Shown one piece after another: positions 1 through 64,000 of a stretch of DNA of 64,000 nt; within the stretch, counting starts at the first letter, position 1; each line of letters starts with the position of its first letter. The stretch is from assembly GCF_016458275.1 (NCBI RefSeq), contig NZ_JAEMHM010000002.1:1-64000 (forward strand), given 5' to 3'. Source of the DNA: Geomesophilobacter sediminis. GTDB lineage: Bacteria > Desulfobacterota > Desulfuromonadia > Geobacterales > Geobacteraceae. The notes under the pieces were generated by a model. That model was not told the DNA's origin and made no database searches. It was given only the letters and a program-made list of their open reading frames with translations. The position numbers and the translations under genes were made by a program.

Positions 1-1080
1 GGGCGACCGTGATGGCGAAGGCCGGCAGCGCCGCCGAGCCGGCGGCGTTCGCCGCACTGATCACGATGTTCGGGTAGTTCCCGGCGTCGGCACGTTGCGG
101 GGTGCCGGAAAGCGCGCCGGTGGCGGAATCGAAGGCCGCCCAGGAGGGCTTGCCGGTGATCGAGAAACTTGCGGCGTCGGTCGCGTTCGGGGTGAAAAGG
201 TAGCTTTGGACGGCGGTCACGGTCGTGGCCGGGGTCCCGGAGATGGTCGGCAGCGGTGGTAGCGGCAGGGCGACCGTGATGGCGAAGGCCGGCAGCGCCG
301 CCGAGCCGGCGGCGTTCGCCGCACTGATCACGATGTTCGGGTAGCTCCCGGCGTCGGCACGTTGCGGGGTGCCGGAGAGCGCGCCGGTGGCGGAATCGAA
401 GGCCGCCCAGGAGGGCTTGCCGGTGATGGAGAAACTTGCGGCGTTGGTGGCGCTCGGGGTGAAACGGTAGCTTTGGCCCGCGGTCACGGTCGTGGCCGGG
501 GTCCCGGAGATGGTCGGCAGCGGCGGTAGCGGCAGGGCGACCGTGATGGCGAAGGCCGGCAGCGCCGCCGAGCCGGCGGCGTTCACCGCGCTGATGACGA
601 TGCTCGGGTAGTTCCCGACGTCGGCTGTCTGCGGCGTGCCGGACAGGGTGCCGGTCGCGCTGTCGAACGCGGCCCAGGAAGGTTTGCCGGTGATGGCAAA
701 ACTCGCCGCGTCGGTTGCGGTCGGCGTGAAAAGGTAGCTCTGGCCGACGGTCACGGCGGCGGCGGGGCTCCCCGAGACGGTCGGCAGCGGCGGCACGGTC
801 ACCGTGATGGCGAAGGCGGGGAGGGTGGCCGCCCCGGCCGCGTTGACCGCGCTGATGACGATGCTGGAATAGATGCCGGCGTCGGCAAGCCTGGGGGACC
901 CGGAAAGGGTGCCGGTGGTGGCGTCGAAGGCGGCCCAGGACGGCTTGCTGGTGATGGTGAAGCCGGTGGCGTCGGTTGCCGTCGGGGTGAAGCGGTAGGC
1001 GTAGCCGACCGTCACCCCGGTTGCCGGGGTGCCCGAGATGGTCGGGATGGTCGCCCCACCGCTCGTAGGCCGGGAAACGA
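1..1080. repeat. Tandem 267-bp (89-codon) direct repeats, ~95% identical, copies starting at 1, 268, 535 and a more diverged copy ~802. They encode successive He_PIG domains of the giant surface protein, and the array probably continues upstream of the window
   Basis: Direct comparison: gggcgaccgtgatggcgaaggccggcagcgccgccgagcc recurs at 1, 268 and 535 with long identical runs. Confidence 0.85.
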
Positions 1081-4000
1081 TGATGTTTCGCTGCACCGTG
1101 GCGACGTTCCCCGCCAGGTCGGTTGCCGTGGCGACGACCGCGTACTGTTTTTCATCGGGAAGGTCGATCTGCTGGGCGAAGGCCCCGGCGGTCAGCGCCG
1201 GGGTGAAGACCTTGCCGTCCACCGCGATGACCACCGTGGCCGCGGTGTCGGCGTCTCCCGCGCTCCCCCGGACCAGGTAGGACGATGCTGCGGTGACGAT
1301 GTCCTGGTTCGGATCGGTGATCGCCAGGGATGGTTTGGACGGGTCGCAGACGACGGTCCGCTTGGCGACGCTCACGTTGCCGGCCCGGTCGGTCACGGTG
1401 ACGATGATGGTATTGGTCCCGGCGGCGAGGTTCACCGCGGCGGAGAAGTCGTTGCCGTTCATGACCGCCGGTACCGCGGCTGCACCGTTGACCGCTACGG
1501 TTACCGTGCACGGCTCGCTGACCGTGCCGGTGACGTTGATGGCGGTCGCGGCGGTGATGCTGGTATCGGCCGGGGCCGCGATCGTGATGGTCGGCCCGGT
1601 GCTGTCGAGGGTGATGGTCCGGCTGTCCACGGTGCGGTAATCGAGGAAGTCGGTGGCCGCGACGGTGATGGTGTTCGCCCCCTCGGCGAGGACGACCGCC
1701 CAGGCAAAGCTTCCGTCACCGTTCACCGGGACGGCACCGCCGTTGATGGTGAGGCTTTTCAGTCCGTTGGCGCAGGTGACGACGCCGGTTATGTTGAGGG
1801 TGCGGTTACTGGTGACCGAGCCGTCCGGCAGGGTGGAAATGACCAGGACCGGGACCGGGTTCGTCGCCGGCGCGACCGCGATGGAAAAGGCGGGAAGCAC
1901 CGCCGACCCCGCTGCGTTCACCGCGCTGATGCCGATGTTGGCGTAGGTGCCCGCGTCGGCGTCCGCCGGGGTGCCGGAAAGGGTGCCGGTGCCGCTGTCA
2001 AAGCCTGCCCAGGCCGGCTTGTTGGTGATGGAGAAGCTCGCCGCGTTGGCGGCGGTCGGGGTGAAACGGTAGGGCTGCCCTGCGGTAACGCTCGTGGCCG
2101 GCACCCCCGAGATGGTGGGGAGCGGCGGGAGCACGGTGATCGTGAAGGCGGGGAGCGCTGCGGTTGCCGTGGTATTTGCCGCGCTGATGACGATGTTCGA
2201 ATAGGCGCCGATGTCACTGCCTGCCGGGGTGCCGGAAAGGGTCCCGGTGGCGGGGTCGAAGCTCGCCCAGGCCGGTTTGTTGGCAATGGTGAAGCTTGCG
2301 GCGTTGCTTGCCGACGGGGTGAAGCGGTACTGCTGCCCCGTGGTCACGGTGGTGGCCGGGGTGCCGGATATGGAGGGGGCGGGCACGGTGACCGTGATCG
2401 AGAAGGCCGGGAGGGGGGCCGTTCCGGTGCCGTTGACCGCGCTGATCACGATGTTTTGGTACACCCCGGCGTCCGCGAGCCCCGGGGTGCCGGAAAGGGC
2501 GCCGGTCGCGGTGTTGAAGCTGGCCCAGGCCGGCCGGTTTGCCACCGTGAAGCTCGTGGCATTGGCGGCCGACGGGGTGAAACTGTAGCTCGACCCGGCC
2601 ACCACGGTACTTGCCGGGGTGCCGTAGATCATCGGCATCGGCAGGTTGACCCGGACCGTGAACGGAGCGAGCGCGGTGGTCCCGGTGCTGTTGACCGCGG
2701 AGATGGTGATGCCGGAATAATCTCCGGCGTCGGCGTTGGTGGGGGTCCCGGTCAACTGCCCGGTGGCGGTGGTGAAGTAGGCCCAGGAGGGCTTGTTGGC
2801 GATGGAGAAGCTCGCGGCGTAGCTTGCGGTCGGCGTGAAGCTGTAGGTATTCCCCGCGGTGACGCTGGTCGCCGGGGTGCCGGAAATGAGCGGCAGCGGC
2901 AGCAGCACGGTGATCGAGAAGGGGGGGAGCGACACCTTGGTGGTGTAGAAGGTGGCTGAGATGACGATGTTGTTGTAGGCGCCGATGTTGCCGGTGGTCG
3001 GCGTGCCGGTCAGGGTGCCGGTGGCCGTGTCGAAGCTCGCCCAGTAGGGCATGTTGGTGATGGAGAAGCTGGTGGCGTTGGGGGCGGCCGGGGTGAAGCG
3101 GTAGGTGCTGCCGGCCATGACGCTCGTAGCGGGGATGCCGCCGATGGCCGCGGCAACTCCCTTGTAGACCGAGCCGGCGTTGGTCCCGGCGTAGACGATC
3201 TGGCCGGCCGTGTCGATGGCCAGGGAATAGACGTTGGTGCTGTTCAGGTTGGTGTTGATCGCGTTCCAGGTGTCGCCGCCGTCGGTCGACTGGAACACCC
3301 CGTTCCAGGTCCCGGCGTAGATCGTGTCCTCGTTGGCGGGATCGATCGCCACCGCGGAGACCTGTCCGCTGTAGACCTCGCTCCAGGAGCTCCCCCCGTC
3401 GGTGGAGCGGTACACCCCGGTGTATGCCCCGCCGTCGCCGTTGGTCTTGCTCCCCCACCAGGTGCCGGCAAAGAGCCGTTGCCGGCCGCTACTCGAAGCG
3501 AGCGCGGTGACCACGGTGAAATCCGGGCTGAAGGAAAGCCCGGTGTTGGCCGCGCTCCAGGAGGCCCCGCCGTCCGTGCTTTTGAAAATCCCCCGCCCGG
3601 TTGCCCCGCCGTTGCTACCGGTCCCGACGTAGACGGTCTGCGGAGCCGTCGGGTCGAGGGCTATCGAGGCTACGTCCGTAGAGGTAAGGCCATTGCTCGT
3701 TGCGGTCCAGGAGTTCCCCCCATCCGTCGATTTGAACACCCCGCCGGTATCCGTCGGATAGGCACGGCTGGATCCCGCGTAGATGATCTGGCTGTTGCTC
3801 GGGTCGATGGCAAGCGCCCAGACATGCGTACTGCTGAGCCCTGTGTTGATAGCTGTCCATGATTGCGCTCCGTCGGTTGACTTGAAGATGCCGTTGTCGG
3901 TGCCGAGGTAGATGCGGCCGTCCTTGTCGATCGCCAGGGCGAACACCTGGCTGTTGCCCAGCCCCGTGTTCGCCGCGATCCAGGAACTGCCCCGGTCGGT

Positions 4001-4195
4001 GGATTTGGCCACGCCGTTGGTCGATCCGACGTAGATGGTTTGGCTGTCGGTGGGGGAAACGGCCAGGGCGTTTACCGGTGCCCTCTGCAGACCGCCCGTA
4101 GGTTCCCAGACCGTGACGGCCATCGCGGGGACACTGGCGAGATACATCAAAAAGAAGGCAGCGGAAAAACACAGCCACTTAACCCGGTTCTCCAT
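1..4195 (-). CDS. Giant secreted surface protein, 5' end of gene at 4195, continues beyond window start. Signal peptide, six BNR/Asp-box (S-x-D-x-G-x-S/T-W) repeats, then at least 12 tandem ~89-aa 'putative Ig' (He_PIG-like, PF05345-type) domains and Ig-like (Big) domains
   Basis: Manual minus-strand translation from ATG (complement of 4193-4195) with AGGGGGA RBS gives MENRVKWLCFSAAFFLMYLASVPAMA followed by STDRGSSWIAANTGL and STDGGNSWTA-type BNR repeats. These are followed by repeated IS/G TPATSVTAG..Y.FTP.A..A.SFSI.NKP.WA.FD..TG.LSGTP..AD.G.Y..I.ISA.N module. The frame is continuous and sensible; ORF track omits it because it runs off the window edge. Alternative-frame ORFs (2214-3458, 3615-4178) are R/G-rich artefacts. 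Confidence 0.7.
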   Translation of the reverse strand, partial: MENRVKWLCFSAAFFLMYLASVPAMAVTVWEPTGGLQRAPVNALAVSPTDSQTIYVGSTNGVAKSTDRGSSWIAANTGLGNSQVFALAIDKDGRIYLGTDNGIFKSTDGAQSWTAINTGLSSTHVWALAIDPSNSQIIYAGSSRAYPTDTGGVFKSTDGGNSWTATSNGLTSTDVASIALDPTAPQTVYVGTGSNGGATGRGIFKSTDGGASWSAANTGLSFSPDFTVVTALASSSGRQRLFAGTWWGSKTNGDGGAYTGVYRSTDGGSSWSEVYSGQVSAVAIDPANEDTIYAGTWNGVFQSTDGGDTWNAINTNLNSTNVYSLAIDTAGQIVYAGTNAGSVYKGVAAAIGGIPATSVMAGSTYRFTPAAPNATSFSITNMPYWASFDTATGTLTGTPTTGNIGAYNNIVISATFYTTKVSLPPFSITVLLPLPLISGTPATSVTAGNTYSFTPTASYAASFSIANKPSWAYFTTATGQLTGTPTNADAGDYSGITISAVNSTGTTALAPFTVRVNLPMPMIYGTPASTVVAGSSYSFTPSAANATSFTVANRPAWASFNTATGALSGTPGLADAGVYQNIVISAVNGTGTAPLPAFSITVTVPAPSISGTPATTVTTGQQYRFTPSASNAASFTIANKPAWASFDPATGTLSGTPAGSDIGAYSNIVISAANTTATAALPAFTITVLPPLPTISGVPATSVTAGQPYRFTPTAANAASFSITNKPAWAGFDSGTGTLSGTPADADAGTYANIGISAVNAAGSAVLPAFSIAVAPATNPVPVLVISTLPDGSVTSNRTLNITGVVTCANGLKSLTINGGAVPVNGDGSFAWAVVLAEGANTITVAATDFLDYRTVDSRTITLDSTGPTITIAAPADTSITAATAINVTGTVSEPCTVTVAVNGAAAVPAVMNGNDFSAAVNLAAGTNTIIVTVTDRAGNVSVAKRTVVCDPSKPSLAITDPNQDIVTAASSYLVRGSAGDADTAATVVIAVDGKVFTPALTAGAFAQQIDLPDEKQYAVVATATDLAGNVATVQRNIIVSRPTSGGATIPTISGTPATGVTVGYAYRFTPTATDATGFTITSKPSWAAFDATTGTLSGSPRLADAGIYSSIVISAVNAAGAATLPAFAITVTVPPLPTVSGSPAAAVTVGQSYLFTPTATDAASFAITGKPSWAAFDSATGTLSGTPQTADVGNYPSIVISAVNAAGSAALPAFAITVALPLPPLPTISGTPATTVTAGQSYRFTPSATNAASFSITGKPSWAAFDSATGALSGTPQRADAGSYPNIVISAANAAGSAALPAFAITVALPLPPLPTISGTPATTVTAVQSYLFTPNATDAASFSITGKPSWAAFDSATGALSGTPQRADAGNYPNIVISAANAAGSAALPAFAITVA

Positions 4196-4597
4196 GGTGT
4201 CCCCCTGTGTTTTCAAAGCGCTACAAATCCCACCTCGTTTCCAGGTGTTCCGGATCAGCCAGGGGCCGCATCCTCTCCAGCGGCAGAGCGCAGCCCAAAT
4301 GCCAGCCACCGTAGCAAATTGCACACCAATGGGTATCTGCTCGATTTTTCAGGTGGAATGTCGTCTTTGTCGGGGGGGAGTCCGGCGAAGTGTAACAAAA
4401 ATGAGACTTCGCTTAACCGCGGCGCAAAAGCGCTGCCGGTAATGTTCTCGGGAAGTTTCGGGGGTTCGGTGGCAGGAGGTTGCAGTAATGCGGTGTTGCG
4501 GCGGCACCGTCGCCGCGATGAGGTGTAACACCCCTTTTACACTACCGGCAGCGAAACCGGGCCGCTGGAGATCGCGGCAGCGCCGCCAGCCAGTGCG

Positions 4598-4910
4598 TTC
4601 CCCCCTTTGGCAAAAGGGGGGCAGGGGGGCGTGGCTATTGGTTCCCCCCTTTGGCAAAGGGGGGGCAGGGGGGATTTGCCTTTTGTTGGCCCATCCGACC
4701 AATCTCATCCAGAACCACAGCCGTTTCCAACACTACCTGTCGATTTCCGGGAACCAGGTTAATGCTCGCTCGAAAGACGGCGTGACTATTGGTTCCCCCC
4801 TTTGGCAAAGGGGGGGCAGGGGGGATTTGCCTTTGGTCGGCACATCCGACCAATCTCATCCAGAACCGCTGCCGTTTCCAACACTACCTATCGGTTTTCC
4901 CGGAAATCCA
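4598..4910. repeat. Tandemly duplicated ~151-bp intergenic element (copies ~4635-4785 and 4786-4910, plus partial copy 4598-4634). Each carries a G/C hairpin CCCCCCTTTGGCAAAGGGGGGG followed by GGGGGGATTTGCC (REP family D)
   Basis: ctattggttcccccctttggcaaagggggggcaggggggatttgcc...catccgaccaatctcatccagaacc...gccgtttccaacactacct repeated with period 151 bp, 400-700 bp upstream of the surface-protein start. Confidence 0.8.
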
Positions 4911-4920
4911 GGAAGAGCCA

Positions 4921-4961
4921 CAAAAAAAGGCACCCGGCCAGTTTGCCGGGTGCCTTTTTCA
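4921..4961. terminator. Rho-independent terminator (bidirectional hairpin ggcacccggc-cagtttg-ccgggtgcc flanked by A-run and T-run), downstream of the minus-strand PEGA gene
   Basis: aaaaaaaggcacccggccagtttgccgggtgccttttt. Confidence 0.6.
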
Positions 4962-4981
4962 CTGTCGATCCGTAGGAATGG

Positions 4982-6364
4982 CTACTGCTTCTTCCTTCCC
5001 TCGGTCGTTTCGCCCTTGGCGATGCTCTCGGCGATCGCGTCGAGCACCTTGTTGAGGGCCCGCTGCAGCCCGCTGTCAGAGATGTTCAGCATCCCGGTCC
5101 AGACGGTCTTGCTGGTCTTCACGTCGAGAAGCTTCGCGGTCACCGCCACGCGGGCCACGTGCATCTTGGCGGAGCGTCCCTTGGAACCGTAGTCGAGCTC
5201 CCACTCCTGCAGGGTCTTCGGCTGCTGGGGCAAGGCGAGGTTCTCGGCCTTGAAGTAACCGACGTAGGCGTCGTAATCCTTCTGGTAGCGCGTCTTCTCC
5301 TTGGCGGAGATGGTCGGGGCGATGGTCACGTCCTCTTTCGCGGAGCTGTATTCGGTGATGCTGCCGATCAGGAAGTAGCGGGTCTTGAGCGGGTCGGCGA
5401 TGTTCTTGATCAGCTCGATTCCGGACAGCCGCTTGCGGGCGTCCAGACCCGCGGCGGGAGCCGGCACCGCGACGCTGCCGACGGCCTCCGTTGCCCCGGC
5501 GGCAACCGGAGCCGGAGCCGGTCCGTTCACGTCGGCAATCGCCTTCTCCAGATATTCGCGCTCCAGGACCGGGAAGCCCTTACGCTGCAGCTTCAGGATC
5601 AGCGAATCAGTGATGGTGGTCTGCACGTCCTTGGGCACCCCGTTGAAATCCATCACCGCCACGGCAGCCGCAGTCGGGATCTCCTCGTCCGGGTTCTTGA
5701 AGGCGTCGATGAAGACCGGCTTGTAGGCGACCGCATCGGCGTCGGGATACTCGATCTCCGGCGGGGCCGGGGCGGTCGGGAGCGGCTCCAGGTCGAAATG
5801 GAGCTCGACGTCGCTGCTGCTCGCCTCGGTGGCGATCATCTTGGGGCGGTACCCGTTCAGGCGCGCCAGGTAGTAACCCTTCTCCCAGGACGGCTTTTCC
5901 TCGGAGGCGGCGTCGGTCTTGGACTCCTTGTAGGGGGTCGGTCCGAGCTGCTTGGTGATGTTGTTCTTGTCGGTCCCGAACAGGATCATCGCCTCGCTCG
6001 GTTTGGAGGTGACGGTGAGCCGGATCGTGGTGATCGGCTGCATGCTGAAGGCGAGCTTGAAGCTCTGCGGCTTCCCGTTGGCCGGCGGCGCCGGCTGCAG
6101 CCGGGTCTCCGACTTGTACCCTTCTTTCTCCACGCGGTAGTACCCGGCGGGAAACTTGTCCGGCTCGAACTGGTCGGCAAAGGGGGTGGTCCCCAGCGCT
6201 ACCCACTGGTCCTCACCCTTGAGCGAGTAGGAAACCTTCGCGCCGGCCGGGGTTGAGATGATCTCGCGCTTCAAGGGATCCTTGCTGAACCAGCCGGCTG
6301 TGGCAACTGTCGGCAAAACAGAGCACAGGATCAGGACAATAAACAAGCGATACAGGTGATGCAT
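4982..6364 (-). CDS. PEGA-domain lipoprotein/secreted protein. N-terminal signal, PEGA-like motif (ISTPAGAKV), Pro/Ala-rich linker, C-terminal CsgG/LpoB-like region (weak)
   Basis: 460-aa ORF, GGAGG RBS 7 nt upstream of ATG, signal peptide MHHLYRLFIVLILCSVLPTVATAGW. Confidence 0.75.
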   Translation of the reverse strand: MHHLYRLFIVLILCSVLPTVATAGWFSKDPLKREIISTPAGAKVSYSLKGEDQWVALGTTPFADQFEPDKFPAGYYRVEKEGYKSETRLQPAPPANGKPQSFKLAFSMQPITTIRLTVTSKPSEAMILFGTDKNNITKQLGPTPYKESKTDAASEEKPSWEKGYYLARLNGYRPKMIATEASSSDVELHFDLEPLPTAPAPPEIEYPDADAVAYKPVFIDAFKNPDEEIPTAAAVAVMDFNGVPKDVQTTITDSLILKLQRKGFPVLEREYLEKAIADVNGPAPAPVAAGATEAVGSVAVPAPAAGLDARKRLSGIELIKNIADPLKTRYFLIGSITEYSSAKEDVTIAPTISAKEKTRYQKDYDAYVGYFKAENLALPQQPKTLQEWELDYGSKGRSAKMHVARVAVTAKLLDVKTSKTVWTGMLNISDSGLQRALNKVLDAIAESIAKGETTEGRKKQ

Positions 6365-6385
6365 ACTATTCCTCCATTGCCGGAT

Positions 6386-8293
6386 TTAATCGAATTCTAC
6401 GGTCTCGACGAACTCCCTGGACCGCTTCAGGAGGGCGGCAAGGTCGGTGTCCGCCTCGGAGACCGAATAGATGAAGTCGCAGTAGTTTTCCGCCGCTTCC
6501 AGGTGCTTGCCCTGGGCGGCGAGTTTCTCCGCGTTGTTGAAACGGGCGACGGCGTACTTGCTGAGGGCCTGGGTGATCCCCTTGAAGAGGGCGTCCACTC
6601 CCTTGCCGATGATCGCGCCGCGGATCTCGTCGTCGGACTCGAACGGGATCGGCTTCTCTTCGATGCCGATTTCGGGGTTGGCGTGTTCCACCGACTCCCC
6701 GGTCAGCTCCGCCTCGGCGTTCACGGTGGATTCGCCGAGCAGGGTGCCGGTCGCGGTGTCGAAGAGCCGGAAGCTGACCCCGAGGGTGCCGTGCTTGATG
6801 TGGTGGATCACCTTGTAACGCCAGGTGGCAAAGGTCGGCTCGTCGATGTATTCCGGGGTGTTGGCCAGCGCCGAGCGCATGGCGGCCACGGTCCCGCCGC
6901 TCACCCCCTTGGCGAGCAGGCTCCCGAAGGCGCCGAACTGGCCGGCCACCTGCCGCGTCGCCGCGTCTGCCGCTTCGGCCGCCGCGAGCTTCTCCTTGGC
7001 CGCCTGGTACTCGGGGTTGGGCTTGGGAACCGATCCGGACTGGTAGCTCTTGGTCAGGCTTTCCGCCTTCTTCTCGGTGGACACCTTGAACGAGGCGACC
7101 TTGGTCGCGACGATCGCCTGGGGCCCCTTGAGCCCCTTGAAGACCGCCGGGTCCTTCGGGTCGACCAGCTTCTCCATCGGGATGTCCTTCTCCTGGGAGA
7201 GCTGCTCGATCGGCTTGTTGTTCACCACCCGCAGCAGGTGCTGGTCATCCTCGGTGAAGCGCTTCTTGAGCACTTCCTGCAGCTTCTCGGAGAGCTCGTT
7301 GTCCCGGCTGTACTCCTTGAAGGGAAGGATGGCCAGGGTGACCACGCTGCGGTCCCGGATCCCCTGTTCCAGGGAGGCGACCCGTTTCTTCAGTGCCTCG
7401 TTGGCCGGGGCCAGTCCGAGCGCCCGTTTCAGGTAGCAGACCGAGCCCCCGAGCTTTCCCTGCTCTTCGAGTTCGCCGCCGCAGCGCGCATAGTAGCCGA
7501 CCAGCGCCTCGCGGGCCTCGGGCTGTTCCGGGTCCAGGGCGAGCGCGTCGTTCAAAAGCTTCACCCCGGCGCGGTTTTTCTTGGCGGCGATCTCCGCCTG
7601 GCCTTTCTGGTAGAGCGCCTTCGCGTTTTCCAGGATCTTCTGCGTCTCGGCGAGCTTCGCCTGGACCTCCTGGTCCTCGGGATCGTTGTCCAGCGCGGAC
7701 TTCAGGTCGTCGATGGCGGCCCGCCATTTCTTATCGGCAAGGGATCGGCCCGCGGAATCGAGGAACTCCTGGGTCCGCTTCGCCTGGGCCTGGCATTCAT
7801 CGAGCCCCTTCTGGGCCTTCTCGTTATCGGGATTGATCTTGAGCGCCGCCTGGTAGCTCGCCGCCGCGAGACGCCACTGCTTCTTGGCGGCGTACTCCTC
7901 GGCTTCCTTGAAGCTGTCCACGCTGCGGTTCAGCAGTTCCGCCCGCTGGTTGAACGCGGACTGCAGGGCCTGGAGGCTCTTCTTGTGATTGCGGTCCAGG
8001 GAAAGGGCGCGTTTGAACTGGAAGATCGCCGCGTCGTACTCCTTCTTGGCGGCGAGCTCGGTTCCCTTTCGGTAGGAGGCGGTGACGCACTCTTTCTTGG
8101 CGAAATAGAGGTTGGTGCCGAACTGTTGGTCGTTGGAGAGGTCCGGGGTTTCCGTTTCCGCTTTCCGGTACTTCTGGTACGCCTCGCAGTACTTGCCGCT
8201 GCCCAGAAGCGCGTCACCCTCGTCGACGATAGTGACCTTCTTCCCGGAGCAGCCGAGCGTCAGCAAGAGTAAAAGTGTAACAAGTACCCTCAT
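6386..8293 (-). CDS. TPR-repeat lipoprotein (start moved to MRVLVTLLLLLTLGCSGKK lipobox; ORF track extends to 8371)
   Basis: Lipoprotein signal with LTLGC lipobox, AAAAGGAA RBS, multiple TPR-like helical repeats (AAxYQxALKINPDNEKA-type). Confidence 0.75.
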   Translation of the reverse strand: MRVLVTLLLLLTLGCSGKKVTIVDEGDALLGSGKYCEAYQKYRKAETETPDLSNDQQFGTNLYFAKKECVTASYRKGTELAAKKEYDAAIFQFKRALSLDRNHKKSLQALQSAFNQRAELLNRSVDSFKEAEEYAAKKQWRLAAASYQAALKINPDNEKAQKGLDECQAQAKRTQEFLDSAGRSLADKKWRAAIDDLKSALDNDPEDQEVQAKLAETQKILENAKALYQKGQAEIAAKKNRAGVKLLNDALALDPEQPEAREALVGYYARCGGELEEQGKLGGSVCYLKRALGLAPANEALKKRVASLEQGIRDRSVVTLAILPFKEYSRDNELSEKLQEVLKKRFTEDDQHLLRVVNNKPIEQLSQEKDIPMEKLVDPKDPAVFKGLKGPQAIVATKVASFKVSTEKKAESLTKSYQSGSVPKPNPEYQAAKEKLAAAEAADAATRQVAGQFGAFGSLLAKGVSGGTVAAMRSALANTPEYIDEPTFATWRYKVIHHIKHGTLGVSFRLFDTATGTLLGESTVNAEAELTGESVEHANPEIGIEEKPIPFESDDEIRGAIIGKGVDALFKGITQALSKYAVARFNNAEKLAAQGKHLEAAENYCDFIYSVSEADTDLAALLKRSREFVETVEFD

Positions 8294-8504
8294 AGCATTC
8301 CTTTTGGGGGCGGGTAGAGACTGTGGAGACCGGTAGGACAGTAAAATATAACTATATTTGATAATTATCAATAGCTTTGTCGCTTTTTTTGTGAGCTTTG
8401 GGTACCGTCTGTGACAGACCTTCCGAAACCGTAAGCGAGCGAAAAATAAACAGACGGGAAACGCCGGCGCGGCCGGTTCGAGGCACCGGTTCCGGGCGTG
8501 GTGT

Positions 8505-8527
8505 GGGAGCGCCTTTCCAGGCGCGAA
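8505..8527. repeat. REP family A element (GGGAGCGCC-TTTCCA-GGCGCGAA hairpin)
   Basis: Same 23-mer or its reverse complement recurs at ~34110, 37384, 37596, 37724, 37921, 43151, 43201 and variants at 28107, 46018, 48350. Confidence 0.7.
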
Positions 8528-8968
8528 TGAGCGCAGCGAACGGGTGCCGACAGAACCAAGACGGATTGGGCCCCAGCCTGTGGATTAGTGCTAAATAATT
8601 TTGCTTCGTGCGTGGATGCTTCATAGCACCTCTCAATGACCATTGGTGCCTTGTAATAAAACTGTAAAAAAATGGACATGTCCAAAATGTTACAGTTTCT
8701 GGTTAAGCACCTGATTCACTGTCACAATTACTGGCATTCTACTTTCTGTAGTAACGAAATGGACACCCCAGGCCTGATTCAGGGAAATGCTTGCCATTGC
8801 TAACCTCTTGATTAATCGCCACTTCTGAAATCCTTACAAAGGCATCCTTTTTGTAATGCCCTACGGTCTGGAGCAGCGTCGGTGGTTCGGTTCCACCTTC
8901 GCCGCGTCTGCAGCTTTGGGCGAGTCGGCCGGACCGGGACCGGCTCGGTAACAAAAGGAGGCCTTACC

Positions 8969-10993
8969 TTGGAATTCCTCGCAGCACACTACACCACCAT
9001 CGTCCCGCTCGTAGTACTCGCCATCATCGTCGGAATCCTTCTCTACAACTCGATAGTCAACGTTCCCGGCACCGACATGGCCATCCTGGAGCGGCGCTGG
9101 TTCGGCCGCAAGATGCCCCAGGGGCGCGTGGTCGCCATGGAGGACGAGGTCGGCATCCAGGCCCGCACCCTCGGGCCGGGACTCCATTTTCTCATCCCGT
9201 TTCTCTACACCGCGCAGAAGCATCCCTTCGTGGAGATCAAGGACGGCGAGGTCGGCATGGTCGAGTCGATCGACGGCATCCCGATTCCGCCGGGGCGCAT
9301 CTTCGCCCAGGTGGTCGAGGGGCATAACGCATTCCAGGACGGCGAACTCTTTCTGAAAAACGGGGGCCAGAAGGGGCCGCAGATCCAGATCCTCCCTCCG
9401 GGCAAGTACCGGATAAATCCTTTCCAGTTCCAGGTGACCACTGCCAGTGCGGTCTTCATCGACAAGGGGAGGGTCGGGGTGGTGACCGCGATGGACGGGG
9501 ACAACATCCCTGCCGGCCGCCTGCTCGGGCAGAGCGTGAAGGGACATTCCAACTTCGAAAACGGACAGGGCTTTCTTGAGAAGGGAGGGCAGAAGGGGCC
9601 GCAGATCGACATCCTCCAGCCGGGTACCTACCGGATCAACACCAACCTGTTTCGGGTGGAGATCCACGAGGCGACGGTCGTTCCGGCCAGCAAGATCGGG
9701 CTGGTTACCGCGCTGGACGGCGCCGCCCTTCCGGAAAGCGAATACATCGCCAAGGCGGTGGCCGGTCACGACGACTACCAGGACGCCCAGAAGTTCCTCG
9801 TCGCCGGCGGCCAGCGCGGCCCGCAGCTCGACGTGCTGCGACCCGGCACCTACTACGTCAATCCCCTCATGTTCAAGGTCGAGCCGGACGACGTGGCGGT
9901 GGTCGAGCGCGGCCAGGTCGCGGTGGTGATCTCCAACGTGGGCGAGGAGCCGACCGAGGAGATGAAGCGGCGGCTCACCGCGTCGCAGACCGGCGAGGTT
10001 GCCGACGCCGATGAGGCACGCGAGCGCTACGTGGTTCCCAAGGGGTACCGCGGCATTCAGGAGGAGGTCGCCGGGCCGGGACGCTACTACCTGAACAAGC
10101 GCGCCTTCATCCCCTACATCATCGACACCACCAACATCACCATCGACTGGGACAATTCCGCCGAGACCCGTTTCGATCCCCTCAAGGTGATTTCCAAGGA
10201 CGGCTTCCCCATCGACGTCTCGGTCAAGGTCGTGGTGCGGGTGCGTCCCGACCAGGCACCGTACATGGTGGCGAAGGTCGGTTCCATCGAAAACCTGATC
10301 CTGCACGTCATCCATCCGATGATCGACTCCTCCTTCCGCAACCAGGCGTCCTCCACCTCCGCGATGAACTTCCTGCAGAACCGCCAGGAAGAGCAGACCC
10401 GGGCCGAGGACCGGGCGCGGCTGAGTCTGGAGAAGTACCACGTTGAGTGCGTCTCGGTGCTCATCTGCCAGATCAACCTGCCCCAGGAACTCATGGAGAC
10501 CCAGACCAAGCGGATCATCGCAGAGCAGCAAAAAGAGATGTTCGCCATGCAGCAGGAGGCCGAGGCGGCGCGCATTTCGACCGAGAAGACCCGCGCCACC
10601 GCCGACCAGCAGGGCGAACTGGTCAAGGCCGAGATCGGGGTGAAAGTGGCGGACCAGCAGAAGCAGCGGACGATTGTTTTGGCCCAGGGGGATGCCGAAG
10701 GCGTGCGGCTGCGCGGGGAGGGGGAGGCGAAGAAGATCGAGGCGATCGGCCAGGCGACCGCCGAGGCCTACCGCAAGCAGAATGCGGCGCTCGGGCAGCA
10801 GGCCATCACCGCCATCGAGGTGATCAAGAAGATCGCCGAAGGGAACATCCGGGTGACCCCCGACATCCTGGTCTCCGGCGAAAAAGGCGGGCTGCTCGAC
10901 GTTCTGATCGCCCAGATGGTGAAGAAGGGTACTCCGACCATGACCGTGGCCGAACCGCCGGCCAAAGTGGTCACCGAGCAGGCGGTCTCGTGA
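8969..10993 (+). CDS. Flotillin/SPFH (band-7) family membrane protein with four N-terminal ~45-aa tandem repeats (G-Q-K/R-G-P-Q-I/L-x-I/V-L-x-P-G-T/K-Y-R-I-N) and a C-terminal coiled-coil flotillin region
   Basis: TTG start 7 nt after AAAAGGAGG, N-terminal TM helix, repeats, then SPFH core and a Glu/Ala/Gln-rich coiled coil (MFAMQQEAEAARISTEKTRATADQQGELVKAEIGVKVADQQKQRT). The antisense 712-aa ORF is an R/G-rich artefact. Confidence 0.7.
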   Translation: MEFLAAHYTTIVPLVVLAIIVGILLYNSIVNVPGTDMAILERRWFGRKMPQGRVVAMEDEVGIQARTLGPGLHFLIPFLYTAQKHPFVEIKDGEVGMVESIDGIPIPPGRIFAQVVEGHNAFQDGELFLKNGGQKGPQIQILPPGKYRINPFQFQVTTASAVFIDKGRVGVVTAMDGDNIPAGRLLGQSVKGHSNFENGQGFLEKGGQKGPQIDILQPGTYRINTNLFRVEIHEATVVPASKIGLVTALDGAALPESEYIAKAVAGHDDYQDAQKFLVAGGQRGPQLDVLRPGTYYVNPLMFKVEPDDVAVVERGQVAVVISNVGEEPTEEMKRRLTASQTGEVADADEARERYVVPKGYRGIQEEVAGPGRYYLNKRAFIPYIIDTTNITIDWDNSAETRFDPLKVISKDGFPIDVSVKVVVRVRPDQAPYMVAKVGSIENLILHVIHPMIDSSFRNQASSTSAMNFLQNRQEEQTRAEDRARLSLEKYHVECVSVLICQINLPQELMETQTKRIIAEQQKEMFAMQQEAEAARISTEKTRATADQQGELVKAEIGVKVADQQKQRTIVLAQGDAEGVRLRGEGEAKKIEAIGQATAEAYRKQNAALGQQAITAIEVIKKIAEGNIRVTPDILVSGEKGGLLDVLIAQMVKKGTPTMTVAEPPAKVVTEQAVS

Positions 10994-11167
10994 CCACAAA
11001 CCGTCCGCAGATGAACGCTGATAAATGCTGATGAATGCTGATAAGGTGGATCCTACTCCTCCCCCCTTTGAAAAAGGGGGGCCGGGGGGGATTTGCCTTT
11101 AAGCTGTTCAGGACAAAAAATAGCTAACTCAATGTTCCGATCGTTTCGAACCAAGGAGCCGCAAGCA

Positions 11168-11422
11168 GTGCCAGTGAACAAAGTAATCAGAAGAGTAGTC
11201 GGTGAGATGGCCGAAGAATTTCTCGAATACCTGAAGGAAAAGGAGACGCAGTACCAGGAACGCTGGGTCCCGTCCGTCCGGATTGAAAAGGACCTCGACC
11301 TGCATCTTTTCCGCGTCCCCAAGAGCTGGTTCCTCCGCCGCCTGACCCGCATGCTAGAGGCCAGCGGGGAGATAGAGCACTTCAACGACGGCACGACGGC
11401 GTACTTCCGGACCGTTGGGTGA
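11168..11422 (+). CDS. Small hypothetical protein (~84 aa; start uncertain, GTG 9 nt after AAGGAG; the ORF track starts at 11093)
   Basis: ORF with sensible composition (..MAEEFLEYLKEKETQYQERWVPSVRIEKDLDLHLFRVPKSWFLRRLTRMLEASGEIEHFNDGTTAYFRTVG). Confidence 0.45.
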   Translation: MPVNKVIRRVVGEMAEEFLEYLKEKETQYQERWVPSVRIEKDLDLHLFRVPKSWFLRRLTRMLEASGEIEHFNDGTTAYFRTVG

Positions 11423-11496
11423 AGCGAAGGTTAGGGACACTCAGGCTCACAAGATCCGTCGGCTGATGAAGGCCGTTACAAGCGATGAACCAGTTC

Positions 11497-11885
11497 GCGA
11501 GCAGGCATACCAGTCTGGCGAGCAGGCATACCAGTCTGGCGAGCAGGCATACCGGTCTGGCGAGCAGGCATACCGGTCTGGCGAGCAGGCATACCGGTCT
11601 GGCGAGCAGGCATACCAGTCTGGCGAGCAGGCATACCAGTCTGGCCAGCGGGCACACCAGTCTGGCGAGCAGGCATACCAATCTGGCGAGCAGGCATACC
11701 AGTCAGGCCGGGCAGGCATACCAGTCAGGCCGGGCAGGCATACCCGTCAGGCCGGGCAGGCATACCAGTCAGGCCGGGCATACCAGTCAGGCCTGGCATA
11801 CCAGTCTGGCCAGCGGACACACCAGTCTGGCGAGCGGGCATACCAGTTTGACGAGCAGGCATACAAGTCTGGCGAGGAGTCACGG
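11497..11885. repeat. ~18.5 copies of a 21-bp tandem repeat (consensus gagcaggcataccagtctggc; heptad EQAYQSG in one plus frame), degenerating toward the 3' end
   Basis: Direct reading; all six frames are open across the array because the period is a multiple of 3. Confidence 0.9.
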
Positions 11886-11911
11886 AGTATCGAGCCGACG
11901 GCACTGCGATC

Positions 11912-12202
11912 ATGCAATCAAAGATCAGTGCCCTAGGAAGAGAATGGCAGATGGTAGTGAAAGGCTTCTGGAAGATAGACGGAAACCACCTGATCATGAC
12001 CGCCACCGAATCCAGCAACCCCAGCATTTTACCGGTAGGCACCGTGACCGACGACGAGATCGTCACTATCACACCAATAGAAATGGTCTTGCTGGAAGAA
12101 GACGGCCCTCGGGAGGTAAGCGTGCGGGTGAGACCTTATAGAACAAGGCCTGTCAAATGTGTAGGCCAGGCCCCAAGGCCGTGTAGTTGTGTAGTTGTGT
12201 GA
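11912..12202 (+). CDS. Hypothetical small protein (96 aa), first ORF of the low-GC islet; weak start signals
   Basis: ORF in a low-GC segment: MQSKISALGREWQMVVKGFWKIDGNHLIMTATESSNPSILPVGTVTDDEIVTITPIEMVLLEEDG... Confidence 0.3.
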   Translation: MQSKISALGREWQMVVKGFWKIDGNHLIMTATESSNPSILPVGTVTDDEIVTITPIEMVLLEEDGPREVSVRVRPYRTRPVKCVGQAPRPCSCVVV

Positions 12203-12224
12203 TGAAAAAGGACAAGGAAAAGAA

Positions 12225-12521
12225 ATGGCAGGTGGACTTGGAACAATTGCACAATATCGAAATCTGATCGAAGCAGGACTTGCCAAGTCGAAACTTTAAG
12301 CTGCTGGAATCATATGCTTCATCGACAATGAGTACACTGTCGGTGCCAATTGGCTCTACTCGATTGCTTTGTGCAGAGTGAAGCTAAATGTACCTGAAGA
12401 AAATGCAGAAGAAGCCAAAGCAATAATTGAAGAAATTCTAGAAGTAATAACGACTGAAAATACAGAAGGAATGTTGCAGGAGTCAGCCTGCCATATCTGC
12501 GAGGGCTCTTCGTCGCCGTGA
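12225..12521 (+). pseudogene. DUF2007-like (putative signal-transducing protein family) gene interrupted by an in-frame TAA at 12297-12299
   Basis: MAGGLGTIAQYRNLIEAGLAKSKL-TAA-AAGIICFIDNEYTVGANWLYSIALCRVKLNVPEENAEEAKAIIEEIL read in a single frame. This matches the DUF2007 pattern (..LLEE.GI.aFVD.EY......L....vrvlVpeEdaeeAreIL), with the stop replacing a conserved Glu/Gln codon. Confidence 0.5.
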
Positions 12522-12581
12522 GTGGGTAATGGTATAGTCCATCATCCCAGACCTCCAGCTATGTATGAGGGGAGTGAACTA

Positions 12582-15032
12582 ATGATCAATCAGATCGACA
12601 TTGCCAGCTTTGGCAGCTTCAATGACCTGAACTGGAAGAAGAGCATTCGTGACGGCGGCAACAATGTTCAGGACTTCAAGCGCCTGAACATCCTTTATGG
12701 ACGCAACTATTCGGGGAAAACTACTCTTTCCCGAATCTTTCGTGCGCTGGAGACAGGGCGCATTCCGCTGAACTATGTGGGATCAACCTTCACCGTTCAT
12801 GGCGTCAAAGGAGATGTGACCCAAGCTGCCATTGCCGCTCATGGCTATGACATCCGGGTCTACAACCGTGATTTCGTCAGTGAAAACCTCAGCTTCCTGA
12901 TCAATCAGGCCATGGGCGGGGAAATAAAGACCTTCGCCATCGTCGGGGAGAAGAACAAGGAGATCGAGGATGAAATTGCTGCCATCCAAGCGAAACTTGG
13001 CAGCCTTGAGTCCAAGGCAGGTCTTCGGCACGATCGGGATGCAAAAAAGAAGGAAAGAGATCGGACCAAGAACAACCATAAAAACGCTTCTGATGCTCTG
13101 GAAGGCAAGCTTCGCTCTCATGCCAACGATAAGATCAAACAGAATCGCACCTATGGCCCAGCAGTCTACAACATTGAAAGCATCAAGAAGGACATCGGCA
13201 CCATAAAGAAGGCGGGATTCACGCCTCTAACCACTGACGAACAGGCCACCAAGGTCAGCCTCTTGAAGCAAGAGGCCCTTCCTGACATCACCGATACCGT
13301 TTCGATCAACCTAAAAATTGATTCAATCAAGACGGAGGCCCAGGAGCTTCTTTCAAGATCGATCAAACCGACGCAGGCAATTCAAGAGCTGTTGAGCGAG
13401 ACAGCTCTTCAAGCGTGGGTGAAGCAAGGCATCCCGCTGCACAAGGACAAACGCAATACATGCGCCTTCTGCCGTCAGGAACTGCCCCACGATATATGGC
13501 AGGTTCTGGACTCTCACTTCAGCAAGGAATCTTCGGATCTGGAGTCGTCCATCGATTCATGCCTGACATCAGTCAACGGCGAAATTCAGGCCATTGCTGG
13601 CTTCCTGACTTTGACCGGGGACAAGTTCTATGCCGAAGAAAAAGTGTCATTTGAAGCCAACAAGAAATCTCTTACCGAGTGCCTGAAGGTCTACAAACAA
13701 GACTTGGAGGCACTGAAGACCGCACTGGAGTCAAGGAAGAGTTCTCTCTTCCAGCCCGTTCCCATGCCGGCCCCTACGCACGATTCAGCGGCAATCCAGA
13801 AATGTGCCGACGAGATAAACGATCTGATTGTCAAGAACAATGGCCGCACCAACTCACTGGAAAAGGATAAAGGCTCCGCACGCGAGGCATTGCGACTCAC
13901 TGATGTGGCCTCCTTCATTGGTGACATCACCTACGACACGGAATTGACCCGCATTGCTGGTCTTAAAACAGACGCCGACACTGCCAACACGGCCTATACC
14001 GATGCCGAGGCTGAGATCCTCAAGCTTGAAGCGGATGTCACCCGCCTGCAAGGCCAACAGAAGGATGAACGCAAAGGTGCGGAGCGGGTCAATTCCTTGC
14101 TCAATCACTTCTTCGGTCACGACGGCATTAAGCTTGAAGCCAAGGAAAACGCGGAGAAAAATGCCGTCAAGTTTGAGATCACGCGGGATGGCAAATCAGC
14201 CTACAATTTGAGTGAAGGCGAATGCAGCCTGATAGCCTTTTGTTACTTCATAGCCAAGCTGGAAGAGCCTGACAGCAAGGGCAAAGATCTGATCATCTAC
14301 ATCGACGATCCGATCTCCAGTCTGGACGGGAACCACATCTTCTTCATGTTCAGCCTGATCGAGAGCCTGATAGCCAAGCCGTTCAAGAATGCGGACGGCT
14401 CCAACGGCTATCGTTACAGTCAGCTCTTCATCTCCACGCACAACCTGGATTTCCTGAAGTATCTAAAGCGGTTATCGGTACCCAAAAAGAAGGTGCCAGC
14501 GGGGGAAGGCAAGACCAAAAACGTGGATGATAATGAGCATTTCATGGTGGAGCGGAACGGCCCCACAAGCAACATCATGCTGATGCCGTCCTACCTGAAG
14601 GACTACATCACTGAGTTCAACTACCTCTTCCACCAAATCTACAAATGCAGGAACCAGGACGCCGCACAAGGCGCACATGAGCCGTTTTATGGCTTCGGGA
14701 ACAACCTTCGCAAGTTTCTAGAAGCCTTCTTGTTCTTCAAGTTCCCTTACCACGATGACAAGAACGATGCGTTTGAACGAATTAAGAAGTTCTTTGGCGA
14801 TGAAGACGCAACGGCAATCGCACTGGTGAACCGGCTCAACAATGAATTTTCTCACCTTGAGTCAATCCCAGATCGAGGGTTCAAGCCTGTAGAGATTCCA
14901 GAGATCGCCAAGGTAGCGAACTTCGTCTTGGACAAGATCTATGCGTCAGACCCTCATCAATACAATGCCCTGCTAAAGAGCATTGGAGAGCCTGCGAGGA
15001 CACCAGATCAGGGAGAAGGGGGCAGTCCTTAA
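12582..15032 (+). CDS. AAA_13-family ATPase with coiled-coil zinc hook and C-terminal nuclease-like domain: RloC/PrrC-like anticodon nuclease candidate (817 aa)
   Basis: GAGGGGAG RBS before MINQIDIASFGSF, Walker A GRNYSGKTT, long coiled-coil insert containing a CAFC zinc-hook-like CxxC, and an ABC signature LSEGECSL. It also has Walker B/D-loop LIIYIDDPISSLDGNH and a C-terminal NNLRKFLEAF (R-x3-E) motif with downstream His, resembling the PrrC/RloC ACNase triad. Gene GC is well below the genome level. Confidence 0.6.
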   Translation: MINQIDIASFGSFNDLNWKKSIRDGGNNVQDFKRLNILYGRNYSGKTTLSRIFRALETGRIPLNYVGSTFTVHGVKGDVTQAAIAAHGYDIRVYNRDFVSENLSFLINQAMGGEIKTFAIVGEKNKEIEDEIAAIQAKLGSLESKAGLRHDRDAKKKERDRTKNNHKNASDALEGKLRSHANDKIKQNRTYGPAVYNIESIKKDIGTIKKAGFTPLTTDEQATKVSLLKQEALPDITDTVSINLKIDSIKTEAQELLSRSIKPTQAIQELLSETALQAWVKQGIPLHKDKRNTCAFCRQELPHDIWQVLDSHFSKESSDLESSIDSCLTSVNGEIQAIAGFLTLTGDKFYAEEKVSFEANKKSLTECLKVYKQDLEALKTALESRKSSLFQPVPMPAPTHDSAAIQKCADEINDLIVKNNGRTNSLEKDKGSAREALRLTDVASFIGDITYDTELTRIAGLKTDADTANTAYTDAEAEILKLEADVTRLQGQQKDERKGAERVNSLLNHFFGHDGIKLEAKENAEKNAVKFEITRDGKSAYNLSEGECSLIAFCYFIAKLEEPDSKGKDLIIYIDDPISSLDGNHIFFMFSLIESLIAKPFKNADGSNGYRYSQLFISTHNLDFLKYLKRLSVPKKKVPAGEGKTKNVDDNEHFMVERNGPTSNIMLMPSYLKDYITEFNYLFHQIYKCRNQDAAQGAHEPFYGFGNNLRKFLEAFLFFKFPYHDDKNDAFERIKKFFGDEDATAIALVNRLNNEFSHLESIPDRGFKPVEIPEIAKVANFVLDKIYASDPHQYNALLKSIGEPARTPDQGEGGSP

Positions 15033-15169
15033 CACGGAGAGAGGCGACGGAGAAGTGGATTACTCCGTAAAGGAGAAGACAAATCCCAACAAGACGGGTA
15101 GAGCCGGACGGCTTCGCCGCCGCTCACCCGCCGAGCCGTTGAGCGACCAAAAATGATGAGGAGGGTCCT

Positions 15170-15613
15170 GTGAAGAAAAGATTCTGTTTGATTTTGCTTG
15201 GAGTTTTTATGGCTGGATGTACAGCCAATTATTACGTGAAACCAGACGATTTTATTAAGGAAGTGGCTGCCAATCAACAAAGGACCGAAAAATTTAACCT
15301 CGTTGGCACAGTCCCAGTTTTCTTTCCAATTCGATACAATGCGAACAACATTAGAAGGATACTGTGTAGGGACAAAAACGGGGAAAATGTCTATCTCATT
15401 CCAGACAGGAATACACAATTAGAAATAACCTCGAAATCAACAAAGGACGTTGTAAAGATGTATTTCGATACGGTCTTTTTCGAAGGCAGCAAATTAACGG
15501 GCCTGCGTTCAAGACTCGTTCCGGGCATGACAAGAGAAATTGAATTGTCGGATATCGATTCCATTGTAATTTATGCAGAGTTCCCACGCACACAAGCAGT
15601 GGACGCGAAATAG
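15170..15613 (+). CDS. Small lipoprotein (lipobox LAGC), low GC, hypothetical
   Basis: GTG start after GAGGAGGG RBS; MKKRFCLILLGVFMAGCTANYY. Confidence 0.65.
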   Translation: MKKRFCLILLGVFMAGCTANYYVKPDDFIKEVAANQQRTEKFNLVGTVPVFFPIRYNANNIRRILCRDKNGENVYLIPDRNTQLEITSKSTKDVVKMYFDTVFFEGSKLTGLRSRLVPGMTREIELSDIDSIVIYAEFPRTQAVDAK

Positions 15614-15792
15614 GGTACATGCCCAACCATAGAGATGCACCTGACCAAGAAGCCGTCAGGTGATCTCCTGACCCCGTTGGCGGGTAAGAAGGTAAAAAGG
15701 GGCCTGCTGAGGGCCAGGCCTACACATTTGACAAACAGCTGTCTAGAATATGACGGTTCTTATGCTTTTTGTTTAATCTTGGAGGGGGGAGC

Positions 15793-16929
15793 ATGCGCCA
15801 ATTCTTTCTGTTAGTCCCTTTCAGTCTGTTTTTGCTCTTTTCTGGTTGCGGTGATTCCGACTCCGTCACCAAACCGAGGCCTCCGGCCATCACTGCCCAG
15901 GCGGTCACTAAGACCGTCGCTGCCGGCGATACTCCTACCTTCACCGTCTCTCCTACCGGGACGGGGCCCTTCACCTACCAGTGGTTCTGGAACGGGGTGC
16001 GGGTTGATGGCAACGGTGCTTCCTACACCGCCCCGCCCATCGCTTCTTCCGACGATCAATCGACCATCTCCGTCACGGTGACCAACGACCTCGGTTCCGC
16101 CTCGGCTGCCGTTGCTACCTTGTCGGTTCCGGGCAGCCCGCGGCATCCGGAAATCAACGACCTGCGTTTCAAGGACCTGGATACCGTTCCGATGCTTGCA
16201 GCAGGCGGTGCCAGCACCAATGTCATGCGCGGTTCTTCGTCATACGAAAATTCCTTCGGGTTCCCGCTCGTGGTCGGTGATCCGGGACCCCAGGTGCCGA
16301 CCAATAATCCTGATCTCGCCAGCTGGTTTTATATCGTAGAGTCGATGCCCAATGGTGCCGTCGGGAGGACCAATACCTACCAGGTTGGTATACTCACCGA
16401 CTTGGCCGCCGATCTCGACGTTTTCTTTGATTCACAAACGGTCATAACGTCACTTGACGTTTCATCCGGGCAGAACGCATATGCAGTTCGTGCGGTGAAA
16501 ACGGCGGGTGCCGATCGCTACCCATCCTACGTCTCCGGGACCGCGTCTGCCGACGGCCTGCAGGCTGTCGCCACCGCGGAGGCTCAGGCGGGGAGGGTGG
16601 TGACGGCCGTCGCTTTGAGCGGCGGGATCGCCTACTACCTTGCTTACGGCAGGGAGGGTGACCTCCGGATATACGAATCCAAGGTGGTGACGGCTACCGT
16701 CGACTCTGTGAGTAACGCCGCGGCCGATCTGGCTGCACAGGGGTGGATCATCACCGCCGTTGGGGGAAATATTCGTGAAGGGTTCCTCCTGGTGGGAACG
16801 CGCGTTTCCGGTGACGCCACTCCACGTCCTTTCCAGGTTAAAAATACGCCTGCGTTGGAACGGGGATACACCCCGGTCGGTACGATCTACACCGGTGCTG
16901 TCTTACCAACCTACTTTTTCGAGCAGTAA
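15793..16929 (+). CDS. Lipoprotein with N-terminal Ig-like domain, hypothetical
   Basis: TTGGAGGGGGGAGC RBS, MRQFFLLVPFSLFLLFSGCGDS lipobox, Ig-like segment (PTFTVSPTGTGPFTYQWFWNGVRVDGNGASYT). Confidence 0.7.
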   Translation: MRQFFLLVPFSLFLLFSGCGDSDSVTKPRPPAITAQAVTKTVAAGDTPTFTVSPTGTGPFTYQWFWNGVRVDGNGASYTAPPIASSDDQSTISVTVTNDLGSASAAVATLSVPGSPRHPEINDLRFKDLDTVPMLAAGGASTNVMRGSSSYENSFGFPLVVGDPGPQVPTNNPDLASWFYIVESMPNGAVGRTNTYQVGILTDLAADLDVFFDSQTVITSLDVSSGQNAYAVRAVKTAGADRYPSYVSGTASADGLQAVATAEAQAGRVVTAVALSGGIAYYLAYGREGDLRIYESKVVTATVDSVSNAAADLAAQGWIITAVGGNIREGFLLVGTRVSGDATPRPFQVKNTPALERGYTPVGTIYTGAVLPTYFFEQ

Positions 16930-16979
16930 CTGACTTCAAACGAAAAACTGCCGGCGTCGACCGGCGAGGAGGAACCACC

Positions 16980-17822
16980 ATGAAGCAGCTGATGATGTGC
17001 GTGATCTTGTTGTGCATCTCGGTCGGTTCGGGTTGCGCGAACTCGCAGAGCATGAGTCAGTCGATGTCGGGGCTGGGGACGGGGACCGGAACGGGGCCGG
17101 ATCTTTCGGTGGGCTATTTCTCTGCCCATTCGGAGGCGCTTCCTAATGGCAAGGTCCTGCTGCCGGCGCCGCCGCGGCCGGACCCGGGGTTGCCCGCTTT
17201 TGCGGCCGATCAGGCGATTAACCTGGATACTTTCAAGCTGCGCGGCACCAAGCGCTGGGAGTTGGCCGCACAGGATGCTGATCTCAAGTTCCCCGCGGCA
17301 GCCGGGACCTTTGCCTGCGCGCTCGGAGTGGCGGTGACCGAGAAGGACACCCCGCATCTCTATACCTTGCTGCACCGCTCTCTTGCTGACGCCGCGCATT
17401 CCGCCGACAGCGCCAAAGGTGAGTACCGCCGGTTGCGCCCGTTGGCCGTGAACGGTCAACCGTCCTGCACCCCCAATGACGAGCCTTTTCTCCGCGGGAG
17501 TTGGTCCTATCCTTCCGGGCATGCCACTATCGGCTGGGCCTGGGCGCTGATCTTGAGCGAGGTGGCCCCGGACCGGATCGATGCGCTCCTGGCGCGCGGG
17601 CTCGCCTTCGGGCAGAGCCGGGTGATCTGCAACGCCCACTGGCAAAGCGACGTCAACGCGGGACGGATCATGGGGGCCGGCTCGGTGGCGGCGCTGCATA
17701 ACAACGGCGAATTCCGGAAGGATCTGGAGGCGGCGCAGAAAGAGGTGGCCGAGGCGCGGAACAAAGGGCTCCAGCCCCAGCGCGACTGCGCTGCCGAGGC
17801 TGCGGCGCTGGCGGAACATTGA
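16980..17822 (+). CDS. Class A (PAP2 superfamily) acid phosphatase lipoprotein
   Basis: PAP2 motifs KGEYRRLRP, PSGHA, SRVICNAHWQSD; lipobox SVGSGC; GGAGGA RBS. Confidence 0.85.
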   Translation: MKQLMMCVILLCISVGSGCANSQSMSQSMSGLGTGTGTGPDLSVGYFSAHSEALPNGKVLLPAPPRPDPGLPAFAADQAINLDTFKLRGTKRWELAAQDADLKFPAAAGTFACALGVAVTEKDTPHLYTLLHRSLADAAHSADSAKGEYRRLRPLAVNGQPSCTPNDEPFLRGSWSYPSGHATIGWAWALILSEVAPDRIDALLARGLAFGQSRVICNAHWQSDVNAGRIMGAGSVAALHNNGEFRKDLEAAQKEVAEARNKGLQPQRDCAAEAAALAEH

Positions 17823-17842
17823 GGACCCCATCCTCACCCTGT

Positions 17843-17872
17843 CCCTCCCCTTGAAGGGGAGGGGACTTCTGG
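17843..17872. repeat. REP family C element (CCTCACCCTGTCCCTCCCCTTGAAGGGGAGGGGAC hairpin); copies or variants at 36340-36450, 41811-41880, 55765-55880, 57150-57200
   Basis: Direct comparison of intergenic sequences. Confidence 0.7.
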
Positions 17873-17977
17873 GCAGGTTTTCAACCGGATGAACCGAAAC
17901 GGCTAGGCCGTTAGTAACAGCAAAACGACTTCGGTTTTGCCGCAGGATTGGGCCGATTCAGGCCGGGAGGAGGTTAG

Positions 17978-18931
17978 ATGAACTGGAAATGGTTGTTGGT
18001 TTTGGTCGCATTCTTTCTCAACGGTTGCATCCACGTATCGGTGATTCCGCCGGTGGCGCCGTTCCAGGAGAAGGTGCTGGAAGGGGAGGGGACGCCGAAG
18101 ATCCTGCTCCTCGACGTCTCGGGAACGATTTCGGAGAAAAAGCGCGGAACCTCCTTTAGGGAGCGCCCCTCCATGGTCGGCGAGATCAAGGAGGCGCTCA
18201 AGAAAGCGGAGGATGACCCGGACGTCGTCGCGGTCCTGGTGCGCATCAACTCGCCGGGGGGAACGGTCACCGGCAGCGACATCATCTACCATGAGCTGAT
18301 GGCCTTCAAAAAGCGCAAGAAGGTCCCGGTGCATGCGGCGATCGTCGGGCTGGGGACTTCGGGCGGCTATTACGTCGCCAGCGCCGCGGACCGCATCACG
18401 GCCCACAAGACCGCGATCACCGGGAGCATCGGGGTCATCTTCCTGCACTTCGAGGTGGATGGTTTGATGAACAAGCTGGGGGTCGTGGAATGGAGCGCCA
18501 AGTCCGGCGACAAAAAGGACATGATGACGCCGTTTCGTGCCGCGACGCCCGAGGAGAAGCAGATCGCCATGGGGGTGATCGACGGGCTGTACGGAAGGTT
18601 TCTCGAGGTCGTCCTGGCTCGCCCCGGGAACACGCTGGACCGCAAGGCGCTGACGACCTTGGCCGACGGCCGGGTCTACACCGCGGACCAAGCCTTGGCG
18701 GCGCATCTGATCGACGGGGTCTGTTATCTGGACGAGGCCCTGGACGACCTGAAGATGGCCGCCAAGGTGAAGCAGGCGCGGGTGGTGAGTTACTATCGGG
18801 CCGGCAACTACCAGGGGAGCATCTACGCCGATGCCGAGGCGAGCGCGCAGATGGTGGGACCCTTTTCCCTCGGGCCGGACGTCATGGAGCTTTTACCGGA
18901 TCTCGGCTTTGCCTATCTTTGGAAGCCATAG
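17978..18931 (+). CDS. sppA: Signal peptide peptidase SppA (S49 family, 36K type)
   Basis: GGAGGAGG RBS; conserved S49 segments (VRINSPGGTVTGSD, GLGTSGGYYVASAADRI, GSIGV). Confidence 0.85.
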   Translation: MNWKWLLVLVAFFLNGCIHVSVIPPVAPFQEKVLEGEGTPKILLLDVSGTISEKKRGTSFRERPSMVGEIKEALKKAEDDPDVVAVLVRINSPGGTVTGSDIIYHELMAFKKRKKVPVHAAIVGLGTSGGYYVASAADRITAHKTAITGSIGVIFLHFEVDGLMNKLGVVEWSAKSGDKKDMMTPFRAATPEEKQIAMGVIDGLYGRFLEVVLARPGNTLDRKALTTLADGRVYTADQALAAHLIDGVCYLDEALDDLKMAAKVKQARVVSYYRAGNYQGSIYADAEASAQMVGPFSLGPDVMELLPDLGFAYLWKP

Positions 18932-19169
18932 GTTTTGATTGTTTAAGCGCACCGCAGAGGACGCGGCGGGACGCAGAGGAAAATCTATTTACCGGAAGCT
19001 GAAGTCGCGTTTTGCCAAAGCTGATTTGACTGACGATTTGGCCCTTCATCTGAGTAAAGGGGGGACTGACAGCTTTTCTCTGCGCGCCTTAGCGACCTCT
19101 GCGGTGTGCTTGTTTGCGTATTCATTTTCAAATCGATGCATTCGGCCGATTGGCCTCGGGAGGGTGGTT

Positions 19170-20651
19170 TTGAAGTCTTTGTTTTATCTGGCAGTCCTGG
19201 TTTTCCTTTCTCTGTTCACTCTTTCCGGTTGTGGTTCTTCCGGCGGCTCTGCCAGCAGCGCTGACCTCCCCAACTTCAACGACATCACCTCCGCTCCGGC
19301 GGCAATCCAGCAGGCCGCGAAAGCGGTGGTACGAGTTCAGGTTGCCGGCGGCGCCGCCTCTGGCTCGTTCATAAGCTCGACCGGGCTCATGCTGACCAAC
19401 AACCACGTGCTCGGCAACGAGGTCTGCCCGACCGAGGGGTGCTACGTCGAGCTCACCTTCGACTGGCAGGCGGGCAGTCCCTATTCCTCTCCCCGCATCT
19501 ACTACGCAGTTCCCAAGGCGGTGGACGCCGGGCTGGATATGGCGGTGGTGCAGATCTACCAGTACCGAAACGGGCCAATGATCCAGACGCCGAACTATCT
19601 TTCCTTGGAGACGCAGACCCCCGCTTCGCTGCTGAAGACCCATGTCACCATCGTGGGGCACCCTGAGGGGTACCTGAAGAAATGGACCGACGGAACGGTG
19701 GTCGATATCGACGGCGATTGGATCCGAAGCTCCACCTATATCCTCCCCGGCGACTCCGGCTCTCCCATCCTCAACGACGCCGGCCACATCGTCGGGCTGG
19801 TGCATCGCGGTTCGGCCTCGGAGGACGTCTTCACCCTCACCGGCGCCAGCGTCTACTCGGTCGGAACGGCTTCTGCCCCGCTTATTGCGGCGTTGAACGC
19901 CCCGCTTCCCTCGACGATGCTGTCCGTCTCAGCACCGACCACCACGCAAAAGTTTCTCGACAACGATCTTGTCTACCTCAATGCTCACGTCACCACCGTC
20001 ACGGTGGATGGAACCTCGCAGAGCCCGCTCACCGTCCTCGCCCAGGCCTGTGACAGCGCTCTGGCCCGCAACGACTTTCTCTCCCCGGAGGACCTCAGTG
20101 CGGCCCTCCAGCCCTGCCATCACGCCCAGGCCTGGATCGATTGCCGCTCCGATATCGGCCAGGGACAGGCGGGGGTTATGTGCCCGCCAGCTTCGGAAAC
20201 TGCCGCCTGGGTGAACCGGTTCAACAAGATGAACCAGGCACAAATTGCGATGAACGGCGCGATGGACCTCTATTCGGTGTCCGGGGCCATTGCCCAGCTG
20301 CAGTCTACCAAGGCGCAGGGCTACACTGCCGGGGCTCAGGCCCTGGCGCAGGCGGTGTCGCAGACTAAGCCCGTGCTCGATTTCCAGGTGGCCTCCTACC
20401 TGGCCGAATTCAACATCATGGGCTACGGCGGGCAATCCGTTGCCGATTACGTTGCCAACTACAGCGGCGATCCGGTTTATGCGATCGAAGGGGTGTACGT
20501 CGCCGATGCGGAGCTGTGGCTCAACTCTAAAGGGGCGGTCTCGGCCCAGGGTCTGGCGTCCTTTTTGTCCCGGCTGCACGACGACCCCAACTCGACGGTA
20601 GGAACCAAGCTCTTCATCGAAAACTACCAGCATGCCATGGGGGTACGGTAG
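19170..20651 (+). CDS. Trypsin-like (S1) serine protease lipoprotein with C-terminal extension
   Basis: TTG start 7 nt after GGGAGG; LSLFTLSGCGSS lipobox; catalytic His (TNNHVL) and Ser (GDSGSPI) motifs. Upstream part of the ORF-track ORF (from 18939) is non-coding-like. Confidence 0.7.
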   Translation: MKSLFYLAVLVFLSLFTLSGCGSSGGSASSADLPNFNDITSAPAAIQQAAKAVVRVQVAGGAASGSFISSTGLMLTNNHVLGNEVCPTEGCYVELTFDWQAGSPYSSPRIYYAVPKAVDAGLDMAVVQIYQYRNGPMIQTPNYLSLETQTPASLLKTHVTIVGHPEGYLKKWTDGTVVDIDGDWIRSSTYILPGDSGSPILNDAGHIVGLVHRGSASEDVFTLTGASVYSVGTASAPLIAALNAPLPSTMLSVSAPTTTQKFLDNDLVYLNAHVTTVTVDGTSQSPLTVLAQACDSALARNDFLSPEDLSAALQPCHHAQAWIDCRSDIGQGQAGVMCPPASETAAWVNRFNKMNQAQIAMNGAMDLYSVSGAIAQLQSTKAQGYTAGAQALAQAVSQTKPVLDFQVASYLAEFNIMGYGGQSVADYVANYSGDPVYAIEGVYVADAELWLNSKGAVSAQGLASFLSRLHDDPNSTVGTKLFIENYQHAMGVR

Positions 20652-20797
20652 CTAACGGCTCCGACCCGGCTTTCTCTGCGGTTTGGTGCGCGCCTTGGGG
20701 TAATTCGCGCCGCGCCAGGAACGGCGCCTGGCGCCCCCGCAGGGGAAGCTGCAGGTCCGCCCCGCAAGTTGCAGAAATTCGGGTTCGTCTTGGAGAT

Positions 20798-20840
20798 AAA
20801 AAAAGAGGCGCTTGGGAAATCCCAGGCGCCTCTTTCTTTT
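20798..20840. terminator. Bidirectional rho-independent terminator
   Basis: aaaaaaagaggcgcttgggaaatcccaggcgcctctttctttt between convergent genes. Confidence 0.65.
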
Positions 20841-20866
20841 ACTGCTGCATGTAAGACCGGTCGCGC

Positions 20867-21016
20867 TCACTCCGCGTAGGTATCGGAGTGGCCGGTGTTC
20901 AGGTACTGCATCACGTCCAAAAGGTTGATCAGCCGTCGGAAGATGAGGTTCTTCTCGGCGATGTCATCGGTCTCGGCGAGCTTTTCCCGCAGTTCCCGGT
21001 ACTGGTCGTTCGCCAT
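20867..21016 (-). CDS. Small hypothetical protein (49 aa from MANDQYRELREKLAETDD...)
   Basis: Short ORF with helical composition downstream of another small ORF on the same strand. Confidence 0.35.
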   Translation of the reverse strand: MANDQYRELREKLAETDDIAEKNLIFRRLINLLDVMQYLNTGHSDTYAE

Positions 21017-21065
21017 ATGGACTGCTCTTCTGCGTGCCGGATTGCGGTGCTTCGGCATCTTAGGG

Positions 21066-21254
21066 TCACGGGGCCCCACAGCCGCACCCCTCGAATTCGG
21101 CCCTGCCGGTGTTGCGCTCGAGGTCGCTGTACTCTTTCCGGCGCGCGCCGCAGGAATAAGCGATCTCGGTGGTGGTTACGTAGCGGGTCTTTCTCTTGAT
21201 CGTGTACGATACTGCTTCGCTGTTACAGTCAACGCAATGCTGGTGCTTCTTCAT
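21066..21254 (-). CDS. Small Cys-containing (zinc-ribbon-like) protein, 62 aa
   Basis: GGAGCAGAAGG RBS; MKKHQHCVDCNSEAV...YSCGARRKEY Cys pairs. Confidence 0.35.
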   Translation of the reverse strand: MKKHQHCVDCNSEAVSYTIKRKTRYVTTTEIAYSCGARRKEYSDLERNTGRAEFEGCGCGAP

Positions 21255-21385
21255 GATTCTTTACCTTCTGCTCCTTCTCTCTGATGATGAATCTTTGATG
21301 CGATGTTATAGCATCCCCAGATGACAGCCGGTGGGCGGGGACGTTACCATTGTGAAACGTGTCGTGGGGAACTGGTTTCCTGAGA

Positions 21386-21835
21386 TCAGCCGCAGCAGCC
21401 GGTCGGCTCCGCCTCCGCCTCGGCGTTGGCGTCGGCGTTGCAGCTTTCCACTGCTTCCCGCAGCCAGGCGATCTCCCCCGGGTTGAACTGTTTGGAGTAT
21501 TCAGTCCCTACATTCAAGGCCCAGTACAAGGAGTCGGTCGTGGTGAGGGCCAGAAGATGCCCCGCCACCTCGACGTACGGCACCTCTTCCTCGGCGGGGA
21601 CCCACTCCCGCAACCGCTCGAAGGAGCTGAACAGCATGAGGTAATCCTTGCCGTCGGATTCGGTGATCAGGGGAAGGATTTCTCGGGGGCGGTCTTCGGT
21701 ATCGCTCCCCTGCGGGTTGGCTAGGACCGGAACGAAAAAGGTGGAGTTGAGGAAAAGATCGTAGAACGCCGAAGCCTTCCGGCCGTCGGTCAGGTTCTGG
21801 CGCATGCCGTCCAGCGCCTCGTCAAGTTTGCTCAT
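21386..21835 (-). CDS. SseB-family-like protein (hypothetical)
   Basis: 149-aa ORF resembling the SseB-family fold (..STFFVPV....DGKDYLMLFSS.ERL..W..). Confidence 0.55.
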   Translation of the reverse strand: MSKLDEALDGMRQNLTDGRKASAFYDLFLNSTFFVPVLANPQGSDTEDRPREILPLITESDGKDYLMLFSSFERLREWVPAEEEVPYVEVAGHLLALTTTDSLYWALNVGTEYSKQFNPGEIAWLREAVESCNADANAEAEAEPTGCCG

Positions 21836-21983
21836 TCAATGCCCTTTGTGTGTGGTGCCGCGGTCGCGGCCAAAAACTGCAGGATACAATAACCTTCCCG
21901 CTCATTACAAGCCAATACGACAGGGACCTTGGAAAAAAGGTCCTTCGGGCACAGCGGCAGGGGGGCGCGTTTCCAATAGAAAA

Positions 21984-22012
21984 GGGGGGGACGGATGCTC
22001 GCCGTCCCCCCC
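21984..22012. terminator. Perfect G/C hairpin (gggggggacgg-atgctcg-ccgtccccccc) with flanking A/T runs, downstream of the minus-strand DUF2750 gene
   Basis: Sequence inspection. Confidence 0.55.
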
Positions 22013-22049
22013 TCTTTGTGCGCTCCGGATGCCGGGTTTGCTCAACTGG

Positions 22050-22412
22050 CTAACCGGCTTTCCTGATGTCATGTGCATCCAGGAACTCGTCCAGCGACAG
22101 TACCAGCGCCTGCGCCGAGTTGCCGTCCATGTTGATCAAAAGTTCGTTGATGCCGAGCATCTTGTCCGAAAGATAGATGTTGATGAATAGGTCCAGCCCG
22201 ATAGGATGCGGTTCCAGCTCGCCGTCGAGGAGCTGCGTATTTTTTAAAAATTCCACCGCCCGTTCTTTGGCCGACCAAACCGGCAGGGAGAATCCGGCCT
22301 GGTCCAGCTCCATGGCATAGATGTTCTCGTTTCTCCCCTTAACCACCCAAACCTGCCTGTTCGCCTGTACCTCTTGGCTGAATATGATCTGACCGATGAA
22401 GTCGATATTCAT
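22050..22412 (-). CDS. DUF2750-like hypothetical protein
   Basis: 120-aa ORF (MNIDFIGQIIFSQEVQANRQVWVVKGRNENIYAMELDQAGFSLPVWSAKERAVEFL). Confidence 0.55.
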   Translation of the reverse strand: MNIDFIGQIIFSQEVQANRQVWVVKGRNENIYAMELDQAGFSLPVWSAKERAVEFLKNTQLLDGELEPHPIGLDLFINIYLSDKMLGINELLINMDGNSAQALVLSLDEFLDAHDIRKAG

Positions 22413-22647
22413 GTCTTTGATCTCCTAGAACCGGCATTTCCGGTCGCCTCTAAGGGATCATTATATAGATCTAATAAAATTCCGAGAACCCCCTTTGTAT
22501 GCCCCCGGCTCGCAGCACCAACCGGTGGCCGACCCAAGTCAGGGCTGCCCAGGTCAGGAGGTGGACCCGTGCTGAAACGCCCTGAGTATCTTGCTGCGGG
22601 CCGGCTTGTTTTCAGGGGCGAAAAGCTGGATCGCCTTGCGGCCTTTC

Positions 22648-22966
22648 TGTGGATAAATTCCCTACAGCGGTAACAGAAATGGGACCGACAGTAACGAAAA
22701 GAGTTATTGATGTTAATGTTTGTGGTAATTAATCTTTGTGGGAGTTTGAAAGTATCCACTGTGCCTGTGGATAATTTGGCTATGCCTGTGGATATTTCAC
22801 AAGAATGCAACGATTTTCTGCGCATTTTAGCATCTTGCACAAGGATTAGGCGCATGGCTTAAGTGGTTGATATTGCGTGTCAAGAACCAAAAGTTTGCTA
22901 CCCGGCTTTTCCCATTTATCCGCAGTATCGCGGAAGAGACGGTAAACTGCGACGCTGAGTGGATAA
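22648..22966. promoter_or_regulatory. Cluster of DnaA-box-like 9-mers in an AT-rich ORF-free region: TGTGGATAA perfect at 22648-22656 and 22766-22774; TGTGGATAT at 22787-22795; TATCCACTG at 22752-22760; TTATCCGCA at 22916-22924; AGTGGATAA at 22958-22966
   Basis: Direct match to TTATCCACA/TGTGGATAA consensus. An adjacent AT-rich stretch (gttattgatgttaatgtttgtggtaattaatctttgtg, ~22700-22745) and a 21-bp-spaced direct repeat tgcctgtggata at 22763 and 22784. Confidence 0.5.
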
Positions 22967-23327
22967 GTGGGGGAATGGTACAACGCTAACTGCCTGGGAA
23001 TATTAGTGAATGTGTGCAAGCCTTAACGTAACGAGTGAGGGGGCTGCCCCTGTTTTAAAGCGGCTAAGTTGCCGAAATAATGGGTTAAAAAACGGGTGTT
23101 GTGGAGCACGGGAGACGGAAGTTTGACGTTTATGGTGTCCGGTCATTTCGCTGGGTTTTCCCTTTTCGTAGTGAGTTCGCACCGTTTGCGCGTAAGCGGG
23201 AAGAAACCCGGTGGGTTGCTTGCTTGGCTAACTGTCAGATAACACGAGTGTTTTGGCTAAAACAAACAGCAGGTTCTCTATCTCGTTGATTCTTTTTTGT
23301 TGATTTATCATTAGCCGTGTCACAATC

Positions 23328-23355
23328 TGTGATTTTCCTGTGACATTGGATTCCT
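23328..23355. promoter_or_regulatory. Inverted repeat TGTCACA-N14-TGTGACA (with nested TCACAatcTGTGA palindrome) just upstream of the PE-rich protein gene; candidate operator
   Basis: Sequence inspection. Related CTGTNACAG motifs occur at 8407 (GTCTGTGACAGAC), 8718 and twice at ~38013 and ~38034. Confidence 0.35.
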
Positions 23356-23466
23356 TGACCGGCGCGGTCGGAAAAATAGATGGTATTGCAGCGGGAAAAA
23401 GTACATATTGTTGCAAGACGGTTCGACCGTCACGAAATGCGCACCTTGAGTCGAGGTTTCCCCGTA

Positions 23467-24999
23467 ATGAGCAAGATCACCTGCCCGGACGACGCAACGA
23501 AGGTCGGCACGACACTTGATCGCCAAGATACCAAAGCAGGTCCCACCGCGGACCCGTTCGTGAAGGACAACGCCCAGCTTCTGGACTACTTGAGCGCGAT
23601 CCTCACCTCGCCCCAGCCCAAAATCAACCTGAACGACATCCCTTTCGACTACACCCCCGAAGAAACCACCCCGACCGGCAATCCCATTGTCGATGGCGTC
23701 ATCCACTTCGGTTCCCAGCAGACCCGCAGCGACAACCGGCGCCTGAAGGCGGAAAACGACGCCTTGAAGATGAAGGTCGCCCGTCTGACCGCCCAGCTCA
23801 ACGAGGCGGAGTGCACCCTCGATGCGGTGCTCTCTGAAAACGACGAGCTCAAGGTGATCGTCGCCCGGCTGCAGAGCCAGCTCGAAGCGCCCAGGGCGAT
23901 CCGGCACGCCGAGCGTGAGGTGGTGGTGCCGGCGGTTGCCGAGGAAATCGTCGAACTCGTGCCGGAAGCCGCTGCCGGGCCGATCGAACCGGTTCTCGAG
24001 GCGGCGGTACCCGCGCCGGAGGCGGTGGCCCTGGAAGAGCCGCTCGAACTGGTCGAGGAAGCTCCGGAGGCTGGGGAGGAGGTGCTGGAGCCCGACGCGG
24101 AGGAGCTTTTCCCGGAAACCTTCACGGTCGCCGAACTGATGCCCAAACTGATGCCCGAACCGGTGCCCGAGCCGGCCCGAGAGCCGGACCTTGCCGCCGA
24201 ACCAGCCCCGGCAGCCGGGGCTTTTGCCTTGGCTGCGGAAGTTCCAGAGCCGATCGTTGCCGTCGCTTCCGAGACCGTGCCGGAGTCGGGGGGGGATTTC
24301 TTTGCCCCCGGTGCGGCCCTGGCCGGGGCGCATTTCCGCTTCGAGAACCCGCCCACGGAGACGGAACCTGGAGATACCCGGCAAACCGCTGCCATCCACA
24401 TCGGGGGTGAGCCGATAGCCGCCGCCCCGATCTCGGTGCCGTTGCCCCCGGAAGCCGACGCGCGCCCGGCGGTCGAAGTAAAGATCGTAGCGGAAGCTCC
24501 GGCGCCGCGGGTACTGGTCCCCCCGCCGCCCCAGCCGGAACCAACGCCCGAACTGAAAGCAGAACCCAAACCCGAGCGCAAGCCCGAACCCAAACCGGAG
24601 CTCAAGCCAAAAGAGCCGGCTCCCCGACCGGCGCCCAAGCTGGTGGCCCCGATTCCACCCCGCCCCAAAAACCCCCGCGTGATCCGCATCGAGGATGCCC
24701 CGCCGGCGGAACCGGGTGCCAAGCCCGCCGCTCCCAAGCCGGTGTTCCAGCCTTTCATCGAGGAAAAGCCCGCTCCTGCGCCGGAAGAGGCCACGCCGGA
24801 ACCGGTGGTCCAGCCTGCAGCGACCGAGCCGGAGCCCCCGAGCCTCCAACTTCCCGACGGTGGCGAGGAGCCGGATATCGAGCCGGCACCGGTGACCAAG
24901 GTGGTCGCCAAAAAGCACATCGACAATTACCGGCAGATCCAGCAGGAAGCCGAAGCGGGTGAAGCCGGCGCCTCGCATGACATCATCGGTAAAGCATGA
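23467..24999 (+). CDS. Low-complexity Pro/Glu/Ala-rich protein with N-terminal globular and coiled-coil segment (hypothetical); start uncertain (ORF track starts at 23380)
   Basis: High GC3 in this frame. The N-terminal ~150 aa are non-repetitive with a coiled coil (RRLKAENDALKMKVARLTAQLNEAECTLDAVLSENDELKVIVARLQSQLEA). Competing antisense ORFs are Gly/Ser/Arg-rich artefacts. Confidence 0.5.
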   Translation: MSKITCPDDATKVGTTLDRQDTKAGPTADPFVKDNAQLLDYLSAILTSPQPKINLNDIPFDYTPEETTPTGNPIVDGVIHFGSQQTRSDNRRLKAENDALKMKVARLTAQLNEAECTLDAVLSENDELKVIVARLQSQLEAPRAIRHAEREVVVPAVAEEIVELVPEAAAGPIEPVLEAAVPAPEAVALEEPLELVEEAPEAGEEVLEPDAEELFPETFTVAELMPKLMPEPVPEPAREPDLAAEPAPAAGAFALAAEVPEPIVAVASETVPESGGDFFAPGAALAGAHFRFENPPTETEPGDTRQTAAIHIGGEPIAAAPISVPLPPEADARPAVEVKIVAEAPAPRVLVPPPPQPEPTPELKAEPKPERKPEPKPELKPKEPAPRPAPKLVAPIPPRPKNPRVIRIEDAPPAEPGAKPAAPKPVFQPFIEEKPAPAPEEATPEPVVQPAATEPEPPSLQLPDGGEEPDIEPAPVTKVVAKKHIDNYRQIQQEAEAGEAGASHDIIGKA

Positions 25000-25160
25000 T
25001 GGCATTGCGCGCCAAATCGTCTGCTTGAGCTTCCTGCCAATGTCATGACCCGGTTCTCCTTGTGAGTGCTCCCGTGACGCCACACTGTTGATATTGAGCA
25101 TTAGTAAATGCTAAAATGATGGCGTGGGAGTCTAAATCCAACACAAGGAGGCACGTAGCC

Positions 25161-25649
25161 ATGTTGGAAAAAGAAAGGGACGTTCAGAAAAGATCGGACC
25201 AGCCGCTGGATCAGTGGCGTAGGCAGTCGCCCTTTGCCGAAATGGACCGTCTCTTTGACGAAGTCTTCAAGCGCCCGTTCTTCTCGTTGATGTCCACTCG
25301 TACCGGAGGCGCCACCGACCAACTCTACCTGCCGGTCGACATCTTCGAAGATGGGGAATCCATCGTGGTCAAGGCGGAAATCCCCGGTATCCGGAAGGAA
25401 GATATCGACGTGCAGTTGACCCCGGACAGCATCACCATTTCGGGGCACCGGGACAGTGAAGAAAAGGTGGAGCGGAAAAATTATCTCCGGCTCGAACGTT
25501 CGCACGGCAGCTTCACCCGGCGTTTCGACCTTCCGGTCGAGACCTTGGTTGACAAGGCCCGCGCTACGTTCAAGGACGGTATCCTGGAGGTCCGGATACC
25601 GAAGAGCGAACATGCTCAGGAACGGGTAAGAAAGGTGACCATCGACTAA
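25161..25649 (+). CDS. Hsp20/alpha-crystallin family small heat-shock protein
   Basis: AAGGAGG RBS; alpha-crystallin domain (PVDIFEDGESIVVKAEIPGIRKEDIDVQL...GILEVRIPK). Confidence 0.85.
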   Translation: MLEKERDVQKRSDQPLDQWRRQSPFAEMDRLFDEVFKRPFFSLMSTRTGGATDQLYLPVDIFEDGESIVVKAEIPGIRKEDIDVQLTPDSITISGHRDSEEKVERKNYLRLERSHGSFTRRFDLPVETLVDKARATFKDGILEVRIPKSEHAQERVRKVTID

Positions 25650-25675
25650 CGCTTCCACACTGGCGCTGAGTTGAA

Positions 25676-25708
25676 GGCCGCGGCGAAATATCGCCGCGGC
25701 CTTTTTTG
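25676..25708 (+). terminator. Rho-independent terminator after hsp20
   Basis: ggccgcggcgaaatatcgccgcggcc followed by ttttttg. Confidence 0.7.
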
Positions 25709-25735
25709 CATTTGAGGCAGCATCTCGCGGCAGCC

Positions 25736-25807
25736 GACCGGCCTGACCGGCCGACCGGCCTGATCGGTCGGATGGGTCGGATCGGTCGGATCGGTCGGAT
25801 GAGCCCC
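25736..25807. repeat. Eight tandem ~9-bp units (gaccggcc(t) x3 then gatcggtcg x4 with one variant) forming a long imperfect palindrome; shares the 14-mer CTGATCGGTCGGAT with the array at 54490-54548
   Basis: Direct reading; first half is near reverse complement of second half. Confidence 0.8.
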
Positions 25808-25918
25808 CCCTTCGGTGAAACTTCTCTCGTTGAAAACACTCTCATGATCTGCTATTGGTAGGCAGCTTTGATTGCTGCAGCCGGTGACGTGACGCGATTC
25901 CAAACTGAGGAGGGGGTC

Positions 25919-27097
25919 ATGACGGACAGGTCGAGGAAGGGGATCGGACGGAGGGATTTTCTCAAGGTCGGGCTGGTCGGTACCACCTCGGCCCTGTTGG
26001 GAGGGCGCGCCCTGGCCGAGGCGGCGGAGAGCCTCGCCGCGACCAAGCCGGCGCCGTTTCCGGAACCGGTCTACCGGACCCTGGGACGGACCGGGCTCAA
26101 GGTCAGCGTAGTCAGCTTCGGCGCCATGCTCACCCCGGAGCCGGAAGTGATCCGGGTCGCCCTGGAGCACGGGGTGAACTACGTCGACACCGCCCGCAAG
26201 TACATGAGCGGCAAGAACGAGGAGATCGTGGCCCGCGCCATCAAGGGGCGCCGCGACAAGGTCTTCCTGGCGACCAAGACCCTCCCGGATTCCAAAAGCC
26301 GCGCCGACATCGTCCGCGACGTCGAGGCCAGCCTCAAGGCACTCGGCACCGACCACATCGACGTGATCCAGCTGCACAACCTCACCGAACGGGACCGCAT
26401 CTTCGTTCCCGAGACGCGGGAGGCGCTGCTCACCCTGAAAAAACAGGGGAAGGTGCGTTTCTTCGGCGTGACCACCCACAAAAATCAGGCCGAGGTGCTG
26501 AACGCCCTGGTGGATGACAAGGACCGCTTCTTCGACACCTGCCTGGTCGCCTACAACTTCAAGAGCGATCCGGTGGTAGGTGAGGCCATTGCCCGCGCCG
26601 CCGCGGCCGGGATCGGGATCGTCGCCATGAAAAGCCAGGCCGGCGGCTACCAGACCGACGCCCTGGGCAAGATCAGTCCTCATCAGGCCGCCCTGAAATG
26701 GGTGCTCCAGAATCCCCACGTCTCCAACGCCATCCCCGGCATCAAGGATATGTCCCAGCTTCGGGAAAACATCGCGGTCATGGGGATGTCCTTCAAGTAC
26801 GCCGACCGCAGGATTCTGGAGCGCTATGCCGAGGCGGTCGAACCTTTCTACTGCAGCTTCTGCGGCTCCTGCGAAAAGGGGTGCCCGCGCGGCGTGGAGA
26901 TCGGTACCGTCAACCGTGCCCTGATGTATGCCGAGGGGGGCTACCGCGATCACGCCCTGGCGCGGGCCACGTACGCCGAACTCTCCCCGTCGGCTAACGC
27001 CGCCTCTTGCGTCGACTGCGCCTCCTGCACCGCACGGTGCGTCAACGGCCTCGACATCCCCGTGAAAATGGACCGGGCGCGCCAGCTCCTGGGATAG
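25919..27097 (+). CDS. Tat-exported aldo/keto reductase with C-terminal Cys-rich (ferredoxin-like 2x CxxCxxC-type) extension
   Basis: GAGGAGGGGG RBS; twin-arginine signal (SRKGIGRRDFLKVGLVGTTSALLGGRALA); AKR core; CSFCGSCEKGCP and CVDCASCTARC motifs. Confidence 0.85.
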   Translation: MTDRSRKGIGRRDFLKVGLVGTTSALLGGRALAEAAESLAATKPAPFPEPVYRTLGRTGLKVSVVSFGAMLTPEPEVIRVALEHGVNYVDTARKYMSGKNEEIVARAIKGRRDKVFLATKTLPDSKSRADIVRDVEASLKALGTDHIDVIQLHNLTERDRIFVPETREALLTLKKQGKVRFFGVTTHKNQAEVLNALVDDKDRFFDTCLVAYNFKSDPVVGEAIARAAAAGIGIVAMKSQAGGYQTDALGKISPHQAALKWVLQNPHVSNAIPGIKDMSQLRENIAVMGMSFKYADRRILERYAEAVEPFYCSFCGSCEKGCPRGVEIGTVNRALMYAEGGYRDHALARATYAELSPSANAASCVDCASCTARCVNGLDIPVKMDRARQLLG

Positions 27098-27103
27098 GTG
27101 ATT

Positions 27104-28006
27104 ATGCGAATCCTTCCGAACCTGCTCCTACTGCTGCTTTTGATGGTTCCCGCTTTGGCGGCCGCGGCCGGGCCGACCGAGCTTCTCCCGGTGCCCGAGT
27201 GCGGACCCGACTGGAAGCTCGACGGCAAGACCGCCGCCTACGACAAGGAGAACCTTTCCGAGCATATCGACGGCGAGGCGGAGCTCTTCTTCCCGTACGG
27301 GTTCGAGTTCATGGCCTGCGCCCGGTTTAAGAAGGGGACGCGCTCCTTCGACCTCGAGGTCTACCGGATGGGCTCGCCCCTCGATGCCTACGGGATGTTC
27401 GCCAACTATCGTCCCGGTGAGGCCGCCCCCATCAGCACCGGGACCGAAGGGGCGGTGAGCGATGCCCAGCTCTTCTTCTACCAGGACCGTTATTTTGTCC
27501 GGCTCCAATCCACGGGCAATCCCGATGCCGGCAAGAGCGCCCTGTCCGCCTGCGCCCAAGCGGTTGCCAAGCGGCTGCCGATGGGGGGAGAGCCGCCCCG
27601 GGAGCTGCAGCTTCTAGCGATCCCCGAAGTGGTTGCCGGCAGCGTCCGTTACAGCGCGACGAGCCTGCTGGGTTACGACTTTTTCCCCAAGGGGATGATG
27701 GCCGACGCGCTGGTGGAGAAGGAACCGGCGCGGGTATTCGTTCTTTTCTGCGCCACCCCCGAGGCTGCGGCGCAGGCCCTTTCCGCGTACCGGGGCTACC
27801 TCAGGCAAAACGGGATCGAGCCTCCGGTGGAGGAAGAAGAGGGGGCCAAGGAGCTCCCGCTGATCACCCTGGATCCGCTGTACGGGCGGGTGCTCGTCCA
27901 GCAGGCGGGTCGCTACCTGGTGGGGATCGCCCGGGTGAAGGACGCCTCGGCGGGACTCCCGGTCCTGGAGAAGCTTAGGACGAAGGTGTTATCCAATAAA
28001 CAATGA
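27104..28006 (+). CDS. Secreted hypothetical protein
   Basis: Signal peptide MRILPNLLLLLLLMVPALAAAAG; ORF immediately follows AKR. Confidence 0.6.
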   Translation: MRILPNLLLLLLLMVPALAAAAGPTELLPVPECGPDWKLDGKTAAYDKENLSEHIDGEAELFFPYGFEFMACARFKKGTRSFDLEVYRMGSPLDAYGMFANYRPGEAAPISTGTEGAVSDAQLFFYQDRYFVRLQSTGNPDAGKSALSACAQAVAKRLPMGGEPPRELQLLAIPEVVAGSVRYSATSLLGYDFFPKGMMADALVEKEPARVFVLFCATPEAAAQALSAYRGYLRQNGIEPPVEEEEGAKELPLITLDPLYGRVLVQQAGRYLVGIARVKDASAGLPVLEKLRTKVLSNKQ

Positions 28007-28061
28007 GACAATGAAACAATGAAACAATTCCTGTGGTTGGGCCGCTGTTCCTGTAGGAGCG

Positions 28062-28086
28062 ACATTCCTGTCGCGATCCGCCGAAG
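28062..28086. repeat. REP family B element (GTAGGAGCGACATTCCTGTCGCGAT); other copies at ~37493-37530, 37830-37880 and 48383-48410
   Basis: Direct comparison. Confidence 0.7.
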
Positions 28087-28142
28087 GCGGTAACCGCGCT
28101 ACCGGTCAATCGCGCCCGGAAGGGCGCTCCCCCAGGGTAATC

Positions 28143-28166
28143 CCTTCCTTCCTTCCTTCCTTCCTT
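28143..28166. repeat. (CCTT)6 tetranucleotide microsatellite ~130 bp upstream of the A2M start
   Basis: ccttccttccttccttccttcctt. Confidence 0.9.
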
Positions 28167-28293
28167 TCTGTTCTTTTCCCCGTTGTTTCAACTCCAAAAT
28201 ATCCTCGGCCTGTCTTTATTAATCCAGCTTTTGTGATATGCACTGATGGTATTTTTGCCAATGCGGTCATTTTCTATGACAGTGGAGGGACTC

Positions 28294-31200
28294 ATGCGAC
28301 TTTCCTTGGTCGGGCTGGCCATGCTGCTCATTTTTGCCGCCACCGCAGCCTGGGCCGATTCGCCGCGGGTGGAACGGTTTTCGCCCACGGGGAGGGCCAA
28401 GGGGGTCCGGCAGGTCGCGGTCCTCTTCTCGGAGCCCATGACCACCTTCGGCGACCCGCGCAACGACAGTCCCTTCGATATCTCCTGCCCCGAAAAAGGT
28501 TCCGGCCGTTGGGTCGACGTCTCCAACTGGGTCTTCGACTTCGACCGGGACGTTCCCGCCGGGGTCTCCTGCCTCTTCACTCTCAAAGATGGTCTCAAGA
28601 GCGCCTCCGGCCTCCCGGTCGGCGGTGAACGGAGCTTCTCCTTCAGCACCGGCGGTCCCGGTATCCTCCACGCGCGTCCCTCCGACGGCAAGACCATCGA
28701 GGAGGATCAGATCTTCATCCTGGACCTGGACGGCGCGCCTGATGAGGCGTCGGTCCTTGGCAACGTGCGGTTTGCCGTCGAGGGGCTGGCCGAGCCGGTC
28801 GGCGCCGAGATCGTGAAGGGGACGGAGCGGGCCACCGTTCTCAAGGCCGCTGGCGAGAAGGACCTGGACACCACGTTGCTTTTGCGCTGCCGGCAGCGCT
28901 TTCCGAGCAAGGCCGCGGTGAAGCTGATCTGGGGCGCGGGGGTGCGCTCGGTCACCGGCCTGGTGTCCGACGAACAGGTCGTGAACTACACCGTACAGGA
29001 TTCCTTCACCGTCACCTTCAAATGCGAGCGGACCCGTGCCGATGCCGCCTGCCTTCCCATGACCCCGATGCAGCTTCGCTTCTCGGCGCCGGTCCCGACC
29101 CCCCTGGCGCGCAAGATCGTCCTCAAATCCGGGAAACGGACCTATCGTCCCAAGGCGATCGCCGAAGACGAGGAGTCGACGGAGGAGAGCGCCACGGCTC
29201 TGCCGACGGTCCGGGCGGTCAAGTTCGAGGGGCCGTTTCCCGAGCACAAGTCGCTGAAGTTGGAGCTTCCCGCCGGCTTTGCCGACGAGGCGGGACGTCG
29301 CCCGGCCAACGCCGACAAGTTTCCCCTTAAGGTGACGACCGACGGCTATCCTCCCCTGGCGAAATTCGCCGCGCCCTTCGGCATCGTGGAATGGGGCGCC
29401 GATGCCGCCATTCCGGTCACCCTGCGCAACCTGGAGCCGAATGTGAAGGGGCGGCAGCTCTCCGCCCTTCCGGCACCGGCCGCTGAGGCCGCGGTGCCCG
29501 CCCAGCCGGCGGCAACCCCTGCCGAGGGGATCAAGGGGAAGACCCGGCGCCTGGACGACAGCCGCGAGGAGCAGATCATCCAGTGGCTGCGCAAGGTCCG
29601 GGAGGCCCGCCGGGAGAAGCCGCTTCTCAAGGGGGCGGGGGCGGATCGGATCGTGGTCCCCAAACCCAACGGGGAGAAGGCGTTCGAGGTGGTGGGGATC
29701 CCGGTCAAAAAACCGGGGTTCTATGTCGTGGAACTGGAAAGCCCCATCCTCGGGGCGGCGCTTTTGGAAAAGAAGCGGCCGATGTTCGTCTCCTCGGCGG
29801 CCTTGGTCACCAATCTTTCCGCCCATTTCAAGAAGGGGCACGAATCCTCCCTGGTGTGGGTCACCTCGCTGGATAAGGGAGAGCCGGTGGCCGGGGCCGC
29901 CGTCACGGTGCGCGACTGCAAGGGGAAGCTCTATTGGCGGGGAACTACCGACGCCGAAGGGATCGCGCGGATCGGCAAGAAGTTCCCGGAGCAGCTCCCG
30001 TACTGCTCCCAGGAGAAGGAGGCCGAGGAGGAAGAGGACTCCTACAGCGACAACAACGGCTCCATGCTGCAGGGAACCTCGGGCGGACTCTTCGTCTTTG
30101 CGCGCCGAAACGACGACCTGACCCTCGTCCACACCAGCTGGGACCGCGGCATCGAGAGCTGGCGCTTCAACCTCCCCGGTGCGGAGTACCGGGAGCACAC
30201 CATCGCCCATACCGTTTTCGACCGGACCCTGGTGCGCGCCGGGGAGACGGTGCACATGAAGCACTTCATGCGCAACCATGTCATGAAAGGGTTCGCGCTG
30301 CGCAAGCCGTCCGAACTGCCGCAGGCGGTGGTGGTGCAGCACCGCGGCAGCGGGCAGACCTACGAATTCCCGCTTTCCTGGCACGCCGACAACAGCGCCG
30401 AGAGCACGATGACCGTTCCCAAGGGGGCGGAACTCGGCTTCTACGACGTCTATCTCACCCAAAAATCCACGGCTCCGGCGAATGGGGAAGAGTCCGATTC
30501 GCAGCGGGGCGGGAGCTATGTCGTTGGCTGGAATTCCGGATTCTTCCGGGTGGAGGCGTTCCGGGTCCCGCTCATGAGAGGGGTGGTCGAGCCGCCTAAG
30601 GAACCGGCGGTGAACGCCACCGCGGTCGACGTCGACCTCTACGTCGCCCATCTTTCCGGCGGCGGGGCCGGGGGGGCGCCGGTGAAGCTGCGGACCCGGG
30701 TCGCCCCGCGCTCGGTTCATTTCGATGACTACGAGGAGTACACCTTTGCCAACGGCAAGGTGCAGACCGGTGTGGTCAAGGAGGATTATCAGGACCCCGC
30801 TTCGGAGGGGGAGGAGCTCCGGGAGGATCTTTCCGGCACGCCGCAGTACCGAACCCAGGAGTTCGTGCTCGACAAGTCCGGCGCCTACCGGGCGCGCATC
30901 GGCGCGCTCCCCACCACTGCGTCGCCGCAGACTCTTCTCGCCGAGCTGGAGTTCCGCGACCCGAACGGGGAAATCCAGACCGTGACCGGACGGATTCCGC
31001 TCTGGTCCTCGAAGCTGCTGGTGGGCATCAAGCCGCAATCCTGGACCGCGTCGGGCGATTCTCTCGAGTTTTCCGCGCTGGTGCTGGATCTGAAGGGACG
31101 CCCGGTACCGGGGGCCAAGGTGGACGTGGAACTTTTCCGCCGGAAGAACTTCTCCCACCGCAAGCGCCTGGTCGGCGGCTTCTATTCCTACGAGCACGTG

Positions 31201-34050
31201 ACCGAGACCAAGGGGCTCGGCGCCATCTGCTCGGGGACCACCGACGGCAAGGGGCTCCTCCACTGCAGCGGCAAGCCCGCCAGCTCCGGAAACCTCATCC
31301 TTCAGGCGACGGTGGTCGACGATGCCGGCAACGTCGCCTCCGCCAACCAGGACGTCTGGGTGGCGGGGAAGGATGAGTGGTGGTTCGAGACCGGCGACAG
31401 CGACCGGATCGACCTCCTGCCGGAGAAAAAGGCGTACGAGCCGGGCGAGGTGGCGAAGTTCCAGGTCCGCTCCCCGTTCCGCTCCGCAACCGTGCTGGTC
31501 GCGGTCGAGCGGGAAGGGGTGATCGAAGCGCACGTACAGCAGATCAGCGGCAAGCAGCCGATCGTCTCGGTCCCGATCAAGGGGAGCTATGCCCCCAATG
31601 TCTTCGTCTCCGCCCTCTGCGTTCGGGGCCGGCTCTCCGGAACCAAGCCGACCGCCCTCTTCGATCCGGGCAAGCCGTCCTATCGCCTGGGAATCGCGGA
31701 GGTCCGGGTGGGGAGCCTCGCTCACGAGTTGCAGGTGAAGGTGACCCCGGACCGCCCAAGCTACCAGGTGCGCGGCAAGGCGCAGATCGCCATCAAGGTG
31801 GTCCGGGCCGACGGCGGCAGGCTCCCCAAGGGGGCGGAGGTTGCGGTGGCCGCGGTGGACGAAGGGCTCCTGGAGCTCATGCCCAACAACAGCTGGAAGC
31901 TCCTGGAGGCGATGCTGGGGCGCCGCGGCTACGAGGTCGAAACCGCGACCGCCCAGACCCAGGTGGTCGGGCGGCGCCATTTCGGCCTGAAGGCACTTCC
32001 CGCCGGTGGCGGCGGGGGGATGCGCTCGGCGCGCGAGCTCTTCGATACGCTTTTGGCCTGGAAGGGGCGGGTCAAGCTGGACGAGAACGGCGAGGCGACG
32101 GTCGAGATCCCGCTCAACGACTCCCTCACCAGCTTCGCCGTGGTGGCGGTCGCCGATGCCGGTCCCTCGCTCTTCGGCACCGGACGCACCACGATCCGCA
32201 CCACCCAGGACCTGATGGTCCTCTCGGGACTTCCGCCGGTGGTCCGGCAGGGGGACTGGCTGACGGCGCTTTTCACGGTCCGCAACGCCTCGAATCGGGC
32301 CATGTCGGTTTCGGTTGCCGCGCGTCCCTCCTGGGAGCCGGAGGGCGCCCGGGCGCCAGTTGCGGTAGAGCTTGCGCCGGGCGAGGCGAAGGAGCTTTCC
32401 TTCCCCGTGGAGGTTCCCGGCGGCATAGAAAAGGCGACCTGGGAGGTGCGGGCCCGGGAGGAAAAGGGGCCCGAGAGCGACACGATCAAGGTCACCCAGC
32501 AGGTGCTCCCGGCGGTCCCGGTCCAGGTCTACCAGGCGACGCTGGCCCAGGTGGACCGGTCGTACCAGGTCGGGGTGCGCCGTCCCGAGCAGGCCCTCAA
32601 AGGGCGCGGCGGGCTCAACGTCACCCTGCGTCCGAAACTGGCCGGCGGGCTGGACGGGGTGACCCGGTACATGCGCAACTATCCCTACAGTTGCATGGAA
32701 CAGATGGTTTCCCGCGCCATTGCCCTTAAGGACGACGCGCTCTGGAAGCAGGTCCTGAAGGTGCTTCCGTCGTACCTTGATTCCGACGGACTGGTGCGCT
32801 ATTTCCCCTCCTCCTGGCTCAACGGCAGTCCCACCCTCACCGCGTACCTTCTTTCCATTACCAACGCGGCCGGGCGGGAGTTGCCGGTGGCGCAGACAAA
32901 TAAGATGCTGGAGGGACTGCGGCTGTTCGTGGAAGGAAAGATCCGGCGGGAGAGCGCCTTTCGCACCGCGGACCGATCCCTCCAGAAACTTGCGGCGATC
33001 GAGGCGCTGGGGCGCCGGGGGCGGGCGAGTAACGATCTGGTTGCGACGGTGACCATCGAGCCGAAGTTCTGGCCGACCTCGGCCCTTCTCGACTGGCTGA
33101 GCATCCTGAAAACGACCAGGGACATCCCGAACCGAAGCCAGCGGCTGAAGGAGGCCGGTGAGCTGCTTCGGTCCCGGCTCAACCTTCAGGGGAGCGCGCT
33201 GACCTTCTCGACCGAGCGTTCCGACGAGCTCTGGTGGCTCATGGTTTCCACCGATGCCAATGCGGTGCGCGCCCTCCTTACCCTGCTGGACGAGGAAGGG
33301 TGGCAGAAGGATCTGCCCCGGCTGGCGCGGGGCGCGGTGGCCCGCCAGACGCGGGGACACTGGGAGACGACCGTTGCCAATGCCTGGGGGGTAGTGGCGC
33401 TGGATGCCTTCTCCAAAAAATTCGAAGCCGCGCCGGTGGCCGGGGCCACCACGGCCGAGTTGGCCGGGACCCGCAAGACGGAGGACTGGGGCAAGGACAA
33501 GAAAGGGAAGACCCTAAGCTTCGGGTGGCCGGACAAGGCGGCCACCCTGGTGCTGCAGCACGAAGGCTCGGGCAAGCCGTGGGCGACGGTGCTGAGTCTC
33601 GCCGCGATCCCGCTCAAGGAACAGGTTTCCAGCGGCTACCACATCAAGAAGAGCGTCGTGGCCGTGGAGCGGCGGATCAAGAACCGCTGGAGCCGCGGCG
33701 ACGTGGCCCGGGTGCGCCTGGAGATCGATGCGCAAAGCGACATGACCTGGGTGGCGGTGAGTGACCCGATCCCGGCGGGAGCGACCATCCTCGGCTCGGG
33801 ACTGGGCCGCGACTCCGACCTCTTGACCGCCGGGGAAAAGAACCGCAGCTGGCCGGTCTTTGACGAGCGCGGCCTCGACACCTACCGCGCCTACTATGAG
33901 TTCGTTCCCAAAGGAAAGCTGGTGGTCGAGTACACGGTCCGCTTCAACAACGAAGGGAAATTCCGGCTGCCCCCGACCCGCGTCGAGGCCCTCTACCTGC
34001 CGGAGATGTTCGGTGAGTCCCCGAACGCCGCGGTATGGGTGGAGAAATAG
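28294..34050 (+). CDS. Bacterial alpha-2-macroglobulin family protein (large periplasmic protease inhibitor), thioester motif CMEQ
   Basis: 1918-aa ORF, GGAGGGA RBS, signal peptide ending AWA-DS, MG-domain repeats, thioester YPYSCMEQ. The antisense 1697-aa ORF is an R/G-rich artefact. Confidence 0.9.
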   Translation: MRLSLVGLAMLLIFAATAAWADSPRVERFSPTGRAKGVRQVAVLFSEPMTTFGDPRNDSPFDISCPEKGSGRWVDVSNWVFDFDRDVPAGVSCLFTLKDGLKSASGLPVGGERSFSFSTGGPGILHARPSDGKTIEEDQIFILDLDGAPDEASVLGNVRFAVEGLAEPVGAEIVKGTERATVLKAAGEKDLDTTLLLRCRQRFPSKAAVKLIWGAGVRSVTGLVSDEQVVNYTVQDSFTVTFKCERTRADAACLPMTPMQLRFSAPVPTPLARKIVLKSGKRTYRPKAIAEDEESTEESATALPTVRAVKFEGPFPEHKSLKLELPAGFADEAGRRPANADKFPLKVTTDGYPPLAKFAAPFGIVEWGADAAIPVTLRNLEPNVKGRQLSALPAPAAEAAVPAQPAATPAEGIKGKTRRLDDSREEQIIQWLRKVREARREKPLLKGAGADRIVVPKPNGEKAFEVVGIPVKKPGFYVVELESPILGAALLEKKRPMFVSSAALVTNLSAHFKKGHESSLVWVTSLDKGEPVAGAAVTVRDCKGKLYWRGTTDAEGIARIGKKFPEQLPYCSQEKEAEEEEDSYSDNNGSMLQGTSGGLFVFARRNDDLTLVHTSWDRGIESWRFNLPGAEYREHTIAHTVFDRTLVRAGETVHMKHFMRNHVMKGFALRKPSELPQAVVVQHRGSGQTYEFPLSWHADNSAESTMTVPKGAELGFYDVYLTQKSTAPANGEESDSQRGGSYVVGWNSGFFRVEAFRVPLMRGVVEPPKEPAVNATAVDVDLYVAHLSGGGAGGAPVKLRTRVAPRSVHFDDYEEYTFANGKVQTGVVKEDYQDPASEGEELREDLSGTPQYRTQEFVLDKSGAYRARIGALPTTASPQTLLAELEFRDPNGEIQTVTGRIPLWSSKLLVGIKPQSWTASGDSLEFSALVLDLKGRPVPGAKVDVELFRRKNFSHRKRLVGGFYSYEHVTETKGLGAICSGTTDGKGLLHCSGKPASSGNLILQATVVDDAGNVASANQDVWVAGKDEWWFETGDSDRIDLLPEKKAYEPGEVAKFQVRSPFRSATVLVAVEREGVIEAHVQQISGKQPIVSVPIKGSYAPNVFVSALCVRGRLSGTKPTALFDPGKPSYRLGIAEVRVGSLAHELQVKVTPDRPSYQVRGKAQIAIKVVRADGGRLPKGAEVAVAAVDEGLLELMPNNSWKLLEAMLGRRGYEVETATAQTQVVGRRHFGLKALPAGGGGGMRSARELFDTLLAWKGRVKLDENGEATVEIPLNDSLTSFAVVAVADAGPSLFGTGRTTIRTTQDLMVLSGLPPVVRQGDWLTALFTVRNASNRAMSVSVAARPSWEPEGARAPVAVELAPGEAKELSFPVEVPGGIEKATWEVRAREEKGPESDTIKVTQQVLPAVPVQVYQATLAQVDRSYQVGVRRPEQALKGRGGLNVTLRPKLAGGLDGVTRYMRNYPYSCMEQMVSRAIALKDDALWKQVLKVLPSYLDSDGLVRYFPSSWLNGSPTLTAYLLSITNAAGRELPVAQTNKMLEGLRLFVEGKIRRESAFRTADRSLQKLAAIEALGRRGRASNDLVATVTIEPKFWPTSALLDWLSILKTTRDIPNRSQRLKEAGELLRSRLNLQGSALTFSTERSDELWWLMVSTDANAVRALLTLLDEEGWQKDLPRLARGAVARQTRGHWETTVANAWGVVALDAFSKKFEAAPVAGATTAELAGTRKTEDWGKDKKGKTLSFGWPDKAATLVLQHEGSGKPWATVLSLAAIPLKEQVSSGYHIKKSVVAVERRIKNRWSRGDVARVRLEIDAQSDMTWVAVSDPIPAGATILGSGLGRDSDLLTAGEKNRSWPVFDERGLDTYRAYYEFVPKGKLVVEYTVRFNNEGKFRLPPTRVEALYLPEMFGESPNAAVWVEK

Positions 34051-34051
34051 C

Positions 34052-36304
34052 ATGCGCCCCGTGTCAGGAGATAGATCCGTTTGGAGAAAATGGCGCCCCG
34101 TCAAACGGTGGGAGCGCCTTTCCAGGCGCGAATACCATGCCCAAATCACGGAAGCCGCCGCCCGAAATCGAGGCTGTTTCGATCTCAGATGGCAAGTCAC
34201 TGCCATCCTGCTGCTCCTCTTGTCCACCATATCGGCCCAGGCCGCTCTCCTTCCCACCTTCTCTGAGGTCCAGAAAGCCCACCGCCGCTCCGACGTGCTT
34301 ATCCTGGACCGCCACGGTGAGCTGATCCACGAACTCCGCGTCGACAAGACCGGCCGCCGCCTGGAATGGACCAAACTGAAGGATGTCTCGCCGGCGTTGG
34401 TGAAGGCGGTCCTGCAATCGGAAGACCGGCGCTTCTATGAGCATGGCGGGGTGGATTGGAAGGCGGTGGGTGCGGCGCTCATCGACCGGTTCTTCGGCTC
34501 CAAGACCCGCGGTGCCAGCACCATCAGCATGCAGGTGGCGGTGATGGTGCAGCGGGGTGGCCGGCCGTTGGGGCACAAGACGTTCCGGCAGAAATGGGAC
34601 CAGATGGCGGCGGCCCGCGAGCTGGAAAAGAGCTGGAAAAAGGACGAGATCCTCGAGGCATACCTGAACCTGGTGAGTTTCCGAAGCGAGCTCCAGGGGA
34701 TCGCCGCCGCCTCGCGCGGCTTGTTCGGGAAGGAGCCATCCGGTCTGGACCTGAAGGAGTCCTGCACCCTGGCGGCACTGATCCGATCCCCCAATGCCCT
34801 TCCCGCCGTCGTGGGGCAGCGGGCAGCTCTTCTGGCGCAATCGCTATCACCCGGCGAGCCAGGCGAGGCCTACCGTCGCACGGCGATCGACGCGCTCTCC
34901 CGTCCCTACCGGCTGCGTCCCTACCTTGCGCTCGCTCCCCAGGTGGCGAAGATCCTGACCGCCGGCGCGGGGCAGGGGGAGCTGTCGGCGCAGACCATCA
35001 ATTCGACCCTGGATCTGCGCCTGCAACGCTTTGCCCTCCAGTCGCTGCGCCAGCAGTTGGATCTTTTGCAAGGAAGGCACGTGGGGAACGGGGCGGTCCT
35101 GGTGGTGGACAATGCAACGGGAAACATCCTGGCCTATGTCGGGAACTCCGGCGACAGCCAGGTGGACGGGATCGTTGCCAAGCGGCAGGCGGGTTCGACG
35201 CTGAAGCCGTTTCTCTACGGCCTGGCCCTGGAAAAGCGGTTGCTCACCACCGCCTCGGTCCTGGACGACACCCCCTTGCACATTTCAACCGAACGCGGCA
35301 TCTACATGCCTCACGATTACGACCACCGTCCGCGCGGCCCGGTTACCGTCCGCACCGCGCTCTCCGCCTCGCTCAACATTCCGGCGGTTCGGACTCAATT
35401 GCTGGTGGGGACCGAGCCTTTCGCGGACCGGTTGCGGCGCGTCGGCTTCGACCTGCGCCGTTCCGCCGAGTTCTACGGCTTTTCCCTGGCACTGGGCACC
35501 GCGGATGTCTCGCTCAAGGAGCTGGTCAACGCCTACCGCTGCATCGCCCGCGGCGGCATCGTGAGCCCGCTGCACCTCACCCCCGGGCACTCCGGCCGGA
35601 CCCTCCGGGCCATGGACCCCAAGGTCGCCTACCTCGTCTCCGACATCCTCTCCGACCCCGGCTCCCGAAGCGTCACCTTCGGGCTGGACAACCCGCTTAC
35701 CACCCGCTACTGGACCGCGGTCAAGACCGGGACCAGCAAGGACATGCGGGACAACTGGTGCATCGGTTTCTCGCGCCGCTACACCGTCGGCGTTTGGGTC
35801 GGGAACCTGTCCGGGGACCCGATGTGGAACGTCTCCGGCGTTTCCGGAGCGGCGCCGGTCTGGCTGGAGGTGATGAACTACCTGCACGGCAACGTCCGGA
35901 GTGCTCCACCGCCGCGGCCGCGCGGTGTGGTGGCGGCCCGGGTCCCTGCCGGCCATGGGGAAGCTGAGAGAGGCGAGCTTTTCCTCGCCGGGACCGAGCC
36001 CCCCTCCGTGCCCGCGGCGCGACCGGCCGGGGAAGCCTGGCACATTGCCCGGATCGCCTATCCCCCTGACGGGACCATCATCGTCATCGATCCGGACATC
36101 CCGGAGCCGAACCAGCGGGTGTTTTTCGAGACCGAAAATGAGGCGCCGGGGCTCAAATGGAGGCTCAACGGGGAGCTGCTGCCGCCGGGTGAGGAGGGAC
36201 GACGCTGGGCGCCGCGGGTGGGAAGGTATGAGCTGGCCCTGGTGGACAACGGGGGGAAGGTGCAGGATGCGGTGTCGTTTGAGGTGAGAGGGCAAAATCA
36301 ATGA
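34052..36304 (+). CDS. pbpC: Penicillin-binding protein 1C (bifunctional transglycosylase/transpeptidase), classic partner of A2M
   Basis: GGTGGAGAAA RBS; TM anchor LLLLLSTISAQA; glycosyltransferase motifs EDRRFYEHGGVD and RGASTISMQ; transpeptidase SGSTLKP. ATG is 2 nt after the A2M stop. Confidence 0.85.
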   Translation: MRPVSGDRSVWRKWRPVKRWERLSRREYHAQITEAAARNRGCFDLRWQVTAILLLLLSTISAQAALLPTFSEVQKAHRRSDVLILDRHGELIHELRVDKTGRRLEWTKLKDVSPALVKAVLQSEDRRFYEHGGVDWKAVGAALIDRFFGSKTRGASTISMQVAVMVQRGGRPLGHKTFRQKWDQMAAARELEKSWKKDEILEAYLNLVSFRSELQGIAAASRGLFGKEPSGLDLKESCTLAALIRSPNALPAVVGQRAALLAQSLSPGEPGEAYRRTAIDALSRPYRLRPYLALAPQVAKILTAGAGQGELSAQTINSTLDLRLQRFALQSLRQQLDLLQGRHVGNGAVLVVDNATGNILAYVGNSGDSQVDGIVAKRQAGSTLKPFLYGLALEKRLLTTASVLDDTPLHISTERGIYMPHDYDHRPRGPVTVRTALSASLNIPAVRTQLLVGTEPFADRLRRVGFDLRRSAEFYGFSLALGTADVSLKELVNAYRCIARGGIVSPLHLTPGHSGRTLRAMDPKVAYLVSDILSDPGSRSVTFGLDNPLTTRYWTAVKTGTSKDMRDNWCIGFSRRYTVGVWVGNLSGDPMWNVSGVSGAAPVWLEVMNYLHGNVRSAPPPRPRGVVAARVPAGHGEAERGELFLAGTEPPSVPAARPAGEAWHIARIAYPPDGTIIVIDPDIPEPNQRVFFETENEAPGLKWRLNGELLPPGEEGRRWAPRVGRYELALVDNGGKVQDAVSFEVRGQNQ
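34110..34132. repeat. REP family A element located inside the 5' coding region (codons ~20-27) of pbpC
   Basis: gggagcgcctttccaggcgcgaa identical to the 8505 copy. No alternative in-frame start exists downstream before the TM anchor. Confidence 0.7.
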
Positions 36305-36487
36305 GCAATGAACAGCCGATTAGCGTCAATCGTCATACCAGGGGACCGGTACCTCCCTCTCCCTCTGGGAGAGGACCGGGGTGAGGGGCGTTGCCGCAAA
36401 GAACCTTTCCTCACCCGCCTTCCGGGCACCCTCCCCCGAAGGGAGAGGGGATCACATGAGAATGAGCCTAATCAGCTTCCTCATTGT

Positions 36488-37105
36488 TTAGATGGCGTAG
36501 CAGTCAAAGCCGCTCAGGTTGTCCAGGTTCTGCTTCAGGGATTCGGCGATGGCGGGGGAGGGGGGGAGGCCGCCGACTCCTTTCAGCCAGAAACGGTCCT
36601 CAACCGTCTCGCCGATGGTTTCGATGTTCATCTTTACCGGAAAGAGGCACTTCAGACTGAAGAAGTCCAGCAGGTCGCGCAGGAAGCCGGTCCGGTCCAC
36701 GGCCCATATTTCCACAAAGATGCTCCCCTCTTCGCGGTGCGGGTTGATGCGGTAATCCTGAAGGGCGATCTTCGGGGCGGTCTGGTGCAGCGGGTGCTCC
36801 TTACGGGCCAGCGACAGGTAGTTGAGTTCCAGGATCTGCTGTTCCGGTTTCCCGGAGGTGATTTCAAAGTTGGAACGCCAGGAGATGTTGGTGGCCTTTT
36901 CGGCGTCGGCGCGCACGATGTCGATGCCGTTTTCGGCGAGGCCGGCGGCAAGTCTTCCGGTCCAGCCTGGGGTGAGGTACCCGTGCAGGGAAAGGTTGTA
37001 GCAGGATGGCCGGTAGGCGATCGGCTGGATGTCCACCATGGTTTCACCGGGGGCGGGGGTGTTCGGGGCGGTGATCGGTTTTTTCATTGATCTGGTCGGG
37101 ACCAT
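36488..37105 (-). CDS. ACT-domain-like small-molecule-binding protein (hypothetical; two ACT-like modules)
   Basis: GAGGAGG RBS then ATG (MVPTRSMKKPIT..); ACT-like segments (GSIFVEIWAVDRTGFLRDLLDFF). The longer ORF-track version (to 37399) runs into the REP cluster. Confidence 0.5.
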   Translation of the reverse strand: MVPTRSMKKPITAPNTPAPGETMVDIQPIAYRPSCYNLSLHGYLTPGWTGRLAAGLAENGIDIVRADAEKATNISWRSNFEITSGKPEQQILELNYLSLARKEHPLHQTAPKIALQDYRINPHREEGSIFVEIWAVDRTGFLRDLLDFFSLKCLFPVKMNIETIGETVEDRFWLKGVGGLPPSPAIAESLKQNLDNLSGFDCYAI

Positions 37106-37327
37106 GCAACCTCCTCGCTGCTGGGACAGCTGCGCTGCTGTCGAATTTTTGGGCAACTGTGCCTGATGATTATGCTTTCTGGGGCTGGTGCCGGCGGCTG
37201 GGCGGATGGGCGCAGGCGCCTTGCCGCTGGCAAGGGAGCGAATATGCGTCGCTTTTGCCGGTAGTGCCGGGGGGGCATGGAAAGCTTCCGCCAGGACAGA
37301 GGGGGATAGTGCAGGAAGGATACCGAA

Positions 37328-37975
37328 GAGATCATCGTGAAAGGAATGGCGTTCTTCGTACAAGTGACGAGGAGCGACCTTTCTCTGTGGGAGCGCCATT
37401 CCTGGCGCGAACCGCCGGAGGCGGTGACAACGATAGTGGCTGATCTCCCAGGGAAATGGGCTCCCAAGGGGGGCAACTACTTGCTTATTTCAAGGCAGTC
37501 GATCGCGACAGGAATGTCGCTCCTACCGGTGAGGGTGAATCCGTGCGGTAGGAGCGGGATTGCTGCCGCGATTTGTTTTTTGCTTTACGGCTGCGCCGTT
37601 CGCGCCTGGAAAGGCGCTCCCACAGTAGGGGCGGGGTCTCAATCCGGAAAGAGATCATCGTGAAAGGAATGGTGTTCTTCGTACAAGTGACGAGGAGCGA
37701 CCTTTCTCTGTGGGAGCGCCATTCCTGGCGCGAACCGCCGGAGGCGGTGACAACGATAGTGGCTGATCTCCCAGGGAAATGGGCTCCCAAGGGGGGCAAC
37801 TACCTTGCTTATTTCAAGGCAGTCGATCGCGACAGGAATGTCGCTCCTACCGGTGAGGGTGAATCCGTGCGGTAGGAGCGGGATTGCTGCCGCGATTTGT
37901 CTTTTTGCTTTACGGCTGCGCCGTTCGCGCCTGGAAAGGCGCTCCCACAGTGGCTGCTCGGTCTCAATTCGGAAA
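37328..37975. repeat. Tandem duplication (period 323 bp, two copies) of a composite cluster of REP elements (families A and B in both orientations)
   Basis: gagatcatcgtgaaaggaatgg... recurs at 37328 and 37651 with near-identical following sequence. Several spurious ORFs (37337-37663, 37573-37875 and 37485-37799 minus) derive from it. Confidence 0.85.
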
Positions 37976-38163
37976 GCATAGGCCGTGGTTGTTTACAGCC
38001 CTGGTAATCCTGCCACTGTCACAGGCCTGGTGCGTCTGTCACAGCCATTGCTGCAAAATTCTCAAAATGCTAAATTGTAGGAAGATTGGGTTGGAATGCG
38101 ATGTACTGAAGGGAGGAGGGGCGCTACCAGCTGCCGATTGATCCGACTGTGTTGAGGCAGGTC

Positions 38164-38322
38164 ATGGATCGGGAAGAAAAATCAGAAGAATTACCGGTCA
38201 TCATCCACACCGAACGACGTTCGCGGCGCTCGGAGGAACTCTCCAGCGAGGAGATCATGCAGATCCTTCGCGATAGGGGGAGAGCCCGGGCCGCACGCCG
38301 GAACGTGATCGACGTAGATTAG
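38164..38322 (+). CDS. Possible small protein (52 aa, MDREEKSEELPVIIHTERRSRRSEELSSEEIMQILRDRGRARAARRNVIDVD)
   Basis: GAGGCAGG upstream of ATG; below the ORF-track size cut-off. Confidence 0.2.
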   Translation: MDREEKSEELPVIIHTERRSRRSEELSSEEIMQILRDRGRARAARRNVIDVD

Positions 38323-38331
38323 CTGTGACGA

Positions 38332-38616
38332 TCAGGCGTGGGAGGCGTAGGAAACCATCTTCGCCGCAACTTCCATCGCCGGAACATGGTACTTCCCGGA
38401 CTCAATCAGCGCCTTGAGCTTCGCCAACCGCTCCGGGGAGGCTTCTTTGGGCGCCTCCGTTTCCGCGACCTTCAAGCTTTTCTTGGAAAGCTCCACCTTG
38501 TCGGTGGCCTTTTGTGCGTCGGCGCGCTGTGCTGCGGCGGCAGCCTCGTGTTTATCGGCTGCTACTGTCTGCACCGGCTGGACGTTGCTTCCTGCTGCGA
38601 TCTCTGCGACTTTCAT
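38332..38616 (-). CDS. flgM: Anti-sigma-28 factor FlgM (start moved to MKVAEIAAG with GGGAGGG RBS)
   Basis: C-terminal FlgM signature (ERLAKLKALIESGKYHVPAMEVAAKMV). Confidence 0.7.
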   Translation of the reverse strand: MKVAEIAAGSNVQPVQTVAADKHEAAAAAQRADAQKATDKVELSKKSLKVAETEAPKEASPERLAKLKALIESGKYHVPAMEVAAKMVSYASHA

Positions 38617-38798
38617 GACGGAATCCCTCCCCCTGCTGCCGGCTGCATCGTGCAGCCCCATCTGTGCGAATTATAAAGGTTGTCGCCACCGGCTGTCACC
38701 TGTTTCTTCCGGCTGATCCGTTTCGTGCTGCGGCGGCGGTTCCTGGTCCTTCATCCGCTGGGGGAGTATTCCGTTGGGCGCGGTCAGCGCCTGCGCCA

Positions 38799-39179
38799 TT
38801 AGGCTGAGCTTTCCCCCTGCTGGCCATCACCATGCAACACGTGTTCCCATTCGTGTTTCAATTTGTCCGGTTCCGGCGTGATGCCCTGCAAAAGAAGGTA
38901 GAGTCGTTCCTCTTCTTCCTCGGTCAGGAGGAACTTTACCCCCACCATCGAGTAGAAAGAGTGGATTACCTCGGCATACATAAGTAGCGGTTTTTCCGCG
39001 TCCTCGGGGTGGATCTCCACCGTGCAGCGATCGCCGGGGGTGACCATTAATCCTTCGTTGGCACTTACCAGTGCGCCTTGTAAAGAAATATTTCCGAGCC
39101 TCCCCTCGTAGGTGAGGTTGTTACAGGTCAAAAGGGCCGGGGCGGTATAGGTCATTCGGTGAAATCGCCGAAGCTCCAT
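38799..39179 (-). CDS. PilZ-domain protein (c-di-GMP binding)
   Basis: RxxxR (ELRRFHR) and N-x-S-x-x-G (GNISLQG) PilZ motifs. Confidence 0.65.
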   Translation of the reverse strand: MELRRFHRMTYTAPALLTCNNLTYEGRLGNISLQGALVSANEGLMVTPGDRCTVEIHPEDAEKPLLMYAEVIHSFYSMVGVKFLLTEEEEERLYLLLQGITPEPDKLKHEWEHVLHGDGQQGESSA

Positions 39180-39451
39180 GGAGGACTCCTTGCTCTGGTA
39201 TGGTCGATGATCCGCTCTGTGGCTGGGATTTTACCCCAATTGCCCGCAAGATTAAAAGAGAAATTTAGAGGTTCTCGTTAAGACACGATGATGGTTATAT
39301 AGCGGAATCGGTATGTCTCCCTGCGCCTTTTTCCGTTTCCGGTGGTCCCGGTGTCGCGGATGGCTACAAGCTGCCCAAATCTGTGCGAAAAAAGATCAAC
39401 CGGTGCAGGATTGGGACAGGCGGGCTTGCGGGCCGAGGCGTCCTTTTTACG

Positions 39452-39480
39452 TTGACTTCAAAGCGCAGGTGATGTATTAA
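39452..39480 (+). promoter_or_regulatory. Sigma-70-like promoter upstream of prs (TTGACT-17-TATTAA)
   Basis: Sequence match and spacing. Confidence 0.45.
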
Positions 39481-39570
39481 GTGGCGTTTCGCGGGAACGC
39501 CGTCTCGGCAGCCCGGCGTCGGGCCGCGGAAGGCGTTCGTCAATCAGCTGCAGGGGGAAGAGGATTGGGC

Positions 39571-40521
39571 ATGGAAGACAAGATCAGGGTGTTCAGCGGC
39601 AATTCGAATCCGGCACTGGCAGAGAAGATCTGTGCTGCGCTGGGGGTTCCGCTCGGTAAGGCGAAGGTAAAGACGTTCTCCGACGGTGAAATCATGGTGG
39701 AGATCGGCGAGAACGTGCGCGGCAGGGACATCTACGTGGTCCAGTCCACCTGCGCTCCCACCAACAACAACCTGATGGAGCTCCTGATCATGATGGATGC
39801 GCTGAAGCGTGCTTCGGCGGCGACCATCACCGCGGTGATCCCGTACTACGGCTACGCCCGCCAGGACCGCAAGGCCGCTCCGCGTACCCCGATCACTTCC
39901 AAGCTGGTCGCCGACCTGGTCACCACCGCCGGCGCCGACCGCGTGGTCACCATCGACCTGCATGCGGGGCAGATCCAGGGCTTCTTCAACATCCCGGTGG
40001 ATAACCTCTATGCCGCCCCGGTTCTGCTGGCTCACCTGAAGAGCCGCTTTGCCGACGAGATCGCGAACCTGGTCATGGTTTCCCCGGATGCCGGCGGGAC
40101 CGAGCGCGCCCGCGCCTTTGCCAAGCGGCTCGGCTGCACCCTGGCCGTGATCGACAAGCGGCGCACCAGCCCCAACGTCGCCGAGATCATGCACCTGATC
40201 GGGGACGTCAAAGGGAAGTCGGCGATCATCCTCGACGACATGGTCGACACCGCCGGCACCCTGACCCAGGCCGCCCAGGCCCTCAAGGACCACGGCGCCA
40301 CCAACGTCTACGCCGCCGCCACCCACGGCGTCCTCTCCGGTCCGGCCATCGACCGCATCAACGCGTCGGTCATCGAGAAGGTGGTCATCACCGACACCGT
40401 GCCGCTGGCCGAGAAGGAAGCCAAAACCGACAAGATCCGCGTCCTTTCGGTCGCCGATCTTTTGGCGGAAGCCATTCGCAGGATTCACGAAGACGAATCG
40501 GTCAGTTCGCTCTTCGTCTAG
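39571..40521 (+). CDS. prs: Ribose-phosphate pyrophosphokinase
   Basis: [20 protein letters not shown]..; PRPP-binding DDMVDTAGT motif. Confidence 0.9.
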
Positions 40522-40570
40522 TCTTTGATAGATCTACGGATTTAAATTCTGAAATTGCATCGGAGGATGT

Positions 40571-41164
40571 ATGAGCAAGACGCTTACTGTTGAACTGAGA
40601 GAGAAAACCGGGAAAGGGATCAGCCGCCGCCTGCGCACCGAAGGCAAAGTGCCGGCTGTCGTATATGGCAAAGGGATGGAGCCGGTTCCCGTCACCCTCA
40701 ACCTGAAGGAATTCACCGAAGCGGTCGCCGGCGTCGGCGGGCGTAACCACATCCTGACCGTCAGCGGCGGCGGCGCTCTCAATGGCGAGAACGTCATCGT
40801 AGCCGACCTGTACCAGGACTGCATCAAAGGGACCGCGCTCCACGTCGACCTGCACCGCATCAACCTGGCCGACAAGGTGAAGGTCCACGTCCGCCTCAAC
40901 CTGGTCGGGACCTCCGTCGGCGTGAAAGGCGGCGGCTTCCTCGACTTCGCCTGCCACCAGATCGAGGTCGAGTGCCTCCCGGTCCACATTCCGGAGAAGA
41001 TCAACGTCGACATCACCGAGCTCAACATCGGCCACTCCATCCACGTCGGCGACATCGTCGCCCCGGTCGGCTCGGTCATCCTCACCGACCCGAGCACCCC
41101 GGTGGTCAGCATCCTCGGCCGTAAAGCCGGCGACGTCGAAGAGGCTGCTGCTCCGGCTGAATAA
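40571..41164 (+). CDS. rplY: 50S ribosomal protein L25 (general stress protein Ctc form)
   Basis: [35 protein letters not shown]. Confidence 0.9.
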
Positions 41165-41173
41165 TTTCCACTT

Positions 41174-41746
41174 ATGCCAAAACTGATCGTGGGGCTGGGG
41201 AATCCCGGCCCGCAATACTCATGGACCCGCCACAACGCGGGTTTCATGGTTTTAGACCGCCTCTCCAGCCAGGCCGGTATCCCGATCACCAAGAAGGCCT
41301 TCTCCGGCCTTTGCGGTGACGGGAACTGGCTCGGGGAGAGGCTCTTCCTTCTCAAGCCGCAGACCTTCATGAACCTTTCCGGGCGGTCGGTTGCCGAGGC
41401 GCTGCGCTTCTACAAACTGTCGCTTTCGGACCTCATCGTCATTCACGACGACCTCGACATCCCCTTTGGAAAGCTGAAGTTGAAGGAAGGGGGAGGGCAC
41501 GGCGGCCACAACGGCCTGCGCTCCCTGGGGCAGGAACTCGGTTCCGCGAACTTCGTCCGGGTCCGGGTCGGCATCGGGCGTCCGGTGCACGGCGACACGG
41601 TGAACTACGTCCTGCAGAACTTCGCCAAGAACGAGATGGATTCGCTTTTGGGTATCCTGGACGGGGCCATCGATGCGATCGAGATGATCATGAAGGAAGG
41701 GCTCCCCAAGGCGATGAGCATCTTTCACGCGAAGGATTACGCGTAG
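41174..41746 (+). CDS. pth: Peptidyl-tRNA hydrolase
   Basis: MPKLIVGLGNPGPQYSWTRHNAGF. Confidence 0.9.
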   Translation: MPKLIVGLGNPGPQYSWTRHNAGFMVLDRLSSQAGIPITKKAFSGLCGDGNWLGERLFLLKPQTFMNLSGRSVAEALRFYKLSLSDLIVIHDDLDIPFGKLKLKEGGGHGGHNGLRSLGQELGSANFVRVRVGIGRPVHGDTVNYVLQNFAKNEMDSLLGILDGAIDAIEMIMKEGLPKAMSIFHAKDYA

Positions 41747-42028
41747 CGGATCTGCCTTCTTTTGAAATGAAAAACCCTGTAATATCGCAGGAATGGATGA
41801 CCTGATGCTGGACGCCTCCCACCGCGTCCCCTCTCCTTCAAGGGTCGCGCGCCAGCGCGAGCTTGCGACGGACGGGGTGAGGATGGGTTACCGCTAAGGT
41901 ATGAAAAGCTGGAGCTTTGAACTGCGGTGCGTTCCCAAGGTGGACCTTGGGAACGAGAAACTACGAGCAACAACAGTCACGTCGAGCGTCGACGCTGAAC
42001 GTCGAATGGTTCTCAAGAGGTTTTAGTC

Positions 42029-43123
42029 ATGGGTTTTAACTGCGGTATCGTCGGTCTCCCCAACGTCGGGAAATCCACCATCTTCAATGCGCTCACCTCC
42101 GCGGGGGCCGAGTCCGCCAACTATCCGTTTTGCACCATCGATCCCAACGTCGGGATCGTGGCGGTTCCCGATCCGCGCATGGACAAGCTCGCCGAGATCG
42201 TCCACCCGGAGCGTATCCTGCCGACCACCATCGAGTTTCTCGACATCGCCGGCCTGGTGAAGGGGGCGAGCCAGGGGGAGGGGCTGGGGAACAAGTTTCT
42301 CGGTCACATCCGCTCGGTCGACGCCATCCTGCACGTGGTGCGCTGCTTTGAGAACGAGAACGTGGTCCACGTGAGCGGGAGCGTTTCGCCGCGCCGCGAC
42401 ATCGAGGTGATCCAGACCGAGCTCGCCCTGGCCGACCTCGACACCGTCGAGAAAAGGATCCAGCGCACCGAAAAGCAGGCCCGGGGCGGCGACAAGAAGG
42501 CCAAGGAGGACGTCGATTTCTGCCTGCGGGTGAAATCGACCCTGGAGAAGGGGGAATCCCCGCGCAACCTCCCGGAAAACGAAGACGAGCGGCTGATCCT
42601 GCGCGACATGCACCTGATGACCGCGAAGCCGGTCCTCTACGTGGCCAACGTCGCCGAGGACGACCTGGAAGGAACCCATCCCTACGTCGAGGAAGTGCGT
42701 CAGCTCGCCGCCTCCGAAGGGGCCGGGGTCGTTACCATCTGCGGCAACATCGAGGCGGAGATCTCCGAGCTGGAAGGTGAGGAGAAACTGGCGTTTCTGC
42801 AGGAGATGGGGCTTGCCGAATCCGGTCTGGACCGGCTGATCCGTTCCGGCTACGAACTCCTCGGGCTCATCACCTATTTCACCGCCGGGGTGAAGGAAGT
42901 CCGCGCCTGGACCATCACCAGGGGGACCAAGGCCCCCGGGGCGGCCGGCGTGATCCACTCCGACTTCGAGAAGGGGTTCATCCGCGCCGAGGTCATTGCC
43001 TACGAGGATTTCATCGCCTCCGGCGGCGAGTCCGGGGCCAAGGAAAAAGGGCTCATGCGGCTGGAAGGGAAGGAATACGTCGTCAACGACGGCGACGTGA
43101 TGCACTTCCGGTTCAACGTCTAG
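42029..43123 (+). CDS. ychF: Ribosome-binding ATPase YchF
   Basis: [23 protein letters not shown]; TGS C-terminal domain. Confidence 0.9.
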
Positions 43124-43150
43124 CCGCCGAGGCACCGAAAATAGCAAGGG

Positions 43151-43223
43151 TTCGCGCCAGGAATGGCGCTCCCACCGGGTAAGCCGCTGATTCTCGCTGT
43201 GGGAGCGCCATTCCTGGCGCGAA
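43151..43223. repeat. Inverted pair of REP family A elements
   Basis: ttcgcgccaggaatggcgctccc ... gggagcgccattcctggcgcgaa. Confidence 0.75.
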
Positions 43224-43253
43224 TGTTTTGGCTCCTGCCCGATCTCTTTTTTC

Positions 43254-43282
43254 TTGCTACCCGCTTTAATGTGATGTACTAT
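43254..43282 (+). promoter_or_regulatory. Sigma-70-like promoter for the rpsF-rpsR-rplI operon (TTGCTA-17-TACTAT)
   Basis: Sequence match and spacing, ~85 bp upstream of rpsF. Confidence 0.5.
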
Positions 43283-43368
43283 CCAGCGTTCTACAGAGCG
43301 GCCCCGAGGGCCGTATCTCCTTGTTCCGGACCGGATCCGGGGCTAATAAACCGTGAGGAGGCAATACC

Positions 43369-43767
43369 ATGAGGATGTACGAGACGATTTACATCGTCCA
43401 GCCGGACCTGGGTGACGAGGAGCTCAAAGCTCTCTCCGCCAAGGTTCAGGAAATCATCGCCGCAGGCAAGGGCGACTTCAAAAGGCTTGAGGACTGGGGC
43501 GTCCGCAAACTGGCTTACCCGATCAACAAGAACCCCCGTGGCCGTTACTTCTATCTCCGTTTCGACGCCGATGCTGCCCTGATCGCCGAACTGGAGCGCC
43601 GTCTGCGCCTGGACGACAAAGTCGTCCGCTACCAGAGCGTGAAACTCGAGCAGGAAGTCGTGGTCCCGGCTGCTGCTCCGGTGAAAGCTGCTGAAGAAGG
43701 TGCCGAAGAGGCTGCTGCTCCGGCCGAAGCTGCCGCTGAGGCTGCTGAAACTACTACGGAGGGATAG
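43369..43767 (+). CDS. rpsF: 30S ribosomal protein S6
   Basis: [18 protein letters not shown]; acidic C-terminal tail. Confidence 0.9.
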
Positions 43768-43769
43768 AG

Positions 43770-44051
43770 ATGAGCGACGAAAGACCGAATCAGAGACCCA
43801 GTAACTCCGGCCCGAGGAAGAAACGGCCGTTCCAGCGCCGCAAAGTCTGCCGCTTCTGCGCCGACAAGCAGGTGAGCATCGATTACAAAGATCCCCGCAC
43901 CCTCCGTTACTTCGTTTCCGAGCGCGGCAAGATCATTCCCCGCCGTATTTCCGGCAACTGCTCCAAACACCAGCGTGAAATCACCGAAGCGATCAAGCGC
44001 GCCAGGAACATCGCGCTCCTCCCGATCGCAGGTAGCCACGCCAGCGCGTAA
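43770..44051 (+). CDS. rpsR: 30S ribosomal protein S18
   Basis: [40 protein letters not shown]. Confidence 0.9.
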
Positions 44052-44054
44052 CCG

Positions 44055-45014
44055 GTGCCGGAAAGCAATCATCCGGTGCCCCTGAAGGCACAGGCGTTAG
44101 ATGTAGTAAAGGGAAGCGTCGCCACAGCGGCGCTTTTCCTTGCCTTCATCTCGCTGCCGGTGATCGGTCTGATTCCGGGTTTCTGCGTCCCCACTCCGGG
44201 GGTGTACTACTCCCTCAAGAGCGGACGGATGACCGGGATCGCCATCGTCCTCATGACGGTGGCACTGCTGGTTGCCCTGCGCGACCCGGCGGCGCTGATC
44301 ATCTACCTGCTCCAGGCCGGCGTGATGACCCTGACCCTCCCCGAGTTCCTCAAACGTAACAAGGGGGGTGCCCGCTCCATCGTCTACGCGGTGGCGGTCA
44401 ACCTGGCGGTCGTTCTCGTCGTGGCCGCCGCTTTCGGGATGATCACCGGGACCGACCTCCATGCGAAGATCATCAAGGGGGTCAACGCCAGCATCAACCA
44501 GACCGGGCAGGTCTACGAGAAGATGGGGGTGAAAGGGGACGAGCTGAAGGGGCTGCAGGACTCGATGCGCCAGGCCGCTTCCCTGATCGTCACCATCTAT
44601 CCGGCGCTCATCACCGTGGCGCTCGGATGCATCGGCGCGTGGAACGTTTCGCTGGTTTCCCGCATCGCTGCCAGGTTCCGGGTTCCCGTCTACATCGGGG
44701 ATTTCCGGAAGTACCGCAATCCGGAGCCGATGATCTGGCTCCTGATCGTTTCCGGGTTCACGCTGCTGATCCCGCAGACCATGGTCTACCTGACCGCGCT
44801 GAACACGACCGTCATCCTCTGTGCGCTCTACTGCGTGCAGGGATTCGCGATCATCAGCCACTACTTCAGCCGCTACCGGGTCCCGAGGGCGGCGCGGGCC
44901 GTGTTCATCGCGATTATCATGTTGCAGCCGTTTCTCACCCTCGTGGTGGCGGCGCTAGGAATATTCGATCTCTGGGGGAACTTCCGTGCCCCCAGGCAAC
45001 CCAAAAACCTGTAG
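44055..45014 (+). CDS. DUF2232 (YybS-like) membrane protein, conserved between rpsR and rplI
   Basis: Polytopic membrane protein, GTG start; conserved synteny. Confidence 0.75.
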   Translation: MPESNHPVPLKAQALDVVKGSVATAALFLAFISLPVIGLIPGFCVPTPGVYYSLKSGRMTGIAIVLMTVALLVALRDPAALIIYLLQAGVMTLTLPEFLKRNKGGARSIVYAVAVNLAVVLVVAAAFGMITGTDLHAKIIKGVNASINQTGQVYEKMGVKGDELKGLQDSMRQAASLIVTIYPALITVALGCIGAWNVSLVSRIAARFRVPVYIGDFRKYRNPEPMIWLLIVSGFTLLIPQTMVYLTALNTTVILCALYCVQGFAIISHYFSRYRVPRAARAVFIAIIMLQPFLTLVVAALGIFDLWGNFRAPRQPKNL

Positions 45015-45036
45015 CAATCAGGCTAGGAGGCATGTC

Positions 45037-45483
45037 ATGAAAGTCATTCTGAAAGAAAACGTGGAAAACCTCGGTCACATCGGCGACGTCGTCAAGGTCG
45101 CTCCGGGCTACGCCCGCAACTACCTGGTCCCCAAAGGGTTCGCCATCGAGGCTACCGAGAAGAACGCGAAGGCTCTCGAGCACGCCAAGCGTCACCTCGA
45201 GTACAAAAAAGGCAAAGTCCTGGAAGGCGCCAAGCTCCTCGCCGGGAAAATCGAAGCCATCACCCTTACCCTGGCTCATCAGGCCGGCTCCGACGACCGT
45301 CTCTTCGGTTCCGTCACCAACATGGAACTTGCCGAGCAGCTCAAGGAGAAGGGGATCGAAATCGATCGCAAGCGGATCATCCTGGCCGAGCCGGTCAAGC
45401 ACCTGGGCGAGTTCACCGCTACCGTGAAACTCCACCCGGAAGTTGCCGCTACCCTGAAGTTCGCGGTAACCCGCGCCGAGTAA
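45037..45483 (+). CDS. rplI: 50S ribosomal protein L9
   Basis: AGGAGG RBS; MKVILKENVENLGHIGDVVKVAPGYARNYLVPKG. Confidence 0.9.
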   Translation: MKVILKENVENLGHIGDVVKVAPGYARNYLVPKGFAIEATEKNAKALEHAKRHLEYKKGKVLEGAKLLAGKIEAITLTLAHQAGSDDRLFGSVTNMELAEQLKEKGIEIDRKRIILAEPVKHLGEFTATVKLHPEVAATLKFAVTRAE

Positions 45484-45507
45484 TCGGTTTTCCGTAGCAA
45501 ATAAGAA

Positions 45508-45541
45508 GGCCGGCTTCGCAGAGGAGTCCGGCCTTTTTTTC
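45508..45541 (+). terminator. Rho-independent terminator after rplI
   Basis: ggccggcttcgcagaggagtccggcc + ttttttt. Confidence 0.75.
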
Positions 45542-45558
45542 ATTCTTTCGGAGCGGCC

Positions 45559-45939
45559 ATGCAGATCCGCGCCTACCTTAAACAGGAAATCGCCCTCAAA
45601 CAGATCGAGACCGCCCTCGGCATCTTTTTCGCCCAGGGGGACCTCTTCTCCGTCATCACCTTGGCCGCTGCCGCCGAGGAGATCCTCGCCCAGCTCCCGG
45701 GGGGCGGCCCCGCCGGTATCAAGCGGGCCTTCACCTCCATCTTCGAAATCCTCCGCATCAAGCGCAACCGGGATCACGACCGCCACTTCAACTTCGAGGA
45801 CGAGGAACTGGTGCACATGGACCCGTACCAGGATGCCGTGTTCCTGCTCGGCCGCGCCATCGACGAATACCAGCAGGTTTCCGGCACCCTGACCCCGGAC
45901 ATGCTCCGCTTCAACACCAGCGTCCGCACCCCGGAGTAA
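45559..45939 (+). CDS. Hypothetical protein (126 aa)
   Basis: ORF with globular composition following a terminator. Confidence 0.5.
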   Translation: MQIRAYLKQEIALKQIETALGIFFAQGDLFSVITLAAAAEEILAQLPGGGPAGIKRAFTSIFEILRIKRNRDHDRHFNFEDEELVHMDPYQDAVFLLGRAIDEYQQVSGTLTPDMLRFNTSVRTPE

Positions 45940-46185
45940 GGGGCGGGGGGGCGTTCTCTTCGTTTCTTCTGCCAAAAAGGTGGGCGCGCCTTTTCCGGCG
46001 CGATCATCAAAGCTATTTGCGCCCGGATAGGCGCTCCCCCAGGTAATGCTCTCCCCTCGGTGCCGACCGCTCCCACCGTCGCCGTCCCCGCGGTCATATC
46101 ACCCGGAACCCCTTATCATTAATTGACTTTCCCCTCCCTTCACATTATAACCATGGCACAAATTCCCACAGGGTAGGCGGACCAA

Positions 46186-48273
46186 ATGTTCACCACGATC
46201 CGGTCAAAATTACTGCTTTTTTCGGTACTCGGGCTTTGCGCGCTCATGGTCTCGGTCGGGGTCTCCTCCCTGCTGGCCCGAAACGAAATCCGCTCCATCA
46301 TGAAGGCGGATATCTGCGGCACCGCCGACGCCTTGGAAAAGACGCTCGAATACATCGCCGAACGGCATCCGCAAGGGTACAAGGACCCTTCCTTCAAGCG
46401 CTATATCAACAGCGTCAAGATCGGGGAGAGCGGCTACGTCTACCTCCTCGACGAATCCGGCACCCTTATCGTCCATCCTTCCAAGGAGGGGGCGAACCTC
46501 GCCGGGGAGAAGCATATCGATGCCATCCGCTCCCACCGGGGGAACGGGGTCATCGAATACGTCTCCACGACCACCAAGCAGAAGAAGATCGCGGCGTACC
46601 GCTACATCGACCCGTGGGGGGTGTGGGTGGTCCCCGGGGTGAACGAGGCGGACTATTTCGCCCAGCTCAACAAGAGCCTCCTGAAGTGGAACCTTACCTG
46701 CGGCATCGTCATCATGGCGCTCTTTGCGCTGGCGAGTTTCTTCATCATCCGCAGTATCTCCCGGCCGCTGCGTGAAGTGGCCAAAACCGCCAACCGCATC
46801 TCGGTAGGCGCCCTCAACGAGCGGGTGCCGGTGAGCGGGGATGGGGAGATCGCCCTTCTGGCGGACGCCTTCAACAAGATGACCGGCGTCATCGCCAAAA
46901 ACCTGCGCGATGAGGTGGACAAGAGCAGCCGCCTGTTCTCCTCCATCCGGGGTGCCATCACCCACCTTTCCGGTTCGGCGAGCCATCTGATGGCGATCAG
47001 CACCGAGCAGTCTTCCGGATCGGCGCAGCAGGCGAGCGCGGTGCAGGAAGTCTCCACCACCTCGCACGAGATCGCCGTCACCGCCCGCCTGATCATGGAA
47101 AATGCCCAGATCGTCGAGTCGCTGGCCCAGCAAAGCAGCAAGAGCTGCCAGTCCGGTACCAATGACGTGGCCGATGCGGCCGCCGGTGTGGTGCAGCTCA
47201 AATCTCAGGTCCAGGGGATCGCCCGGGCGATGGTGCATCTTGGGGATAACAGCCAGAAGATCGGCGGCATCGTCGAGATCATCGACGAGATCAGTGAGCA
47301 GACCAATCTGCTGGCGCTCAACGCCGCCATCGAGGCGGCCGGTGCCGGTGAATACGGGAAGCGGTTCAACGTCGTCGCCCAGGAAGTCCGGCGCCTGGCG
47401 GAACGGACCGTCGCGGCGACGCGCCAGATCAGCGGTTTGATTGAAGAAATCCAGAAATCGACCAATTCCACCATCATGGTGACCGAAGAAGGAACCAAGG
47501 CTGCCGATTATGCGGCCTCCATGGTGGACAAGGTGCAAAGCTCCTTCGGCACCATCATCGACATGGTGGACAAGACCGCCTGGGCCGCGAAGGAGATCAG
47601 TCTCTCCACGCAGCATCAGACCACCGCCTGCCAGGAGATGGCGGAAACGATGGGCGAGGTGCGTGACGTCGCCCGGCAGGTGGCCTCGGGCGCCCAGGCG
47701 ACCGAACAGGCGGTGGCCGAGCTCAGGGAGTTGACCGGCGATTTGAAGGAGATGATCGAGGAGGAGGTCCGTTCCAAAGGGAAGGCGGACGCCCTCCGGG
47801 GGGCCAAGCTGATGGAGCAGATGCTGACCGAAATGGTGACCAGCGGCGACATCACCCTCGATGAGCTTTTCGACGAGAACTACGAGCCGATCCCCGGTAC
47901 CACGCCGCAGAAGTACCACACCAAGTACGACCGCCTGCTTGACGAACGGATCGTCACCTATGAGGACCAGATCCTGGAGCGGGACAAGAACTGCATCTAC
48001 GCCATCCTGGTCGATCGCAACAGTTACTGCCCGACCCACAACTCCAAGTACCAGCAGGAGCTGACCGGGGACGCGGAGCAGGATCGTGCCGGGAACCGGA
48101 CCAAGCGGTTCTTCGACGATCCGGACGAGATGGCGGCGGCGCGCAATACTTCCGAGCCGCTGCTGATCCAGATCCACCAGCGCGACACCGGGGAGAAGGT
48201 CTGGGCCATCGCCTCGCCGGTGTACGTCCAGGGACGGCACTGGGGGGCGTTCCGGGTAGGGTACGTCCTGTAG
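46186..48273 (+). CDS. Methyl-accepting chemotaxis protein: TM1, periplasmic single-Cache-like sensor, TM2, HAMP, MA signalling domain, and an extra C-terminal ~150-aa Cache-like domain
   Basis: MCP core [41 protein letters not shown]; N-terminal [20 protein letters not shown]; C-terminal ..[18 protein letters not shown]...[26 protein letters not shown]. Confidence 0.85.
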
Positions 48274-48467
48274 CAATGAGCAATGAGCGGGTGGCTTGGG
48301 CTTTCTTGCCCCTCCGGGTGCGGGGCGGTGAGGGGGCTATCGTGGCCTCATGTGGGAGCGCCTCTCCCGGCGCGTACGGTCTTTAATCGCGACCGCAATG
48401 TCGCTCCTGCACCGAGCCGCGATTACCTGCGTAGGGGCGCAGCATGCTGCGCCGGTCAGCCCGAAAT

Positions 48468-48506
48468 AAAAAAAGCCCTTTCTCCCGGCGGAGAAAGGGC
48501 TTTTCC
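48468..48506. terminator. Bidirectional rho-independent terminator between convergent genes
   Basis: aaaaaaagccctttctcccggcggagaaagggcttttcc. Confidence 0.7.
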
Positions 48507-48527
48507 TTTGTGGTGCGTAGACCTTAA

Positions 48528-49322
48528 TTAGTGCGAGAACTTCGCCTCTTCGATGATGACGTCGTACTTGTAACCGGCGCCGAAGTCCTTGTTGTTGGCG
48601 AGAACTCCTTTGGCGGTCACCACGTCCCCCTCTTTGGGGGTCTCGGTGGAGGTGATCACGAGTTCGTTGTTTTTCTTCTTCGCCTTGCCGGTGCCGTCCT
48701 GGATATGCACCCAGGCCCGTTTCATGATCCCGGTGGAGACTTTGACCACGGTGCCGCGCACCACGACCGTCTTCTTGTTCAGGCTCTTCCGCTTGGCGAA
48801 CAGTTCGGCCACGGTGTAGGCATTGGCCCCTTTGGCCTTGGTCACCTTGCCGACTTTGGCCGGCTGGTCCTTCCCGCCTTTCTTTGCCGCGGCATCTTCG
48901 TTCTTCTTGATCGCCAGGTTCATCACGTCGGGAGAGACGTTTTTGTGCGATTTCTTGATCGCCTCTTCGCTCATCCCCAGTTCGCGCTTGTCATTTACCA
49001 GACCGGCGCTGAAGTACACCTTGTCGAAGGTCCGCTTGAGGGCTTTGCTGGTGAAATTGGTCATTTCGTAGCCCGGAATGAACGATGCCTGCTGCCCGAC
49101 GGTTACTTTCATCAGCGGTGCGGCGACCCATTTCTTTTCGCCGCCGGCGGAGATCAGCACGTAGGTGTAGCCGCCACCGTCCATCGTCTCGACGACCTTG
49201 CCGGAGAGGGTGGTAGCTTTCGGTTTCGGGGCTGCGGTGTCCGAAGCGGCGCTGGCACTGTGACCGACTGACACCACGGCAAGGCAAGCAATGAAAACAA
49301 CGGCGAGAAACGAACGGGTCAT
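48528..49322 (-). CDS. Secreted hypothetical protein with two OB-fold-like (YgiW/BOF-like) modules
   Basis: Signal peptide; repeats GKVVETMDGGGYTYVLI.. and TVVVRGTVVKV...VHIQDGTG....GDVVTAKGVL. Confidence 0.6.
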   Translation of the reverse strand: MTRSFLAVVFIACLAVVSVGHSASAASDTAAPKPKATTLSGKVVETMDGGGYTYVLISAGGEKKWVAAPLMKVTVGQQASFIPGYEMTNFTSKALKRTFDKVYFSAGLVNDKRELGMSEEAIKKSHKNVSPDVMNLAIKKNEDAAAKKGGKDQPAKVGKVTKAKGANAYTVAELFAKRKSLNKKTVVVRGTVVKVSTGIMKRAWVHIQDGTGKAKKKNNELVITSTETPKEGDVVTAKGVLANNKDFGAGYKYDVIIEEAKFSH

Positions 49323-49607
49323 AAAGGCGACGCTCCTTAAAGAGGACTTGACCGCGGTCTCCGGCAGGCCGGTTTCGGCGGCTACGCCAGACTACTGTCT
49401 TGGCGAGATATTGACAAGCATTTTGTTTTATTTCGGCAGGAAGCAGGACAACTTGAGGGGGAACTCGACCGGCCGGCGCGATCGGAAGAAAAGGGTGGCC
49501 CCCGACCCCGCCCCCCCGCTCTCATCCTTAAGCCATATTCATTGTCATTTCCCCCTCAGCTCATTACTATCTAAAGAAGCAGGTACTGTGTCGGGCTGGA
49601 TTTTGCC

Positions 49608-49636
49608 TTGCCAATGACTGAGTGCTGTGCTATACA
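49608..49636 (+). promoter_or_regulatory. Sigma-70-like promoter for rpsB-tsf (TTGCCA-17-TATACA)
   Basis: Sequence match and spacing. Confidence 0.4.
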
Positions 49637-49742
49637 GATTTGCTGTTTAAAATTCGCACGCCGTCTTCATCCTGCCGGTGGTGCCCACAGTACGTGGGTT
49701 CCGTCAGATCGGGCGGCGGAGGCAAAACCAAAGGAGAAACGC

Positions 49743-50513
49743 ATGTCCAACATCACCATGAAAGAACTGCTGGAAGCCGGCGTCCACTTCGGACACCAGA
49801 CCAAGAGATGGAACCCGAAGATGAAGCCGTACATCTTCGGCGCCCGTAACGGTATCTACATCATCGACCTGCAGAAGACCGTTCGTCTCTTCAAAAGCGC
49901 TTACAGCTTCGTGACTGAGTCGGCCCAGGCCGGCGAGTCCATCCTCTTCGTCGGCACCAAGAAGCAGGCCCAGGATTCGGTTGCCGAAGAGGCACAGCGC
50001 TGCAACATGTTCTACGTCAACGACCGTTGGCTGGGCGGCATGCTCACCAACTTCTCGACCGTCAAGCAGAGCATCGATCGTCTCAAGCGTCTCGATTCCA
50101 TGTTCGCCGACGGCTCCATCGAGGCATACACCAAGAAGGAAGCTCTGAAGCTGGGCAAAGAGCGTGAGAAACTCGAGAAGACCCTGGGCGGCATCAAAGG
50201 GATGGGCAAACTCCCCGGCATGCTGTTCGTCGTCGACCCGAAAAACGAAGAAATCGCCGTTTCCGAAGCCAAGAAGCTCGGTATCCCGGTCGTCGCCATC
50301 GTCGACACCAACTGCGATCCGGACGACATCAACTACGTCATCCCGGGCAACGACGACGCGATCCGCGCCATCCGCCTGCTGACCAGCAAGATGGCCGACG
50401 CGATCCTCGAAGGGGTCCAGGCTCGTCAGGCTCGCCTCCAGACCGGCGCCGAGGAAGAGTTCGCGGCCGGTGAGGAAGCTGTCGTCGAGGAAGAGACTGC
50501 CGGCGAAGCGTAA
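49743..50513 (+). CDS. rpsB: 30S ribosomal protein S2
   Basis: AAAGGAGAAA RBS; [27 protein letters not shown]. Confidence 0.9.
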
Positions 50514-50619
50514 CAACCCGTTCGACGTGCGACGTCGAATTCGGAAAGCTTGCATCTTTCAGTAACAAAAAAATATATGTGGTCCCCGCCTTCGGGCGGG
50601 GGCAACGCGGAGGAATGAC

Positions 50620-51270
50620 GTGAGCGTAACCGCTGCACAGGTAAACGAACTGAGAAAAGCCACTGGTGCCGGCCTTATGGATTGCAAGAAGGCCCTCACC
50701 GAAACCAACGGCGACCACGAAAAAGCGATCGATTACCTTCGTAAGAAGGGCCTTGCCGCTGCTTCCAAAAAAGCAGGCCGTACGGCCAGCGAAGGTCTGG
50801 TCGGCTCCTACATCCACGCCGGCGGCAAAATCGGCGTCCTCGTCGAAGTCAACTGCGAGACCGACTTCGTCGCCAAAAACGAGAACTTCCAGGCTTTCGT
50901 GAAGGACATCGCGATGCACATCGCCGCGGCCAACCCGACCTGCGTCCGTCGCGAAGAAGTCTCGGCCGAGCTCCTCGAGCGCGAGAAGGAAATCTACCGC
51001 GCCAAGGCCAAAGAAAGCGGCAAGCCGGACAACATCGTCGAGAAGATCATCGAAGGCCAGGTCAACAAGTTCTACGGTGACATCTGCCTCCTCGAGCAGG
51101 CTTACGTCAAGGATCCGGACAAGACCGTCCAGACCTACCTGAACGAGACCATCGCCACCATCGGCGAGAACATCAGCATCCGGCGCTTCACCAAGTACGT
51201 CCTCGGTGAGGGGCTGGCCAAGAAGGAATCCGATTTCGCGGCGGAAGTAGCCGCGGCGGTCGGCGCTTAA
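50620..51270 (+). CDS. tsf: Elongation factor Ts
   Basis: GTG start; [19 protein letters not shown]. Confidence 0.9.
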
Positions 51271-51405
51271 GGCAGTCCCGACAGAGCCGGCCATGCAAAT
51301 GGGCGGCTCTTTTTTTACCCATTTCTCAACCGACAACCTGATACCGGACTCCGCATTCCCAGGCCTTTGGGCAGGCGAGAGACATGGTGCCGCTAACCGA
51401 GCTGA

Positions 51406-52245
<840 letters not shown>

Positions 52246-52246
52246 C

Positions 52247-52804
52247 ATGATCAAAGACGTCATTGCCGACATGAACGTCCGCATGGACAAGAGCGTAGAG
52301 TCGCTGCGCAAGGACTACCAGAAAGTCCGCACCGGGCGTGCCTCGACCTCCCTTCTCGACGAGGTTAAGGTCGACTACTACGGCTCGCTGGGCCCGCTGA
52401 CCAACGTCGCGACCCTCGCCGTGCCGGAGGCCCGCACCATCACCATCCAGCCCTGGGAAGCGAAGATGATCCCGGTGATCGAGAAGGCGATCCTCAACTC
52501 GAACCTCGGGCTCACCCCGAGCAACGACGGCAAGATGATCCGCCTGAATCTCCCGCCGCTGACCGAGGAGCGCCGCAAGGACATCGTGAAGCAGCTCAAG
52601 CGCGAGGCCGAAGAAGCCAAGGTGGCGCTGCGCAACATCCGCCGCGAAGCGATGGACGGACTCAAGAAGCTGGAGAAGGATAAGCAGATCTCCGAAGACG
52701 ATCTGAAGCGCGCCGAGAAAGAGGTCCAGGACTTCACCAACAGCCACACGGCCAAGGTGGACGAGGTCCTCGCGCACAAGGAAAAAGAGGTCATGGAGGT
52801 CTAA
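52247..52804 (+). CDS. frr: Ribosome recycling factor
   Basis: [33 protein letters not shown]. Confidence 0.9.
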
Positions 52805-52904
52805 GGACCCGATGGTCGGGGGGCGCACGCCCCCCGGTTACCTCTCCGGCGACAGCTCCCGCTGGGTCGCGACCCCCACTTGAAGGGGATTTTTTGTTTT
52901 TAGG

Positions 52905-53651
52905 GTGTTTATGAAAACGTTGCAGCCGGGGAACCTCCCCGTTCACCTTGCCGTTATCATGGACGGCAACGGGCGCTGGGCCAAGAAGAGGATGCTGCGC
53001 CGTATCGTCGGCCACCAGAAGGGTGTGGAGACGGTCCGGGTGATAGTCGAGGAGTGCTCCCGGCTCGGGATCGGCTACCTCACCCTGTTCGCCTTTTCCG
53101 CGGAAAACTGGCTTAGGCCCAAAACCGAGGTGAAGGCGCTGATGGCGCTTCTCAAGCAGTACATCCGGGCCGAAGTCCCGCGGATGATGCAAAACGACAT
53201 CCGCTTCAACGTGATCGGCAACCGGGCCGACCTTCCCGAAGACGTGAACCGGGAGATCGACGCTGCCATAGCAAAGACCTCGGCCAACCGCGGCATGCTC
53301 CTGACCCTTGCCCTTTCCTACGGGGCGCGGCAGGAGATGGTCTCGGCGGTGAAACATCTGGCCGGTGAGGTTGCCGCCGGGCGGCTCGATGCCGAGGCGA
53401 TCGACGAGAACCTGTTCGGCCGGTCGCTTTTTACCGCGGACATTCCGGACCCGGACCTTTTGATCCGGACCAGCGGGGAGATGCGGATCAGCAACTTCCT
53501 GCTCTGGCAGCTTGCCTACACCGAACTCTATTTCACCGACGTCAACTGGCCCGATTTCGACCGCGACGAGCTTGCCAAAGCGTTTCGCAGCTATCATGCC
53601 CGCGAGCGGCGGTTCGGGCGGACCAGCGAACAGCTGAAAAGCGAGTTTTAA
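52905..53651 (+). CDS. uppS: Isoprenyl transferase (undecaprenyl-diphosphate synthase)
   Basis: HLAVIMDGNGRWAKKR; C-terminal ERRFG. Confidence 0.85.
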   Translation: MFMKTLQPGNLPVHLAVIMDGNGRWAKKRMLRRIVGHQKGVETVRVIVEECSRLGIGYLTLFAFSAENWLRPKTEVKALMALLKQYIRAEVPRMMQNDIRFNVIGNRADLPEDVNREIDAAIAKTSANRGMLLTLALSYGARQEMVSAVKHLAGEVAAGRLDAEAIDENLFGRSLFTADIPDPDLLIRTSGEMRISNFLLWQLAYTELYFTDVNWPDFDRDELAKAFRSYHARERRFGRTSEQLKSEF

Positions 53652-53699
53652 ACCCGAACGGCTTCTGGGGGTTCTATCAAACGTCTAGCTACCGCAGCG

Positions 53700-54482
53700 G
53701 TGCTGTTGCCGCTGGTCATCATCTTCATTTTGAAAAGTTCCCCGTTCCAGTTCGCGCTGCTGGTCGCCCTTTTGGCGCTGCTCGGTCTGGACGAGTTCTA
53801 CCGGATGACTCTCCCGGGGCGCCGGGGGGAGGGGTGGCTTGCCGCCATCTGCGGCGCTGCTTCGGTCTTCACCGTCTTCGCTACCAATCCGATCCTGCCG
53901 CTTTTCGCCCTTACCGGATTGGTGCTCCTTTTTACCCTGATCGCGTTGTTCCGCCTCCAGGACATCAAGCAGGCGGCCCCCGACATCGCCCTGGTCCTGA
54001 TGGGTTTTCTCTACGTCCCGCTCCTGCTCTCCCACCTGGTACTGGTCCGAATGCAGCCGCACGGCGTGGCGTGGCTGTTCCTCATCATGGTCATCGTCAT
54101 GGCCGGCGACAGCGCCGCCTACTATGTCGGCTCCACCATCGGCAAGCACCGGATCTATCCGGCAGTCAGCCCGAAAAAAAGCGTGGAAGGCTCGATCGGC
54201 GGCCTGGCCGGCAGCATCATCGGCGCGCTCATCGCCCGGGCTACTTTTTTCCCCGAGCTTGCCATCGCCGATTGCGTGGCGACCGCACTCATCTTCGGGG
54301 TCCTCGGGCAACTGGGCGACCTGTTCGAGTCGCTGATCAAGCGGAGCTGCGGAGTCAAGGATTCCGGGGTGATCTTCCCGGGGCACGGCGGGGTTTTGGA
54401 CCGGCTGGACAGCATCCTGTTTGCCGCTCCGGCGGCTTTTTACTATTCCTGGTTTTTCTTCAAGGGGTGCTGCGGAGGGTAG
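53700..54482 (+). CDS. cdsA: Phosphatidate cytidylyltransferase
   Basis: GTG start; C-terminal CDS signature SLIKRSCGVKDSGVIFPGHGGVLDRLDS. Confidence 0.8.
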   Translation: MLLPLVIIFILKSSPFQFALLVALLALLGLDEFYRMTLPGRRGEGWLAAICGAASVFTVFATNPILPLFALTGLVLLFTLIALFRLQDIKQAAPDIALVLMGFLYVPLLLSHLVLVRMQPHGVAWLFLIMVIVMAGDSAAYYVGSTIGKHRIYPAVSPKKSVEGSIGGLAGSIIGALIARATFFPELAIADCVATALIFGVLGQLGDLFESLIKRSCGVKDSGVIFPGHGGVLDRLDSILFAAPAAFYYSWFFFKGCCGG

Positions 54483-54489
54483 TCTGCCC

Positions 54490-54548
54490 GCACCGGACCG
54501 ATCGGACTGATCGGTCGGATCCGACTGATCGGTCGGATCCTTTCGGCG
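54490..54548. repeat. Tandem/palindromic repeats built from CCGATCGG and CTGATCGGTCGGATC units
   Basis: accgatcggactgatcggtcggatccgactgatcggtcggatcc. Confidence 0.75.
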
Positions 54549-54582
54549 ATGTAAGTGCCATTAAGTTTCACGAGGGTTTTCG

Positions 54583-55737
54583 ATGAAGAAGCTCACCATA
54601 CTTGGTTCCACCGGCTCCATCGGGGTCAGCACGCTTGATGTCGTCGCCGCTCATCGCGACAAGTTCGAGGTCGTGGCCCTGACCGCGGGCTCCAATCTCA
54701 CCCTGCTCAAAAAGCAGATCGAGGCTTTCTCCCCGCAACTGGTCGCGGTGGTCTCCGCTGACGACGCCAAGAAACTGGACCGGATGCTCGCCGGCAAAAA
54801 GCCGCAGATCCTGCACGGTGTGGAAGGGATGATCGCCGCCGCGACCGCCGCCGACACCACCATGGTGGTTGCCGCCATTGTCGGTGCGGCCGGTCTTGCT
54901 CCCACCGCGGCCGCCATCATGGCCGGCAAGGACGTGGCTCTTGCCAACAAGGAGACCCTGGTCACCGCCGGGCACCTGGTCATGGACCTGGTCAAGAAGC
55001 ACGACGTCAACCTCTATCCGGTGGACAGCGAGCACTGCGCGGTGTTCCAGTCCATGGTCGGCCACCGCAACGAGGACGTCGCCCGCGTCATCCTTACCGC
55101 GTCCGGTGGCCCCTTCCTGAAGTGGACCAAGGAGCAGCTTTCCCAGGCGACCATCAAGGACGCGCTCAATCACCCGAACTGGAGCATGGGGAAGAAGATC
55201 ACCATCGATTCCGCCACCATGATGAACAAGGGGCTGGAGGTCATCGAGGCGCGCTGGCTCTTCGACATCGAGGTGGACCGGATCGCGGTCAACATCCATC
55301 CGCAGAGCATCATCCACTCCATGGTCGAGTACGTGGACGGCAGCGTGATGGCGCAGCTTGGCGTGCCCGACATGAAGGGGCCTATCGCCTACGCGCTCAC
55401 CTACCCGCAGCGGGTGCCCAGCGGGGTGAAGCCGCTCGACCTGACGCTTCTTTCCGGGCTGACCTTCTTCAACCCGGACCTGGAGCGCTTCCCGGCACTG
55501 GGGCTTGCCTACCAGGCGGCCAAGGCCGGCGAGAGCATGCCGGCGGTGATGAACGCGGCCAACGAGATCGCGGTCGAGGCCTTCCTGGAAGGGAAGATCT
55601 CTTTCATGACCATCGCCGAGTCGATCGAAAAGACCATGAACCGCCACGTTGCGCACAACCTGACCTCGATCGAGGAGGTGCTGGAGGCGGATCTGTGGGG
55701 CCGCCGGACCGCCCGCGAGGTGTTGGGGATCGCCTAA
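54583..55737 (+). CDS. dxr: 1-deoxy-D-xylulose-5-phosphate reductoisomerase
   Basis: [21 protein letters not shown]. Confidence 0.9.
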
Positions 55738-56009
55738 ACCGATAAACCCGGCCGATCCTTGCGTCCCCGCTCCTTCAAGGGTCGCGTGCGCAAGCACGGC
55801 TTGCGACGGACCGGGTGAGGATGGGGTTCTGGGGGCACTTAACCCCATCCTCCTGACCTCCCCCTTGAAGGGGGAGGGAATATGCCGTGTGGAGCAGTTG
55901 TTGTGCCCGCTGGCAACGTAAGAATGTTAGGTTTCTGCGGCCTGCAGTATAATGAGGCATTCACCCCAACCTATCCTGCCGTCGTTCTTGGCTTCCGGAG
56001 GGGAATTCG

Positions 56010-57074
56010 ATGAGCATACTGTTCGCCATAATCGCCCTCGGGGCACTCATATTCGTTCATGAATTCGGCCACTTCCTGTTCGCGAAGGCGTTCGGCGTCG
56101 GCGTCGAGAAGTTCTCCCTCGGCTTCGGCCCGAAGGTGATCGGCAAGAAGATCGGCGAGACCGAGTACCTCCTTTCCGCGCTCCCCCTGGGGGGCTACGT
56201 CAAGATGGTCGGCGAGGTGGACGGGGAAACCGAGCTGACCGAAGAGGAAAAGAAGGTTTCCTTCTCCCACAAGCCGCCGTTGCAGCGCATCGGCATCGTC
56301 GTCGCCGGTCCGCTGTTCAATCTTCTTTCCGCCTACGTCATCTTCATCATCCTGTTCATGGTCGGCGTCCCCTCGGTAACCACCAAGGTCGGCGAGGTGG
56401 TGCCGAACAAACCGGCCGCCCGCGCGGGGATCGTGGCCGGCGACCTGATCGCCTCGGTGAACGGGAAGGCGGTCGGGCGCTGGGAAGATTTCGCCAAGAT
56501 CATTGCCCAGGGTAAGGCGGCCCCGGTCCAGGTAACGGTGAACCGTGCCGGCAAGGCGCTGACCTTCACCATGACCCCGGAGCCCCGCACCGCCAAAAAC
56601 CTCCTCGGCGACACCGTCACCACGCCGGTGATCGGGGTGGTGGCTGCCGGCGACACCTTCATCGACCGGTTTCCTCCCGGGGAAGCCTTCGTCCGCGGGA
56701 GCGCCCAGTGCTGGAACGTGATCAAGGTGACCTACCTCTCCCTGGTGCGTCTGGTGCAGCGCGCGTTGCCGCTCGATTCCATCGGCGGTCCGATCATGAT
56801 CGTGAAGATGGCCGGCCAGCAGGCGCAGGCCGGGGGAGTGAGCTTTCTCGCGTTCGTCGCGCTTTTGTCGGTCAACCTCGGGGTGCTGAACCTTTTGCCG
56901 GTTCCGATTTTGGACGGCGGGCACCTGGTTTTCTTCCTGATCGAGCTGGTGATCGGGCGGCCGGTGAGCAAGCGGAGCCGGGAGATCGCCCAGCAGATCG
57001 GGATGATGGTCCTGATCAGCCTGATGATGCTCGCCTTCTACAACGACATCATGCGGATGCTGCCGAAGAACTGA
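56010..57074 (+). CDS. rseP: RIP metalloprotease RseP (site-2 protease) with PDZ domain
   Basis: HEFGH zinc motif; PDZ; LDG motif. Confidence 0.85.
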   Translation: MSILFAIIALGALIFVHEFGHFLFAKAFGVGVEKFSLGFGPKVIGKKIGETEYLLSALPLGGYVKMVGEVDGETELTEEEKKVSFSHKPPLQRIGIVVAGPLFNLLSAYVIFIILFMVGVPSVTTKVGEVVPNKPAARAGIVAGDLIASVNGKAVGRWEDFAKIIAQGKAAPVQVTVNRAGKALTFTMTPEPRTAKNLLGDTVTTPVIGVVAAGDTFIDRFPPGEAFVRGSAQCWNVIKVTYLSLVRLVQRALPLDSIGGPIMIVKMAGQQAQAGGVSFLAFVALLSVNLGVLNLLPVPILDGGHLVFFLIELVIGRPVSKRSREIAQQIGMMVLISLMMLAFYNDIMRMLPKN

Positions 57075-57211
57075 GCCGGGGACTGGCTCCGCAAGGTGCC
57101 AGTCCCCCTCTGACATGAATTGTTCCACCGTTCACTGTTAGGTGATCACGGAAAAGAACCCCATCCTCACCCTGTCCCTCCCCTTGAAGGGGAGGGGACG
57201 TAAGGGGAGCA

Positions 57212-57940
57212 TTGAAGCGGATAGAAGAGCGGCAATTGAAGATACTAACCGTCGATACCTCGAGTAACTGTTCCAGCGTCGCCCTCTCGGACGGCGCTTC
57301 TCTTTTGGGGGAGTACCTCCTCGGCGAGGACCGCCTTAACTCCGGGCGGCTGTTCGCCTCGATCGCGAAGCTCCTGGAGTCGGCGCGGCTTGCCCCCACC
57401 GACCTCGACGCCTTCGCGGTCGCCATCGGCCCGGGCTCCTTCACCGGGGTTCGCGTCGGGATCGCCACCGTCAAGGGGCTCGCCCTGGCCGCCGCCAAGC
57501 CGGCGGTCGGTTTTTCCTCCCTGGCCATGCTCGCCCTGAACAGCCCCTACTGCGGATTTCCGGTGGCGCCGCTTTTCGACGCGAGGAAAAAGGAGGTCTA
57601 CGCCGGCCTCTACCGCGTCACCGATCTGCCGGAGCCGCTGCGCGAAGACGCGGTCCTCGCTCCGGAAAGCTTTCTCGCCACCATCGATGAGCCGACCCTG
57701 TTCCTGGGGGAGGGGGCGGTCCGCTACCGCGACCTCATTACCGCGACCCTCGGGGACCGCGCCCGCTTCGCCCCGTTCCATGCCGACGTCCCGCGTGCCG
57801 CGGCCGGAGCGGTCATCGCCTGCGACCTCGCCCGCCAGGGCAGGTTCACCCCGCTGGAACTCCTCAATCCCACCTACATCCGCCCCTCCGAAGCCGAGAT
57901 TGCCAAACAGAAAAGAGACGCCTCAAACAGTATTTCGTAG
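57212..57940 (+). CDS. tsaB: tRNA threonylcarbamoyladenosine biosynthesis protein TsaB (start uncertain: TTG at 57212 or 57236)
   Basis: KILTVDTSSNCSSVAL; YeaZ-like. Confidence 0.75.
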   Translation: MKRIEERQLKILTVDTSSNCSSVALSDGASLLGEYLLGEDRLNSGRLFASIAKLLESARLAPTDLDAFAVAIGPGSFTGVRVGIATVKGLALAAAKPAVGFSSLAMLALNSPYCGFPVAPLFDARKKEVYAGLYRVTDLPEPLREDAVLAPESFLATIDEPTLFLGEGAVRYRDLITATLGDRARFAPFHADVPRAAAGAVIACDLARQGRFTPLELLNPTYIRPSEAEIAKQKRDASNSIS

Positions 57941-58079
57941 CTGTTGACAGTTGCATCTTAATGTATTATGTTTGTCGTTCGATTTCATTTAAGATAACCT
58001 CTTTTAACTACAAGTTTTTTTGCACGAATCCAACGCTGCCCCGCCGGAACCGGCGGGGTTGCGATTTATGAGGGAGCAT

Positions 58080-59738
58080 ATGCGCAGCGATACCATCACC
58101 CAGGGACTGGAGCGTACCCCGCACCGGGCGCTTCTGAAAGGAACCGGACTTCCCCAGAGCGAGATGGAGAAGCCTTTCATCGGGATTGCCACCAGCTTCA
58201 CCGACCTCATCCCCGGCCACGTCGGGATGCGGGATCTGGAGCGCTTCATTGAAAAAGGGGTCCACACCGGCGGCGGCTACTCCTTCTTCTTCGGGATCCC
58301 CGGCGTCTGCGACGGGATCTCGATGGGGCACAAGGGGATGCACTATTCGCTTCCCACCCGTGAGCTGATCGCCGACATGGTCGAGTCGGTCGCCGAGGCG
58401 CACCGGCTGGACGGCCTGGTCCTTCTGACCAACTGCGACAAGATCACCCCGGGCATGCTGATGGCCGCCGCGCGGCTCGACATCCCGTGCATCGTGGTCA
58501 CCGCCGGTCCGATGATGGGCGGCCGCGGCCAGGACCGCCGCTACTCCTTCGTTACCGACACCTTCGAGGCGATGGCCCGTTACAAGGCCGGCGTCATCGA
58601 CGACAAGGAACTCGCCCGCTGCGAGGAGAACGCCTGTCCGGGGATGGGTTCCTGCCAGGGGCTCTTCACCGCCAACACCATGGCGATCCTCACCGAGACC
58701 ATGGGGATGAGCCTGCCGCGCTGCGGCACCGCGCTCGCCGTCTCCGCGCTCAAGCGCCGGATCGCCTTTGCCTCGGGCGAGCGGATCGTCGGCATGGTGC
58801 GCGACAACATCACCCCGCGTTCGATCCTCACCCGCGAGGCGTTCGAAAACGCCATCCGCGTCGACCTGGCGCTGGGGGGCTCCTCCAACACCGTGCTCCA
58901 CCTCCTCGCCATCGCCCGCGAGGCCGGCGTCGAGCTCCCGCTGGAGACCTTTGACATCCTTTCCAAGACGACCCCGCAGCTCGCCTCCATGAACCCCGCC
59001 GGGGAGCACTTCATGGAAGACCTGGACGTTGCCGGCGGCGTGGCCGGCGTGCTCAAGCAGCTGGGGGACAAGATCCACGACTGCCCGACCGTCTTCGGCC
59101 TTACCACCAAGCAGATCGCCGCGAGCCTCGACGGGGTCGACGAGACCGTCATCCACCCACTTTCCGACCCGGTCAAGAAAGAGGGGGGGATCGCGGTGCT
59201 GTTCGGCAACATCGCCCCCAAAGGCGCGGTGGTCAAGCAGTCCGGCGTCGGCGAGAAGATGATGCAGTTCACCGGCGTGGCCCGCTGCTTCGACTCCGAG
59301 GAGAAGGCGATGGCGGCCATGATGGGCGGGGTCGTGAAATCCGGCGACTGCGTCGTCATCCGCTACGAAGGGCCCAAAGGGGGGCCCGGCATGCGCGAGA
59401 TGCTCGCCCCCACCGCCGCCCTCATGGGGCTTGGCCTGGGCGACTCCGTTGCCCTCATCACCGACGGGCGCTTTTCCGGCGGCACCCGCGGCCCCTGCAT
59501 CGGCCACATCTCTCCGGAAGCCGCGCAGGGCGGTCCGATCGCCCTCATCGAGGACGGGGACCAGATCGAACTCGACATCCCGAACCGCTCGCTCAGGGTC
59601 CTGGTGAGCGACGAAGTGCTTGCGGAGCGGAGGAAACACTGGGTCGCTCCCGAGCCGAAAATCAAGAAGGGCTGGCTGGCCCGATACGCCAAGGTGGTTA
59701 CCTCGGCCCACACCGGCGCCGTTACGACGGCGGATTAG
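58080..59738 (+). CDS. ilvD: Dihydroxy-acid dehydratase
   Basis: GAGGGAG RBS; [12 protein letters not shown], Fe-S Cys ligands. Confidence 0.9.
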
Positions 59739-59897
59739 TACCTCGACCCCCTTTACCGAAGGGGCAGGGGTGGGATTCCCTTTACCGAGGGTGCTCCCGT
59801 CTCAGGGGACTTGTTTATTCACAAGTGGTTCCAGTCTTACCGGACTCGGGATCTATAACATGCGGCAGCTCGCTGCCGCGGTACGGAGGTACAACCT

Positions 59898-61598
59898 ATG
59901 AAGATGAACGGCGCACGCATTCTCTTGGAGTGTCTCAAGCTGGAGGGGGTAGACACGGTCTTCGGGTATCCCGGAGGGACGGTCATCAACCTCTACGACG
60001 AACTCTTCTCCTTCAAAGAGATCCGGCACATCCTGCCGCGTCACGAGCAGGCCGGGGTCCACGCCGCCGACGGCTTTGCGCGGGCGACCGGCAAAGTCGG
60101 GGTGGCCATCGCCACTTCCGGCCCCGGGGCCACCAACACCATCACCGGCATCGCCACCGCCTACATGGACTCGATCCCGATGGTGATCATCACCGGCCAG
60201 GTCCCGACCGCCCTGATCGGCAACGACGCCTTCCAGGAGGCGGACATCATCGGCATCACCCGCCCCTGCACCAAGCACAACTTCCTGGTCAAGGATGTGA
60301 AGGACCTCGCGACCATCGTCAAGAAGGCCTTCTACATCGCCCGCACCGGCCGTCCCGGCCCGGTTCTCATCGATCTTCCCAAGGACGTCCAGATCGCCCA
60401 GACCGAGTTCAAGTACCCGGACACCGTCGAGATCCGCGGCTACAAGCCGACCGTCGAGGGGCACCCGAAGCAGATCGAAAAAGCGGTCTCCATGATGCTG
60501 CACGCCAAGAAGCCGGTGATCTACGTCGGCGGCGGCGTGGTGCTCGGCGACGCGGGTGCGGAGCTCACCGAGCTCGCCGAGCGCTTCGGCTTCCCGGTCA
60601 CCACCACCCTCATGGGGCTCGGCTCCTTCCCGGAAAACAACCCGCTTTCCCTGGGGCTCCTCGGGATGCACGGCACCTACTATGCAAACATGGCGATCTC
60701 CAACTGCGATCTGCTGATCGCGGTCGCGGCCCGCTTCGATGACCGCGTCACCGGCAAGATCGCGACCTTTGCCCCGCACGCGAAGATCATCCACATCGAC
60801 GTCGACCCGACCTCCATCAAGAAGAACGTCCGCGTCGACCTCCCGATCGTCGGGGACGTCCGCGAAGTGCTCGGCAAGATGCTCAAGGTGAGCGAAGAGC
60901 AGGGCGACGACGTGAAGCAGGTGAAAGAGGCGGTCGGCCCCTGGATTGCCGAGATTGACGGGTGGAAGGCGAAGCATCCGGTTACCTACCAGCCGTCCAG
61001 CACCATCATCAAGCCCCAGTACGTGATCCAGCGCCTGCGCGCCCTTTCCGAGCCGGACGCCATCGTCGCGACCGACGTCGGGCAGCACCAGATGTGGACC
61101 GCGCAGTTCTTCGGCTTCACCAAACCCAGGACCCTCCTCTCCTCCGGCGGCCTCGGCACCATGGGATACGGCCTTCCGGCCGCAATGGGCGCCCAGGCCG
61201 GCTTCCCGGACCGCCAGGTGATCGTCGTCGTCGGCGACGGCGGTTTCCAGATGAATATGCAGGAACTGGCCACCCTGGTCCAGAACCGTCTCAACGTGAA
61301 GATCGTCATCCTGAACAACAACTTCCTCGGGATGGTGCGCCAGTGGCAGGAGCTCTTCTTCGACAAGCGTTACTCCTCCACCTGCATGGAACTCCCCATC
61401 GACTTCGTGAAGCTCGCCGAGGCCTTCGGCGCCACCGGCCTGCGCGCCGACAAGACCGACCAGGTCGACGAGGTCATCAAGCAGGGCTTTGCTACGGCGG
61501 GCCCGGTCCTGATGGAGTTCAAGGTTGCCCGTGAGGAGAAGGTGCTCCCGATGGTTCCCGCCGGGGCTTCGCTTACTGAGATGGTGCTGGCTTCCTAA
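59898..61598 (+). CDS. ilvB: Acetolactate synthase large subunit
   Basis: ACGGAGG RBS; MKMNGARILLECLKLEGVDTVFGYPGG; TPP-binding GDGGFQMN. Confidence 0.9.
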   Translation: MKMNGARILLECLKLEGVDTVFGYPGGTVINLYDELFSFKEIRHILPRHEQAGVHAADGFARATGKVGVAIATSGPGATNTITGIATAYMDSIPMVIITGQVPTALIGNDAFQEADIIGITRPCTKHNFLVKDVKDLATIVKKAFYIARTGRPGPVLIDLPKDVQIAQTEFKYPDTVEIRGYKPTVEGHPKQIEKAVSMMLHAKKPVIYVGGGVVLGDAGAELTELAERFGFPVTTTLMGLGSFPENNPLSLGLLGMHGTYYANMAISNCDLLIAVAARFDDRVTGKIATFAPHAKIIHIDVDPTSIKKNVRVDLPIVGDVREVLGKMLKVSEEQGDDVKQVKEAVGPWIAEIDGWKAKHPVTYQPSSTIIKPQYVIQRLRALSEPDAIVATDVGQHQMWTAQFFGFTKPRTLLSSGGLGTMGYGLPAAMGAQAGFPDRQVIVVVGDGGFQMNMQELATLVQNRLNVKIVILNNNFLGMVRQWQELFFDKRYSSTCMELPIDFVKLAEAFGATGLRADKTDQVDEVIKQGFATAGPVLMEFKVAREEKVLPMVPAGASLTEMVLAS

Positions 61599-61659
61599 GG
61601 CAGCCTAGGCCGATCCGGGTTGAGATCCGGATCGTTACTGCATATATGCGGAGGGATCA

Positions 61660-62151
61660 ATGAGACATACCATTGCCGTGCTGGTTGAGAACGAATTCGG
61701 CGTTCTTTCCCGCGTCGTCGGGCTCTTCTCGGGACGCGGCTTCAATATCGACTCGCTTACCGTTGCCCCCACCAACGACGAATCCCTTTCCCGGATTACC
61801 GTGGTGACCCGTGGCGACGAACAGATCATCGAGCAGATCACCAAGCAGCTCAACAAACTCATCGACGTCATCAAGGTCATCGATTTCGAGCCGGAAAACG
61901 CCATCGAGCGCGAGATGGCGCTGATCAAGGTTTCCGCCGAGGACGACCACCGTGCCGAAGTGCTGCGCGTGGCGGACATCTTCCGCGCGAAAGTCATCGA
62001 CGTCACCCCCAAGTCCTACACCCTGGAGGCGACCGGCGCACCGTCCAAGGTCGACGCGCTCCTGGAACTCCTTCGCCCGCTGGGCCTGAAGGAAGTGGTG
62101 CGCACCGGCCCGGTCGTGATCGGCCGCGGCGCCAAGGGTTGGAGAGGGTAA
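61660..62151 (+). CDS. ilvN: Acetolactate synthase small (regulatory) subunit
   Basis: MRHTIAVLVENEFGVLSRVVGLFSGRGFNIDSLTV (ACT domain). Confidence 0.9.
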   Translation: MRHTIAVLVENEFGVLSRVVGLFSGRGFNIDSLTVAPTNDESLSRITVVTRGDEQIIEQITKQLNKLIDVIKVIDFEPENAIEREMALIKVSAEDDHRAEVLRVADIFRAKVIDVTPKSYTLEATGAPSKVDALLELLRPLGLKEVVRTGPVVIGRGAKGWRG

Positions 62152-62159
62152 TCATTCAA

Positions 62160-62245
62160 GGGGACTGGCTCCGGAACGGTGCCTGTCCCCCTCGCAGCGG
62201 CCCCTGAAAGGGGGACCGGCACCTGCGGAGCCAGTCCCCTGAGAG
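62160..62245. repeat. REP family E long palindrome (ggggactggctcc...ggagccagtcccc); related copy at ~57075-57115
   Basis: Direct comparison. Confidence 0.65.
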
Positions 62246-62288
62246 TGTTTTTTCGAACGGTTCGGCCGAGCGCTGAACCTTAAACTAA

Positions 62289-63329
<1,041 letters not shown>

Positions 63330-63560
63330 CACCTGTTTCGTTGCATGAGGGGCCGGGTTCGGGCTATACTCGCGAGTTGCGGTAGGTCCGCCCCCGGCCC
63401 CTTTTCGGTTGTGCCCGGTGGATACCACCCGGGTGTGAAGTCCCCCTTTGAAAAAGGGGGATTTAGGGGGATTTGGTTTTCCGGTTTCGTAACGGCAAAA
63501 TCCCCCCCAGCCCTCCTTTGTCAAAGGGGGGAGTTAACTTGACAGTCCCAAGAGGTATGA

Positions 63561-64000
63561 ATGCGCAATAGAAACACCCCGGTCGCTACCGAGGGGTATC
63601 CTTTCATCTCCGCAGGCGTCGTCATCACCGTGGTCCTGTGCGGGTTGTCCTTCCAGATCTACGGCGGATTCTTCGTTCTCACCGTCCTCGCCCTGATCCT
63701 GACCCTGTTCACCGTCTTTTTCTTCCGCAACCCCGAGCGCGTGACTCCGGAGGGTGAAAGCGACGTGATCGCCCCCGCCGACGGGGTGGTGATCTACTCG
63801 GGCAAGGTGAAGGAGCCGCACACCGGCAAGGAGATGGAGAAGGTCAGCATCTTCATGTCGGTCTTCAACGTGCACGTGAACCGTGCCCCGATCACCGGCA
63901 AGGTGGTGGATACCTTCTACACCCCGGGCAAGTTCCTCGACGTCCGCGACGAGCGGGCTACCTTCGAAAACGAGCAGCAGGGGCTGGTCGTCGAGACCGC
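63561..64000 (+). CDS. psd: Phosphatidylserine decarboxylase proenzyme (short Asd-like form), 3' partial, runs off the window
   Basis: AAGAGGT RBS; MRNRNTPVATEGYPFISAG...FMSVFNVHVNRAPITGKV. Confidence 0.8.
   Translation, partial: MRNRNTPVATEGYPFISAGVVITVVLCGLSFQIYGGFFVLTVLALILTLFTVFFFRNPERVTPEGESDVIAPADGVVIYSGKVKEPHTGKEMEKVSIFMSVFNVHVNRAPITGKVVDTFYTPGKFLDVRDERATFENEQQGLVVET

Follow-up and report, generated by a model that had tools for sequence, protein, structure and literature searches.

Whether a cluster of DnaA boxes in non-coding DNA marks a replication origin, or a place at which the initiator itself is regulated, is the question raised by one gap between genes of Geomesophilobacter sediminis. 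The gap belongs to the window considered here (the whole stretch of DNA analyzed, 64,000 nucleotides long), and it had been described in an earlier note as an origin-like module, resembling oriC, a plasmid oriV, or a datA/DARS-type locus.

Location and coding content of the gap

The gap is bordered by two divergent genes.

22050-22412, minus strand: DUF2750 gene, left border of the gap
22413-23466: non-coding gap, 1054 bp, 48% GC, between divergent flanking genes
23467-24999, plus strand: orphan coiled-coil gene (510 aa), right border of the gap

An ORF-free region of 940 bp (22440-23380) had been proposed. The region is indeed free of genes, but the gap is longer than this, and it is not free of open reading frames: mechanical ORFs occur in it, with a GC3 of 0.40-0.50, compared to 0.72-0.90 in real genes, and none of them has a Pfam match. 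The GC content of the gap is well below that of the 64-kb window (62%). No Rfam family or tRNA was found in the gap, the conserved module that it contains (see below) gives no coding signal by tblastx and no stable or covarying RNA fold, and searches of the gap for small ORFs, known RNAs, tRNAs, and RNA structure were all negative.

The statement that no dnaA, dnaN, parAB, or rep gene is adjacent can be widened, as neither dnaA, dnaN, rep, par, nor integrase genes are found anywhere in the 64-kb window, and the same goes for gid and rpmH. Rep, Par, and Mob domains are likewise absent from the window, transposase and phage genes are absent both from these 64 kb and from the 22 kb around the homologous module described below, and dnaA was not found in any of the related loci compared.

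The module could be the oriC of the lineage, displaced from dnaA, although this is considered fairly improbable. The gap has divergent genes on its two sides, and over the 41 kb to the right almost every gene is on the plus strand, as would suit an origin; nevertheless, about two thirds of the coding length on the left is on the plus strand too, dnaA, dnaN, par, gid, and rpmH are missing from the 64 kb, and the predicted DnaA boxes of Desulfuromonas soudanensis lie beside dnaA (PMC4914508). On either side of the gap, GC skew at third positions goes with the coding strand and is, therefore, uninformative as an origin test.

DnaA boxes and accompanying elements

The elements of the gap are given below, in which L095 denotes the related metagenome contig that carries the homologous module.

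22648-22656, plus strand: perfect DnaA box TGTGGATAA, outside the conserved module and missing from L095
22700-22745: AT-rich stretch, 46 bp, 30% GC
22704-22730, minus strand: nine consecutive NAN triplets
22707-22988, plus strand: conserved module of about 280 bp, homologous to the L087/L095 intergenic region
22713-22744: 16-bp tandem pair within the AT-rich stretch
22752-22760, minus strand: box I, AGTGGATAC (plus strand GTATCCACT), two mismatches at outer positions, opposed to box II; its L095 counterpart is TTATCCACC
22761-22765: GTGCC, the 5-bp spacer that separates box I from box II, same sequence in L095
22766-22774, plus strand: box II, perfect TGTGGATAA, kept in L095
22787-22795, plus strand: box III, TGTGGATAT, one mismatch, 12 bp after box II, identical in L095
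22833-22838: TCTTGC, moderately conserved spacer block common to L095
22847-22852: TAGGCG, moderately conserved spacer block common to L095
22860-22872, minus strand: candidate IHF site, perfect consensus match WATCAANNNNTTR (TATCAACCACTTA), 65 bp from box III
22876-22883: CGTGTCAA, moderately conserved spacer block common to L095
22916-22924, minus strand: DnaA box TGCGGATAA, one mismatch, not conserved in L095
22958-22966 (listed element to 22970), plus strand: distal box IV, AGTGGATAA, one mismatch

The two perfect boxes reported earlier at 22648 and 22766 are there, as are four imperfect ones in both orientations (three with one mismatch and one with two; two of the four on the minus strand). 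The non-coding cluster itself is confirmed. A pattern search of the 64-kb window gave eleven boxes with at most one mismatch, five of which lie within about 319-336 bp, for a chance expectation of 0.11, and none of 2000 shuffles (dinucleotide-preserving, over the AT-poorer local 336 bp, with boxes of at most one mismatch counted) reached five. The boxes at 22648 and 22916 make a 12-nt inverted repeat. Three repeat families also hinted at an internal duplication of about 245 bp, a candidate that was rejected, with alignment scores no better than those of shuffles.

The repeat tgcctgtggata, found at 22762 and 22783, has the 21-bp period previously noticed, but the term iteron does not suit it: it has just two copies, which are DnaA boxes II and III with similar flanks, and no Rep gene accompanies them, while an iteron-type oriV is recognized by at least three iterons and an adjacent Rep gene.

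The AT-rich stretch is confirmed at 22700-22745, with a GC content lower than those of both the gap and the window. Its position beside the box cluster, together with nine NAN triplets whose strand and side suit DnaA-trios (8 of 2000 shuffles give such a run), is what a displaced oriC would present. However, the rule for the basal unwinding system (BUS) places three or more NAN triplets no farther than 16 bp from a box that has two mismatches or fewer (PMC8287927), and the run begins 35 nt from box II, the closest good box with the correct orientation. Only three of the nine triplets fit the preferred trio, 5'-[T/A]A[G/A]-3', and the tandem boxes are separated by 12 bp instead of the 3 bp or less of the BUS definition.

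A homologous module in a related genome

One homologue of the module was found, and only one, in a Geobacteraceae-like metagenome contig (L087, which is the same as L095, L096, and L097), whose histidine kinase has its best matches in Geomonas and other Geobacteraceae. Local alignment of the module with L095 gives 61% identity over 304 columns, and blastn matches cover 133 bp (E = 5e-14) and 43 bp (91% identity). The similarity is unevenly distributed: boxes I-III are 91% identical with unchanged spacing, while the remainder is at about 55%, a pattern expected if selection acts on the boxes. As there are only two independent copies of the module, its conservation rests on this single comparison. 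At box IV, the 12-mer GTGGATAAGTGG is identical in both copies, and the distance from box III to box IV is 171 bp in the window and 169 bp in L095.

The surroundings of the two copies differ. In L095, the genes on either side of the module, a hybrid kinase gene and the last gene of a T6SS cluster, are convergent, and the 578 bp that separate their 3' ends hold four of the five DnaA boxes of the 22-kb locus. No synteny between the two copies was seen within 10 kb on either side, and the homology has no terminal repeats at its ends. Neither the AT-rich stretch nor the NAN run is conserved at the corresponding position. The module has 44% GC in genomes of 56-62% GC, and its flanks in G. sediminis are orphan or poorly conserved genes.

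These observations bear first on the displaced oriC. Whereas the window has divergent flanking genes, those of L095 point toward the module, and its T6SS cluster of more than 9 kb would run head-on to an outgoing fork. Of the features by which an oriC is recognized, the window thus presents the box cluster, but neither DnaA-trios with an AT-rich unwinding element nor linkage to origin genes and synteny among relatives. The description as an origin-like module is not supported, as the AT-rich stretch and NAN run are not conserved in L095 and both origin-linked genes and synteny are lacking. From the range of loci that had been proposed, the secondary regulatory one fits best, with support from the DARS layout of its sites and from a homologue placed between convergent genes, far from replication genes.

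DnaA acts as a transcription factor at box-bearing promoters, and the boxes might be operators for the promoters of DUF2750, of the operon formed by the orphan gene and Hsp20, or of an unannotated small RNA. The divergent genes around the gap and a sigma-70-like site (TTGAAA-18-GATAAT, 10 of 12 matches) that overlaps boxes I and II are consistent with such a role, which is nonetheless judged improbable. The boxes are 236-554 bp away from the DUF2750 start and 500-820 bp from that of the orphan gene, promoter-like sites are no more numerous in the gap than in shuffles, and the promoter-like spacing of 18 nt is lost in L095 (23 nt, by our own count). Since the L095 copy lies between convergent 3' ends, it cannot be a promoter for its neighbors and has no gene to regulate. 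The absence of an Rfam match, of a stable or covarying fold, and of any coding signal also argues against this role. Finally, no boxes were found upstream of the closer DUF2750 homologues.

Other gene anchors gave no further copy. For DUF2750, a first genome scan was empty and the distant homologues are non-syntenic, with no boxes upstream; the orphan gene retrieved only itself, and the orthologues of the L095 kinase come without the module. Among 78 loci anchored on the aldo-keto reductase (AKR), only the AKR-DUF6599 pair is conserved, with no module and no comparable box cluster, except in one locus. That locus, L061, has three boxes in 400 bp.

A plasmid, phage, or integrative element could also have supplied the module, as an origin or a relic that was recruited by, or left in, a variable chromosomal region. 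The non-syntenic position in two genomes, the low GC content, and the poorly conserved flanks in the window would fit this quite improbable scenario. Among the loci compared, the tandem pair TGCCTGTGGATA-N9-TGCCTGTGGATA is otherwise present only in four phage-like contigs (L088, L089, L091, and L092) and in a Rep3 plasmid (L090). Viral contigs also carry the full three-box layout, with gaps of 5 and 12 bp, in one case just upstream of a gene for a DnaB-like helicase, and DnaA boxes have been described in the origin of a Geobacter plasmid (PMC3403914). On the other hand, rep, par, integrase, transposase, and phage genes are missing from the 64 kb and from the 22 kb around the homologue, and blastn of the gap gave no match in 72,556 plasmids and 50,697 phages. 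The matches in mobile elements share the boxes and not the flanks, and the shared bases were already required by the search pattern. In a relic under decay, the boxes would not stay at 91% identity with the remainder falling to about 55%, and the homology is not bounded by terminal repeats.

A locus similar to datA, or to the DBC of B. subtilis, is another reading, in which DnaA would be titrated, or DnaA-ATP hydrolyzed with the help of IHF, as a brake on initiation, and the DARS-like spacing would be incidental. Four to six boxes of high affinity, as judged by sequence, within about 320 bp and a perfect IHF consensus between box III and the distal boxes speak for it, and box clusters outside origins are known to restrain initiation in Bacillus and Streptomyces. 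It is held to be unlikely, given that the strongest conservation concerns the opposed pair of boxes I and II at fixed spacing, which simple titration does not need, while the two extra boxes that would add titration capacity are precisely the non-conserved ones. IHF is essential at datA (PMC5742627), and the position of the IHF consensus is not conserved: a perfect match arises in 3.4% of the shuffles, and L095 has only a match with two mismatches, displaced by about 20 bp.

The three-box core and DARS

DARS1 and DARS2 are defined by opposed boxes I and II separated by 5 bp (PMC6868365; PMC11724364), and by a box III that adjoins box II in the same direction and is essential for oligomer formation. 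They have been reported solely from E. coli-proximal beta- and gamma-proteobacteria (PMC5742627). In the DARS2 type, IHF and Fis sites are essential and lie at set distances from the core, while DARS1 needs no protein activator; such sites are, therefore, not required for DARS membership in general.

Across 1.44 Mb of related loci and the remainder of the window, no additional opposed pair with a 5-bp gap turned up; one further opposed pair exists, in the phage-like contig L089, and its boxes are 4 bp apart. Both copies of the module align locally to DARS1 with scores above those of shuffles (z of about 3.7 in the window, 6.5 in L095), although an alignment restricted to the downstream part (CTTGCAC...GGCG) is not significant. 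Outside the boxes, identity to DARS reaches 9-12 of 23 positions, which is marginally higher than in phage controls (5-9). A BLAST search of all E. coli genomes with the core gave no match, in a database too large for such a short match.

In phage box clusters, opposed pairs are found at many spacings, with the 5-bp gap accounting for about 3.5% among the matches listed. A phage preference for the 5/12-bp layout was considered and dropped, as the spacings among the matches listed are diverse and no enrichment can be claimed. This layout is present in three viral contigs (two distinct sequences), one of them within a replication module; with the varied phage spacings, these copies mean that the geometry alone is not diagnostic.

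Because the core has the site layout of a DARS, a DnaA-regulating locus appears more likely than a replication origin. That the locus regulates DnaA, by whatever means, is put at an even chance. Within this class, a DARS-like, non-origin locus for DnaA assembly is the reading tentatively favored from the arrangement of the sites, and a true functional DARS in Geobacteraceae, in which a head-to-head DnaA pair would catalyze the exchange of ADP for ATP, is more doubtful. We infer that the module is bound by DnaA and affects the nucleotide bound to it.

Proposed mechanism and significance

According to the DARS-like reading, the 44-bp core with its three DnaA boxes, inside the conserved module, would be a DnaA assembly site. 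DnaA would first bind the perfect box II, from which it would recruit a protomer to the opposed box I, head-to-head over the 5-bp spacer, and a further protomer to box III, head-to-tail. The distal box IV, as well as the two extra boxes in G. sediminis, would enlarge the complex, and IHF may bend the DNA at 22860-22872. The head-to-head pair would then loosen the ADP on DnaA, which could reload ATP. At a minimum, the locus might sequester DnaA. With either role, the outcome would be a tuned timing of initiation at the true origin, located elsewhere.

How ADP-DnaA is recharged beyond E. coli and its close relatives is an open question, and according to a 2026 review, its return to ATP-DnaA is not known even for B. 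subtilis. A conserved Geobacteraceae cluster with the head-to-head DARS geometry offers a concrete 44-bp substrate for testing. If it proved to be a DARS, it would be the first known from a host other than E. coli-proximal beta- and gamma-proteobacteria, with a different spacing between boxes II and III, and the DARS principle would reach another phylum. DNA-catalyzed recharging of the initiator would then be an old and widely distributed process, or one that evolved again with the same geometry, and the 5-bp opposed pair would be the essential part of the core, box III being free to vary in position. If it is not a DARS, the locus stands as a warning for automated origin finders, since a strong box cluster with an AT-rich flank need not be oriC in these genomes.

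Comparison with known systems

Among plasmid origins, the Rep3 contig L090 and the oriR of G. lovleyi pSZ77 resemble the window in having two DnaA boxes 21 bp apart, a TGCC flank, and low-GC non-coding DNA. L090, however, has true iterons, whereas the window has no iteron array and no Rep, partition, or mobilization genes, and plasmid and phage origins have no sequence similarity to the window beyond the boxes. A bacterial oriC with a BUS has in common with the window the box cluster, a tandem pair in the same direction, the AT-rich stretch, and a NAN run. The datA locus and the clusters of Bacillus subtilis and Streptomyces, like the window copy, consist of several high-affinity boxes in intergenic DNA away from dnaA, and a possible IHF site lies between boxes in the copy of the window. 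Nevertheless, datA depends on a specific IHF site, while the match in the window is not conserved, and none of these clusters is defined by a tight opposed pair such as the one conserved here.

The comparison with DARS reveals several differences. Boxes II and III are 12 bp apart in the window and, by our reading of MG1655, 3 bp apart in DARS1 and DARS2, so that box III faces another side of the helix. Unlike DARS2, the window copy has no Fis consensus, and its IHF match is not conserved. The host belongs to Desulfuromonadota, while DARS hosts are close to E. coli. The resemblances concern the core itself, a non-coding chromosomal cluster of three boxes, in which box II has the perfect consensus, like that of DARS1, and box III runs in the direction of box II, as in DARS; extra boxes and a possible IHF site lie beside it, as in DARS2. 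The pair formed by boxes I and II reads TTATCCACT-ATTCC-TGTGGATAA in DARS1, TTATCCCAG-CTTTC-TGTGGATAA in DARS2, and GTATCCACT-GTGCC-TGTGGATAA in the window (22752-22774), so that the polarity and the 5-bp spacer of TATCCAC-N7-GTGGATA are common to all three.

DnaA boxes in the gene-free gap

The gap between the DUF2750 gene and the orphan coiled-coil gene contains two perfect DnaA boxes and four mismatched ones, all where an earlier note had placed them.

DnaA boxes in the gap (window coordinate, strand, description)
22648, +, perfect box TGTGGATAA, specific to the window copy
22752, -, box I, two mismatches
22766, +, box II, perfect box TGTGGATAA
22787, +, box III, one mismatch
22916, -, one mismatch, specific to the window copy
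22958, +, distal box, one mismatch

Of the 11 boxes that the 64-kb window holds at one mismatch or fewer, five fall inside 319 bp. Dinucleotide-preserving shuffles of the 336-bp core, which control for the lower local GC, give an expectation of 0.11 boxes; out of 2000, not one reached five. The AT-rich stretch at 22700-22745 (30% GC) is likewise real, as is the direct repeat spaced 21 bp; the observation stands, but its "iteron" label does not. What had been described as an ORF-free region is a gene-free gap with true bounds at 22413-23466, although it does contain mechanical ORFs; these have no Pfam match, and a GC3 of 0.40-0.50 versus 0.72-0.90 in genes of the Geomesophilobacter sediminis genome. 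The GC-rich patch upstream of DUF2750 carries a 13-nt inverted repeat (22505-22517 / 22592-22604, 92% complementary, arms 74 nt apart), with fold z-scores of only -0.6 (+ strand) and -1.7 (- strand).

A conserved non-coding module

An exact copy of the tandem pair TGCCTGTGGATA-N9-TGCCTGTGGATA turned up in four contigs of a metagenome scan and in two more from a viral scan. Of these six, five are either phage-like contigs or a Rep3 plasmid (the latter with real iterons), and they have the boxes alone in common with the window. The sixth (L087, identical in sequence to L095, L096 and L097, from three samples) is a true homologue, matching the window over 133 bp by blastn (E = 5e-14) and with 61% identity to 22707-22988 by local alignment. 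Since the histidine kinase beside it has its best named-protein matches in Geomonas and other Geobacteraceae, this contig comes from a related organism of lower GC (56%). Only two copies of the module were found, window and L095, and conservation is judged from this pair.

Both copies keep the same order: reversed box I, the 5-bp spacer GTGCC, perfect box II, a 12-bp gap and box III. This block is 91% identical between the two, versus near 55% for the remainder of the alignment, where three further short blocks are conserved (TCTTGC, TAGGCG and CGTGTCAA). The distal box lies within a 12-mer, GTGGATAAGTGG, identical in both copies, at 171 and 169 bp from box III. No coding signal was found in the module by tblastx, as scores were similar across all frames, and its consensus RNA folds are weak.

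In L095 the kinase gene and the final gene of a T6SS cluster converge, leaving 578 bp between their 3' ends; the module lies in this gap, as do four of the five DnaA boxes of the 22-kb locus. The module is, therefore, independent of neighbouring promoters. No DnaA boxes were found upstream of DUF2750 homologues, whose gene contexts differ. It is improbable that the boxes serve DnaA-controlled transcription.

Gene neighbourhood

The window belongs to a 392,602-bp contig of the G. sediminis draft genome (Geobacteraceae). DUF2750 and SseB genes (- strand) lie to the left of the gap. To the right (+ strand) is the orphan gene (23467-24999), without homologue, its sole match among 5.8 billion proteins being itself; the 510-aa product has an N-terminal coiled coil and a long Pro/Glu/Ala-rich region. 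The genes beyond, almost all on the + strand, encode Hsp20, an aldo-keto reductase/4Fe-4S protein, DUF6599, alpha-2-macroglobulin and PbpC, then prs, rplY, pth, ychF, rpsF, rpsR, rplI and rpsB. A FlgM-like anti-sigma-28 gene and a PilZ-domain gene (38332-39179, between PbpC and prs) are a - strand exception. We take the prs-rpsF-rplI cluster to lie several hundred kb away from dnaA in G. sulfurreducens.

The neighbourhood of the gap is not conserved among relatives: in 78 loci around reductase homologues, the reductase-DUF6599 pair is the sole shared feature. This two-gene cassette (25868-28006) occurs in some 75 genomes spread over Geobacteraceae, Nitrospirota, Syntrophales and Syntrophorhabdales, in surroundings that all differ. 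One Thermodesulfobacteriota MAG contig fetched via its reductase gene (L061) has three DnaA boxes (at most one mismatch) within 400 bp, at about 5229-5630. A search for Rfam families and tRNAs found none.

Further left, the low-GC island at 12001-16000 (49-51% versus 62%) holds a gene (12522-15032, +) for an 836-aa AAA_13 protein which, from its match to the PADLOC candidate defence protein PDC-S06 (1086 bits), probably serves in defence and was gained by horizontal transfer. A 21-bp tandem array (11489-11876, 18.7 copies, 89% matches, consensus ACCAGTCTGGCGAGCAGGCAT) lies immediately to the left of the island and 11 kb away from the DnaA boxes; the one frame translated gives TSLASRH-type heptads, unlike normal protein. 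Tandem repeats at 1-1045 (267 bp, 3.9 copies) and 1965-2587 (258 bp, 2.4 copies), with 68-72% GC and strongly positive GC skew, look like a large repeat-domain protein gene; ORFs in this stretch have no Pfam match.

Less likely readings: chromosomal origin or mobile-element relic

Three features, all of the window copy alone, favour a chromosomal oriC: the AT-rich stretch, the divergent flanking genes and, within the AT-rich stretch, nine consecutive NAN triplets (22704-22730) on the expected (-) strand, a run reached in 8 of 2000 shuffles. However, a distance of 35 nt separates the start of the triplets from the closest good box, versus at most 16 nt in the published DnaA-trio search rule (PMC8287927), and only three of the nine fit the preferred trio. 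L095 keeps neither triplets nor AT-rich stretch, its genes converge on the module, and the two copies share no synteny. Left of the gap, most coding length is on the + strand, and GC skew is indecisive at the 64-kb scale because third-position skew tracks the coding strand. Origin-linked genes are absent: as the earlier note had said of the adjacent region, no dnaA, dnaN, rep or par gene is encoded, here anywhere in the window, nor any integrase or transposase. In a related genome, predicted DnaA boxes adjoin dnaA (PMC4914508). An oriC is unlikely.

An origin relic from a mobile element is more doubtful still. Phage and plasmid origins often contain tandem boxes with a 21-bp spacing, and the full 5-bp/12-bp layout recurs in viral DNA (three contigs, representing two distinct sequences), but the search patterns themselves required the matching bases, and opposed-pair spacings are diverse among the 119 viral loci listed. 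The viral and plasmid matches show no flank similarity, blastn of the gap against plasmid and phage collections gave no match, neither chromosomal copy has mobile-element genes nearby, and the boxes are selectively conserved, which argues against a decaying relic.

The viral contigs carry three perfect boxes each (L104 3627-3668; L103/L105 4506-4547). Those of L104 sit inside a 404-aa ORF with a DnaB-like helicase gene directly downstream of it, an arrangement that resembles a lambda-style origin embedded in an initiator gene. The small Rep3 plasmid-like contig L090 (1150-1450) has five to six iterons (CCCCACANTAACCGGGAAYTC) upstream of rep, broken up by a pair of DnaA boxes spaced 21 bp, a textbook iteron origin that contrasts with the window.

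Comparison with DARS

The DARS core consists of three boxes, I and II opposed and 5 bp apart, II and III in the same direction, with box II perfect in DARS1; ADP leaves its head-to-head DnaA pair (PMC6868365; PMC11724364). DARS have been reported so far solely for E. coli-proximal beta- and gamma-proteobacteria (PMC5742627). In the MG1655 sequence, DARS1 reads TTATCCACT-ATTCC-TGTGGATAA-CCA-TGTGTATTA and DARS2 TTATCCCAG-CTTTC-TGTGGATAA.

A search of the related loci (1.44 Mb) and of the rest of the window found no further opposed pair with a 5-bp gap; the sole other opposed pair (4-bp gap) is on the phage-like contig L089. Alignment of the module to DARS1 exceeds shuffles (z about 3.7 for the window, about 6.5 for L095), with the boxes driving the score; taken by itself, the downstream part falls short of significance, and flank identity to DARS is just marginally higher than that of phage controls.

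The sequence features, their statistics and their conservation are demonstrated; from them we infer that DnaA would bind the locus and might alter its own nucleotide state there. The chances are about even that this is a DnaA-regulatory locus of some kind, a datA-like brake included. Our preferred reading, a more tentative one, is a non-origin chromosomal DnaA-assembly site whose core would work by the DARS mechanism. The module resembles DARS in box polarity, the 5-bp spacer between boxes I and II, the perfect box II and the direction of box III, and differs in the gap between boxes II and III, 12 bp versus 3 bp.
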